DNA of 64,000 bases, taken from Octopus vulgaris. Lineage: Eukaryota. The notes beneath the pieces are model-generated. The model did not search any database and was not told the DNA's origin. It saw nothing but the letters and a program-made list of their open reading frames with translations. Made by a program: the position numbers and the translations under genes. The stretch covers positions 63,054,001-63,118,000 of the forward strand of contig OX597815.1 in NCBI GenBank assembly GCA_951406725.2. The letters run 5' to 3'. Of the stretch, positions 1 through 64,000 are shown piece by piece; position 1 is the stretch's first letter; every line of letters starts with the position of its first letter.

Positions 1-91
1 AGTGCCATTTAACCCGTTCCAATGCCAAAACCAGACAAACAAATTTTTCGCATTTCAGATTTATAGATATTGATGATGATGATGATGATGA

Positions 92-212
<121 letters not shown>

Positions 213-881
213 CATAGCTATACATTTATGCGTGTGTGTCTGTGTTTCTGTTTACAGATATTTATAGTTCCATTGATGGATTGGATCTGTAGTCTTTGAA
301 TTAGCTTTCTCCTTTCTAGTTTTGAGAAGCCTAATTTCTCAAGATTGGTATTTAGGCTTTGGGTCACATATCCCAGGGCCCCATATGTATGCATGTATGT
401 ATGTAAGTATGTATGTATGTATGAATCTATGTATGTATGTATGTATGTATGTATGTATGTATGTATGTATGTATGTATGTATGTATGTATGTATGTATAC
501 CAGCTGAGTCCTATAGTCCACTAGCACACTTTCTCTGAAGGAAATATCATAATAAGGAAACTGTGGCTTGCAATCTAAGGAGGAGATGAACACAGATGCG
601 TGATTTTCTAGCAAGTATTTGGTATATTGAGCACAAATTCAGACTACATAAAGCAGGAGGGATTGCCATTAGATTCTTCCCAAAATAACACCAATTAAAA
701 TAAATTCAATGTACCTAATATTCATAACTGACGGATGTTTATATATGTCTGTGTGTATGTGCGGGCGTGTTTATGTGTGTGTGTATGATGGAAAGATAAA
801 AATAAATATATGCATAGACACTTAGAAATGTGCAAATACATACATACACACGAACATACGTATATATGTATATATGCATGC

Positions 882-920
<39 letters not shown>

Positions 921-921
921 C

Positions 922-966
<45 letters not shown>

Positions 967-967
967 C

Positions 968-1010
<43 letters not shown>

Positions 1011-1058
1011 TGTATATATATATACATATATACATCTTTCATATATATATATATATAT

Positions 1059-1268
1059 GAGACACGGCAGAATTCTTAGATCTCCGGGTGAAATGCTTGG
1101 CGGCATTTCATCCATCTTCGCGTTCTGACATCAAAGTCCACCGAGGTCGACTTTACCTTTCATCCTTTCGAGTTCCATAAAAGAAGTACCATTTGAGTAT
1201 TGGGTTCGATGCAGTCGACTTACTCTATCTCCCGAGATTGATGGCAATGTGCCAAAATTTCAAATCAA

Positions 1269-1270
<2 letters not shown>
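1059..1270 (+). mobile_element. tRNA-derived SINE, family B (decayed), flanked by (TA)n
   Basis: ggcagaa...gaaatgcttggcggcatttc...ccgaggtcgactttacctttcatcctttcg...aagtacca...gtgccaaaatttcaaatcaat; the same body occurs at 12453, 15505 and 58612. Confidence 0.75.
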
Positions 1271-1340
<70 letters not shown>

Positions 1341-1381
1341 TATACATACAAACATAGATGTACACACACACATCTATATAC

Positions 1382-1418
<37 letters not shown>

Positions 1419-1437
1419 CATATATATATATATATAC

Positions 1438-1483
<46 letters not shown>

Positions 1484-1590
1484 TATATTCATAGATGTAC
1501 ACACGCTCACAAATGCACCAACGCACGCCCACACACGCACACATGTATATATTGTGAAGTCATGCGCATAGATAGGTAGATGATAGATAG

Positions 1591-1641
<51 letters not shown>

Positions 1642-1960
1642 TAAATAGAGCCAGTGCTAGGCTGTAAGCTGCAGTAATAATATATAAAGGGCGATGTGTT
1701 AATCGATTCATTGCCAGTTCTGTGCCAAATACACGATTTTGATAAATAGCCGAACAAATTAGAAGCACCAATTTGCTATGTAGCTTTAACTTTGACAAAT
1801 GGGATCGGTTTTATAGCCGTCTGTCTATTGACACGTTAGTTGAGACACGTACTGAGCACGTAGATATGTCTGTGCCAGTGTGTATGCGTGCGTGTGTGTG
1901 TGTTCGTCTGTATGTCTCTGTGTGTCTGTGTGCGTGTATAAGGCAATATATGTATGTATG

Positions 1961-2006
<46 letters not shown>

Positions 2007-2108
2007 CATACACACACACGTGTTTTATATATTTTATATGCATATATGTATTGTACCAACTAGGGATAAAATTGTGTGCGTGTATATATATATGTGTGTG
2101 TGTATACG

Positions 2109-2167
<59 letters not shown>

Positions 2168-2200
2168 ACGTATGTATATATATATATATATATATGTATG

Positions 2201-2316
<116 letters not shown>

Positions 2317-2374
2317 GTATGTATACATACATCAATGCATATATATGTTTAGATATATATATACATATATATGT

Positions 2375-2410
<36 letters not shown>

Positions 2411-3000
2411 GCATACATCCATTATATATATATATGTATACACCACACACATACACATATATAAACATATATGAGTGTATTTCGGTGTGACTGGGCGTAT
2501 ATGTGCGTATGTACATGCGTATGTCGTATGCCTATGTTGTATGTTTGTATATGCCTATATACGTCGCTATATCTGCGTGTCCAAATATTCACACGCACCG
2601 ACCAACCTGTGTTTTGTAGTTCGATGAATGATATTTGTCTGCTTGGGTGCGTATGTAAGCGTGGGTGTATATATATATAAGTATGTGTGTAAGTACAGGG
2701 ACCTGCTCGTATGTATTTGTATAATACACACACACACACACTCACACACATTCATACATATGTATATACACATATACTGCATTCATATATGCATAATTAT
2801 ACACTTAAATTATATAAATATAAGCACATATATAATATAATTATCTATTTACGTCTGTATATAAGAATCTGTGTATATGAATTGAATTCAATTGAACTAG
2901 TTACATCTCACCAGCTGGGGACCCATCACACACACACAAACACACACACACACATACGCACATACACACACAGATAGATAGATAGATATACATTCATACT

Positions 3001-3050
<50 letters not shown>

Positions 3051-3074
3051 TATTTATATATATGTATGTGTATA

Positions 3075-3104
<30 letters not shown>

Positions 3105-3105
<1 letters not shown>

Positions 3106-3552
3106 CACAATCAAGGAACGGCCATAATAGGCCATTCACCCACTAGAAATAACAGCCAAAAGCTTTAACCGCAAAATAACATTAATTCCGTAAACCAGGA
3201 GAAAATTGAAAAACTTTTACCCTGTAATTTCTTAGACGATGCACCGTTTCATCTACCGTTTAATGGTAAACTAACCTGATTAAATTAAATCAAGCCAATC
3301 CACCATAGGCCCTTAGACTCATCAGTAAGAAATAGCCAAGTCGGAACAGATATTTTTCACGAGGCATTCCTCTTGCTACCTCGGCAATATCTGACCTAAA
3401 ATTTTCAAATCGTCGCACTCGCGCCAAATTTATCGGCAGCAAATAAATATAAGCCACCGATTCCATTACGGAACTAACCAGAAAATTCATAATTAATCAA
3501 TATAGGGTGGCAAAAAAAATTTTGTAGAATTCTTTTGCCACCAGCGGCCTAG

Positions 3553-3556
<4 letters not shown>
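3105..3556 (-). mobile_element. ~450-bp non-coding hammerhead-bearing element (Penelope pLTR/retrozyme-like) inserted in (TA)n
   Basis: Complex-sequence block bounded on both sides by pure (TA)n; no credible ORF; contains the ribozyme at 3227-3333. Confidence 0.65.
3227..3333 (-). ncRNA. Type I hammerhead ribozyme, apparently intact
   Basis: Minus strand reads AUUUCUUA-CUGAUGA-GUCUA-[58 nt containing a 19-bp hairpin]-UAGAU-GAAA-CGGUGCAUCG-UC-UAAGAAAU. Helix I is a perfect 8 bp, both core boxes are canonical, helix III is quasi-palindromic (ACGGUGCAUCGU), and the cleavage triplet is GUC (cut between 3235 and 3234). Confidence 0.88.
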
Positions 3557-3617
<61 letters not shown>

Positions 3618-3632
3618 TATATATATATATAC

Positions 3633-3877
3633 TGGGCAGTGTGAGGGTTTACTGAGCGAAAACAACTAAAGCTCCACGATACTCCGGAGGGGGTGGCGAA
3701 CCCTGCCTTACTCTTTCATCACAACTTTCTCTCCTTCTGTTTTCCTGTTTCTGTTGTACCTGTGTTTCAAAGGGCCAGCCTTGTCACACTGAATCTCCCT
3801 GATAGCTACATTAAGGGTACAGGTGTCTGTGGAGTGCTCAGCCACTTGCACGTTCATTTCACGAGTAGGCTGTTCCA
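3633..3877 (+). mobile_element. SINE family C, 3' body fragment
   Basis: tttcaaagggccagccttgtcacactgaatctccctga...ttaagggtac...gagtgctcag...cacgagtaggctgttcc is the reverse-complement match of the body at 9275-9385. Confidence 0.65.
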
Positions 3878-4050
3878 TATATATAATTGAATTTTGGAAA
3901 AATTAAAAGAAAAGTTTTTTAAAAGAATATTTGCATAGTATTCAAATACAAGGGCCATTTTCCCTATTTCTGTCTGTCTCTGACTCTCTTGTTTACATTT
4001 GTGAGTTCGAGGTCAAATATATATATATATATATATATATATCCGGCTAT

Positions 4051-4444
4051 TCTCTTTTACTTGTTTCAGTCGTTTGACTGCAGTCATTCTGGAGCACCGC
4101 CTTTAGTTGAGTAAATCGACCCCAGGACCTATTCTTTAGAATCCTAGTACATATTCTATCTTTCCTTTTTGCCGAACCGCTAAGTTACGGGGCGTAAACA
4201 CTTCACCATCGGTTGTCAAGCAATGTTGGGGGGACAATCACAGACACACAAACATATACACACACATACATACGACGGACTTCTTTCAGTTTCTATCTAC
4301 CAAATCCACTCACAAGGCTTTAGTCGGTCCGAGGCTATAGTAGAAGACCTTTGCCCAAGGTGCCACGCAGTGGGACTGTACCCGGAAACCCGGAACCATG
4401 TGGTTGGTAAGTAAGCTACTTACCACACAGCCACTCCTGCGCCT
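4051..4444 (-). mobile_element. tRNA-derived SINE family A (CORE-like; octopus OR/OK-type), near full length
   Basis: Minus strand: aggcgcaggagtggctgtgtggtaag (A box)...ggttccggg (B-box region)...caccttgggcaa...gtgagtggatttggtaga...internal microsatellite...ctgaaacaagtaaaagag; about 10 copies in the window. Confidence 0.85.
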
Positions 4445-4483
4445 ATAATATAATACAATACATATATATATATATATATATAT

Positions 4484-5340
4484 ACCATGGCTTGGCTTCA
4501 CGAACGAAGATCAAGAAGGCTGCCCACGTCGCGTGCATGCACGCTCATGACTGACAAGTCCGATATGAGAAAGGCAGGTCCGTGAACAGTGTCCACAGAC
4601 GAATGTAGCATCCGGTGTGGTGTCAGAGGCGGCTCACGCCTTCCCTCTGCGTCTCTTGTCTTTAAGTGCGTCTCTTCTTTGTTCCTCAAACTTGCTGACT
4701 GCGTTGAAGATCGTGTGGCGCCAGACATCACGGCCCGCAGCCAGGTCTGACCAGCATTTGTGGTTAATATGACATGTTGTTAGAGACTTCTTGAGGCAGT
4801 CTTTGTAGTGCTTCGTCGGAGCTCCTCTCACTCGGTGGCCGGTGGAGAGTTCGCCAAACAGGGAAATCTTTGGAAGACGATGGTCCTGCATTCTGGAGAC
4901 ATGCCCCGCCCATCGGAAGTGGTACTTCAGTAGCGTGGCTTCAATGCTGGGGATCTCGGCCCGCTCCAAGACTTCAATGTTTGTGACAAAGTCACTCCAG
5001 TGAATGTTGAGGATGGTGCAAAGACATCGCTGGTGGAAGTGCTCGAGGAGACGGATGTGACTGCGGTAAGTGATCCAGGTCTCTGAGCTGTAGATAAGAG
5101 TGGTGAGAACCACGGCCCTGTAGACACTGATCTTTGTTTTGTTCTTCAGGCCACTATTGTGCCAAACACGTTTGTACAATCTGCAAAAGGATCTATTTGC
5201 CTTAGAAAGTCTATTGTCAATTCCCCTGTCAATCCTTGCATCGGATGAGATGATGCAGCCCAGGTATGTAAACTGCTGTATTGATTTCAGTTCGGTGCCG
5301 CAGATAGTGATGTGGGGTGAGCGGTATTCCTCTTGGGAAT
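4484..5340 (-). mobile_element. RTE-clade LINE, 5'-truncated 3' end (RT C-terminus plus terminal C2H2-like motif)
   Basis: FTYLGCIISSDARID...KTKISVYRAVVLTTLIYSSETW...FHQRCL..IL.IHW...RWAGHVSRMQDHRLPK...YKDCLKKSL; frameshifted CGHCSRTC...SHERAC; short 3' UTR running into (TA)n. Confidence 0.92.
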
Positions 5341-5700
5341 ATATGCATATATGTATGTATGTTTGTATGTACAGAAGCGTTGGTTTGGATACAGACGTAT
5401 ATATGAGTCTATATGCATCATATAGATGCTTTTGCTCTTAAAATTGTATAAATACACGTCAACACAATAATACTCGCGGACTCACATGCAAACACATGTC
5501 GGTATTTTAGCTGAGAATATCATGTTATCACTAATTAATTGCGCTCCAGCAATGCCCATCCCTAATAACCACACGCACAGACACGCTCACATATACACCC
5601 GCACACACACACAAGTCAGTACGCGAACATAATCCCATAAGCATACACTAGTATGTATAATACAAGCACACACTCACACTCACACACCCAGACCCATACG

Positions 5701-5764
<64 letters not shown>

Positions 5765-6467
5765 CACAAACAAGTCTTCACATATTTTTGCACGTATGTT
5801 GATCTTGTATTTTATGTAAAAATATATGCATGGTGTATGTGTGTGTGCGTATTCTTGTACATACATGCATACATATAAATATGTATATGCATATACTTTA
5901 TATATATATATGTGTATATATATATTTATATACATATATATATGCATATATATATATATGTATGCATATATATATAGTTACATACATAATACATATACGC
6001 ATACATACATACATGCGCACGTACATACATACATGTATACAACCATGTATATATACAGACAATTCGATGTCTTTAGCCCAGTGGTTTAGTTGTTCGGAAT
6101 GCAATAAAAAAATCGAAGTTCCGATTCTTGGGCTAGGTCGCACATTTTCCCTTTCACCATGGCATATTTCCCTTTTCCTTTTCTCTCTCTCTCTCTTTCT
6201 CTTTCTTTCTCTCCCTCACACACATTCACACACACCATCTCTCTCTCTCTCTCTCTCTCTCACTATTTCTCTACCTGTCACTTTGTCGTTTAGGTCATTT
6301 GATTGAGAGGGATTCTGTTTGTGGCTTCATAATCATACAAATGATTGGTACATAAGCATCATACGTGTAGTCATGGCATCATGTTTGTTGGCTAGAAGTG
6401 ATGGTTGTGCTATGTATATATGTGTGTGCTAACATAACACATACATGCACGCACACACACGCAAACA

Positions 6468-6537
<70 letters not shown>

Positions 6538-6849
6538 GAGAACCACGGTAATAGCTTAGGAGTGAAATTTAGGATTTCTCGGTTTTCTGTAAGTCAATTT
6601 TGATAAAACTTTTCCCAGCTGGTTTACACAGTATGGCAACACCATTGTTATGTTTTCATTATTCAGTGTAACGTCCTTTCCTTTTTATTTCAGATTCTTC
6701 AGTTTTTGGGTGAAGTACACTGTTAGTCCATCTAGACTGTTTTTTTTTTTCAGAAATGAAGGGTAATGATACATATAAAGCATACATTGAGTATATATTT
6801 AACAGAAAACCAAAATAGTATTATAACATTTATTGACGTAATGAATTAT

Positions 6850-7830
6850 TTAGCTACACGGGTGCCATTTCCTATTAGTTATGAAATCTGTCAATCTTTT
6901 AGTTGTAGCATGCTGGATTGACTCTGCTGCTGCTTTGATGGGCGCCCATAAGATATTTTTCGACGTGAATTGCTGCCCATCGGCATAAACATCTTGTTTC
7001 ATGATGGAGCAAAAATTTTTGATAGGGTTGAGATCAGGAAATACTGGCGGCCACACCACCAACCTTTCATCTTGTATGCCGTAAGACCCTATTAATGTTT
7101 GGCTGGTCCTAGCAGAGTGGGAGAGAGCGTTGTCATGCATGAATACGAGATTCCTTAGAAGTGACAGCGGTATGTCATCTATCCAGGAGTTAAAGACCTC
7201 CTTCAGACGCAGTAAGCGTCTGCGGTCACCCCTTCAGGCACCCTGACTAGGCCTACAAATCTGTCCCTAATGATAATCTGTCCACAACATGACTCCTCCA
7301 CCCTGTTGTCGACGTCGTAAACGTTGGTGAGATTCATCTCCAAAACAGACCCAACCATTTTCCCAACCGTCAGGTCCGTTAAGGGTCGCCCTGGTTTCGT
7401 CAGTGAACAGAACACGACTCATGTCTAATGCCATGTACTTTTGGGCCCATTGAAGCCTCAAACTCCTGTGACGGGGGGGGGGCTTGAAGGAGGAAGATTC
7501 AGGGGTTCTTGCAGAGAAGCCATGGTCTCGAGGATGCCATTTCTGGTGCTTTTCGGAGCATGGGGAAATTCGGAGTTTGTTTCTCTAGATTTCCTACGTA
7601 ACTTGTTGCCAATATTTCTTAAATCCCTAGCTGTCACAGTCTTGGCGGTCCTAGAATCGGATTGTTTCTTCCTAGGCGAAGGGTCCTTCAAGAATCGTCT
7701 AACCGTGTCCACACGACGACCTAACTTCTCCGCAATGACATGAAGAGAGATACCTTTAGCATTTTCATTGATGATGACAGACTTTTCTTCATCGCTAAGG
7801 CCCTTTCCACGTCCCATTGTTCTAGCAAAA
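6850..7830 (-). pseudogene. Tc1-family (DD34E-type) transposase, frameshifted
   Basis: MGRGKGLSDEEK...IAEKLGR (HTH); RLQWAQKY...VLFTDETR...GPDGW; HDNALSH; WPPVFPDLNPIKN, spread across several broken ORFs; TIRs not resolved. Confidence 0.9.
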
Positions 7831-8281
7831 ACTGAAATATTTGAAATAAAAAGGAAGGACGTTACACGGAAGTATTCTCTTCCTGAGGAGCTCATTTCCA
7901 ACACTTTTCACTCTAAGATAATGTACTTATTTTTGCTACTGTTGTTTAGCAAGTGCTGTCTGAGAATAACCATGCAACTTTCAACGGCTGTTTGCACTGA
8001 TCTGAAGCCCCTACTTCCTTTAGTTCTTCTTAGGTGGAGCCTGTGAATATCACTATTTCTATGGAGATTTCCATTTGATGTTGGGATCTTGCGGGTTTTA
8101 ATGTCTATGGAGTGGATTTCTTCTATAGATCAGTCAAGTATCCCAGATGTTGGAATCAGCACTGGTACTGGAAAGGAATTGTGGGATGTTGTCATGTTGT
8201 AAAAGGAGAGTTCAGACTGTATTATGTATGTATGTATGTATGTATGTATGTATGTATGTATGTATGTATGTATGTATGTAT

Positions 8282-8900
8282 ATGAATTGCAAAACAAAAA
8301 ACCTCATTTACCGTATAACATGTCCACAGTGCAATGCGAATGATATCGGCGAAACAGGAACAAAATTAATAGATCGGTTTAGGGTATGTGAGCAACAAAT
8401 CAAAGCTTCATCACTGAGAACCATTCCACCTACTGAACATCTGGGCATTTGTGCAAATGGAAAATTCAAAATAATTTTTTTTTGCAAAACAAAAGAAGAA
8501 AATTTTTCAATTACAAAAGGCAAAAGAATACTATTTCCCAATCTTCACCGGAAATAGTCAACGCTGCAGAGAAATAAGTACTTATATGCGGATTATTTTT
8601 AACACGTGTGTTTAGAAAACTGAAAAAAGGAAAAGCGCATAACACAACACAGAAACTTGCTACCATATGTATTCTTATATATGTGTATACCTTCTTAACA
8701 TCTCTAGCACCACATCAATGGCCGTGTAAAATATGGAAGTGTTTTTCTGATGCCTCTCGTAGAATGCTGACAATAGCAACTTCTTAATATGAAATGATAA
8801 ATCTCAAGAGAAACATATCCGGTTGCAGCTTGCAATTATTATTGGTTGACGCTAGTGTTTTTTGTAAAAGGCAAGGACCTCGCATCATTTCATTCCCATA
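8282..8900 (+). mobile_element. Penelope-like element 3' fragment (GIY-YIG endonuclease) plus probable 3' UTR
   Basis: NCKTKNLIYRITCPQCNANDIGETGTKLIDRF...EHLGIC matches the PLE GIY-YIG signature (NLIY..TC..C...YIGET...R...H); begins at a (TATG)n tract; 3' limit uncertain. Confidence 0.8.
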
Positions 8901-8969
8901 TATAATTTAGAATCTAATTAAAGGGGCAAAATTCAATTGAAAATAGGACATTTCGTTAAACTTTTATGT

Positions 8970-9172
8970 TGTCTATATGTGTCCCGTACTATTTGAGTAC
9001 ATTAACTCTACGTGTAGTGCCTTATATATGTGTGCCTCTTCATAGGTGTACGTCACTCTATTCGTATCTCCCTCTTTAAGTACCCTTTATAAGTGTATCC
9101 TCATCTCTTTGTACTTCGCTATACATCTGCCTGACGATATGTGTACCTCCCTATATATATGTATGTCACCAT
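8970..9172. repeat. Decayed ~16-17-bp minisatellite (consensus ~tatatgtgtacctccc)
   Basis: About 12 successive divergent units, e.g. tatatatgtgtgcctct / tataagtgtatcctca / gatatgtgtacctccc. Confidence 0.5.
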
Positions 9173-9229
9173 ATTAACAGATACACAACAACTGTTATCA
9201 CTGATTGTTGCACGTATATTTAACTACTA

Positions 9230-9537
9230 GCCCTCCGATGGTTACGACGACGAGGTTCCAGTTGATCCGGTTAATGGAACAGCCTGCTCGGGAAACTGAG
9301 CACGCCACGGACACGTATACTCTTAACGTAGTTCTCAGGTAGATTCAGCGTGACACAGAATATTACAAGAGCGACCCTTTGAAATACATGTATTACTCAT
9401 TTTTGCCAGCTGTGTGAACTTGAGCAACGTGAAATAAAGTGTTTTGCTCAAGGACCCAATGCGTCACCGGGAACTAAACTCACGATCATACGATCATAAG
9501 CCGAATACTGCTAACCACTAAGCCACGTGCCTTCACC
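9230..9537 (-). mobile_element. tRNA-derived SINE family C
   Basis: Minus strand: gaaggcacgtggcttagtggttag (A box)...gtgagtttagttcccgg (B-box-like)...gtccttgagcaaaacactttatttcacgttgctc...cagctggcaaaaatgagt; decayed relatives at ~6070 and 38350-38490. Confidence 0.75.
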
Positions 9538-10064
9538 ATAAAACATATTTACACAACGACAAATCGAATACCAAATTTTTGTAGAACAAAAGAGAATACC
9601 ATGCAGTCTTGAAGACTGAACAGGTGCTAAAACCATCACAAATAAAACAAACAGAAGCAGCATAATTATATTTCACTAAAATCATTCCGAAAAAATACCT
9701 TTACTCCTGGAATTTAATTCTGTTAACTTTGATAGATGGTGCCAAAAATAGTTGTTTACCACAATTTCCTCAAATCGCATACTTAATATCGTTACCATTC
9801 TGCAAGATGCATAAGATAAACTTTCCATATTTTTACACAGCCAGTGATGTGGTGCATGTGAGGCCAAGAAGCAGGTAACGGGATCTCCATGTAATTAATA
9901 TTCAACCATTGCTATTATTTTACTTCGGTCCGGTGAACATTGTGTTTGCTGTCGGAACGTTTCTGAAGCGTTATTTGGCATCCTGTATATTTCTAACATA
10001 ACTTACAATGTAGAGGGTAAGAGTTACATTCATTTACATCAATCCTAGTATTTGAGTCCACCAG

Positions 10065-10338
10065 AATTTCAACAAAGGACGTAAAGACGCGCAACTAAAT
10101 GTTTCAATATATTTTGTTCGACGATCTGCCAACTTTCTAGATCTACCACCATTGTTACTTTCATAAACATGTTCTATCCAAAATTTAGTTTACTCCGCTC
10201 TCCTGTGTAATATCTCGTGCTTAATTTCAACAAAGGACGTAAAGACGCGCAACTAAATGTTTCAATATATTTTGTTCGACGATCTGCCAACTTTCTAGAT
10301 CTACCACCATTGTTACTTTCATAAACATGTTCTATCCA
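10065..10338. repeat. Perfect 116-bp direct duplication with a 42-bp spacer
   Basis: 10065-10180 and 10223-10338 are identical by eye (aatttcaacaaaggacg...catgttctatcca). Confidence 0.93.
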
Positions 10339-10589
10339 TTATCTTATTTCAGCAGCACCTCGAGTGAAGCCCTATGATTTTTAACACAAAAGTTTCCTTG
10401 AGAACCTCCTTCGAGGTAAACTATTGCAGTTGGGCCATCCCATGTTTGTGCAAATATTATAAATGTTTTACACACAGGTTTATCGCTGTTTCTTTAATAA
10501 ATTTCCACAGTTAAAGAATACTATGTAACAAAATTCTTACTCTTTTTATTATTTTTTTTTTTCATTTTATTTTGTCTTTGGTCAGTAAG

Positions 10590-10920
10590 TATTATTTCCT
10601 ATTTGCTTCTCTCTAGAAATCAAAGGAAATGGCTACTTTTACCCCTTATGCATTACTTTTGTGAGCTGGATATCAATGTTTTGAAACTGACCTATTTTCC
10701 ATTACATTTCAGACAGATTCAGCACTGAGTTGCTGAAGCAAAAATATCGTTATAGCAAATATCCTGTTCAATACCACAGATTTGCTTGTCAGTTGTATGA
10801 CCTTAACCAGTTCAGGTAGACCCTCAGTGGCGAACAATTTATGCATCTTTGACCATGAACAGGAGTAGTGGAGGATCATCACAGCCATGTGTTGAGAGAG
10901 ATTCTATGGGATTTGAATAA
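10590..10920. mobile_element. Dispersed non-coding repeat, same family as 32489-32829 in opposite orientation
   Basis: gtagtggaggatcatcacagccatgtgttgagagagattctatgggatttgaataa is the reverse-complement match of ttattcaaaccccaaagaatccctctcaacacatggctatgatgctcccccactac. Confidence 0.7.
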
Positions 10921-11324
10921 ATATCTTAAAAGCAAAGTTTTTTTCATACTTTTTCAGGATAAGCAAATAGGAAATCACAGTTACTACCAGGCCAAAAACC
11001 GTGTTACACAGTGTAATCATTGTTTTGAGCCAACTTCCGTTTAAAATGTTGAAGATCTTCACTTTGTAGTTTGCTTACTGCTTGCTTCTTTCAGTTAGAG
11101 ATAAGTGTCGTATATTTCAAGATTAACAGAGATTTAGTGGAGATCGATATAATTCTAATTGACGAGGCTCTCGGAATTTTCTAAACTTCAAATAACGTAG
11201 AAATTACTGTCGGTTAATGATCTGAATAGATTTTAGAGAGCGACAAAGGAAAGAAAACTAATTGTACTTTATTGAACTTTTGTTTTCGCAGCTTCAATTA
11301 CACACAAAAAACACGCGGACAAAC

Positions 11325-11404
<80 letters not shown>

Positions 11405-11520
11405 ATATATATAATTCTTTCTTCCCTCCTCCCTCTCCCCCTCTCACTCTCTCTAAGTATATATATCTGTCGTTAAGCTTAAAAGAATAAACCCTCAGGT
11501 TAAAAGCTATTATTATTATT

Positions 11521-11607
<87 letters not shown>

Positions 11608-12413
11608 TCATATTCACACAGTAGATTAGACTGTTCCAAAAGAAAAAATCCTAACATCGGGCTACAACAAGTTGCCTTAGGTGCCAAGAACTCTCCTTAG
11701 TATCCTAGCTCTCCCTAATAACACTGTTTTCTGGAGCTGTACTAAACTGGGTGTTATGCCTATTTCCTCTATCCATCTGTTCAAATCTTTAGGGATAGTT
11801 CGCAATGCACCTATAATTGCTGGGATACATTTTACCCGCACTTTCCATAGTCTCTGTTATTGAATAGCTAGGTCCTGGTTCTTAGCTATTTTTCTATACC
11901 TCTCATATTGATTTTTTCATTATTCGGAACTGTAAAGTGGATTATCTGGTATTTTCTACTCTCTTTATCTACTACTACTAAATCAGGCTTTCTAGCTTCT
12001 ATTACTCTGCCAGTCTGAATATTGAAGTCCCACATTTTGTATTTCTTACTTTCTAGTACTTTACTAGGTTCATGTTCATACCATTTATCAGTATGTTCAA
12101 ATCCTAGCTTTCTACATAGCTCCCAGTGGATTACTCTCCCTAGGTCGTCATGTCTTTTCTTGTATTATTTCAGTATGCTGCATTCACTTACTATATGAGT
12201 AACGCTTTCCTTTTTTGATTTGCATAACCTACACTTGGATTTTGTCAATCTTGGCTTCTTTCCAATTTATCCTTAATGCTTGATTTTGTGCTGCTACTAA
12301 GAAACTCTTTGTCTTTCTTTTCAGTTTTACTTTCCTCAACCATATCCATAACCACATCTCGCTACTATATTTGCGGTAGATTCTTTGGGAATCTACAATG
12401 CAACACCTTCTCC

Positions 12414-12415
<2 letters not shown>
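11608..12415 (-). mobile_element. R4/Dong-like RLE non-LTR retrotransposon, 3' fragment embedded in (TAA)n
   Basis: CRLCKSKKESVTHIVSEC, RHDDLGRVIHWELC, KWYEHEP, WDFNIQT..VIEARKPDLV, IIGAL, LQKTVLLGRARILRRVL; (ATT)n on both sides. Confidence 0.85.
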
Positions 12416-12452
<37 letters not shown>

Positions 12453-12454
<2 letters not shown>

Positions 12455-12547
12455 GGCGGCGAGGTGGCAGAAAATGCTCAGCGGTATTTCGTCTGCCGTT
12501 ACGTTCTGAGTTCAAATTCCGCCGAGGTCGACTTTGCCTTTCATCTT
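12453..12547 (+). mobile_element. SINE family B, truncated head inside (ATT)n
   Basis: aaggcggcgaggtggcagaa...cggtatttcgtctgccgttacgttctgagttcaaattccgccgaggtcgactttgcctttcatc (A and B boxes). Confidence 0.8.
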
Positions 12548-13335
12548 TATTATTATTATTATAATTATCATTGTTGTGGTTGTTGTTGTTATTATTATAA
12601 TTAGTATCGTTGTTGTTGTTGTTATTATTATTACATTGAAAAAATACTATGTTCAGATGTTTTCGCTTTTATTGTGTTACTTTTTTTGTATCTGAGTATC
12701 ATAACTTCTTAGTTTTTAATGTTCTCAACGCCACACACTAAACTTCAGAATATGGAGTGCTGACGACTTCTATACGCCCCCTTTTTGAAGTGGACGGGTT
12801 TGGTTATACAAACCTTAGAGACAGAATTTTGTTTTATGCCGATTTTACAGCCAGAATTTAACTATTAGGGTTTTACAGTTCATCAAATTCATATTTTCCC
12901 CATAATCGTTCCACGTTATCGGTTCGTATTTTTACAGTCACAGCTACACATCGGTGATGCTCTTATTTTGTTTGTGACGTATATTTGTGTGTTAATAGTA
13001 GCCTGGTGTGGACATATCATTATTGCTTCCATAGCTAATCTCGTTTTTTTTCTCCAATAGATTCTATTAACTATGTATGTATTATCTATTAATATATTTC
13101 TATCCTGATTAGTTGTGTGGTATATTGTGTAATTTCTTTGCAATTGCCCTTTATTTTAAATGCATGGTGAGGCAATATGACATTTAGTACCGTTAAGAAA
13201 AGATATGCATAGCAAAATTACGGCTTATTGCCTTAAATATTTGTGTTTGTCTATAGGCGAACAAAGTGGAAGGTTGAACTGTTCTACATGTATAAAAGCT
13301 CAGATATTACTTTGTTTTCAAAATGAAACTAACGA

Positions 13336-13687
13336 TAGTGGTACTCAACCATTTTTTTTTACCTATGGACCCCTTTAATTACTATTTTTTTCTGGTGACC
13401 CTCATAGCCATTCGATGCTTTTCAAACTATTTTACTAGATACTTTTTTCAAACTTCCTGTTTTGATTTTCACACGTTCACAGGCATACGTTAGCAAGAAA
13501 CGTTAAACTATGCGTTAGATATAGAACCTTAGCTGTTTCTTACAACAAATACATCTAAAGCAAAATTTTTTTCATGGATCCTTAAAATAATACTGTGGAT
13601 TTTCAAATTACTAATTTGCTTGCGTGGGCATCCAAAGCCTTATATGGACCTCCCAGGAAGCATACGGATCCTGGTTGAGAATCACTG
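13336..13687. mobile_element. hAT (Charlie-type) MITE
   Basis: TIRs tagtggtactcaacc / ggttgagaatcactg; same family as 48880-49635; TSD not preserved. Confidence 0.7.
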
Positions 13688-14210
13688 CCCGAGACGATGT
13701 AGAGAGCGATAAAACGCATATTGTTATTATAGTGGTTGTTATCATCTTTCTCGTCATCATCATCAACGTCATCATCATTGATTTTAAAGCTCGCATCAAC
13801 AGTTGAACGCAGTACTAAATACATAAAAGTATTTAGCTTCTGTCTGCGTTTTCGGAATTCCAATATTTGCAGGCACAACCGCAGGTACAAATAATTCACG
13901 ATGTGAAAATGCTGCCAGTCACTTGCACCTCTTCCCCCACATAAATAACTAATAATTCATTATTTTCTTCCATTTTCTTTCCGCCATATTCATTTATTTA
14001 TCAGATTAAATCCATCATTAATCCGTCTTATTGGAAATCTCTTTCAGTATTGGCCAGTTTGTTCCTGTCAATGTGTGTGAGAGAGAGTGTATGTGTGTAT
14101 GTGTGTGCGTATGTGTGTGGTGCGTGTGTATATAGCATTAATGAATGCTTCTGGGCGTTTGTGCATATATTAATATATGTATGTGCGAGCGTGTCTGCCT
14201 GAAAGTTGTG

Positions 14211-14249
<39 letters not shown>

Positions 14250-14981
14250 CTGTCGTTAATATGTAGTTATGCGTTGAATACCTTTGAAATTTTAATATAT
14301 TTTAGCTTTTATACTGTCTCAACAATAACCTATTTGTTTGCCATTGCGAACATCTTAGGATTGTCTCCAAGACATCCACTGGAGTCTGAATACTTCGAAT
14401 GTTTGGTGCACAAGAGGAGTGCTTCCAAAACACTGATATCTCATCTAATGAGTGCTTATGCTGCCAGCAACCAACCAACACACACACACACATACACACA
14501 CATACACACACACACGGCAGTATTCTACATAAGAATACTAAATAGAATCACGCACTTTGACAACCTCCAGTGAATACCATTCCCACTAATATTCCATCCA
14601 TTCACCAATAATCTAGCACATGGAACCAATTGTACGCCGCAATTAGAAATTGTCCATTCTCCTCGAAGAAGTGTAATACGAAGGACAACGTCGTACAAGA
14701 GACAATAAGTGAGAAAATGATGTTGTTGTTGCTGTTAATATTGTTCCCCAATTCAGCCAGCCCTGCTTGAATGTTCAGTACAAGCTTCATTCTTTTTTTT
14801 TAAGTAGGTTATGATTTGTGGGTGAATTGCTGGCAGTTTCAACAAAATCGATCTATCATATAAAGATGTCTTCGTTGACTCCTTTATAAAGGAATAAATT
14901 TTCTTTCTGACGCTGACAAAGTTGGGAGGAGGAGTTAGTTGGCGGAATCAGTCTCAGGATCTTGATTACTTCTTTATATAA

Positions 14982-15369
14982 TCTCTCTATATATAAACGG
15001 CAGTTTGTCTATCTGTGTGTCTGTGTGTCTGTCAGGTTGTACCCTCACCCTGACCACGGCTTTCAACCGATTCTGATGAAACTTTATAAAGAAAGTGTAA
15101 ACAAAAAGGTATTCGAATAACTTGCGGCTGCAGCAGCTATTAGCAGAAGTGGCGGTGTTGGGGGTAAAGTCTCGAATGTAATTTCTTCCTGGTAGGAATT
15201 GGTTGGGTTGAATTATCGATAGCTGTTTGATAGTTATTTGGGAGTGAAGAGAGGACATTGCAACCTACACATGCACCTTCGTTCCCTAGAGGGAAAGGAC
15301 TAGATTGGGATTAGTCGTTGCCTACTAGGGGCTCTTACATACCCGGGCAACACCAGGCTATGCTGCTAG
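14982..15369 (+). mobile_element. Non-autonomous Helitron
   Basis: A|TCtctctatatataaa 5' end, ctgt-type repeat, 3' hairpin ccgggcaacaccagg then CTAG|T (A-T target, no TSD). Confidence 0.8.
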
Positions 15370-15379
15370 TCGACTTATA

Positions 15380-15640
15380 AGAAGGAAATTTGACGTCGGC
15401 GTGATTTGAAGTCAGAACGTAGTACCCAAAACTACAGTTGTATTTTGTCCGACGCTTTAACGATTCTCCCAATTCACTGTCGTATGTAAATATAAAGAAA
15501 TAATTGTTTCAAATTTTTGGTACAAATCCATTAATTTTGCAACAGGGTGATTAAGTCGATAAGATTGACCCCAGTGTGCGGCTGGTGCTTATTTTATTGG
15601 CCCTGAAACGATGAAAAGCAAAGCTGACCTCAGCGGAATC
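15380..15640 (-). mobile_element. SINE family B fragments (decayed)
   Basis: ttgaccccagtgtgcggctggtgcttattttattggccctgaaacgatgaaaagcaaagctgacctcagcggaat, plus an upstream head relic. Confidence 0.6.
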
Positions 15641-16118
15641 AATATAAAAATATATGAAAAGCTCGACACGTGGTTATATAAAAGGATTTTGAGGGCAGTG
15701 ACGTCATTAATGGAGATACTAGTCATATTCTCGAGAAAACAACACGTTCATCTTTGGTTTCAACTGAAGGTCCATCATTCATTTATGACTTCAAAAAGAT
15801 GTAAAACTCTTGGAGACCATACCTCTATAAAATGTTTGGACAGGAGGGGAAAAATTAATTCAGAAAGTTGCTGTCGGATCTCTCGGTGAGTTGAAGTGTG
15901 TTTAGTGAAGCATGCGAGGACTAGCATCGACAGATGAGAGGGAAAGCAGGCATTCATACACGCATCAAATGTACACACACACAAACACACAAACACACAT
16001 ATATACATACATACATACATACATACATACATACATACATACATACATACATACATACATACATACATACATGATACATACATACATACATACATACATA
16101 CATACATACATACATACA

Positions 16119-16330
16119 TCATTGGAGCAATAGGAGACATACCAACCCGTGTGAAGCAAAGTATGGGTGAACTTGGGATCTCCGGGAGAGAATGCAAATC
16201 CTTAATTTATACGCTGCAAATGATCGCAATATCTTGGATGATAAAAATCTGAAACAATTTCTTAAGATTTAAAGGATAATTGTTAAAACAAGATTCTTTT
16301 CTTCACAGCCTTACTGCCAAGTAGGTACCC
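16119..16330 (+). mobile_element. Extreme 3' end of an RLE-type non-LTR element (clade unresolved)
   Basis: IGAIGDIPTRVKQSMGELGISGRECKSLIYTLQMIAI resembles the GALG..P...L..LG...LQ tail of RLE domains. Confidence 0.5.
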
Positions 16331-16851
16331 GGTCAAAAGTTACTCTAAATTGGTTCCAAATTTCGGCACAAGGCTCGGAGTCTTGGAGAAGGGTCTACTG
16401 GCATTTAGAACATGCATGCAAACATACATACGTACGTGCATACATACATAAATACATACATACATACATACATACATACATACATACAAGCATGCATGCC
16501 TACACACACATCACACAAATTGTTGGCTTTAAGCAGTAATGCCAACTACACTACTACACTTAATTCATTATTACAGAATCCTTGGTTACCCAACGTCAAT
16601 CAGACCTGTACGTGATCTCACTTCTGTATTTGCAGAAAGACATTCAACCAACAAAAACACACGCTGGTTATATTTCACTTTGCATTTAATTAACTCATTT
16701 ACAAATTAACGAGCAACGAGTGTGATAACTAGCGGGGTATATTTTTCACTGGAGAGAAATCTTCCCACAAATCAATTCACCTTCCTAACAACGGGATTAT
16801 ACTTCACTTCATGAGCCGCTATTGTACTAAATATTGTTGAGTATTTAGCCA

Positions 16852-18472
<1,621 letters not shown>

Positions 18473-18508
18473 ATATATATATATATATACATGAATGCAT
18501 GTATGTGC

Positions 18509-18556
<48 letters not shown>

Positions 18557-18891
18557 GTATACATTTATAAATATATATATGTATAAGTATATTTGAATGT
18601 GAGTACGTTATTTCTTTGTGTGTAGAGAGATATTAATATATTATATTTTCTATATTATCTATTTATGAACGAAAATGTTGCAAGCGGCCTTAAGGCTCCT
18701 TTTCCGGTAAATTGCAGTAGCAGCTAACGGATGAGGATGTAAGAAGTGACTGGCGAGCATACATATAAACGTATATACAGACAGACATACAGACAGACGT
18801 ATACATATATGCATGTGCGTACATTTATATACATACATATATACATATATATATACATATATATACATATATATGTATATATATATATATT

Positions 18892-18964
<73 letters not shown>

Positions 18965-18967
18965 ATG

Positions 18968-18998
<31 letters not shown>

Positions 18999-19063
18999 AC
19001 ATATATATATACACACATATATATGTAGGTATGTACATATATGTATGTATATATGCATATATT

Positions 19064-19106
<43 letters not shown>

Positions 19107-20001
19107 AATATGTAAGTGTGAGTGTATATCCATTCTTCTTTTTCTTGTTTTTGTTGCTGCAGCTGCTGTTGCTGTTATTGGTATCAAATCTTCAAGAATA
19201 CACATATATAAGAATATAAGAATATTTATGCATGTGATTGTGGGCATATATATACACACACGCACACACATACATATAAACTGATCTAGATAGATAGATG
19301 GAGAGAGAGAGAGGGAGAGAGAGAGAGAGATAGACAGATATACTTACATTCGCATATACATACTCAAATATGCACATATATACATATACATTTTGACACA
19401 TATATACATACATAGATACATACCTACATACATGCATACATACAAACAAACATACATACATACATACATACACACACACATACATACATACATACATACA
19501 TACATACATACATACATACATACATACATACATACATACATTCATACATACACACATACAGACAACGTAGAGACTAACGGACAGTCTGGCTGTGTTCTGT
19601 AAATGCCAAAAACTCCAATTACTTTCTCCATTGCGTACATTTGGCGCCTTACTCAGAAATGTAATCACGAAATAATAGTACTGTACTCGGCCAGGCCCGC
19701 CGCTTCGCAAACCATCATCATTATTATATTCTTCTTTTTCTTCTTCTTTTTCTTTGCCGCACTAACGCTATTATCGTCGTCGTCACTCTCATCATTAGCG
19801 GCGCCCTCCTCCGCTTTTCTCTTCTTTTTTTTTTCACCTTTCTGCTGCTCTCGAAGACCTCGCATTTACACGCACGTACATGCACACACACGTACACACA
19901 TACACAAGTACACACGCATATGTGATATATATATATATATACACACATATACATACACATATATATATTCATATATGCACGCACACACATATATACATAT
20001 C

Positions 20002-20062
<61 letters not shown>

Positions 20063-20684
20063 TACACACATATACATATTTATATATACACATGCGTATA
20101 TACATACATATGTATATACATTCATATTACGCACACACACGTACACACACGTACACACACAAACACGCTCACTCACACGACTTCCTCTTGAACTACCACC
20201 ACCATCTATTATGATTATCATAACGATGATCATCATCATCATAATCGTCAACATTATCATTTTCATTACCGTTATCGCCACATATCATTCGTATCATCAT
20301 CAACATCATTGTCGTCACCATCACAATCATTATCATCATCGTCGTTATAATCGCCATTGCCATATTGTAGATGTCCTTCTCCCCCACTTACACGATTTGT
20401 TCTCCCCCTCATCTTCCTCTTCCTCGCTGTAGTCGTCATTGGCATCATCAGCATCAGCATCATCATTCCCGTAACTGTTTTCACGCCATTATCCTCTACT
20501 ATACAAATGCTATTATTATTAATTTCCGTGTTAGGTTGAGCGGTGGAATTGCTCAGAAATGGTATTAGAACCACCAGACAATATGGTTTTACCCTTTTTG
20601 CACTGAATAGTTACGAATATATTCAATTTTTTCCTCTTCCGCCGCCATATTGGTCGCTTTAATTCCCTCCGTATCTAGCTACCT

Positions 20685-20686
20685 GC

Positions 20687-20745
<59 letters not shown>

Positions 20746-20977
20746 GCTGTCTGTCTGTCTGTCTATCTTAATCACTCACTCACTCACTCACTCACTCACT
20801 CACTCACTCACTCACTCACTCACTCACTTACTCACTCGCTCACTAACTCGCTCACTCACTCTCTCGCTCTCTCACTCGCTCACTCACTCACTCGTTCACT
20901 CACCCACTCGCTCGCTCACTCACTCACTCACTCGCTCACTCACACACTCACTCGCTCGCTCACTCACTCGCTCACTC
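20685..20977. repeat. Compound (ATCT)n/(ACTC)n/(GCTC)n microsatellite
   Basis: Direct inspection. Confidence 0.9.
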
Positions 20978-22654
20978 CTCTCAGGAATTCTGTGTTTAGT
21001 TTCTATCGAGGAATCCTCTGGCATTGGTCCCTCCCAGAAACGATATAATAATCACTAATTGATACTACTACCTTTGCTACGTCTATTGTTATAGTTGTTC
21101 ATGGGTTAGCACCGATTGAATGACGTGCTTGCCGTGGCCACCATGTCTTATTGTATGTCATGCACTTCATTGTAGTGTATGTCCTCCGATTTTTAAGACA
21201 TTATGATATGACTTAAGAAAGGTTGTTGTTTCTAAAAAATCGAGAGATTGCACAAAATCTCCATTCTTAACTCCGATGAAACCCAATTATAGAATAAACT
21301 CTATTCGTTTCGATTGACTCCACCGATCACCTTAAGGGTATATTTTATCTCCTTTGTAATTATTGTCAAACCCAAATACCTTAGTGGCTCGTTACGGAAA
21401 TTTGGATGCCAGCAAAATTTTGTGTTTGCTGTGCATGGGGGAAGAAACAAAGCCCTTGCTGGCCCACAAAGGTTGACACGTTAATGTTCTGCTTAAGCTG
21501 TTGTAGGCCTACATTTGTAGGAAAGACATGTCAGAAAATTCCAGCGGGCTGATGTTCTGGCAAAGAAGGACTAGCCATATCTGCCAGTGCGGAGAAAAGG
21601 GGTAAGAGACAACAAGAGTGACACGAGTGGAAATAGGTGTGTGGGTGTGTCTGAGAGATAGAGGTACAGCCCAACCAAACCTGAAAAGCAGATGTCATTA
21701 TAGTAGTGATAAAAGAAATAGAGGAGATAGCATCCCACCGTAGTCTATAAATGGGTGTGTTTCTGTAAGTGCTAATCAGCAAAATTGCTCACCTCTGATT
21801 GAGTGAATTTTCTCTGGATGCCACCCTGTTTACGATTGTAACATAGTGAACCCCTCCAAAGATGCTCAACGTTCACTTGGTGTGTTAAGCCGTGCGAAGG
21901 ATTTAGATTATCAACCCAAATCAAAACAAGGATGGAATTCCAGATAGTTTCCGTCTGCCAAATCTCTGTGGACGCAAGTTTATGATGGGTGACACTTGCC
22001 TAAAAGGCTATGCATTGAAATCGATCCTGAGATCATGTGGATGCTATGAGAACTTCAGCGCAGACTGTGCTTTCTGCCTGGGATGATCGCTGTTCATTAT
22101 AATATTAAGTTCGGATATTTCATTTGATCAATAACCTTTGTATCTTTATTCAAGGTATGAAAATTTTACATTCATATTTCCCTATTTTTAAATTTGTAGT
22201 ATTAGACCCCGTCAGGAATTCACTAGACTTGGAAAAAACAGTAAAACAAGAAACATAACTTCTTCACAGCATTTAGGTGTTCTTTTATAGTTTGGATTTA
22301 AATTTTCATCCTCTATTGAACTTGATAAGAAAGGATCCTGTAGTTGTTATTGTTTCCGTTCTTGTTGCTGTTGTTGTTGTTTTGGTGATGGGGCTCATAC
22401 TTTTTTCAGTCAGAGTTGCTCTGATTGAGCGAACAAACAATCCTTCAGGCAAATGTAAGAAGATAAGAAAGTATGACGTTATTATGTTATGCACGATTTA
22501 GAAAAGAGTTGAACACACCATATATTTATTCCCTAGGTAATTCTACTGCTGGCCACTATGAATTATCACTCATAGCACATTCTTGTTTAAATTAACAATG
22601 CCATAAATGTGTTCAGCATATATAAGTGTGTGAGTGTGTGCGCGTGTGTGTGTG

Positions 22655-22720
<66 letters not shown>

Positions 22721-22914
22721 CGTGTGTCGTTGAATGCTCGAAATGAGGAGTAGATAGACAGCCAACAACTGCCAAAGGGTCCTTTCTCTGCGTTTACTTG
22801 TCATGTTTTCCATTTTTTCTCGTTGTTTACATATTTCACTCGGTTTCCCTCGTTTGTTTACGTATTTCATGTTATTTTCACCGTTTGTGACGTCCTGTAC
22901 CCATATATGCATAT

Positions 22915-23317
22915 GAGTGGCTGCGTGGTAAGTAGCTTGCTTACCAGCCACATGGTTCTGGGTTCAGTCCCACTGCGTGGCACCTTGGGCAAGTGATTTC
23001 TACTATAGCCTCGGGCCGACCAAAGCCTTGTGAGTGGATTTGGTAGACGGAAACTGAAAGAAGCCCGTCGTATATATAAATATATATGTGCATGTGTATA
23101 TGTGTGGCTGTGTTTGTCCCCCCAACATCACTTGACAACCGATGCTGGTGTGTTTACGTACCCGTTCATTAGCGGTTCGGCAAAAGAGACCGATAGAATA
23201 AGTACTAGGCTTACAAAGAACAAGTCCTGGGGTCGATTTGCTCGACTAAAGGCGGTGATCCAGCATGGCCACAGTCAAATGACTGAAACAAGTAAAAGAG
23301 TAAAAAAAGAAAAGAGT
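22915..23317 (+). mobile_element. SINE family A, full length
   Basis: gagtggctgcgtggtaagtagc...ggttcagtccc...caccttgggcaagtg...ctgaaacaagtaaaagagt. Confidence 0.9.
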
Positions 23318-23350
23318 ATATCGGCATCCGGCGGCGGCCACGAAACATTT

Positions 23351-23537
23351 AGGTACAGGAGTGGCTGTGTAGTAAATAGCTTGTTTACCAAGCACATGGT
23401 TCTGGGTTCAGTCCCACTGCGTGGCACCTGGAACAAGTGTCTACTACCAAAGCCTCGGGCCGACCAAAGCCTTCAGAGTGTATATGGTAGATGGAAACTG
23501 AAAGAAGCCCATCGTATATATATGCTGCTGCTGCTGA

Positions 23538-23611
<74 letters not shown>

Positions 23612-23820
23612 ATATGTTTGTGTGTCTGTGTTTGTTCCCCCAACATCGCTTGACAACCGATGCAGGTGTGTTTACGTCCCCGTCACTTAGCGGTTCGGCA
23701 AGAGAGATTGATAGAATAAATATTTGGCTTACAAAGAGTAAGTTCAGGGGTCGATTTGCTTGACTAAATGCGTCGCTCTAGCATGGCCGCAGTCGAATAA
23801 CTGACACAAATAAAAGAATA
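23351..23820 (+). mobile_element. SINE family A, full length, tandem to the previous copy
   Basis: Same modules, with an expanded internal (TA)n(TG)n; 35 bp downstream of the 22915 copy. Confidence 0.88.
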
Positions 23821-24327
23821 TATATTTATAAATATATATATTATATATTATTTATCATTTTTCACGTATATTTATGTATGTATCTATGCATGCATGTATG
23901 TAAGTATATGAATGTATGTATATATTCATGCATGTGCGTATGTTTTAGGCAATGAACAGAAAAACAAGCCAACAAGGTTTGACAATTGTTAGCTTAGATA
24001 CATGCTTAAAAGGAAAGACTCACGACATTTCGGACGGTAGTCATTCATACTATACCTGTGTGTTCCCAGTATACTACGAACAAGTTAAAATGTAACTGAA
24101 AACGTCTGGTAAAAAGAAATATTTAACTAGTAAAGTCATATTCTCAGGTAAAAGTACATTGTTACACTGAATTTTATGTCATACATTACAGCTTCTGAAC
24201 TTTATTAACCCGTATCGTTTGGTGTCATGTAACATTGTGTGAATGTGTATCCGCCCACACCTAACACCACATCGAATATTCATATACTTACATATACGTG
24301 TGTATGTATATATATTTATGCGCATAT

Positions 24328-24374
<47 letters not shown>

Positions 24375-24465
24375 TACATATCTCCATGTGTGTGTATGTA
24401 CTTATATACATACATACAAATGCATACACATATATATACATATATATATGCATATATATATGTAA

Positions 24466-24505
<40 letters not shown>

Positions 24506-25186
24506 ATGTGTATATATATATATATATATATATTGCACACAGATACGTAAACGTTTACTAACATCTATACACATATAGGCACGTATATACAAACGCACGC
24601 ACACACTCACACACACACACCGACACACACACACACACACACACACACTGTGTTACTGAAATACAAACTCACAATGGTGACATAATTGCAAAAATTCTGG
24701 ATTGTGTAAAAGGAAAAAATTGCTTCCCTAATAAATTTGATGTATATATCGCGATGCATTATGGGAGTTATCTTCACCCACATAGGGGTAAAGAAAAGAG
24801 AGAGAATGAGAACGAGAGAAAAGAGAGAAAAAGACAGAGAAAGACAGAAAGAGAGGGTGAGAATAGGAAATAGAGAGTGGAAGCGTGACTTCTTCAGACG
24901 GTGAGGAGAATGAAAAGAATAAAACATATATAGAAAAGAGAAGGTAAGAAAGATGGGAAATGCTGGGGCAATTGGGTGGATATAAAAGTAGAGAGCGAAG
25001 AAGAGAACGGAAGAGGTGAAGAGAGAAAGGGACAAAGCACGACAGAAAGAAATCGTGAGGGAGAGAGAGGGGAGAGGGGGAGAAAGGGGAGACAGAGAGA
25101 GAAACAAACAGGCAAAGACGGAGGAAAAGGGAGCGAGAGAAAGAGTTTGTTTCATGCAGAAATCATAACTGGAAGCGGGGTAAAAG

Positions 25187-25227
<41 letters not shown>

Positions 25228-25291
25228 AAGAGAGTGGGAGATAAGAGATAGACAGGGTAAGAAAGAGGAATATATGAAAACGACTATGAAA

Positions 25292-25336
<45 letters not shown>

Positions 25337-25374
25337 ACATATATATACATGCGCATATATATTCTCATATAGAA

Positions 25375-25436
<62 letters not shown>

Positions 25437-25574
25437 AGTGTACATACATAATATACGTACATGTATGTGTACGTAGAGAGTGAAGGAAATAGGAAAACGG
25501 TGTATAGATATGTATGTGTATGTACGTACGTACGTACGTGCGTATGTACGTATGTATGTGTCTATATATATATA

Positions 25575-25616
<42 letters not shown>

Positions 25617-25798
25617 TATATATATGTGTGTGTGTGTGTAGATACATGTGTGTGTGTGTACGAACATATATATGCACAGACATATATATATATATTACAT
25701 ATACATACATATATACAGACACACACATATATATACATACATATACATATATATATATACATATATATATATATATGTATATATACACACATACATAG

Positions 25799-25850
<52 letters not shown>

Positions 25851-26361
25851 TTGAATATGTATGCGTCTACATGTGTGTGAGAGAGAGAGAGAAAGAGAGG
25901 CAGAGAAGTAATGAGTTGGAAGTTAGGGTAGGAAATGAACGGCAAGCTCGGTTGGAAAGTGGTTTATTAAAAATAGGTCAATTATGTGTAATCGATAGAG
26001 AAATTGGAGAGAGAAAGAGTGAGGGAGAGAGAAAGAGTGAGGGAGAGAGAAAAAGGTTGATTGAACTGTGAGAGTGTGGGAGAGAGGAAAACAGATAAAG
26101 AGAAAATTAGAGATAGAGACAGATAGGGAGAGAGAGAAGGGTAGTTAGACAGGATAGCGTGTAAGAGAGAAAGACCAGTGAGAGAAGAATAAAGTAGTTG
26201 GAGTTCGTGTGACATATGTATGAGACTTATGTGTATACGTATGTGCGTTTAGATGGATGTGTGTATATATGTATGTGTATTTATATGTGTGTGCATATGT
26301 ATGTTCGTACGCACACACACGTATGTACACACACACACGTATGTGCACACATATATATATA

Positions 26362-26421
<60 letters not shown>

Positions 26422-26495
26422 CGTAGCCAATGCACATATGTGAATATATATATTTCTATACAGTATATATCTTTACGTGTGTGTATATACATATG

Positions 26496-26530
<35 letters not shown>

Positions 26531-26537
26531 GCATATA

Positions 26538-26606
<69 letters not shown>

Positions 26607-26648
26607 ACATATATACATATATATATATATAGTAAAAAAGGGGTAGAA

Positions 26649-26687
<39 letters not shown>

Positions 26688-29110
26688 GTATATGTACATG
26701 TATATATATAAGCGCACACATACACGTACTGCTGTATCCATAAACGTATGTGTATGTATGTATGTATATATATATATATACAAACATATATATGTATATA
26801 TAAGTATGTATATACATATATGTGTGTGTGTGTGTGTACTTACATATATATTAAGGAAGAGATAAGTGTAGTTCCGATGCTTGATAAATATTATTATTAC
26901 TATGATAATGTAAGAAATCCTCGTTATCATCCTAGTAGTAGTAGTGGTGGTGGTGTCAGTGCTGGTGGGGGTGCTGGTGGTGCTGGTGCTGGTTGTGGCG
27001 GTTTGAAAAAAAAACCTGTAAGCTGTAATTAATTGGCGACAAGTGGAAGCAATATAAACTGTAGTATTGGTGGTGGTTATGGTGGTCGTGGTATTGATGG
27101 CGGTGTTGGTGGTGTTTATGTGCGGTAATAATGGTGGTGATGGCGATGTCAGTGTTGGTGGTGGTTGTTTTTTGTTTGGTAATAAATGTGGTTTTGTTGC
27201 CGATGGTGCTGGCAGTGGTGGTGGTGGTGGCCGTCGTCGTATTGGTAGTGCTGACGGTGGTTAGGGTTAGGGTTTTTGTTGTTGTTGTAAGTTATGGTGG
27301 TGGTGGTGGTGGTAGTGATGGCTGTAAAACTGATCAATTAGATATTGCATCTTTTCCAGATGATTGTTGTGACGATGGTAGAGTTACTAGTTTTCGATAT
27401 AATTTTTGCTCTTGTTGTTGCTGTTGTTGCCGTCGTTGTTGTTGTTTTTAAACTAGCTCTGGTTCCGAGAACCTAGGGTCAATTGTGTTCCAGATGTAAC
27501 CATCCCATCTTTATATCCATGTATCCAAGCACTGTCTGTGTTATGTTCTTTTCAAGACGACAGGGGGATACTGGAAGGAGAGTTGGCTGCCGTCTCTAGC
27601 ATATCAAGCGACTGTGTGGCGCTTCCATCGTCGGTTCGACAGTCACGTTGTTGCGGTTGGTGCCGCATTGTTGTTCTAGTAATTATGATGGTTGTATCGT
27701 TGTTGTTGCTGTTCTTGGTGGTGGTGGTCATGGTGGTGGGGTTTAGAAAATGCTAAACTAAACAAAGCTACAGCAAGGATAACAACGAAGTCAGTGCTTA
27801 ATGATTGTCACTGCATCACCACCAACTACAACAGCACCCACTACAACAGCTACAGCAATACTAATTGTAGCGTGTATCATCATCATCATCGACATCATCA
27901 TCATCATAAGCAGCAGCAGCAACATCATCATCATCATCAACAGCAACAACAACAAACAGTAAACAAAAATATTTTATAGCAGCCGAATTTTCTGTAATAC
28001 CTTACCGTTTTGAAATGAACAATTTGCAGAGAAGAACATGATGGTCAAGGCTAGAACGCCTTTGATCAGAGATAGTTGAATCCAATGCTGATAAGCCGGG
28101 TCTAAAGAACAACAAAAACAGCTACAACAGCAACAATAACAACAAGAACAACAACTACAACTACGTCCCTCTCCTCCAACACCAAAGCACCTTATTGTCT
28201 CTACTATTAACCCCTCACTTTCGATATCCAACGCTAATGACTTCAAACTATTCATCCTGCAGAACTGCAAAACTCAAGAATCCATTCCCGTCAACTTTTC
28301 TTTCATTTTCTGGAGATATCGACATCCAGGTATTTAAAATTAGCCTTATCCAAAATTGATCTCAGTCATCTAAAATAACCTGAAAATATCGTGATCCCTA
28401 CCCCTATCGTTCTTTGAAAAACTCAGTGAAAGAAAATTTAACAAATACTGCACGTAACAGAAGTTTCTATTATCCTTGCATGAATGTAGAAAGGAGAAAA
28501 CTACTTTCATTCCAAGAATTCCAATATTGTCAAAATGATCGATTTAATTTTAAGTATTTCAGTTTACAATTCAGATATGCCTTGCAATATCCGTCAATAA
28601 GGATGAAAGTCAGAGCTTAGGTATGCTGGTTTCAAAATATGGTAACAACCATACTTTTCACGCAGTTAGTTTTATAGGGACTATTCGGGAATTGCAAATT
28701 ATGAAAACCTTTGTACGTATTCATATCAGAGAATAGTCAAATCAACAAGGATGTTTAAAGTGAGGTTCTATATCAACAGCATTCATTGTGTGTTTAAAAG
28801 CAGAAGATAGCCATCAATGGATTGTCCTGTATTATGGGAGCATTAACAAAACTTGTTTTACATTTTTTCTTTGTTCTTTTGAATTATGCAAGAAATAGAA
28901 TGTCTGGAATTCTTTACACTCAAGAACTGTCGACTCAGACCATTATAGGCTCCTCGGAATCAATTGTTTACTCCATACACAATTACAAGATTCTTTCATC
29001 AGTTTTATGAAATTTTAGAGGCTTCTACCACTGATAGCTATTCGCCATAGTACACACACACAAATATACACACATACACACAAACATACACACACACGCA
29101 CACGCACACG

Positions 29111-29186
<76 letters not shown>

Positions 29187-29370
29187 CATGTGAGCAGAAA
29201 GAAACAAAACAAGATGAAGTATGTAAGAAGTACTCTAATATCGAGGTAGAGTATAGAACTGATGGTATCTAATGGATAATATGTTTGACAAATATTGTAA
29301 TCATTAAAGCCTATTAAAAACTGAATAGGACTGAGTAACATTACTTACAAATGAACATGGTAATAATAAT

Positions 29371-29414
<44 letters not shown>

Positions 29415-29475
29415 TAACAATAACAATAACAATAACAACAATAACAATAACAATAACAATAATGATAATAATAAT

Positions 29476-29551
<76 letters not shown>

Positions 29552-31024
29552 GATGGCAATAGTTGTGATAGTTGCAGCAAAGAAAAAATTGTTTTAGAAA
29601 TTAAGAATTAAAAAAAAATAAATTAAAAAATAAAAACAAGGGTGAATGAGCATCACAAAACAGACAAAGAAATAAGGTGCACTATAGTAGAAAGGGAACG
29701 AAAAGTGTAAAAGGCAAAACGAAAGGAGAGAAAGAGGAAAATTTAATGTTAGAAAGGAAGATGGAGGGCAAGCGTTCATACACACACACAAACACACACA
29801 TACAAATACATACACACACACTAACACAAACATCACTTTTTAAGCTCATTTCTACAGGTTTTCTATAGAAGATATAGCCAACACTAAGAGTTACTACATT
29901 TCATATACAAATACATCTATGTAAACAATGATCGAAGGTAGAAAAATAGGTGAAGGGTGTATATGCATATTTCAAGAGTTCTTGCTCCTTCTTGAGCAAC
30001 ACATCCAAGCCACTAATCACCCCTGGACACATTACTTAAATAGCCACCTAATATAGCAGTGTAACACTTCTGAAATATCACTCAACTCTTCAGGCCAGAA
30101 TAAAATATGACTTTAGGAGGAAAACGAGAAAGAACGAGAGAAAAAAATGAAAGAAAAATGTGCGTGAGAAAAAAGCATGGCGGGAATATAGATAAGAGTT
30201 GTGCCCTTTTAGTTCATTAGAATGAAAATTAACCACAGTTTGTGTGGGTAATTCGACGGGGAAATTAAAGCTTGTGAGAATGTATGATTAATCCAGAGGT
30301 TCGTGTTCGGCAGTTCGATAGTAGAAACTTATCCAGCTGCATCTAGTAAATATTTGGGATTCAGAATTCACTTAATCATCGGAGTTTTTTTTTATCAAAA
30401 ATGGATACGTGTTCTTTTAGTTATATAAAGCCTGCGCGTTCCTAACTCATTAACGTATGGCGTGGACTACAATTCTCCACTTGGTGCGTGGATTACTGTT
30501 AGCGTTTAGCTCCTAAATATGGCTAAGCTTACATTGCGCTTTTCTTATATTTACGTTTCCAATAGAAGACTGTAGGTTAGCATACCATTTTGATATCACT
30601 ATCACATAGACCAACATACCTTTCATTTGAACTTCGCTAATTTATGGTTGTGACGTGACTTCAGCATGATAAACCACTGAGCTAGCCATGCTTGGCTGGT
30701 CGGGAGTGGGCAAGTGCCTAGGTCTCTGCAGTTTGGGAGTAAGCACTTAGCGTGACTTGAGAGAAATAATATTTTTAATATTGGGCAGCGGCTGTAAAAG
30801 ACATTTACTGAACGTCTATTACACGTTTTTGCACCAATGGCTATCCGGAAAATGCTTATCTATCGGGGCAGAGAATTTTCTACCTACGTTTGTTTTATCA
30901 CACAAAGAGAAAGTGGTGGGAGGGTCCATATAATCTTCCTAGGTCTATCCTTAGGCTTCATATATTTTAACAGTGATTTAGGCCATCTTCTTCATGAAGT
31001 CACTATTTGCATAGATTCCACATA

Positions 31025-31391
31025 ATGGGCAAGAAGGTAATAGGTAAAACATTACTTACTTCGAAGCCCCTTGGTGGATCCTTCACCACAAGAACTGTTC
31101 TACCCTTAACTATCCAGTCTGGAATAATACCCTGACTGGGGCAATCTTGAAGATGTTGCAATCATCCATGTAAGACTTTCAGCTTTTTTAATCAGAACCC
31201 TTGAATAAAACATGGTCCAGTAGCTTTCCAATTGACCATCTTCCTTGCCACTTCATCCACGTTTTCTAAGGAGATGATCACTTCCCTTGCATGGGTGTTT
31301 CAGGCAGCTCCCTTTCTAACCTCTGGCAACCGAGACTCAACTTCATTGTGACTGATATGATCTGACCAAATTTTTCTCCAAAATCTAGTTA

Positions 31392-31392
<1 letters not shown>
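31025..31392 (-). mobile_element. R4/Dong-like fragment (RT N-terminal region)
   Basis: TRFWRKIWSD...KMVNWKATGP..IQGF.LKKL...IPDWIVKGRTVLVVKDP....SNVLPITFLP. Confidence 0.8.
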
Positions 31393-32012
<620 letters not shown>

Positions 32013-32159
32013 CTTTTAATATGCATATTTGTTACAATCACTTGCCGAGACACAGCCAGCGTTCTAGGGTGAGTAAAGGATAACAGATCTGACAGTATGA
32101 CAAAGTTTGGGGAGGGAGGTGGCAGGGGCGGTAGCAAAATATCATGTCATACAGCACAG

Positions 32160-32402
32160 ACATCTAAACTGATGGGCTTTTTCTCCAAATATGAGCAGTA
32201 TTTGTCTGCACAATCTTTTGGATTTCTCTGACATATGGTTCTCCTGGGATCTTATCGGAATTTTTCTGACATTCCTTTTTTATCATACCTTGAGCATTTA
32301 CAATAACAGAAACAGTTCTAATTTTAAGATGCCATGTCTTTTGCATTTCAATTTCCAGGTCTTATGTTTACTTAAGTTGTAACATTCCTTTACATATTTA
32401 TT

Positions 32403-32405
<3 letters not shown>
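32160..32405 (-). mobile_element. R4/Dong-like 3' end fragment
   Basis: KHKTWKLKC.. / WHLKIRTVSVIVNAQGMIKK...KIPGEP..REIQKIVQTNTAHI. Confidence 0.75.
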
Positions 32406-32488
<83 letters not shown>

Positions 32489-32490
<2 letters not shown>

Positions 32491-32829
32491 GTGAGAGAGC
32501 AGTGCATGCCATCAAAGTGACACTGGGGTAAAATATACGAAGCCCAGTATACCCATCATGACTACCCGTCTGATAAGGGTACACTAGGCACATGCATCAC
32601 AACTATATGTGTGCGACATGGTGATCTCATATCAATATAAACAGCGCATGACCTTGCAGGTGGGGCCCAGTTAGAATTTTTTTCTGGTCGAGTAGCCCAT
32701 CCCGCTCAAAAGGTCCCTGAATAAGGGTTGTTTAAGGATGTTGAACGAAACACCCCTGTTTCCAAAGGTGAATTATTCAAACCCCAAAGAATCCCTCTCA
32801 ACACATGGCTATGATGCTCCCCCACTACT
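32489..32829. mobile_element. Non-coding dispersed repeat inserted in (TAA)n
   Basis: 340-bp block flanked by (ATT)n on both sides; partial inverted relative at 10590-10920. Confidence 0.7.
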
Positions 32830-32851
32830 ACTATTATTATTATTATTATTA

Positions 32852-32919
<68 letters not shown>

Positions 32920-33094
32920 GTTGTTGTTGTTGTTGTTGTTGTTATTACTATTATTATTATCATTATTATTATTTTCCTTCTTTCTTCAAATTTTCTTCCA
33001 TTTCTCGGCGAGTGTTTTCCGTACACCTAGGGCAGAGAAGCTCATTGAACGCACTCCCAGATTACACGCATAAATTCACAGGTAAAATATGTAT

Positions 33095-33840
33095 TTAAAA
33101 AGTTAATAAATAAATAAATTCATGAATGGATGTTGTTTCCACAGCGATAATGCTCTTCTCAGTACATGAGTCGTTCCAGTTAACACGATTTTTTGCAATT
33201 CCTGTGGGGATGGTAAGCCTGGTATTATTTTCAAATAGATTCCAGTGCCTTTTTTTTATCACTCCTAGAGATCCTACAACCACTGGTGCTGTAGTCGCCT
33301 TGAGATGCCACATTTTTTCAATTTCTATTAGCAAGTCTTTATATTTACTGATCTTGTCAAATTCTTTCAACGCTATATTGTGATCGGAAGGAGTACTGAT
33401 GTCAATTAATAAACACACTTACTTTTTTGTCTGATCTTTTATAATAATATCCGATTTATTAGCTTTTATAGTTTTGTCGGTATGTACGGGAAAGTCCCAG
33501 AGAATTGACACATTCTGTCCCTCAGTCACAGCTTCAGGATGGTGTTTATACCATTTATCAGTAGTTTTGATTTTATAATGCCGACATATTGTCCAGTGTA
33601 AATACTGACCAACTCTGTCATGTCTTGCTTTATATTCTACGGGTACTAAAACTCTACACCCTGAGATTAAGTGGCCTATAGTTACAGAATCGGCATTTTG
33701 GGTCAGCTCCATTCTTTATCACATTGGCTTGGTAGTTCCGGGTTAACAAACTTTGGTCTTGAGCAGCTAATATGAAACCTTCACTCTCTGCTTTTACTCC
33801 TGAGCTTTGTAACTATTGATGCATGTGTTTCTGGTCGACA
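33095..33840 (-). mobile_element. R4/Dong-like 3' fragment (CCHC plus RLE)
   Basis: HLISGC...YKARHDRVGQYLHWTICRHY...KWYKHHP...ILWDFPVHTD..IKANKSDI; LLIDISTPSD.N...EFDKISKYKDL..EIEKMW...PVVVGSLG. Confidence 0.9.
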
Positions 33841-33917
<77 letters not shown>

Positions 33918-33919
<2 letters not shown>

Positions 33920-34575
33920 TTAGTCTTATTTTCATCACGTGCTTTCACTGTACTACCGAGCGCAGCTCTGTGTACCCTGGGTATGTGCTGTGGTTTGTTG
34001 TGATGCGCTTATTGTTATTGTATTGAAAGTGCTTTATGTAGGATGTATGTGGTGCCGAGTAGTGCTATTTTCTGTATGCTATATATACTTGTTAGTCCTG
34101 GTATTTTTGTTATGTATTTGTCTGAATATTTTTATCATACCTAACGCGCCTACTATGATAGGAATTGTTTCTGTTTTTAGACGCCACATTCGAGATACCT
34201 CTATTTCCAGGTTTTTGTATTTTGATAGTTTCTCCATTCTTTTTAGAGAAACGTTGTCATCTGTTGGCATTGATACATCGATTAGAAGGCATTTTTTCTT
34301 GGTGATCTCTGACAACTATATCCGGCCTATTGGCCTTAATTTCTCTATCTGTGTGTATTGGCATATCCCAGAGTATGATTGCTTTCTCATTTTCTGTGAC
34401 CTTTTCTGGCGTGTGCCCATACCATCTTCTTTCTGTTGTTATTCCATAGTGTTGGTATAGCTTCCAGTGTATGTAGATTCCAACTCTGTCGTGATTGTGA
34501 ATATATTTCTTCTCTGCCGGGATCTGGCATCCAGAGACAATATGGTTTATTGTTTCTTGCCCATTATTGTTTCTT
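33918..34575 (-). mobile_element. R4/Dong-like 3' fragment (CCHC plus RLE), tandem to the previous one
   Basis: ETINHIVSGC...HDRVG.YIHWKL...ILWDMPIHTDREIKANRPDIV; LIDVSMPTDDNV...EKLSKYKNLEIEVSRMW...PIIVGALG; (TAA)n tail. Confidence 0.9.
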
Positions 34576-34618
34576 ATGATCATTATTATTAGTATTATTA
34601 TAATTATAATTACTACTG

Positions 34619-34688
<70 letters not shown>

Positions 34689-35158
34689 CACCACCACCAC
34701 CAAATAGTAGTTGCGGATCCCCTAAAGTTTACAAGCATCATTTTGATTAGTCTATAAGTTTCCTTTTGTGAAATCTATTTCGTATTTATTTCGGGATGAT
34801 AATAACGATAATAAAATGCCAATTGCATAGAAGAGTTTCATTCTTCATTGATCTCGTCGGTGCAATATTGAATTTTAATTATTTATGATATTAAATAAGT
34901 TTTTTAGAAAAAATTAAGCAACATAAATTATTTTTTTAATGAGATATTTGTTCGTAGTCATAGGTTTTAAAACCTGAATAATTCTAAGGAAGAGAGAGAG
35001 AGAGAGGGAGCGTAATGAGTATTCTCGAAGAAAGACCAACAAGAAGTAGAATGGTAAAGGGATTCAATGTGTTTACCTTTTCTCTTTTCTTTCATCCTCA
35101 AGCTAGTGACTTTAATTGCCTTTAATTTTTCTAAAAGATTTTCTGTAAGTAAATTTTA

Positions 35159-35226
<68 letters not shown>

Positions 35227-35567
35227 CACTCATTCACTCACTCTCTTTCTCTCCATCTATTTCCTATTTCCCTCTCTCATTCTCTTTTCCTCTCCATCTT
35301 GCTATCATTCTTATTTAAAAAAATAACTATATCTATCTACTTGACATGAAAATCCCTCTGATTTAAAAAAAGAAAAAGAAAAAACGTCTGATTTATAAAA
35401 GAAACCTATCTGATTTCCCATCAATAATTAAAATTTAATATTAGTTTAATGCGATCAATTAAGGTGGAACACCTATGGGTAATTAGAGTCCTATTATCTT
35501 TGATAAGAAAATAGATTGAGCATCAATCAACAATTGAAATATTATCATCATCATCATCATTATCATT

Positions 35568-35603
<36 letters not shown>

Positions 35604-35639
35604 GTTGCTGTAGTTGTTGTTCTTGTTTTATGAAAAACC

Positions 35640-38110
35640 TCTCAGCCTATTTTGTTGGGTACGATGCAAAGTATCAACTGTCCACAGTCAGCAGACTAAG
35701 GTGACACTTATTTACTGGTCATGTTTCAAGAACCCTGCGAAGAATTCATGCAGTTCCAAGCAATGCTGATGTTCGTAGGTGTTCTACCTTCGCATTTGTA
35801 ACAATCTTTTTGAGCTATGTTGATAGTTTAGTGCTGATACTTCCAAATGCGCCAATTACTATTGGTACCACATCTGCTCTCCTCATTGACCACAACCTTC
35901 GTATTTCCCACTTCAAATCGACGTAGTTATTCGGTTTTCTTCTTTCTCTTTGATCCTGTAGTCATCGGGACATGCTATATCGATTATCATGGAAATTCTT
36001 TTATTTTTATTCACTACAACAACTACAGCAATGTCTGGTTTCCGATATCTGGTCAGATGATCACACTGAATCATTGCATTCGACAGGATTTTGCAGTTTT
36101 CATTCTCGGTGACTCTTTCTGGGGCTTTCTCATGCCCATCTTTTCTCTTTATAGGCGGCGATTCCTCAGAGCTCTCAATGGATCATATTTGCCATATTGT
36201 CATTTCATTTTTATTCGCATTGTGTCGATTTCGGGCATTCGCTAACGATGTGCCATACCGTTTCACCCCTGTCACCACACATTCTGCATTTGTCACTGTC
36301 GGTAATGTTGTCGATTCTACACTTCACATAGTTAGTCCTTAACGCTTGTTCTTGTGTTGCGCATATAAGTGTTTCTGTCTTTATCTTCAGATCACTTCCA
36401 CAGTCACCGCTATTCTTTATCTGTCTTGGTATTCGTATCTCTTACAAACTGACCAAACAGTTTTTCTCCTTCCATGGCTGTTTCTGTCTTTTCTTGTGTG
36501 TGTCCTTCTACTTTTTAATCTTTCTTTTTTTAAACAAATATCAGTTTTAATAACGCCAGACATTTTCACATGTTCCAACAATGGTTTCACGATATTTTTT
36601 ATATACCACCCTAAGCTGTTTTCTTGTTTCGATACAATCCTGGCAACTGATCGAACCTCACCCACCCTTTCTTCTGGAGAAGTACAGCCGATCGTTGTCA
36701 CTCTTAGGGAGGAAGACTCCGCGCACTGTCAATATGTTTCTTGTCTTCGTATCTATTTTCATGAGTTCTTTCTTTTGCCATTTTATGATTCCAGCTCCAT
36801 ACTGAAGTGCTGCTATCGCCCATGTATTGACTGCTTGGATTTTATTTCTTCCGGTTATTTTTGAACGCAGCACCAATCTTAGTCTTCAGAAATATTCCAT
36901 CTTAAATTGTTCTTTCATTTCCTTCTCCATGATTTCGTTGAACTCTAGTATGCCAAGGTATTTCTAACCTTCCTTTAATTTGTTTAATTAGTTTTCTATT
37001 GGTAATTCTCTCCCTGTTAGGGACTGTACCTTGCCTCTTTTCAGGTGCATGATACCACACTTCTTGAGTCCAAATTCCATTCTAATATCAGCACTAGAAC
37101 AGCTCACCAAAAGAACTCATCCTTGCCATACAGCTTCAAATCATCCTTGAGGAAGCAGTGGTTGATTGTTAGAGATTTTCTCTTTAGATGATAGCCCAGA
37201 TTAATTTTCTGAAGTACCATGGTCAGAGAGATCATGCAGAGAACAATAAGCAATGAAGATAAGTTATCACTTTCGGAAATTCCTCCCCTGATACCAAGGG
37301 TGCCAAAACTTTTTCCGTTGGATAGCAACGCAGTGTGCCACCCCACCATACTTCTCTTCAGAAAACACGTTACATTAATCGCAATTCCAAATAACTTTAG
37401 ACACTCGATGATCCACGAATGTGGACTCATCATAAGCTTTGTGATAGTCAATCCAGGCCATTCCAAAATTTGTTCTCCTTCATTTACAATCTTGCATTAC
37501 CATTTCGTCTATCAATAATTAGTCTTTGGCACCTCTGCATCTCCTACAACATTTTTGCTCATTCGGTGACATATCGTTCTAATCAAAAAATTTGTACAGT
37601 TCTTCAGTAACTTCCACATTAATTGGCCTGTAATTGTCGGCAGCATTTCCTTTTGATGCATCCTTCAGACACAACACTGTCGTCCTTTTGTCAACTTGCC
37701 CGGGATTTCTTCTCCATCGATTAATGGATTAAATTGCACTGCGATTAATTTGTAGCACCTACTGAACTTTTTTATCCAAAATCCCTGTACAGCATCAGGT
37801 CCTGCTGTTTCCCAGTTGCTTGTGTTTTAACTCATATTTCTGTAAAGCGGATATCCTCTGTTTGCTTTAGGTTGCAGAGCCTTTAAGCTTTATGTTCTTG
37901 CTTACTCCATATCTTGTCCCACAACTGTCGACTTCCATCGGTATCAGGAACTAGCGTTTCGCGCTCTATAACATCGTTAATTTCTTGATAAAATATTCTA
38001 AACAATTGGTTTTGGCAGTATTGTTTATCTGTTGTTCAAACATAGTTTTCTTGGCTTTTTTGGAAACTATGTGCTACTTCAATTGTTCGATTACAACATA
38101 CAAACCATTT
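35640..38110 (-). mobile_element. R4/Dong-like element, ~2.5-kb decayed RT-RLE region
   Basis: NWKTAGPDAVQGFWIK; PHSWIIECLKLFG...IRGGISESDNLSSLL..LCM...INHCFLKDDLKLYGK (RT5 YxDD decayed); NKIQAVNTWAI..LQYGAGIIKW...DRLYFSRRKGG; RLE end PVVIGAFG...ALLGTA. Confidence 0.92.
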
Positions 38111-38504
38111 GTATCTTCAAAATATTTCCTCACTTTTTCATCATCATCATCATCATCATCATCATCGTCGTCGTCGTCGTCGTTGTTGTTGTTGTTGCTG
38201 TTGCCTTTGTAGCTGTTTTCTACCTAGCAAGTCCACTGGACTGACTTATCTTGAATCCCAAGTCTTATAAGGTCGGTTAACAAGTTTCCTTGTCCTATAA
38301 ATGACCGAGATCATAGAATTCTCCCCAAACGCGACACCATTCCTTCACAGGGTCACTCATTTTCCACAGAGTGAACAAGAATAACGTGACATGAAATGCC
38401 CTGCTCGAGAGCTCAACCCACTGCATGGAACAGGAATGAAGCTACGGTCTTGCGACCGTGAGTGCAACACACCAATCACCAAACTACTCCTTCACATTTT
38501 CATC

Positions 38505-38725
38505 ATCTTTTATCTTTTATCTGCTTCAATCATTAGACTGTGGCCATACTGGGGCACCGCATTGAAGAATGTTTAGTCGAATGTATCGACCTCAGCACTT
38601 AATTTTATTAAGGCTGGTACTTATTCTATCAGTTTCTTTTGCCGAACTGCTACGCTATGGTGACGTAAACACACCAACACCGGTTGTCAAGCGGATGGTG
38701 GGGGAAAAATACAAATTCAAAGGCC
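38505..38725 (-). mobile_element. SINE family A, 3' half
   Basis: ttcaatcattagactgtggccatactggggcaccgc...gtacttattctatc...gccgaactgct...ccggttgtcaagcg. Confidence 0.8.
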
Positions 38726-39131
38726 CCACACACACACACACACATACATACATACATACATACATACATACATACATACATACATACATACATACATACA
38801 TACATACATACATGCATACATACATACATAAATATATACATATATATATACATATACATATACACACACACACACACGCACACACATGTATATATATATA
38901 TACACATATACATATCGATATATATGTTCCGAATTGAAAGAGGTTGCTCTTTTCCAGGGATGTATTTCATCCAAGCGTACACTAGTTTATCTCTATAGCG
39001 GTTAATTTTTCCTGGAATTAGTTAATTTGTGCTAGTATTAGTGCTTATTGATGGTTCTTCTTCGACATCAGTGCTCCAGTTGTCGTTATAGATGTTTTCG
39101 TCTATCCGATATAGAACAGAATTGAATAATA

Positions 39132-39936
39132 CAGGGTGTCCCAAAAGTCACTGATAGGTTTCAATTTTTAATAACTTCCGTACCTTTACAAATAAGTGCA
39201 TGAAATATTGATACAATATAAAAGATATAATGGAAATTAATATGTATTAGTCAAATTTTGCAACACCATTACATCACATTTGAAAAATGACATCGTTTAA
39301 ATGGCAACTATTTTTGGCTTTGAACGCTCGATCTCTTTCAAAAACTAGCACCATAACACCCTCCAGAGTTTCAGTCCCCACATCTCTGATTTCTTTATTG
39401 ATATTCTCCTTCAGCTGCACTCGGGTCTCCGGTTTGTTGGCGTAGACCCTCTCTTTCCGGTATCCCCACAAGAAAAAATTCTGGCTAGTCAAATCTGGGG
39501 AACTGAAAAGCAATTAAAAGTAGACCGCACACATGGTTCCAGCAAGATGGGACATCTGCTCATACCACTAGAGCAAAAATGCAATTGCTACGGCAGTACT
39601 TTGGAGAGAGAATAATCTCCCGCTACTCAATGTCAACTGGCCTTCATATTCCACAGACTTGACTAGCCAGGATCTTTTCTTGTGGGGATACCAGAAAGAG
39701 AAGGTTTACGTCAACAAACCGGAGACCCTGGTGCAGCTGAAGGAGAATATCAATAGAGAAATCGGAGAAGTGGGGTCTGAAATTCTAGAGGGTGTTATGG
39801 TGCAAGTTTTAGAAAGAGCACAGGCGTGCAAAGCCGAAAATGTTCTTTATTTTGTACCAAAATTTCATGTATTTATTTGTAAAGTTAAGGAGGTTATTAA
39901 AAATTGAAACCCATCAGTGACTTTTGGGACAACCTA
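39132..39936. mobile_element. Foldback derivative of a maT/rosa-like (Tc1/mariner) transposon with two inverted transposase 3' ends
   Basis: TA|cagggtgtcccaaaagtcactgat ... atcagtgacttttgggacaaccta|TA; SPDLTSQNFFLWGY.KERVY.NKPET (minus strand), and WFQQDG.SAH plus LFLWGY.KEKVY.NKPET (plus strand). Confidence 0.9.
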
Positions 39937-39940
39937 TATA

Positions 39941-40270
39941 ACATAAAGAAAATGGAAAGTGTGAACACAGAAAAATTAATTCATTTATATAATGGTCAAT
40001 TTCATGCCGTCTACGCACGATTCAATTCCCACTTTCGTTCATACTTTACAATTAAAATTGCATTATGAATTAAGAAGGACCTCTCCATCTATTAGGATGG
40101 AAATGAATATATATGAATATATGTCAATACTGTCCTGAAGAGATTTTTACCTTCTACATTCGTAAAATATAAATGAAGGTGGGAATTGAAACGTGCTTAG
40201 ATGACATGAAATTGACTATTACATAAATAAATTGAACTTTCTATGTTCACACTCACCATTTTCTTTGTGT
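39941..40270. mobile_element. 330-bp foldback with ~105-bp inverted arms (Penelope-type inverted pLTR candidate)
   Basis: Left arm acataaagaaaatggaaagtgtgaacacagaaa...cccactttcgttcatactttac matches the reverse complement of the right arm; contains a hammerhead motif. Confidence 0.75.
40128..40206 (+). ncRNA. Type I hammerhead ribozyme, core intact, helices I and III partly decayed
   Basis: uacuguc-CUGAAGA-GAUUUUUACCUUC-[20 nt]-GAAGGUGGGAAUU-GAAA-CGUGC-UUA-gaugaca; helix II is 13 contiguous pairs (4 G.U); the inverted arm preserves the GUA-GACGGCA variant. Confidence 0.7.
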
Positions 40271-40769
40271 CATATGTATATATAGTAATGACAATAATAA
40301 TCATCGGATGGAATTTATAAATATTTTAATGCATCGCTATGCGTGTTTCCACAAATCACAGGTTTCTTAAGATCATAGTCCATATTCCTGGGATAATTAT
40401 AGTGCAGTCAGTAGTATCCATGGATACCGGGTAGATTATGTCCATTCATTTATTTCTTCGGGCGAAATAGCGCTAATGGATGTTTAACTTATGGTTGTTT
40501 ATCAATTTTGACAAATGAGAATGTTGATTTGGTAAATGGGCAGTTCTGTGGGTATTTGGCGGGGAGGAGTGGAAGGTGATAGAAATTCCATCCAAGGATT
40601 ATTATTGTTATTACTATATTTATCCTACATTATATCAGCACAGCTCGGAACAACTCCAAACAAGTGGTATTGCCAGTTGGTATCATTAAGTTATAACCAG
40701 TATAATAAAACAGGAGTCTTTATATGCATACTCAAACCGTTTTCCGTAAACGAACTTAAAGGATAAATA

Positions 40770-40832
<63 letters not shown>

Positions 40833-41012
40833 ACGTACATGTATACGATGGGGTACTTTCAGTTTCCATCTGTTAAATCCACTCACATGGCTTTGTCGAG
40901 CCGAGGCTATTGTAAAAGACATTTGTCCAAGATGCCACGCTGTGGGATTGAAACCCGAACCATGTGGTTTGGAAGCAAGCTTCATATCACACAGCCACGC
41001 CTGCGCATACCT
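40770..41012 (-). mobile_element. SINE family A, 5' half
   Basis: ctttcagtttccatctgttaaatccactcac...ccaagatgccacgc...accatgtgg...cacacagccacgcctgcgc. Confidence 0.8.
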
Positions 41013-41805
41013 ATTAGTAAATAATTTGCAACTCAGTTATCTGTCGTGACCACAATGTGATACATACTTTGTAATAAACTCCATAACAGGTTGTAAAGCA
41101 TGACGTTTTCTAAGGGTTTAATAGGCCCCTAACTGCAAATCTATAATCTTGATCTCTTCTAATCTTAAATTAAATTATTGTTTTCTTCATCAATCAAAAG
41201 CAATTTCACATTGGATGTCAAAATTTTTTCTCAAAAACTTTCAACTAATCATAAGATTATCTCCTCTTATTTACATCTAATACTACCCGATTCCCTATAC
41301 ATTGTTACCCTTCAATATAAAAGAGTTACTATTTAAAATGCCATTAACATCAGAGGTAAAAACGTCACCTCTCACATGCAAGTAAAAAATCTAACATCAT
41401 ACGCTACTTGACAAATCATTCTCAAACATCTTGAATCTAATGTAGACAAATATTTATTATTTCTGTATAATAACAGCGGCCGATTAAAATGTTGGTTGGC
41501 TGGTTGGTTGGTTAATTTCTCCTGACACGCTTTTCATTGGAAAGAAAGGTGAAGAGACAATAAAAAAGAGACGTAAAGAAGTGCAGAATGAGGGGACAAA
41601 TTAGGCTTTGTGTGATAGATAGATAAATAGATAGATAGATACAGAGAGAAAAAAAAAAGAGAATGAAAGTGATTGAGTGAGTGAGTGAGTAAGTGAGTGA
41701 AAGAGAACGAGTGTGAAGAAGTGAGAGTGAGAGCGGCGTAAGTCCAGTTTGGTGCTCCAAATCTTTTGATGTTTTAGACGAAAAAAACAGCTGCGTATAC
41801 GTACG

Positions 41806-41896
<91 letters not shown>

Positions 41897-42843
41897 CATA
41901 CACATATGTATATACATATATAGATAGATATGTATATGTGTATGTATGCGTATATGTATGTGTGTATATACGCTCACATACATATATACATACCTATATA
42001 AATATAAATAAATATATGTAAATGTGTGTGTATGTATATATATATTCATATGTATATACACACGCATGTATGTAAATATACATATATATATATATATATA
42101 TATGCATGAAGCATATATATTCAAAGAAATGTTTGCGTACATGCGAGTATGTTTATGCGATACGTAGAGAGAGTGAGAAAGAAACAGGCAGACAGGCAGA
42201 GAGAACGGTTACCGAGTTAAAAACTACAGACGAATCCAAGACTTCAAAGATAAAATTGGTCGCATGAATCCAGAAAGAACAGAGAAAAATAAATAAATAA
42301 ATAAACAAATAAATAAATAAATACGGAAACAAAAGCTATGCTTCTGTACTGAACCGTTTCCTGCCTGCAACTGATTAGAATGGTTAGAGTCTTGGATTAA
42401 CTAAGCGTTTCCAAATCCTATCATTCACCGATTTGAACAAGAACTAAAGTAAAAACCAAAAATAGAGAGTGGGAGGGTGAGAGAGAGAGAGAGAAATGAG
42501 TGAAATAGAAAGGAAGGAAAAGTGTGAGTTGGTGATAGATGGAGAGGGAGAGAGAGAGGGGGGAAGAGAGACGGAGAGGAAGTGAAACGATATACTTACA
42601 CAGATATAGCTACGGTCGTCCATGTTTGTGAAACCATGTATACATACATATATACACATACAGGCGCGCGTACACACCCAGTGGCGCGCACACACACACA
42701 CACACATACACACACAGCACACACAAGCACATACGTATAGATATGTGTAAGTCTATCTTTGGTTGTACATATGTGTGTATGCATGTGTATATAGGTGTAG
42801 GCTTATACATATATGGATATATGAACACACTGCATGCAAATGA

Positions 42844-42886
<43 letters not shown>

Positions 42887-43352
42887 CATATGCATACATA
42901 TAGACGATGTATATATATGTACATATGTATATATATATATATATATATACATATATATGTGTGTATGTACATATATATACATACATATATATATACACAC
43001 ACATACATATATTAATATACGTGTATGACTACAGATGTAAAAACATATGCTTACATCCGTACTTATATGTATGTACACACACATATATATATATTGGTGG
43101 TACACGTCCAAACGCACATACTCTCACTCACATGTCAATACACACTCACAAACACATACACACACACACAAACACACACACGCACACACACATGCACACT
43201 CACAAACATATATACTAACTCACACAGGAAAATTGAAAGAGAGAGAACACGTTTGAACTCGTATTGGAAGGAAATGTACGGCTTCAAAGAGAAAACGCCC
43301 ACGTGACTTTAGTGAAGGCTGTGATAAAATGGCGCAGAATGACGATGTTTCT

Positions 43353-43424
<72 letters not shown>

Positions 43425-44524
43425 CGATGACGATGACGGTGACGATGACGATGACGATGATGATGATGATGATGATGCTGTTTTTGTTGTTGATGTTGTC
43501 AGTGTTGTTGCTGCTGCTGTAGCAATTATTTTTTTTTTGCTGTAGATGTTTATGACGTTGTTGTTGTGGATATCGGTTGTTGTTGCTGTAGTTATTGGGG
43601 TTGTTGTTGTGGTGGGTGGTGGTGGTGGTGGTGGTGGTGATGGTGGTAATGGTATGCCATGTATTGGTGTTGTTGTATTAGTTGTAGTTGTTCGGTATTC
43701 CTGCAACTGTGATGCATGTGGTGTTTGTGTTGCAGTAGATGTTCATATTGTTGTTGTTGTTGTAACTGATGATGATGATGAGGAGGAGGAGGAGGAGGAG
43801 GAGGAGGGGGATGTGGTTGTTTTTATTATTATTTTCGTAGTTTTTGTTGTTACCAATGTTATGCCAGCTGTTATTGTCGTTGTTCTTGCTGTCGACTATT
43901 AAATATATTGCTTTCGTTATTACTGTTGTTGTTGTTGCTGTTGTTTTTGTTGTTGCTGTTATCGTTATTTCTGTCGTTTTTATTGTTGCTGCTACTTTTA
44001 TTATTGTAATTTCTATTGTTTTGTTGTTGCTTCTGATGCATCAGTAGCAAATGTTGGTTTTGTTTAAGATTTTATTGCTCTCGTTGCCTTTGTTGTTGTT
44101 ATTTTTGTTGTAATTGTTGTTGTTGTTACTGCTGAAAATTTCGTTTTGTTGTTGTTTCCGTTGTTTCCGTACCTTCCATTAATGCACTTGTTGTTGTCGT
44201 CGTTGTTGTTCTTATCGTCGTTTTTGTTGTTGAGGATACATTTTTCATTGTTATCACGGGGAGACATTTTATCTTTTTATGGTTTATTTTAAATCTTAGA
44301 CTCTCTGCTATATTTGTCATAGTGTTGTTGTTCTTGTTCCTCCTGCTACTGCTGCTACTGCTGCTGCTTCAACTGTTATATTGATGTCATGCTGGTAATA
44401 CAGATCTGAGCCAAGTTCCTTGTTGCTATTTTTTGTCGCATTTAGTGTCATTGCTTTAAAAATATTAACACTTTTGTTTTTTGTTGGTTCTATTTATTCT
44501 ACTGTCTTGTAGCTGCTAGTATTT

Positions 44525-44800
<276 letters not shown>

Positions 44801-44936
44801 TCAGTTTTCGGTGTACGAGTTGAAGCTTCAAGTGATAAAACCTGATGGTTTTCATAACACTACTCAAAAAGCGTGTTTACACACGCACACACATATACAC
44901 ATACACACACACCACACACCACACACACAGACGCAC

Positions 44937-44991
<55 letters not shown>

Positions 44992-46670
44992 ACATGGATG
45001 TGATTGCAAAATCCAATCGCGTAAAATTTATTAAATTGAAATGAAATTTCCAAATTTAATGGAAATGTGAATTTTATGAAATTGAAATTTGAATTCGAAA
45101 ACCATTTAAAAAAATTCTCAATTTTCTTCTTTTAAATTTCGATTCGATTTCCTAAAATATTTAAAAATCTGATATGCTATAATATCGATCTGGTTGAACG
45201 TCTAATTATATCAATTCGAAATATCGAATCGACTGAGAAAGAAAAACAATCAGTTTTAGGAAAATATTTTGAAATTTTGTAAGTTTTTTTCTTTTAATTT
45301 ACCTAACATTCTTCATTAGCAATAAATCTTACTATATATTTCATACCATTTTGTGTTGATCTTCCCTGGGCTATTTCTGATCAGCATTCTAACCGCACTG
45401 AAGACAACGACTTCGGAATCCTTTCTACATATTCATGGCAACGGCTGTTGTTATTTTCAGTCGCTCAAGACCTTCCTTCTACTCAGCTTTCTGGATAAAA
45501 CGCAAATATTTGGAAGAATTTTAAAGAAGGCGCTGCTGTTGAGATTTCAGCACCACCTTTATATAGCAATCTTTTTGTTTTGTTCCCATCAACTTTAAAA
45601 AGGAATATATTGCAAAGCAATGCATTGTATATCTATTTATTTATATTTTTTTTTGCATTGATTAGTTTTGTTTTAAACTCCTAGTTCCTGCAACCAGCAG
45701 TCTTTTGTCGCCTAGTTTCTATTACCGAGCTCTCTGTCGCCTAGTTTTCATCTCTCTCTCTCTCTCTCACACACACATACACTCTCCCCTCTCTGTCTGT
45801 CTCACATTTACTTTCTATACCTCAGTTCTGTTTTGTTTCCGAGGTTCAGTACTTTTGTCTCTTGCCTCCTGTCTTCCATACTTTTAGTCATTGTCTCCTT
45901 CCCTCAATACTTCATTCAGTTTCTGATTTTAATTTTCAGTACTTCAGTCTCTCTGTCTCCAATCTTCCATACTTCTGTTCTTCGTCTGTCACCTTCCATT
46001 CTTCACCTCTTGTCTTCAACCATCAATACTCCATTCAATCTCACTGTCTCCTACATTCAACAGTTCAGCCTATCCAATATTTTTCTCTTTACCATTTTTG
46101 TCTTTCTTCTTTATCAATTACTATCATCAAATTTTAAAAGCATCTATATAAACTTTTTTACTGAAATATTATTGTACTCACTCAAATAAAGTATATATAA
46201 ATTCATCAATCTTTGCATATGTCTGTCTAAGTAACTATCTATCTACTCATTTATCTATATATTTATCTGTCTATATGTTATATTGCTACTCTTGTATCTT
46301 TTCCTATTAGACTATCGGCCTGTTTATCCATTGATGTGTATGTCAATCTATTTTTCTGTCATTCCATTAATATTTCACAAGGTACCTATATATCCTCAGG
46401 GTACAATATATATATACAGATGAGTGTATTTTTCCCTTGTTAACAATTAACACGGAAAAAATAGATAAATAGTTACCAGGGTAGCAAAAACTCACACAAG
46501 TAAAGAGGTTGTAACTCCTTGCTTTTAAAGGTAGAAACTTCGGGTTTATGTAGAGATTTTTGTATAATATATAAATAGATAAATGGAGTTTATACCTGCG
46601 TTAAACTCCATTTATACATATATATATATATATGTATATGTATATATATATGTATGTATGTATCTATCTA

Positions 46671-46724
<54 letters not shown>

Positions 46725-46740
46725 CAATACATACATATAT

Positions 46741-47269
46741 TAAATAAAGATGTTTTATTACCGTTATTAATGATATTAATAAGATAATAATAAGGTGGCC
46801 AGTAAGTTCACACCGTTACAGGCATAATGTACGGCAAATTTAGATTCAGTAGGGTATATAATACCACTTGCTAAAATCAGAGCCAAGGCTCGAAAGCCAT
46901 CATAAACTCACAATAAAGATACACACGAGCAATGCAATGAATATATTAGAAATAGGCTTACCTTTGCGTTGAATACATCATGAAGTAAGGTATATTTCAA
47001 TACCAATTGATTTCACCCTCTGTATGACCAACATACTCTGAGATCTTCATCTGAAAATCACATTTTAAGATCTGTTTCTAAAATATTCACTACATTAGCT
47101 CGTGTGCATTCCTTACTTTAAACATTCCGCTCCGTTTAAAAGAAAACTATTGTGAGCAAGAATAAATTTTAAATGAAGATGTACTATTACCGTTATTGAT
47201 AGTATTAATAAGGTAATAATAAAGTATCGAGGAGGTTCACACCATTACAGGCACAATATAAGGCAAATC

Positions 47270-47274
<5 letters not shown>
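46741..47274 (-). mobile_element. Retrozyme/Penelope-like non-autonomous element: 429-bp unit plus ~105-bp terminal direct repeat, with a decayed hammerhead
   Basis: 46741-46845 resembles 47170-47274 (roughly 80% identical by eye); hammerhead relic at 46994-47058; flanked by (TA)n and (GATA)n. Confidence 0.65.
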
Positions 47275-47362
<88 letters not shown>

Positions 47363-47700
47363 GTAAGCATGTATTTGTAATTTTAATCGAACGAATCAAA
47401 CGAATCGAACCCAATACATTTTAAGGTTGGTACTTATTCTATTGGTCTCTTTTGCAGAACTTCTGCGTTACGAAGACGTAAACACATCAACACCAGTTGT
47501 GAATTGGTGGAGGGTAAACAAACACAGACACAAAGGAACACACACGTGTGTTTGAAAAGTTTAACGAAAGTGCTCACACAAACTTCTGTTCTAAAATATT
47601 TAATAACATCTTCATAAAAGATTTCATAACATTTTTAAAAGATATTTTTCTTGAAATCACATTTGCACTTCTAAAACTGTATTTAGCAATCCTCATAGAC

Positions 47701-47755
<55 letters not shown>

Positions 47756-48879
47756 CATACAATTATTCTCATAATTGAAACACGTTAATCATAAGTATCA
47801 TAATACCATTACCTAAAAATATAGAACCAACATATTCCTTTAGGATCTTCAGATTTTCTGTTTCTGAAATCCTGTTGCGACGATAAATGTTTCTTTTTAT
47901 TTTTTCTGTGCTTGAAATTTTCTAGTATATGTGTATACGATTATATTTAACATTTCCGTACACACTCGAACGTGGAAAGACTTCCGCTGCGGAAATAGTC
48001 TCTGGAGATAAATTCTCACAGACAATGTTTGTGAAAAATATACCACTGGAATATGAATGACGTTATCATGCAGTAGGATACCTATTTCTACTTCGTTACA
48101 TTTGATCAGTAACGGACACCGAATCCGTCGTTTCACGGCTCACAAACAAATGCAGTTCTTATATTTCAAAAGCAAATCAACTTTGCTTAGTCTTCCTCTA
48201 ATTGATTCATTCCAACTTGACAAAGCTTACCATATATCAGCGAATTTACTATTTGTTGCTGAAAAATATAAAAATGGTTTATACCCTCTGACGGAGAAAG
48301 CCTCCTAGGCTTACCCGTTGCAAAACGATTTTAGTTCTTAATATTGTTTTGTTTCTTCTTGCTTCTGATGTTGCCTCTGTTCTGGTTTTTATTGCTCTTT
48401 TTTCAGTTGTTGTTGTTATTGTTGTTGCGGCTGCTAATGATGATGGTGATGCTTTTATCCTTGTCACGGTGATATTATCCTTAGTTCCTTGTTGCTATTC
48501 TGCATCTGTTGTGGCTGTTTTTGTTGTTGCTGTCTTCATTTTGTTATTGCGTGGTCAATGTTGTAAAGATGGCCGCCGAAACAATTCACTCACAGCAACT
48601 AATTTTGTTATTGTTAATGATGATGGCAGTGGTAGTGGTGGTGGTAGTGATGGTGGGGGTGGTTGTTCTGTTGTTGCGTCTACAATTACTGGTATTATAT
48701 GCAAACATTTAAAGGCTTCCATATATGATGATGATGATGAGGTAGAGCAGGAGGAGGAAGATGTGGTGGTGATGGCCATAATCATGATCATGATGATCAT
48801 GATGGTGATAGAATTATAGAAATGATGACCGACTGGCTGTAGTTGTATGAGTAGAGGTGGACATAGTATTGCTTAGAGG

Positions 48880-49137
48880 CAGTGGTTCTCAACCGGAATC
48901 CGATTGGCTCTCGGTGAGTTGGCGGGGTCCATAGAGGATTTAGTTTTAAAATTTTATCTGCAGAAGTGGCTGTGTGGTAAGTAGCTTATTTACCAACCAC
49001 ATGGTTCCGGGTTCAGACACCACTGCGTGACACCTTGGGCTAGTTTCTTCTACTATAGCCTCGGGCCAACCAAAGCCTTGTGAGTGGATTTGGTAGACGG
49101 AAACTGAAAGAAGCCCATCGTATATATATGTATATAC

Positions 49138-49228
<91 letters not shown>

Positions 49229-49635
49229 TGTATGTATGTATGTATGTATGTGTGTATGTCTGTGTTTGTCCCCACAACATCGCTTGACAACCGATGCTGG
49301 TGTGTTTACGTCCCCATAACTTAGCGGTTCGGCAAAGCAGACCGATAGAATAAGTACTAGACTTACAAAGAATAAGTCCTGGGGTCGATTTGCTCGACTA
49401 AAAGCGGTGCTCCAGCATGGCCACAGTCAAATGACTGAAACAAGTTAAAGAGTAAAAGAGTAAATTAGAGATACTTCTACATTACACAAAATATTCCAAC
49501 ATGTCTTTGGTGCAATTCCGAATGATATTAGACTATAAATAAACAACTTTTTAAATATCGAATGGCAAGTAGGGTTCATCCGAGTAAAATAGGAATCAAT
49601 GGGTCCATGGGTAAGAAAAATGTAAAGAACTACTG
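48880..49635. mobile_element. hAT (Charlie-type) MITE interrupted by a SINE
   Basis: cagtggttctcaacc ... aaagaactactg; sub-terminal gggtccatgggtaagaaaaatg matches the 13336 MITE in opposite orientation. Confidence 0.7.
48958..49462 (+). mobile_element. SINE family A, full length, nested in the hAT MITE
   Basis: cagaagtggctgtgtggtaag...internal (TA)n(TATG)n...ctgaaacaagttaaagagtaaaagagt. Confidence 0.9.
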
Positions 49636-50602
49636 GCTCAGTGTTAAGAAGTCAATCCAATCATAGGGGCTACAGACATAGTCGATGTTCTTGTTATTAT
49701 TGTTGTAGTTCTTATCGTTGTTTTTCTCCTGACATTTGTTGCTGTTTATTTTTATGACTGTTATCGTTGTTATTCTTGTTGTTTACGCTGTTTTTTTTAC
49801 TGTTGTTGTTGTGGTTAATATGAGTGTTGTTGTTGCTACTGTTGTTTTAGTTGCTACTGCTGTTCTTATGTTAATCTTACGACCGATCTACCGTCTGGTT
49901 TCTGTTACTGATATCATTATGGTTGCCATAGTTACCAGTATTTATTGACCAGAATGTAATATTTACTGTCATGATTATTGTTATTGCTTTTGTTTTTGTC
50001 TCTTTTTAGTTGTTGTTTTTGTTATTTAGCCACGGGTCAGCCCCAATGCAACATACCTATGATCAATGATATCCCTACTTTGGCCATCACAAATTCTCAG
50101 GGATAAATAACTCTCCTTTAATTTATTTTCTTCCAATTTCTAAAACAATATGGATGCGTTTACAGGGAAATTAACTTCTATTTTTAACAGGAGCAACGAC
50201 CATTTAGAGACTTCCATACATAATGATGATGATGACATGGAGGAAGAGGCGGAGGAGGAGGAGGAGCAAGGGGAGTAGGAAGAACAGCAAGAACAAGAGC
50301 AGGAGGCGCAAGAGCAGGAGCGAGAGCAGGAAAAGCAGAAGCAAAGGGAGAAAGACAGAGACCATGTGGTGGCGGTGGTGGTGATTACAATGATGATTAT
50401 GATGATTATGATGATCATGATGGTGATAAAATTATAGATATGATGGCAGACCGGCGGTGTTCGCATGAATATGGGTGGACATGATATTGCTACTGGTGGC
50501 GTGGTTATTATCATCCTCTTCAAATTTACTAATTACAATCACTGATTCATTAATTATTGAGACATATATAATACATATTTCAAACGACAATATATATGTG
50601 TG

Positions 50603-50649
<47 letters not shown>

Positions 50650-50673
50650 GTGTGTGTGTGTGTATGTATATCT

Positions 50674-50714
<41 letters not shown>

Positions 50715-50807
50715 ATATGTATGTATGTATGCATGTATGCATGTATGTATGTATATCAATAGCTATACATACGCACACTCAGTCATATATCACGTGGTCT
50801 GTACATG

Positions 50808-50848
<41 letters not shown>

Positions 50849-51171
50849 CTGCAGCAATAAATATGAAAAAAATCTCTTACATACCTATATACGTATATGT
50901 GTGTGTGCGTGTGTGTCTGTGTGCATATATGTACATGTATGTCTGTAAATGTGAATTTATGCGATGTATATGGACGCACACACACTCAAGCACACATACA
51001 TGGACATACACATATACCCACACCTACACATACATCACAAACAAACACACAATAATTCATTTAATTGCGATACACAAAGTTTTAGATATACACTTGTTCG
51101 TAAGTGTGCGTGTGGATGCTCGTATACATATATGTATGTCTATATTTAATATGTATGTATATATGTATATA

Positions 51172-51229
<58 letters not shown>

Positions 51230-51387
51230 TATGTATGTATATATATACATATTTATATAATTTATATATGTACATATATATGCATACGTATATATATGTA
51301 TCTATATATGTAGGTATATGTATATATATGTATATGTGTATATATGCATATGTGTAAACAAACGAATATCACAGTTACATATATGGT

Positions 51388-51429
<42 letters not shown>

Positions 51430-52290
51430 TACACACACGCACACATATATAACTATATAAACAAGCGAATACCACATTTGCATATATGCTTGCATATACT
51501 AAACAAGTATGTGTATGCATCTGTATAGATATATAGATAGATATATATGTGTATATAAGCATACATACATACATACATACATACATACATACATACATTC
51601 TTAATCACTTTATTAATATTTTTATGTATCTATGCCTTCCGAACTGTTGTTTTATTTATTCATTTTGAAATTATTTATTTCTGCATTTTTATTTTTTTTT
51701 GTTCAATATTTATTTCCCACTTTAATTCTGCCGGTTCAAACACCACATAACCACACTCACACACACACACATACACCAACACACTCATGCATACACTCAC
51801 ACGCGCACATACACATACAGCCCATTTCATTATAATTTACTGCTGCAAGCATAAAAAAGTCATTTTATACACGTCAAACATTGAAATACGATGTACAAAA
51901 GCCAGACTCACACTGCGATGTTGGCAACAGACTGAACTTTTCTCTCACAACCTTTTTTTTTTTGATCAAGGCTTTCTTTTGTTTTTATTCGTTACTTTTA
52001 TTTGGGGTTTTGTCATTGTTTATTTTTTGTTTGTTTGTTTTTTACTTGTCTTTAACTCTATCTCCGATTCTTTTAACTTGTTCTACTCACATTTTCTTCG
52101 TTGTATTTTCGTTTCTTATTTTGTTGGTTCTTTTTTTTATTTTTCTAAGATTTTTCTATTTTCCCTTCTCATATATGTGTGCGTGCGTGCGTGTTTGTTT
52201 GCGCGCGCGTGTGCATTTGTATATGTATATGTGTACGTATATGTATATATACATATATATACATACATATACATATATATACACATATAT

Positions 52291-52366
<76 letters not shown>

Positions 52367-52419
52367 GTATGTATTTTTTTGTTTGGTTGTGAGAGTGCTA
52401 CCGTCGGTTTTGCGCTGAA

Positions 52420-53690
52420 TAATGCACTTGGTATTATTGACGGCTGTTCTGAAGACGGTGCTCAAAGATCTTGAAGCTCAGCATACACGATTCATGAACC
52501 AGGTGCTACATGTGTGGAAGCAATATCCTTCTAAATGCTTTCTGCGCAGAAAGTTTAAAGAAAAAGAGTAACAAAAAATCATGATGGTTGACGGTCCTAG
52601 AACGACGGCAGGCGCAACTCAACAAGTCGGCAAGTGAAACTGCCCTATCCTTGTTATTACGGGTGAGCCTTGAGTTCAAGAAGTTTCATTGTTCGGCCAC
52701 AAACGGTGACGACAAACATCGGCAGCAACACGAAATGACATAGAAGTATCTGACACACAGAGGCACAAACCTACACACAGCGCGCACATACGGAAGTAGC
52801 CCATCCACTTATGAGGACAAGAATCTGAGAGATACTGATAAGGAAAAAATCATTCTTCAATAAAACGAAAAATGAAAAAGAAAAGGTAGAAAATAAAGCA
52901 AAATATGTAAGGTCGAGTACACATCTACGAAGGAGAACCCCTTCCCACGAAGAAGAATCCTTATCTTCTGGAGAAGAACCAATGTCCTACAAGCTACAGT
53001 TATTCCCCGATCTGAATAAAATAAAACCTGTAGCCATTCGCGATAAAACGAAGTTCTGAGAAAACACTTATCGAGGAAATGGCTTCACATTTAAAAGACA
53101 AAACAATGACAATTTACTCTTTTACTTGTTTCAGTCATTTGACTGCGGCTATGCTGGAGCACCGCCTTTAGTCGAGCAAATCGACTCCAAGACTTATTCA
53201 TTGTAAGCCTAGTACTTATTCTATCGGTCTACTTTGCCGAACCGCCAAGTTACAGGGACATAAACACACCAGCATCGGTTGTCAAGCGATGTTGAGGAAC
53301 AAACACAGACACACAAACAAACACACATATATATATACATATACATATATATGACGCGCTTCTTTCAGTTTCCGTCTATCAAATCCACTCACAAGGCTTT
53401 GGTCGGCCCGAGGCTATAGTAGAAGACACTTACCCAAGGTACCACGCAGTGAGACTGAACCCGGAACCATTACTTACCACACTTACCACACAGCCACTCC
53501 TGCGCCTAATTGTTCAAAATTCCAACACACTTTATAAAGTGTTTCTATTTCAACGCTCCAGAGGACATGGACCCTCATTAACCCAGTATAAGAATTCTTA
53601 GCAGAAAATTTTAGGGTTCTCCAACATTTGAGGCCAACCATAGCACGGATGTTATCAAATGAGATACACTAGTCAACACAAATGAAGATT
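52420..53690 (+). mobile_element. Decayed gag/ORF1-like retroelement relic (CCHC knuckle), split by a SINE
   Basis: RCYMCGSNI(L)LNAFC at ~52500-52547 is C-X2-C-X4-(H>L)-X4-C, followed by A-rich coding-like sequence; boundaries uncertain. Confidence 0.4.
53114..53507 (-). mobile_element. SINE family A, full length
   Basis: ttactcttttacttgtttcagtc...ccacacagccactcctgcgcct; small ttaccacac duplication in the head. Confidence 0.9.
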
Positions 53691-53903
53691 TAGATTTTAT
53701 ATAAACATCGTTATATATTGTGTTTTATACATTTTTAATTCTTCCATTTATATAAAGTATATAAATATATTTTATATTTTGCTCTCCTTCAGTCTTTGAA
53801 TGTAATTTCGCACCACCAACACTGCACGTCTTTGTAAGTCCTCCGTTTAACGTTGTATTTTTCTGTGACTCTCGAAACCTTGTGGAAAAATTTGAAACCG
53901 TTA

Positions 53904-53972
<69 letters not shown>

Positions 53973-54056
53973 TTTCTATTTCACCTCTCAAAGCCATTGA
54001 TTTCAATTGGTTCGGCTAATTTTGTAAGAGCGGACAACGACCTGTTGTCAAGGTTC

Positions 54057-54212
54057 TCATCATCATCATCATCATTGTTCGACCGTCGTCGAGACAATGG
54101 AATTTACCATGCTACGCCAGACTTCACGGTCCATCATGGCATTACGGAGGTCCTGTTGCTGGATGCCTGTATCCCTGGAGATTACAACAGGGTAGGAGAG
54201 TGTGCGCCCTCA
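54057..54212 (-). mobile_element. RTE/RTEX-like LINE extreme 3' end with (TGA)n tail
   Basis: GRTLSYPVVISRDTGIQQQDLRNAMMDREVWRSMV then (TGA)n; the DR..WR tail is typical of RTE-group ORF2. Confidence 0.65.
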
Positions 54213-54221
54213 CTGGATCTC

Positions 54222-54460
54222 TTCCCACGATATTTAACATCCAAGTACCAATTCCAAAATACTCGCTGTCCCCATAAAGACGTTTTGAGCCTGTACTACC
54301 CTCATGTCAATCCGAATTTCTCCACCAAATTTCTCAAACCTGGTTGTTAATGCTCCCATTGTCCCCACAACTACTAATTGAATACATTCATGCAGTCTCA
54401 TCTTTTGGTAACTTGTTCTTGTCAATCTTTTCTACTTCTTTGTTATCCACTCGTACATCC
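54222..54460 (-). mobile_element. R4/Dong-like 3' end fragment
   Basis: SGDVRVDNKEVEKID...VVVGTMGAL...QNVFMGTASILELVLG. Confidence 0.65.
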
Positions 54461-54637
54461 CCAGATATGGCATTATCTTTTTCGGGGTCGATAAAGTGAG
54501 TACCACTCATCTACTGAGGTCTCATGTTATCGACTAAAGCTCACCTAAACTCGATATATAATGTATTTGGGTGTACTCTATATAGGTTCCAGATCTATCT
54601 AAAATATATTCAGAACCATTCTATATAGGTTTTAAAT

Positions 54638-54962
54638 AGGCGTGATTGAGTGGTATGAAGCTTACTTTCTGACCTCATGGTTCCGGGTTCAGTTCCACTG
54701 TGTGGTACCTGGGGCGAGTGTCTCCTACCATAGTCTCAAGCCGACCAAAGTTTGTGAGTTGATTTGGTGGACAAAAACTGGAAGAAGCCCGTCATGTGTG
54801 TGTGTGTGTGTATGAGAGAGAGAGAGAGTGTGTGTATGTATGTGTGTATCTTTGTCTTTAAGAAAATATGTACTGGGGTCAAGTCAATCGACTAAATTCT
54901 TCAAGGCGGTGCCCCAGCATGGCCACAGTTTAGTGCCAGAAAAAAAATTAAAGATAAAAGAT
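54638..54962 (+). mobile_element. SINE family A-related copy (internal deletion)
   Basis: catggttccgggttcagttccactgtgtggtacctgggg...gatttggtggac...aggcggtgccccagcatggccacag. Confidence 0.75.
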
Positions 54963-55499
54963 ACCCAGTACACTCGGTCCTGTAGTTAGGCTCCAAACCA
55001 ATACATTCTACATTCTACTGTAGAATGTCTAAGCTTCAGGTAATTCAAAATCAAAACGGGATCAAGTTTTTGTAGGGAATTCTGACACCAAGGGCATCTG
55101 TATGGTGTGCCTCGGCCTCCTGGAAATCACAGTCAAATACTACTTAAAGTCACTTCTCAGCAACTTAAAGAGGAATGCATTCAACTGTGTAGTCTTTTGT
55201 GTGTATGTACGTAAATAGAATGGTCAAAATGAGAATGTCTTTGATTATAGGTTTGCTCGACGACAGCTAAACTTTGGTTAAATACCAACAATGTTCAGGT
55301 ACTTTTTACAATGTTACTGTGCTTTAGGTGTATCGATTATGGGAGGAGATTATATACAATATGGAGGAGGACTATCACTGTCACAGCTGGTGTCGACTAG
55401 TCGGCACAACTTTCATGTTTATATTTCAAGCCATATAGCCGTACTCACGCGCATGCGCGCACACACACACATACATAATACACACACGTGCGCCGCGTG

Positions 55500-55712
55500 T
55501 ACACGGGCAGACGTGACTGTTGGCAGTCCGGTGACTCTGGGAAACTGGCTAAAAGCCTCTTAGTGGCGTGGTCGTTTGGCCTTCCCACGTCATTGGAGAC
55601 CTCTGAACTTTGTATGCGTTGAGGGGTAACTGTATTAACAGTAAATGATCTGGAACCTTAAGGGTGCTGGTGTCATAAATTGCACACACACACACACACA
55701 CACTCTCTCTCT

Positions 55713-55764
<52 letters not shown>

Positions 55765-57010
55765 TTGCTTGTTTTTGGCTATGAGAGCCAACAAATTTTT
55801 GTTGGCTCTCCTCACGAGCACATAATTTGGTGTTTCTGTGTTGGTGACTGTGAGTTTTGATTGTGAATGCATTGGTGGATTTGGTTGGGGTGGTGGTGGT
55901 TGTGTGGATGGTAGTGCTGGTGTTGTTTGTGTTGTTCGATTGCTGGGAATTTCTGTTTTGGGGGTGTTGGTGTAGGTTTTTTTTGTTCTCTGTTTCGTTT
56001 GCCTTTTTCGTTTTTTTTTTATCTTGTAGAGTTCTTCCTCGTCTTCGCTACGGGATGAGTAGTGGTTAGTGCCTATATGGCCTACTTCAGTGAGTATGAG
56101 TGAGTCTATGATAGTGTGCACGTGCTTGTGGGAGTGTATGCTTAAGAGAGGGGTTGAGGGGGCAGGATTGACAGATACCCTGGACGTTTTTCCCCATTCT
56201 ATTGTGTGGGGCTGCAGTTCTATCAAAAGGTCTCTGTTGGGAGTGCGTTGGAAGCTGCAGGGGTGGCCGCGTACCTACCGACTCTTGAGGACAGAAGGTT
56301 CTCAGCTAGCTTGTGGCCCCACATGTGTCATATCTGAGCTTCCTGCCTTCCACAACGACGCGCAGTTCCACACTGTTGGGCAGCTGGATCAGGTCCGGGA
56401 TCTTCCCGATATTCCCTGGTTACACACGGATTAATATCTCCAAGTGGATCCCGCACCAGTTCTTCCACCTGCTCTTTTTTCTACCTGCAGGCGTGCCTCT
56501 GGATTCTGCAACGCACAGGCAACGATCCACCAGACGTTTACACCCATTCCTCAGTCCACCGGGGTGTCACGGCGGGCCTTCGCACAAGGTCCTCGCTTTT
56601 AAAGAGAACTTCAGTGCTAGCAAACTGTCTCCCTCTCTGTATGTGAGACACATCTATTAAAATTTCCCTGAGGTCCTTCTCGATCTGAGTGATGGAAGCT
56701 ATTTCGGATTTCCTACTTTTCCATGATACGCATTTAAGATACATTCTTTCTTTTATCTCTTCTATTTCGGGAGGTACGAGCACTGATGCCTTACCCCGGA
56801 GAATACTGATGGTATTTTTTGCTTCAGAAAATTCTCGAATTTTGTTCAGGAGAGGGATTGTAAATATTTCTTTCATTGTATTTGCAACATAAGCAAACTT
56901 CTTGTTTTTATTATTGTTTTTGTTGTTGTTGTAGTTACTGCTGCTGTTGTTGTTTGTGGTGATGGTGGTAGAGTTGTGGCCACTTCCACCGTTACCACTC
57001 TCCACACCTA
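55500..57010 (-). mobile_element. Tx1/L1-like ORF1 (gag-like) relic with no adjacent ORF2
   Basis: ORF 56538-57005 continues through stops into KIPDLIQLPNSVELRVVVEGRKLR(Y)DTCGATS(*)LRTFCP, the IP...GR-CX2CX4HX4C pattern of Tx1-type ORF1; then a Pro/Thr/Lys-rich linker. Confidence 0.65.
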
Positions 57011-57633
57011 CGTCACTACCTTTAATTTAAGTATTATTTTCTCCGTTTAAATCCATTGTGTTCTGAATTGCGTTACTGTTACTACTTCTACGACTGCCAC
57101 TGCCGCTATTTCCACCGCCGCTATTTCCACTGCCGCTGCTGTCGCCGCCGTCGCTACTGTCTCCGCTGCTGCTGCTGTCACCGCCACCGCTGTCGCTATC
57201 GTTGTCGTCACTTCTGTTGCCAATTCATTCACTGCTGCTAATATGAGGTGGACTTTGAAATTTTAGTGTCCTTCCTTTTCTTCTCCCCCTCTCAGGTAGT
57301 GTTATCAATAACGGAGGGAAGAAGAGGGAAATCTACAGCATTCAAAAATATCTTTTGAGGAGGGGTAGCTTCTTTTTCTTAACTCTTCCAAGATGCGTTT
57401 CACCAGCTTGTTGATTTATATTTGATTGAAACGCTCATCGAATTATTTGGGGCCGATTGTAGCCCTGGAGGGGATAAACAAATACAGGAACCCAATGCTA
57501 CGTCCCTGGTGTTTCTGTTCACAAACTGGAACAATGTTTAAACGAAAACAATGGCAATAAATAGATGCAAACAAAGGTTTTTAACAAGACTTACTTGAGG
57601 CGGTCGAAAATACGTCTGTATGTTCAGTAGGAA

Positions 57634-57697
<64 letters not shown>

Positions 57698-57721
57698 CAA
57701 CAACAACAATGATAATAATTA

Positions 57722-58560
57722 TAGCAGGCCAAGATCAATACCTACCTAAAAGAAGCCACCAGGCCAACATATTAAAGGACGGCAGTAGCCAAATAATGTC
57801 ATGTATGTAAACAACAAAATGAAACCATCGATCATGTTTCCTTGTGCAATCATCTTGCGCCTACAGAGTATCTCAACAGGCATGATAGAGCAGCGCAGTA
57901 ATTTACAAAGACCTAGACCTGCCCCATGATAAAAACTGATGGGAACACAAACCATCGCCTGTGCTTGAAAATGACCACGTCTCACTCTTTGTAACTTCAC
58001 CTTTCAAACTGTCAGAAAAATAGACGCAAATAGGACTTCAGACAAAAATCTTGCCTCCTCACCGATATGACTGACCCAATCGATATAAATATACCTGTCA
58101 AGACCTACTAAAAACTGAACAAGCATAAAGATCTTGAACTAGAAATTGGCAAAATGTGGAACATCAAGATTAAAACATTACCTAGCTCAGATACCAAGAA
58201 ATTCAAAAATGGAAGAAATTTTAAAAATGGTGCTCATGGGAACTGCCTATATCCTACTTTAAATATTGTCTGTGTAATTCCAAAAATATTTTAATCCGTA
58301 AACAGTGTCAAAATACTTTCAAATGTACATAACAGCAAACAACTTTTACTGTCATCTTCACATCAGACAATCATCTTGTATTCGAATTTTCTAATTTACT
58401 TGTTTTGACAGACATTCTCTAGAACAATACTTTGTGCAAAACCAAATGTATGGAACCCTAGTCATAACACCAACATGAACATTTAACTTGTTGTACTTTG
58501 AGGTCTCTGGGTGAGACTTAGAGTCAACTTGTACAAATACAAAACGAAAGTCAGACATAT
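57722..58560 (+). mobile_element. R4/Dong-like 3' fragment with internal deletions
   Basis: Starts after (AAT)n; AGQDQYLP..HQANILK; KHKDLELEIGKMWNIKIKTLP; EILKMVLMGTAYIL; long 3' UTR. Confidence 0.7.
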
Positions 58561-58564
58561 AACA

Positions 58565-59662
58565 ATTGCAGAAGAACTCTATAAATTTCTTGAGGAGAAC
58601 GATATATTACCTATTTCTTTATTACCCACAAGGGGCTAAACACAGAGGGGACAAACAAGGACAGACATAGGTATTAAGTCGATTACATCGACCCCAGTGC
58701 GTAACTGGTACTTAATTTATCGACCCCGAAAGGATGAAAGGCAAAGTCGACCTCATATTACCGCCCGAACAAAACAGCTGTAGGTGATGCAGAGGTACTA
58801 AAGAACAACTGTTGTCAACAGCTCTCATTGTTTGTGATGAAACGCGTAATAGGAGAAAAGAACAGGAATGAACTACAAAGAGAGCACGTTACACAGATCG
58901 AGGGGAAACTTGTGCATAGCCAATTTTAGAGAGTCACTGAAGACGTATGTGAAGCAAAATCCTAGGCTTGTTTAAAAAAAGGGGCAATTAAAAAAAGAAA
59001 CAGAGAGAGGAGAGTAATTGTATCATAGCAGTCCAAGACCAAGCGATAAAAACAAACAACTTGAGAAAAAATATATATGGAGAAGATGTGTCAGAAAAAT
59101 ACAGAGCTTGTGGAACTTGGAAAAAAGACAGTAGCACACACTGTGAAAGAATGCCCCCAATTTGGCACAGGAAAAGATATAAGAAATAAAGGCACTACCA
59201 GGTTAAACTAGAAACTGTGCCAGAAATGGTGATTTGAAGCAGGAAACACATGGTACAACCATCGAGTCGAAAGAGTACTAGAGTCGGAGAAATGTAAAAT
59301 TTTGTGGGACTTCCCTTTTCAAACGGACAAGAAACTAGAAAACAATAGACTAGATATTACGTTCATAGATAAAGAAAAGCGAAGTTTTGGAATATGAGAA
59401 CAGTAAAGGTCGTGCCTATAATAATTGGTGCGTTGGGAACAGTAAGCCAAGATATAGACAAAAGGCTAAAGAAGATTGAAATAGAATGACTGGTGGAGCT
59501 CCTACGGAAAGTTTGCCTCTTATGGACAGCAAAGGTTATCAGGACTTGAGAGACTGCCGAAAGCGTGTAGATACCTAAAGTTACAGGTAGTAACCTGCTA
59601 CTCACATAAATCCTACTAGGAATAAGATCAAACCTGAGCTTTGTTTCAATAATAATAATAAT
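58565..59662 (+). mobile_element. R4/Dong-like fragment (RT2 region fused to CCHC/RLE), (AAT)n tail
   Basis: EELYKFLEENDILP[SINE]PEQNSCR.CRGTKEQLL; WYNHRVERVLESEKCKILWDFPFQTDKKLENNRLDI; VVPIIIGALG. Confidence 0.85.
58612..58754 (-). mobile_element. SINE family B, 5'-truncated, with an 8-bp TSD
   Basis: atattacc at both 58604-58611 and 58755-58762; body gaggtcgactttgcctttcatcctttcggggtcgataaattaagtaccag...gtgggtaataaagaaata. Confidence 0.9.
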
Positions 59663-59855
59663 ATCGCTAAAGATTTGAACAGATAAAACAGGAAATAGAC
59701 ACAAAACCCAGTTTAGTGCAACTCCAGAAAACAGTGTTATTAGGGACAGCTAGGATGCTTAGGAGGGTTCTTGGCAACTAAGCTTACTTGTTGCCTGATG
59801 TCAGGAATTTTCCTTTTCCAACAGTCTAATCTGTTGTGTGTATATGAATAATATT
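59663..59855 (+). mobile_element. R4/Dong-like extreme 3' end, same family as 11608-11790
   Basis: cccagtttagtgcaactccagaaaacagtgttattagggacagctaggat...aacagtctaatctgttgtgtg is the reverse-complement match of 11610-11750. Confidence 0.85.
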
Positions 59856-61280
59856 AAGAAGAAGAGCAACAACAACAGCAACACCAATAACAACAACAAC
59901 ATCAACAATAATAATAATATAGAACAGCAAGAAAATAGGCCGCATAACGAGTGAATTTTTATCAGATGTTGATGACTAAAATACTATCGGAAACTAGCCG
60001 TTTATGTACAAAATAATTTTTTCTTTCATTATTTCAGTTTTAATTAAGATTGGGGTGGAATATTTATTCTGCTTATATCAATGAGTGTATGATGTACATC
60101 AAAAATAGTCCTACGTAATTAGTTATAAAAATATCGATTCGAGTATACAATATACATAATGAAACATAGTCAAATCGATACTTTCTAGGTGGAGTTACTT
60201 TTTTTTTTTTGTTACTTTCCCGCTGTTATCAACCTCTGAAAGTATCTGAGATGTTTCGATTTAAAATGTTTAAAAAATTCCAACATTAAACATGAATTGA
60301 TATTTTGAGTTTTAACTTCTACAAATACACGTTAAGTTACGTGATTACTTTCGTTGAGTCGCCAGCCTCATTTTCGTATTCAGGAACGCATATTACTAAC
60401 CACTTGTATTTCCGCTCTGTTGTTATTAAACTATCTCTGTAATCTACGTCTAATAGCGATACTCATCAAAAATCAATTTATTAGCGGATTCATTAATTTA
60501 ACGTCCAATTAATTAACTGATTAATTACAAATATTTGGTTCGAGAATTAATGAGAATATCATAATAATATTTACTGTTTTTCAAAAGGTGGAATTTATTT
60601 CGTGTCACAAGTAGCTTTGATGTATCAACTTTTCAGTATATATGTGTGTGTGCGTGTATGTGTATGTATGTGTGCGCGTGCGTGTGTTTGTGTGTGTGTT
60701 CACATACACACAACAACATATTAGATATGAGTATGTATGCATATATGTATGTGTTTAAGTATATGAATACACGCACACATATATACTTACACATACTTAA
60801 TATTTGTGTGTGTGAGCGTGCGTATGAATATATATATATATATATATATACATACACACATACATACATGCATCCATGCATACGTACATATATACATACA
60901 TAGTTGCATGCATACATACATACACACACATGCACTTACGCACACATATATACATACATACATACACATACATGCTTGTTACGTAGTCTGAATCAAAAAT
61001 TGCTCAAAGCAAATATACAAAAATAACTAAATAGTAAATTCGAGGGATGCCTACGCATATCTTATAGCCTGTTCCATACCAAAGGTACAGGTGTAGTCTT
61101 CTTCAGCTGGAGAACAGACAGAAGATATTTAAAATATCAAGTTATATACACTTGCGAAACAAGATGCTCAAAATGTGTAATAACTGAGTCTAAACATCCG
61201 TAGACCTATCTCTTTACGCGTAAAAAATATCAATTGAAGGGCGTCAAGAAGTTTAGGTGAAACCTATGTTAACAGCTATA

Positions 61281-62150
61281 TCTTTATATATATAAAACTG
61301 AGAATGTCTGTCTGTCTGTGTGTTTCCCTAAAACTTGAGAACTACAGAACCAATTTCATTCAAATTTTACACATGCCTTACTTAGGGTCCGGGGAGTGTC
61401 ATCGGCCTAAAAAATTTTGAACTTTTTTCCTAGGGCGAGCCCACAGCAATATCATATCTTCTCCACTACGATTCCCTAAAACTTGAGAACTACACAACCA
61501 ATTTCATTCAAATTTTATACATGCCTTACTTAGGGTCCATGTAGTTTCATGGGGAAAAAAACGTTCAGCTTCTTGCCTAGAGCGAGCCCATAACAATATC
61601 ATATCTTCTCCACTATTTCAGTATTACGTGTTAAAAGTGAAACAAAAACATTTCTCTATTTTATGTCAGATACTTTCACTTTAACAATAAAAATAATAAT
61701 AACAATTGAATTATATGTAGTAAGTAATAATTAAAATCAAACTAAAGTATAATATAATCGTAACATAACAAAAGTAAAAATAGCAATTGGTATAAAATTG
61801 CATCAATGACTTGAACTTGAATAAGTGGTTTCACATGAATGGGAATAAATTAAAAATAAAATTAGCGTGCAAAAATGGAATAGTCTAGATGGATAATAAA
61901 AAATTTAATTAAAGAAAAGACTATTGTCTATAAAGTATACAATGTAGAGAAAAAAGAAGATTTGAACACATGGGGGAAAGCACCGTCGAAAAATGTCTTG
62001 GTGCGACTATGAAAGGTAAATTCACCACAATAGAAGCAAGGTTCGAGTCAACGGAGCGTGCAAGGGAGTACTCGACTCGAACTTGTAAAGTGGAAATATT
62101 TTATATTTACCTTTATATCTGGGACGTAGGACGTCCCGGAAAAAAATTTA
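61281..62150 (+). mobile_element. Non-autonomous Helitron-like element with an internal 148-bp tandem duplication
   Basis: A|TCtttatatatataaa, (tgtc)n; units 61324-61471 and 61472-61615; GC hairpin ctgggacgt-agg-acgtcccgg at 62119-62139, but terminal CTRR not intact. Confidence 0.6.
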
Positions 62151-62161
62151 TACATACATAC

Positions 62162-62341
62162 ATAGGGAGAATTCACAAAAAACAAAAGACGAAGACAGGT
62201 AGTGTAGACAACAAACAGATGTATTAGTATAACGCGCTCGGAAAGTGAAAAAGTATTTAACGTTTCGAACTTACGTTCTCCACAGAAAGGAACACAGAAA
62301 GAAACAATGAGAAAAAATAAAGAATGTATAGTGGCTAGCGG
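62162..62341 (-). mobile_element. Short Penelope-pLTR-like repeat with a variant minimal hammerhead motif
   Basis: Minus 62289-62255: CUUU-CUGUGGA-GAAC-GUAA-GUUC-GAAA-CGUU-AAAU; bounded by microsatellites. Confidence 0.5.
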
Positions 62342-62370
62342 TGTGTGTATGAGTTTGTGTGTTATATATA

Positions 62371-62900
62371 CGAGGTGTGACCGTGCATAGACAGTGAAAG
62401 TTGAGCTGAGAATCTGCATCAAATTTTGTCAAAAGCTTGACGATACCTGCTCAGAGGCCTATGCAAAGTTTTCAAAAAGTTTTCGTCGTTCTCGACACAA
62501 TCAAGGAGATCTTATCCAACTGAAACTCGAGTGTGCTTTTGGTCAGCTGAAAGCTGTGCTGGCACAAACTTGACAGACACGCGTCTCATACCCAAATCTC
62601 ACACCCAAACTACAGATAGTGATTCGACGATTTCCTCTCACAGCTACACGCTCATCTGAGATGCTTTTCTCAGTTCTGCTGTTCGTCAATATGGACATTT
62701 TTCGGCCATCTTGGAAACGTCTGAACCACTATGCACTCGTGTGCAGCTCATACACTCCTCTCCAACCACTAGATCGTTAAATTTCAGTGCGCATGCACAG
62801 CAGAGTTTTAAGGTCAATCTTTGCCAAGCGGCTTTATTCTGCGTGCTTTAGCTTCGTTACTATGACAACAGTCCGGATACTTATTGATCAGATCCCTACA
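62371..62900. mobile_element. Rearranged mariner relic with two convergent transposase 5' fragments
   Basis: Plus: ELRICIKFCQKLDDTCSEAYAK; minus: DLGMRRVSVKFVP.QLSADQKHTRVSV..DLLD..ENDENFLK; right TIR agtccggatacttattgatcagatccct. Confidence 0.8.
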
Positions 62901-63289
62901 TATAAGTTTAAAAATATATAGTAAATGCACAAGCGAAAAACAGACGAAGGTCCCCAAATCGTCATCAGTTATCAACCAATAAGTCTGGCGCAATTTCGTG
63001 ACTTTAACGAAAGAGCTGCAGGGAACATGGCACCGGTAACAGACAAACAATGCATGGATAACAAGTGATAGAGAAGTGAACATACGAAAATGAATAACTG
63101 TAATTCAAGACGAGATCGTTAGTGGACGGACGAGGGACAAAGACGAAATTTGGGACCTTCTCTTTCTTTTTCCATTCGTCTGTGCATTTACTCTTATTTT
63201 TACTTGCCGTCCTTTGTCTTCCTTAAGTTTGTACATTTTTTAACTTATTAATTACCGGAACACAACGCACCTATGCTATTTTTATGTGT

Positions 63290-63478
63290 GTGTGTGTTTG
63301 TGTATGTGTGTGTGTGGGTGTGTATTTGTCCTCCTACAACCATTGTTGGTGTGTTTGCATCCCCCGTAAATTAAAAAATAAGTTTTGGGGTGGATTCATT
63401 AGACTAAAGAAAATCTTCAATGCGGTGCCCCAGTATGGCCTCAGTTTAATAACTGAAACAAGTACAAGATAAAAGATA
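63290..63478 (+). mobile_element. SINE family A, 3' half (decayed)
   Basis: tttgtcc...gttggtgtgtttgcatccccgtaa...gcggtgccccagtatggcc...actgaaacaagt. Confidence 0.7.
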
Positions 63479-63490
63479 TATATATGTATA

Positions 63491-63894
63491 TAAGGTTGTC
63501 TGATAAATTCGTTCGGTTTTTTTTTCCTTATTAGTTTTAATCCATATTTTTCATCAATAGTCAATAATATATTCTCCTTTTCTTCTTTGTCGACGTTCCT
63601 CCAGATTGTCAATGCCTTTACAGTAGAAATCACTGGCACTTGACTCGAAGAATTCATGAAGCCACGTTTTTAGCTCCATGTCGTTGTTGAACGAAACACT
63701 TCACAGATTGGTGAAGAGAGGTCGAAAAATATAATAATCTGAAGGTGCTATATCAGGAGAATATGCTGGATGCGAAAGAACTTCCTAACCGAGCCCTTGA
63801 TTAGAACTTTTGAATAGGTTAAAACTATTGATGAAAAACCTGGCTTAAAACTAACGGGTGGGGGAAAACGAACGAATTTATCTGACGACCCTTT
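63491..63894 (-). mobile_element. mariner (DD34D) deletion derivative/MITE
   Basis: TIRs aaggttgtctgataaattcgttcg / cgaacgaatttatctgacgaccctt in a TA context; EVLSHPAYSPDIAPSDYYIFR...WLHEFFES....FY.KGI..L.ER. Confidence 0.9.
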
Positions 63895-64000
63895 ATATGT
63901 ATATGTGTATGTGTATATATATATGTAAATATATATATATGTATATATTATCTTTTACATATTTCAGTCATTCGGCTGCGGTCTGCTGAGACACCAACTT

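What the first reader, a model, noticed from the sequence alone, without database searches (positions are those of the whole stretch)
46741..47274. 'Unit-and-a-quarter' element with an internal hammerhead relic: a signature of reverse transcription from a circular or tandem RNA
Seen: about 105-bp direct repeats, 429 bp apart, without TG...CA LTR ends. Between them, the minus strand reads auuuuca-GAUGAA-GAUCUCagaGUAUG-uuggu-CAUACaGAGGGU-GAAA-UCAAUUGG-UA-uugaaau. That gives a damaged CUGAUGA box, a long helix II, GAAA, a near-palindromic helix III (AUCAAUUGGU), a GUA triplet and helix I. Known: non-LTR retrozymes are monomers of a few hundred nt that form circRNAs and integrate as partial tandem repeats. 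Inference: an old cephalopod retrozyme or PLE-derived family with a ~429-nt monomer.
Basis: partly seen in the sequence, partly recalled or inferred. Interest (0 to 1): 0.7.

Follow-up and report, generated by a model that had tools for sequence, protein, structure and literature searches.

The report
Old Penelope-type hammerhead repeat copy
This is a decayed copy of a protein-free repeat, scattered through an animal genome, whose sister copies carry a hammerhead (predicted self-cutting RNA) motif and whose insertion pattern indicates it was likely spread by Penelope retrotransposon enzymes, so it is a new family of a known kind of element.

Summary
The 109-bp direct repeats (83% alike, 429 bp apart) and the minus-strand type I hammerhead are real. 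The element belongs to a dispersed family: 593 candidates, 114 loci examined. Most sister copies read CUGAAGA (not CUGAUGA) and GAAA, then GUA or AUA. The window copy has one core change, C3 to A. Helix II shows a C-G/G-C swap between subfamilies.

The copies carry Penelope-like-element (PLE) marks. 5' ends are scattered and cross the unit junction. 45 of 114 loci have a head-to-head inverted arm. 116 of 168 segment 3' ends fall at two sites about 100 nt apart, mostly against microsatellites. The repeat is the stretch between those two sites, copied twice in a partial tandem; it is not an LTR.

No ORF, multimer or autonomous partner was found. The longest segment is 676 nt and the closest pair is 92% alike, so the family looks extinct. 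A circular template is not shown: 14 of 16 long copies stop just after the upstream cut site, which leans towards a linear RNA. Earlier scan notes describe the same kind of element, in other families, in this genome. New member of a known kind.

The parts
46737..47274 (-). Whole insertion, 538 bp = 1.25 units of a 429-nt non-coding repeat (33% G+C, longest stop-free frame 43 codons); 7.4% from the family majority
47166..47274 (-). Upstream (RNA 5') copy of the repeat, unit positions u1-109; 13.8% from the family majority; its first bases (ATCTA) merge with the flanking tetranucleotide repeat
46737..46845 (-). Downstream (RNA 3') copy of the repeat, the 'tail' between the two preferred family 3' ends (site A about u1-15, site B about u96-115); this copy ends at site B; 5.3% from the majority over 131 columns
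46995..47056 (-). Type I hammerhead motif: helix I 47056-47051 with 47000-46995; core 47050-47044 (C3 is A in this copy); helix II 47042-47016; GAAA 47014-47011; helix III 47010-47002; predicted cut after 47001 (GUA)
47072..47109 (-). 5' arm of a long internal inverted repeat predicted to enclose the hammerhead
   Evidence: (84% over 38 nt)
46919..46955 (-). 3' arm of that inverted repeat
46755..46790 (-). Predicted bulged AU-rich hairpin about 15 nt upstream of 3' end site B (also predicted in the upstream repeat, about 47221-47181)
   Evidence: tail region z -2.7 for the downstream repeat, -0.7 for the upstream one
46618..46736 (.). Compound (TA)n/(TATG)n/(TATC)n microsatellite abutting the element's 3' end; likely the target
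47271..47362 (.). (GATA)n microsatellite abutting the element's 5' end

Best explanation
This is one 1.25-unit copy of a dispersed, protein-free 429-nt repeat family whose majority sequence holds a type I hammerhead core, and it was likely inserted by the reverse transcriptase and GIY-YIG endonuclease of a Penelope-like element acting in trans. Inferred steps: (1) A master copy was transcribed as a longer-than-unit RNA. (2) The PLE protein nicked an AT-rich microsatellite and began cDNA synthesis at one of two internal sites about 100 nt apart (A and B). (3) Synthesis ran for a variable length, often past one unit, giving partial tandems. A second cDNA, often from the other site, gave the inverted arm. 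(4) Here synthesis started at B and stopped 538 nt later at u1, so the A-to-B stretch appears twice and mimics LTRs. (5) The copy then decayed, losing C3. The template was more likely linear, with the downstream hammerhead uncut, than an endless circle. Shown: family, anatomy, end statistics, core letters. Not shown: cleavage, expression, circles, identity of the partner.
For: Family: 593 candidates, 40 scored, 72 matches; 114 loci with 168 segments mapped. 3' ends: 53 at site A and 63 at site B, so 116 of 168 in 39 of 429 positions; only 17 of 168 5' ends lie there. A microsatellite follows 94 of those 116 ends, against 28 of 76 free 5' ends and 100 of 528 background windows. Head-to-head arms occur in 45 of 114 loci: 18 pair an A end with a B end, 1 is B+B, the rest have at least one arm cut short. 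27 segments exceed 440 nt and run through the unit junction. These marks are described for PLEs in PMC8557442 (passages: 5' truncation, partial tandems, inverted 5' copy, tail at one end, (TA)n targets) and PMC11167929 (abstract and main text read, methods in part: two internal RT start sites define the tail; uncut RNA is the main substrate). Hammerhead: C3 in 41 of 47 sister columns; GAAA positions 50 of 52, 50 of 52, 50 of 53 and 52 of 53. On 48 motifs 90.3% of cells pair, against 27-49% for slid controls; pair 19-43 reads C-G in 25, G-C in 8 and U-A in 2. The unit folds as a rod enclosing the motif (z -4.6). The genome holds RT + GIY-YIG PLEs that also end in (TA)n. One family copy is joined directly to a decayed PLE ORF (L133/L218).
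Against: No autonomous PLE with a related pLTR was found. There was no hit beyond AT-rich noise in 44 GIY-YIG loci, and 1 of 30 loci of the L133 PLE family (the chimera itself) carries the unit; Hydra-clade elements were not searched. The tail is about 100 nt, against 30-40 in the cited PLEs. The compensatory change is one subfamily event inherited by several copies; pairs with changes on both sides (6) are matched by 44 of 500 shuffles. Only 20 of 48 motifs keep the whole core and 8 of 48 keep core plus helices. Core columns are barely better kept than the rest (0.93-0.96 against 0.89-0.92), so there is no sign of selection on genomic copies. 52 of 168 3' ends lie outside A and B. Each genome search scored only the best 40 candidates.
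Confidence: 0.85

Rival explanations
1. Classical non-LTR retrozyme cycle: a dimer RNA is cut at two hammerheads, ligated to a 429-nt circle, and reverse transcribed round the circle for more than one lap.
For: 101 segment passes cross the cut position intact and 27 segments exceed one unit. The monomer is rod-like. Size and G+C fit PMC7229834 (passages), which also reports a U.U mismatch at the base of helix II in an active axolotl motif, as seen here. Two segments (L014, L029) run past the upstream cut site.
Against: No segment reaches two units (maximum 676 nt). Among the 48 motifs aligned from 41 loci, only L014 had two motifs in direct tandem, and one has a broken core. 14 of 16 segments that reach the upstream unit's u349 stop within u281-347, against 19 of 116 at the same place one unit downstream. 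No circle was observed.
Confidence: 0.3
2. The copies are just the 5'-truncated 3' ends (pLTRs) of an ordinary protein-coding PLE not yet found.
For: The insertion marks are the same. One copy abuts a PLE ORF (L133). Earlier scan notes reached this reading for other families.
Against: Long copies loop back into the unit with a 429-nt period instead of running into an ORF or another UTR. No PLE ORF lay directly upstream of a copy in 87 of 88 loci screened with two Neptune-like proteins; three other loci had short endonuclease fragments hundreds of bases away. An ORF scan upstream of those copies showed no shared frame. In L133 the ORF stops short of its C-terminus, and sister PLE copies continue into a different UTR.
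Confidence: 0.08
3. TRIM or other LTR-type element with 105-bp LTRs, or a local duplication.
For: The window copy alone has repeat-internal-repeat form.
Against: No TG...CA ends. A TSD-like match was seen in 1 of 51 loci, and it is microsatellite sequence. 5' ends are scattered. Copies run from the internal part through the repeat into a second internal part. The family is dispersed over many contigs.
Confidence: 0.02

Closest known systems
Metazoan non-LTR retrozymes (Cervera and de la Pena 2020, PMC7229834, passages read; Li, Clavereau and Pollet, bioRxiv 10.64898/2026.07.22.740005, parts 1-3 of 5 read: abstract to discussion)
   Same: Non-coding unit of a few hundred nt, low G+C, type I hammerhead with short palindromic helix III, self-paired monomer, no LTR ends; proposed non-autonomous derivatives of PLEs
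   Different: No dimers or multimers with two complete motifs found; unit slightly above the 170-400 nt expressed range; no RNA evidence; family old (median 8.7% from majority)
EN+ Penelope-like element insertions (Craig et al. 2021, PMC8557442: passages, section 11, supplement search hits; Frangieh et al. 2024, PMC11167929: abstract and main text)
   Same: 5' truncation, partial tandem, inverted 5' arm, two 3' ends with a tail usually at one end only, microsatellite targets, hammerhead upstream of the 3' ends
   Different: No RT/GIY-YIG ORF; tail about 100 nt instead of 30-40; partner not identified
PLE hammerhead variants (Cervera and de la Pena 2014, PMC4209133, parts 1-2 of 4 read)
   Same: Type I, palindromic helix III suited to dimer folding, long helix II, compensatory changes between families
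   Different: U.U instead of the usual G10.1-C11.1 pair; 6-bp helix I; 3-bp helix III (more than minimal)

Membership tests
Non-LTR retrozyme | Type I hammerhead core and three helices | tested here: met
   Family majority has the full core; 90% of cells paired; 8 of 48 motifs keep core plus helices. The window copy itself has lost C3.
Non-LTR retrozyme | Non-coding monomer of about 150-450 bp, G+C under 50% | tested here: met
   429 nt, 33% G+C, longest stop-free frame 43 codons
Non-LTR retrozyme | Tandem arrays of two or more units, each with a complete hammerhead (Li et al. criterion for an active element) | tested here: not met
   Longest segment 676 nt in 114 loci; L014 has two motifs, one with a broken core. 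Only the best 40 candidates per search were scored.
Non-LTR retrozyme | Highly self-paired monomer | tested here: met
   z -4.64, 0 of 100 shuffles as stable
Non-LTR retrozyme | Loop 1-loop 2 tertiary contact of canonical hammerheads | not tested
   No descriptor was run
Non-LTR retrozyme | Self-cleavage and circular RNA in vivo | not testable with these tools
   Only contig-level runs were offered
PLE-type insertion | Variable 5' truncation and partial tandem (pLTR) | tested here: met
   5' ends scattered; 27 of 168 segments over 440 nt
PLE-type insertion | Inverted 5'-truncated arm | tested here: met
   45 of 114 loci; absent from the window copy
PLE-type insertion | Two fixed 3' ends (tail) | tested here: met
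   53 and 63 of 168 ends; spacing about 100 nt rather than 30-40
PLE-type insertion | Microsatellite targets | tested here: met
   94 of 116 against 100 of 528 background windows
Autonomous PLE | RT plus GIY-YIG ORF | tested here: not met
   None in the unit; one chimeric junction only
Non-autonomous PLE derivative | Sequence homology to the pLTR of an autonomous partner | tested here: inconclusive
   None in 44 + 30 PLE loci; 6136 GIY-YIG candidates exist, 150 were scored; Hydra clade not searched
TRIM / LTR element | Fixed TG...CA LTRs at both ends | tested here: not met
TRIM / LTR element | Target-site duplication | tested here: not met
   1 of 51 loci, a microsatellite match
TRIM / LTR element | Primer-binding site and polypurine tract | not tested
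   Not searched

The most novel reading that the evidence does not exclude
The family is a fossil record showing that an animal retrozyme-like element was copied from a linear RNA with a fixed 5' boundary at or just after the upstream hammerhead cut, and was primed at two internal sites 100 nt apart. That would argue against the rolling-circle template proposed for animal retrozymes.
Probability: 0.3. Interest if true: 0.55.

Novelty: new member of a known kind. Interest (0 to 1): 0.3.

Why it matters
The origin and copying route of animal retrozymes is an open question, and the PLE link rests mainly on co-occurrence and pLTR homology (bioRxiv 10.64898/2026.07.22.740005). This family adds insertion-footprint evidence: an ORF-less hammerhead unit shows all the PLE integration marks, and the lengths of its copies bear on circle versus linear template. 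The gain is modest. The family looks extinct, the kind is known, and earlier scan notes report younger families of the same kind in this genome that suit experiments better. I found no paper on cephalopod retrozymes in three searches (open-licence library only).

Tried and rejected
Rfam: no hammerhead hit. Isolated motif folding: not significant in 5 of 5 copies. Spliceosomal intron suggested by donor-like (u314) and acceptor-like (u404) letters: 0 spliced copies, 74 alignments span both sites; rejected. Cleavage scar at the first-unit cut site: 7 of 168 5' ends and 3 of 168 3' ends within u265-285, about chance; rejected. The idea that the upstream repeat came from another subfamily: its differences are scattered and private; rejected. 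L133 PLE family as partner: sister copies have a different UTR and hammerhead; not supported. Hydra-1_Obim hammerhead (supplement row) does not resemble this one by eye; no alignment was run. Expression: no RNA holder listed; contigs of four guessed-RNA runs hold diverged family pieces only, no verdict. Three unlabelled runs hold many family contigs that read the majority letters at 47050-47051, with no bearing on expression. A look-up of earlier findings by sequence found nothing.

Full report
Observation. The repeats are at 46737-46845 and 47166-47274: 109 nt, 83% alike, 429 apart. They lie between a compound TA-rich microsatellite and a (GATA)n tract. The hammerhead-like letters are on the minus strand. 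I number the unit u1-u429 along the minus strand from 47274. The copy alone is weak evidence for a ribozyme: Rfam gives no hammerhead hit and the 68-nt motif folds no better than shuffles.

Family. A search of the own genome (2.8 Gb) gave 593 candidates, of which 40 were scored, with 72 matches at 71-100% identity on many contigs. Further searches with sub-segments, patterns and a second copy and direct fetches gave 114 loci with 168 mapped segments, the window included. Two near-identical duplicates of L263 were left out, and two short segments are counted twice because L285 overlaps L126. In the first 41 loci copies differ from the column majority by 4-14%, median 8.7%. The closest pair among 88 loci is 91.7% identical, so the family looks inactive. 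The window's two repeats are 5% and 14% from the majority with scattered private changes, which fits one insertion followed by decay.

Hammerhead. Sister copies read helix I, CUGAAGA, a U.U mismatch, a 3-bp stem, a 3x3 loop, a 5-bp stem, GAAA, a 3-bp helix III round a palindromic loop, and GUA (29 of 48) or AUA (11 of 48). C3 is present in 41 of 47 sister columns; the window has A there, its only core change. Named pairs hold in 90.3% of 899 cells, against 27-49% when slid. One helix II pair is C-G in 25 copies and G-C in 8. That swap marks a subfamily and counts as one event; the number of pairs changed on both sides is not beyond shuffles (44 of 500). Only 20 of 48 motifs keep the full core, about what neutral decay at this divergence gives. 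The monomer folds into a rod whose long stem encloses the motif (z -4.6). Cleavage is inferred, not shown.

Ends. In the hammerhead sense, 53 segment 3' ends lie at site A (u426-15) and 63 at site B (u96-115), 116 of 168 in 9% of the unit. Only 17 of 168 5' ends lie there. A microsatellite follows 94 of the 116, against 28 of 76 free 5' ends and 100 of 528 background windows. 45 of 114 loci have head-to-head arms, 18 of them pairing an A end with a B end. 27 segments exceed 440 nt and run through the unit junction; none exceeds 676 nt. A TSD-like match was seen in 1 of 51 loci, itself microsatellite. The window copy is therefore a B-ended partial tandem whose 5' truncation fell at u1, where five bases match the flanking repeat. 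The 'LTRs' are the A-to-B tail written twice.

Comparison. Craig et al. (PMC8557442, passages) list 5' truncation, partial tandems, an inverted 5' copy, a tail often at one end only and (TA)n targets as PLE marks. Frangieh et al. (PMC11167929) show that the tail lies between two internal reverse-transcription start sites and that uncut RNA is the main substrate. Non-LTR retrozymes (PMC7229834, passages) share unit size, G+C and motif type, and a 2026 preprint argues that they are non-autonomous PLE derivatives. This family works like both. It fails the strict retrozyme test of tandem units each with a complete motif, so I file it as a retrozyme-like non-autonomous element with a PLE footprint.

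Partner. The genome is rich in GIY-YIG PLEs (6136 candidates, 150 scored), including a 781-codon RT + GIY-YIG frame with pLTRs ending in (TA)n. I call it Neptune-like from its CxxC linker, as described in PMC8557442; no tree was built. None of 44 such loci resembles the unit. In L133/L218 a decayed PLE ORF runs straight into u309-u112, but none of the 29 other loci of that PLE group carries the unit, and the close copies continue into another UTR. This is a single chimera, at most a hint of shared machinery. Hydra-clade elements, raised by earlier notes, were not searched.

Circle or linear. 101 segment passes cross the predicted cut intact, so templates were uncut or religated, and ends do not pile up at the first-unit cut (7 and 3 of 168). 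Among long copies, 14 of 16 that reach u349 of the upstream unit stop in u281-347, against 19 of 116 at the same place one unit downstream; L014 and L029 run past. This suggests a linear RNA starting near u275-300, by transcription start or by cleavage of the upstream motif. Against this: the interval was chosen after seeing the data, the stopping rate rises steadily with length (0.19 to 0.47 per 75 nt before that interval), and the 26 added loci gave only one segment long enough to test. Stalling on the second lap of a circle is not excluded. I put linear at about 55%, circle at about 30% and mixed at the rest.

Verdict. Real, and correctly read in outline. It is a new family of a known kind, extinct and without a named partner. 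Earlier scan notes describe 356-, 445- and 494-nt families of the same kind in this genome and a 430-bp unit in another genome. I could not check whether that last one is this family; a look-up by sequence found nothing. Interest 0.3.

Noticed in passing
L101:130-5372 (G000:C16): PLE with an intact 781-codon RT + GIY-YIG frame, an upstream 359-codon frame and 456-bp pLTRs 99% alike; many genomic hits share the 781-codon frame, so the family is likely young.
   Followed up: partly
L223-L251, downstream of the endonuclease end: Older Neptune-like PLEs carry hammerhead-like motifs with a U3-A8 core and a palindromic CCGG helix III, end in (TA)n, and some show an optional tail of about 40 nt. U3-A8 cores are described for Schistosoma PLEs in PMC4209133.
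   Followed up: partly
L133:1489-3112 / L218:2862-4926: Chimera: a decayed PLE ORF cut just before its C-terminus is joined to u309-u112 of this family, possibly by template switching.
   Followed up: yes
L068:1400-1817, L069:1404-1785: Two inversion junctions fall within the unit's internal inverted repeat (u161-166 with u320), suggesting fold-back at that stem.
   Followed up: no
L106 near 3234 (minus strand): A further hammerhead-like motif (CUGAUGA, long helix II) about 500 bp from a different PLE family fragment.
   Followed up: no
window 4634-5437 (-) and 34257-34721 (-): Open frames that read like fragments of LINE-type retrotransposon proteins (recalled resemblance, not tested).
   Followed up: no
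window 46400-46600 and 47384-47560: Two other very abundant repeats flank the microsatellites, judged by contig depth far above that of the element.
   Followed up: no
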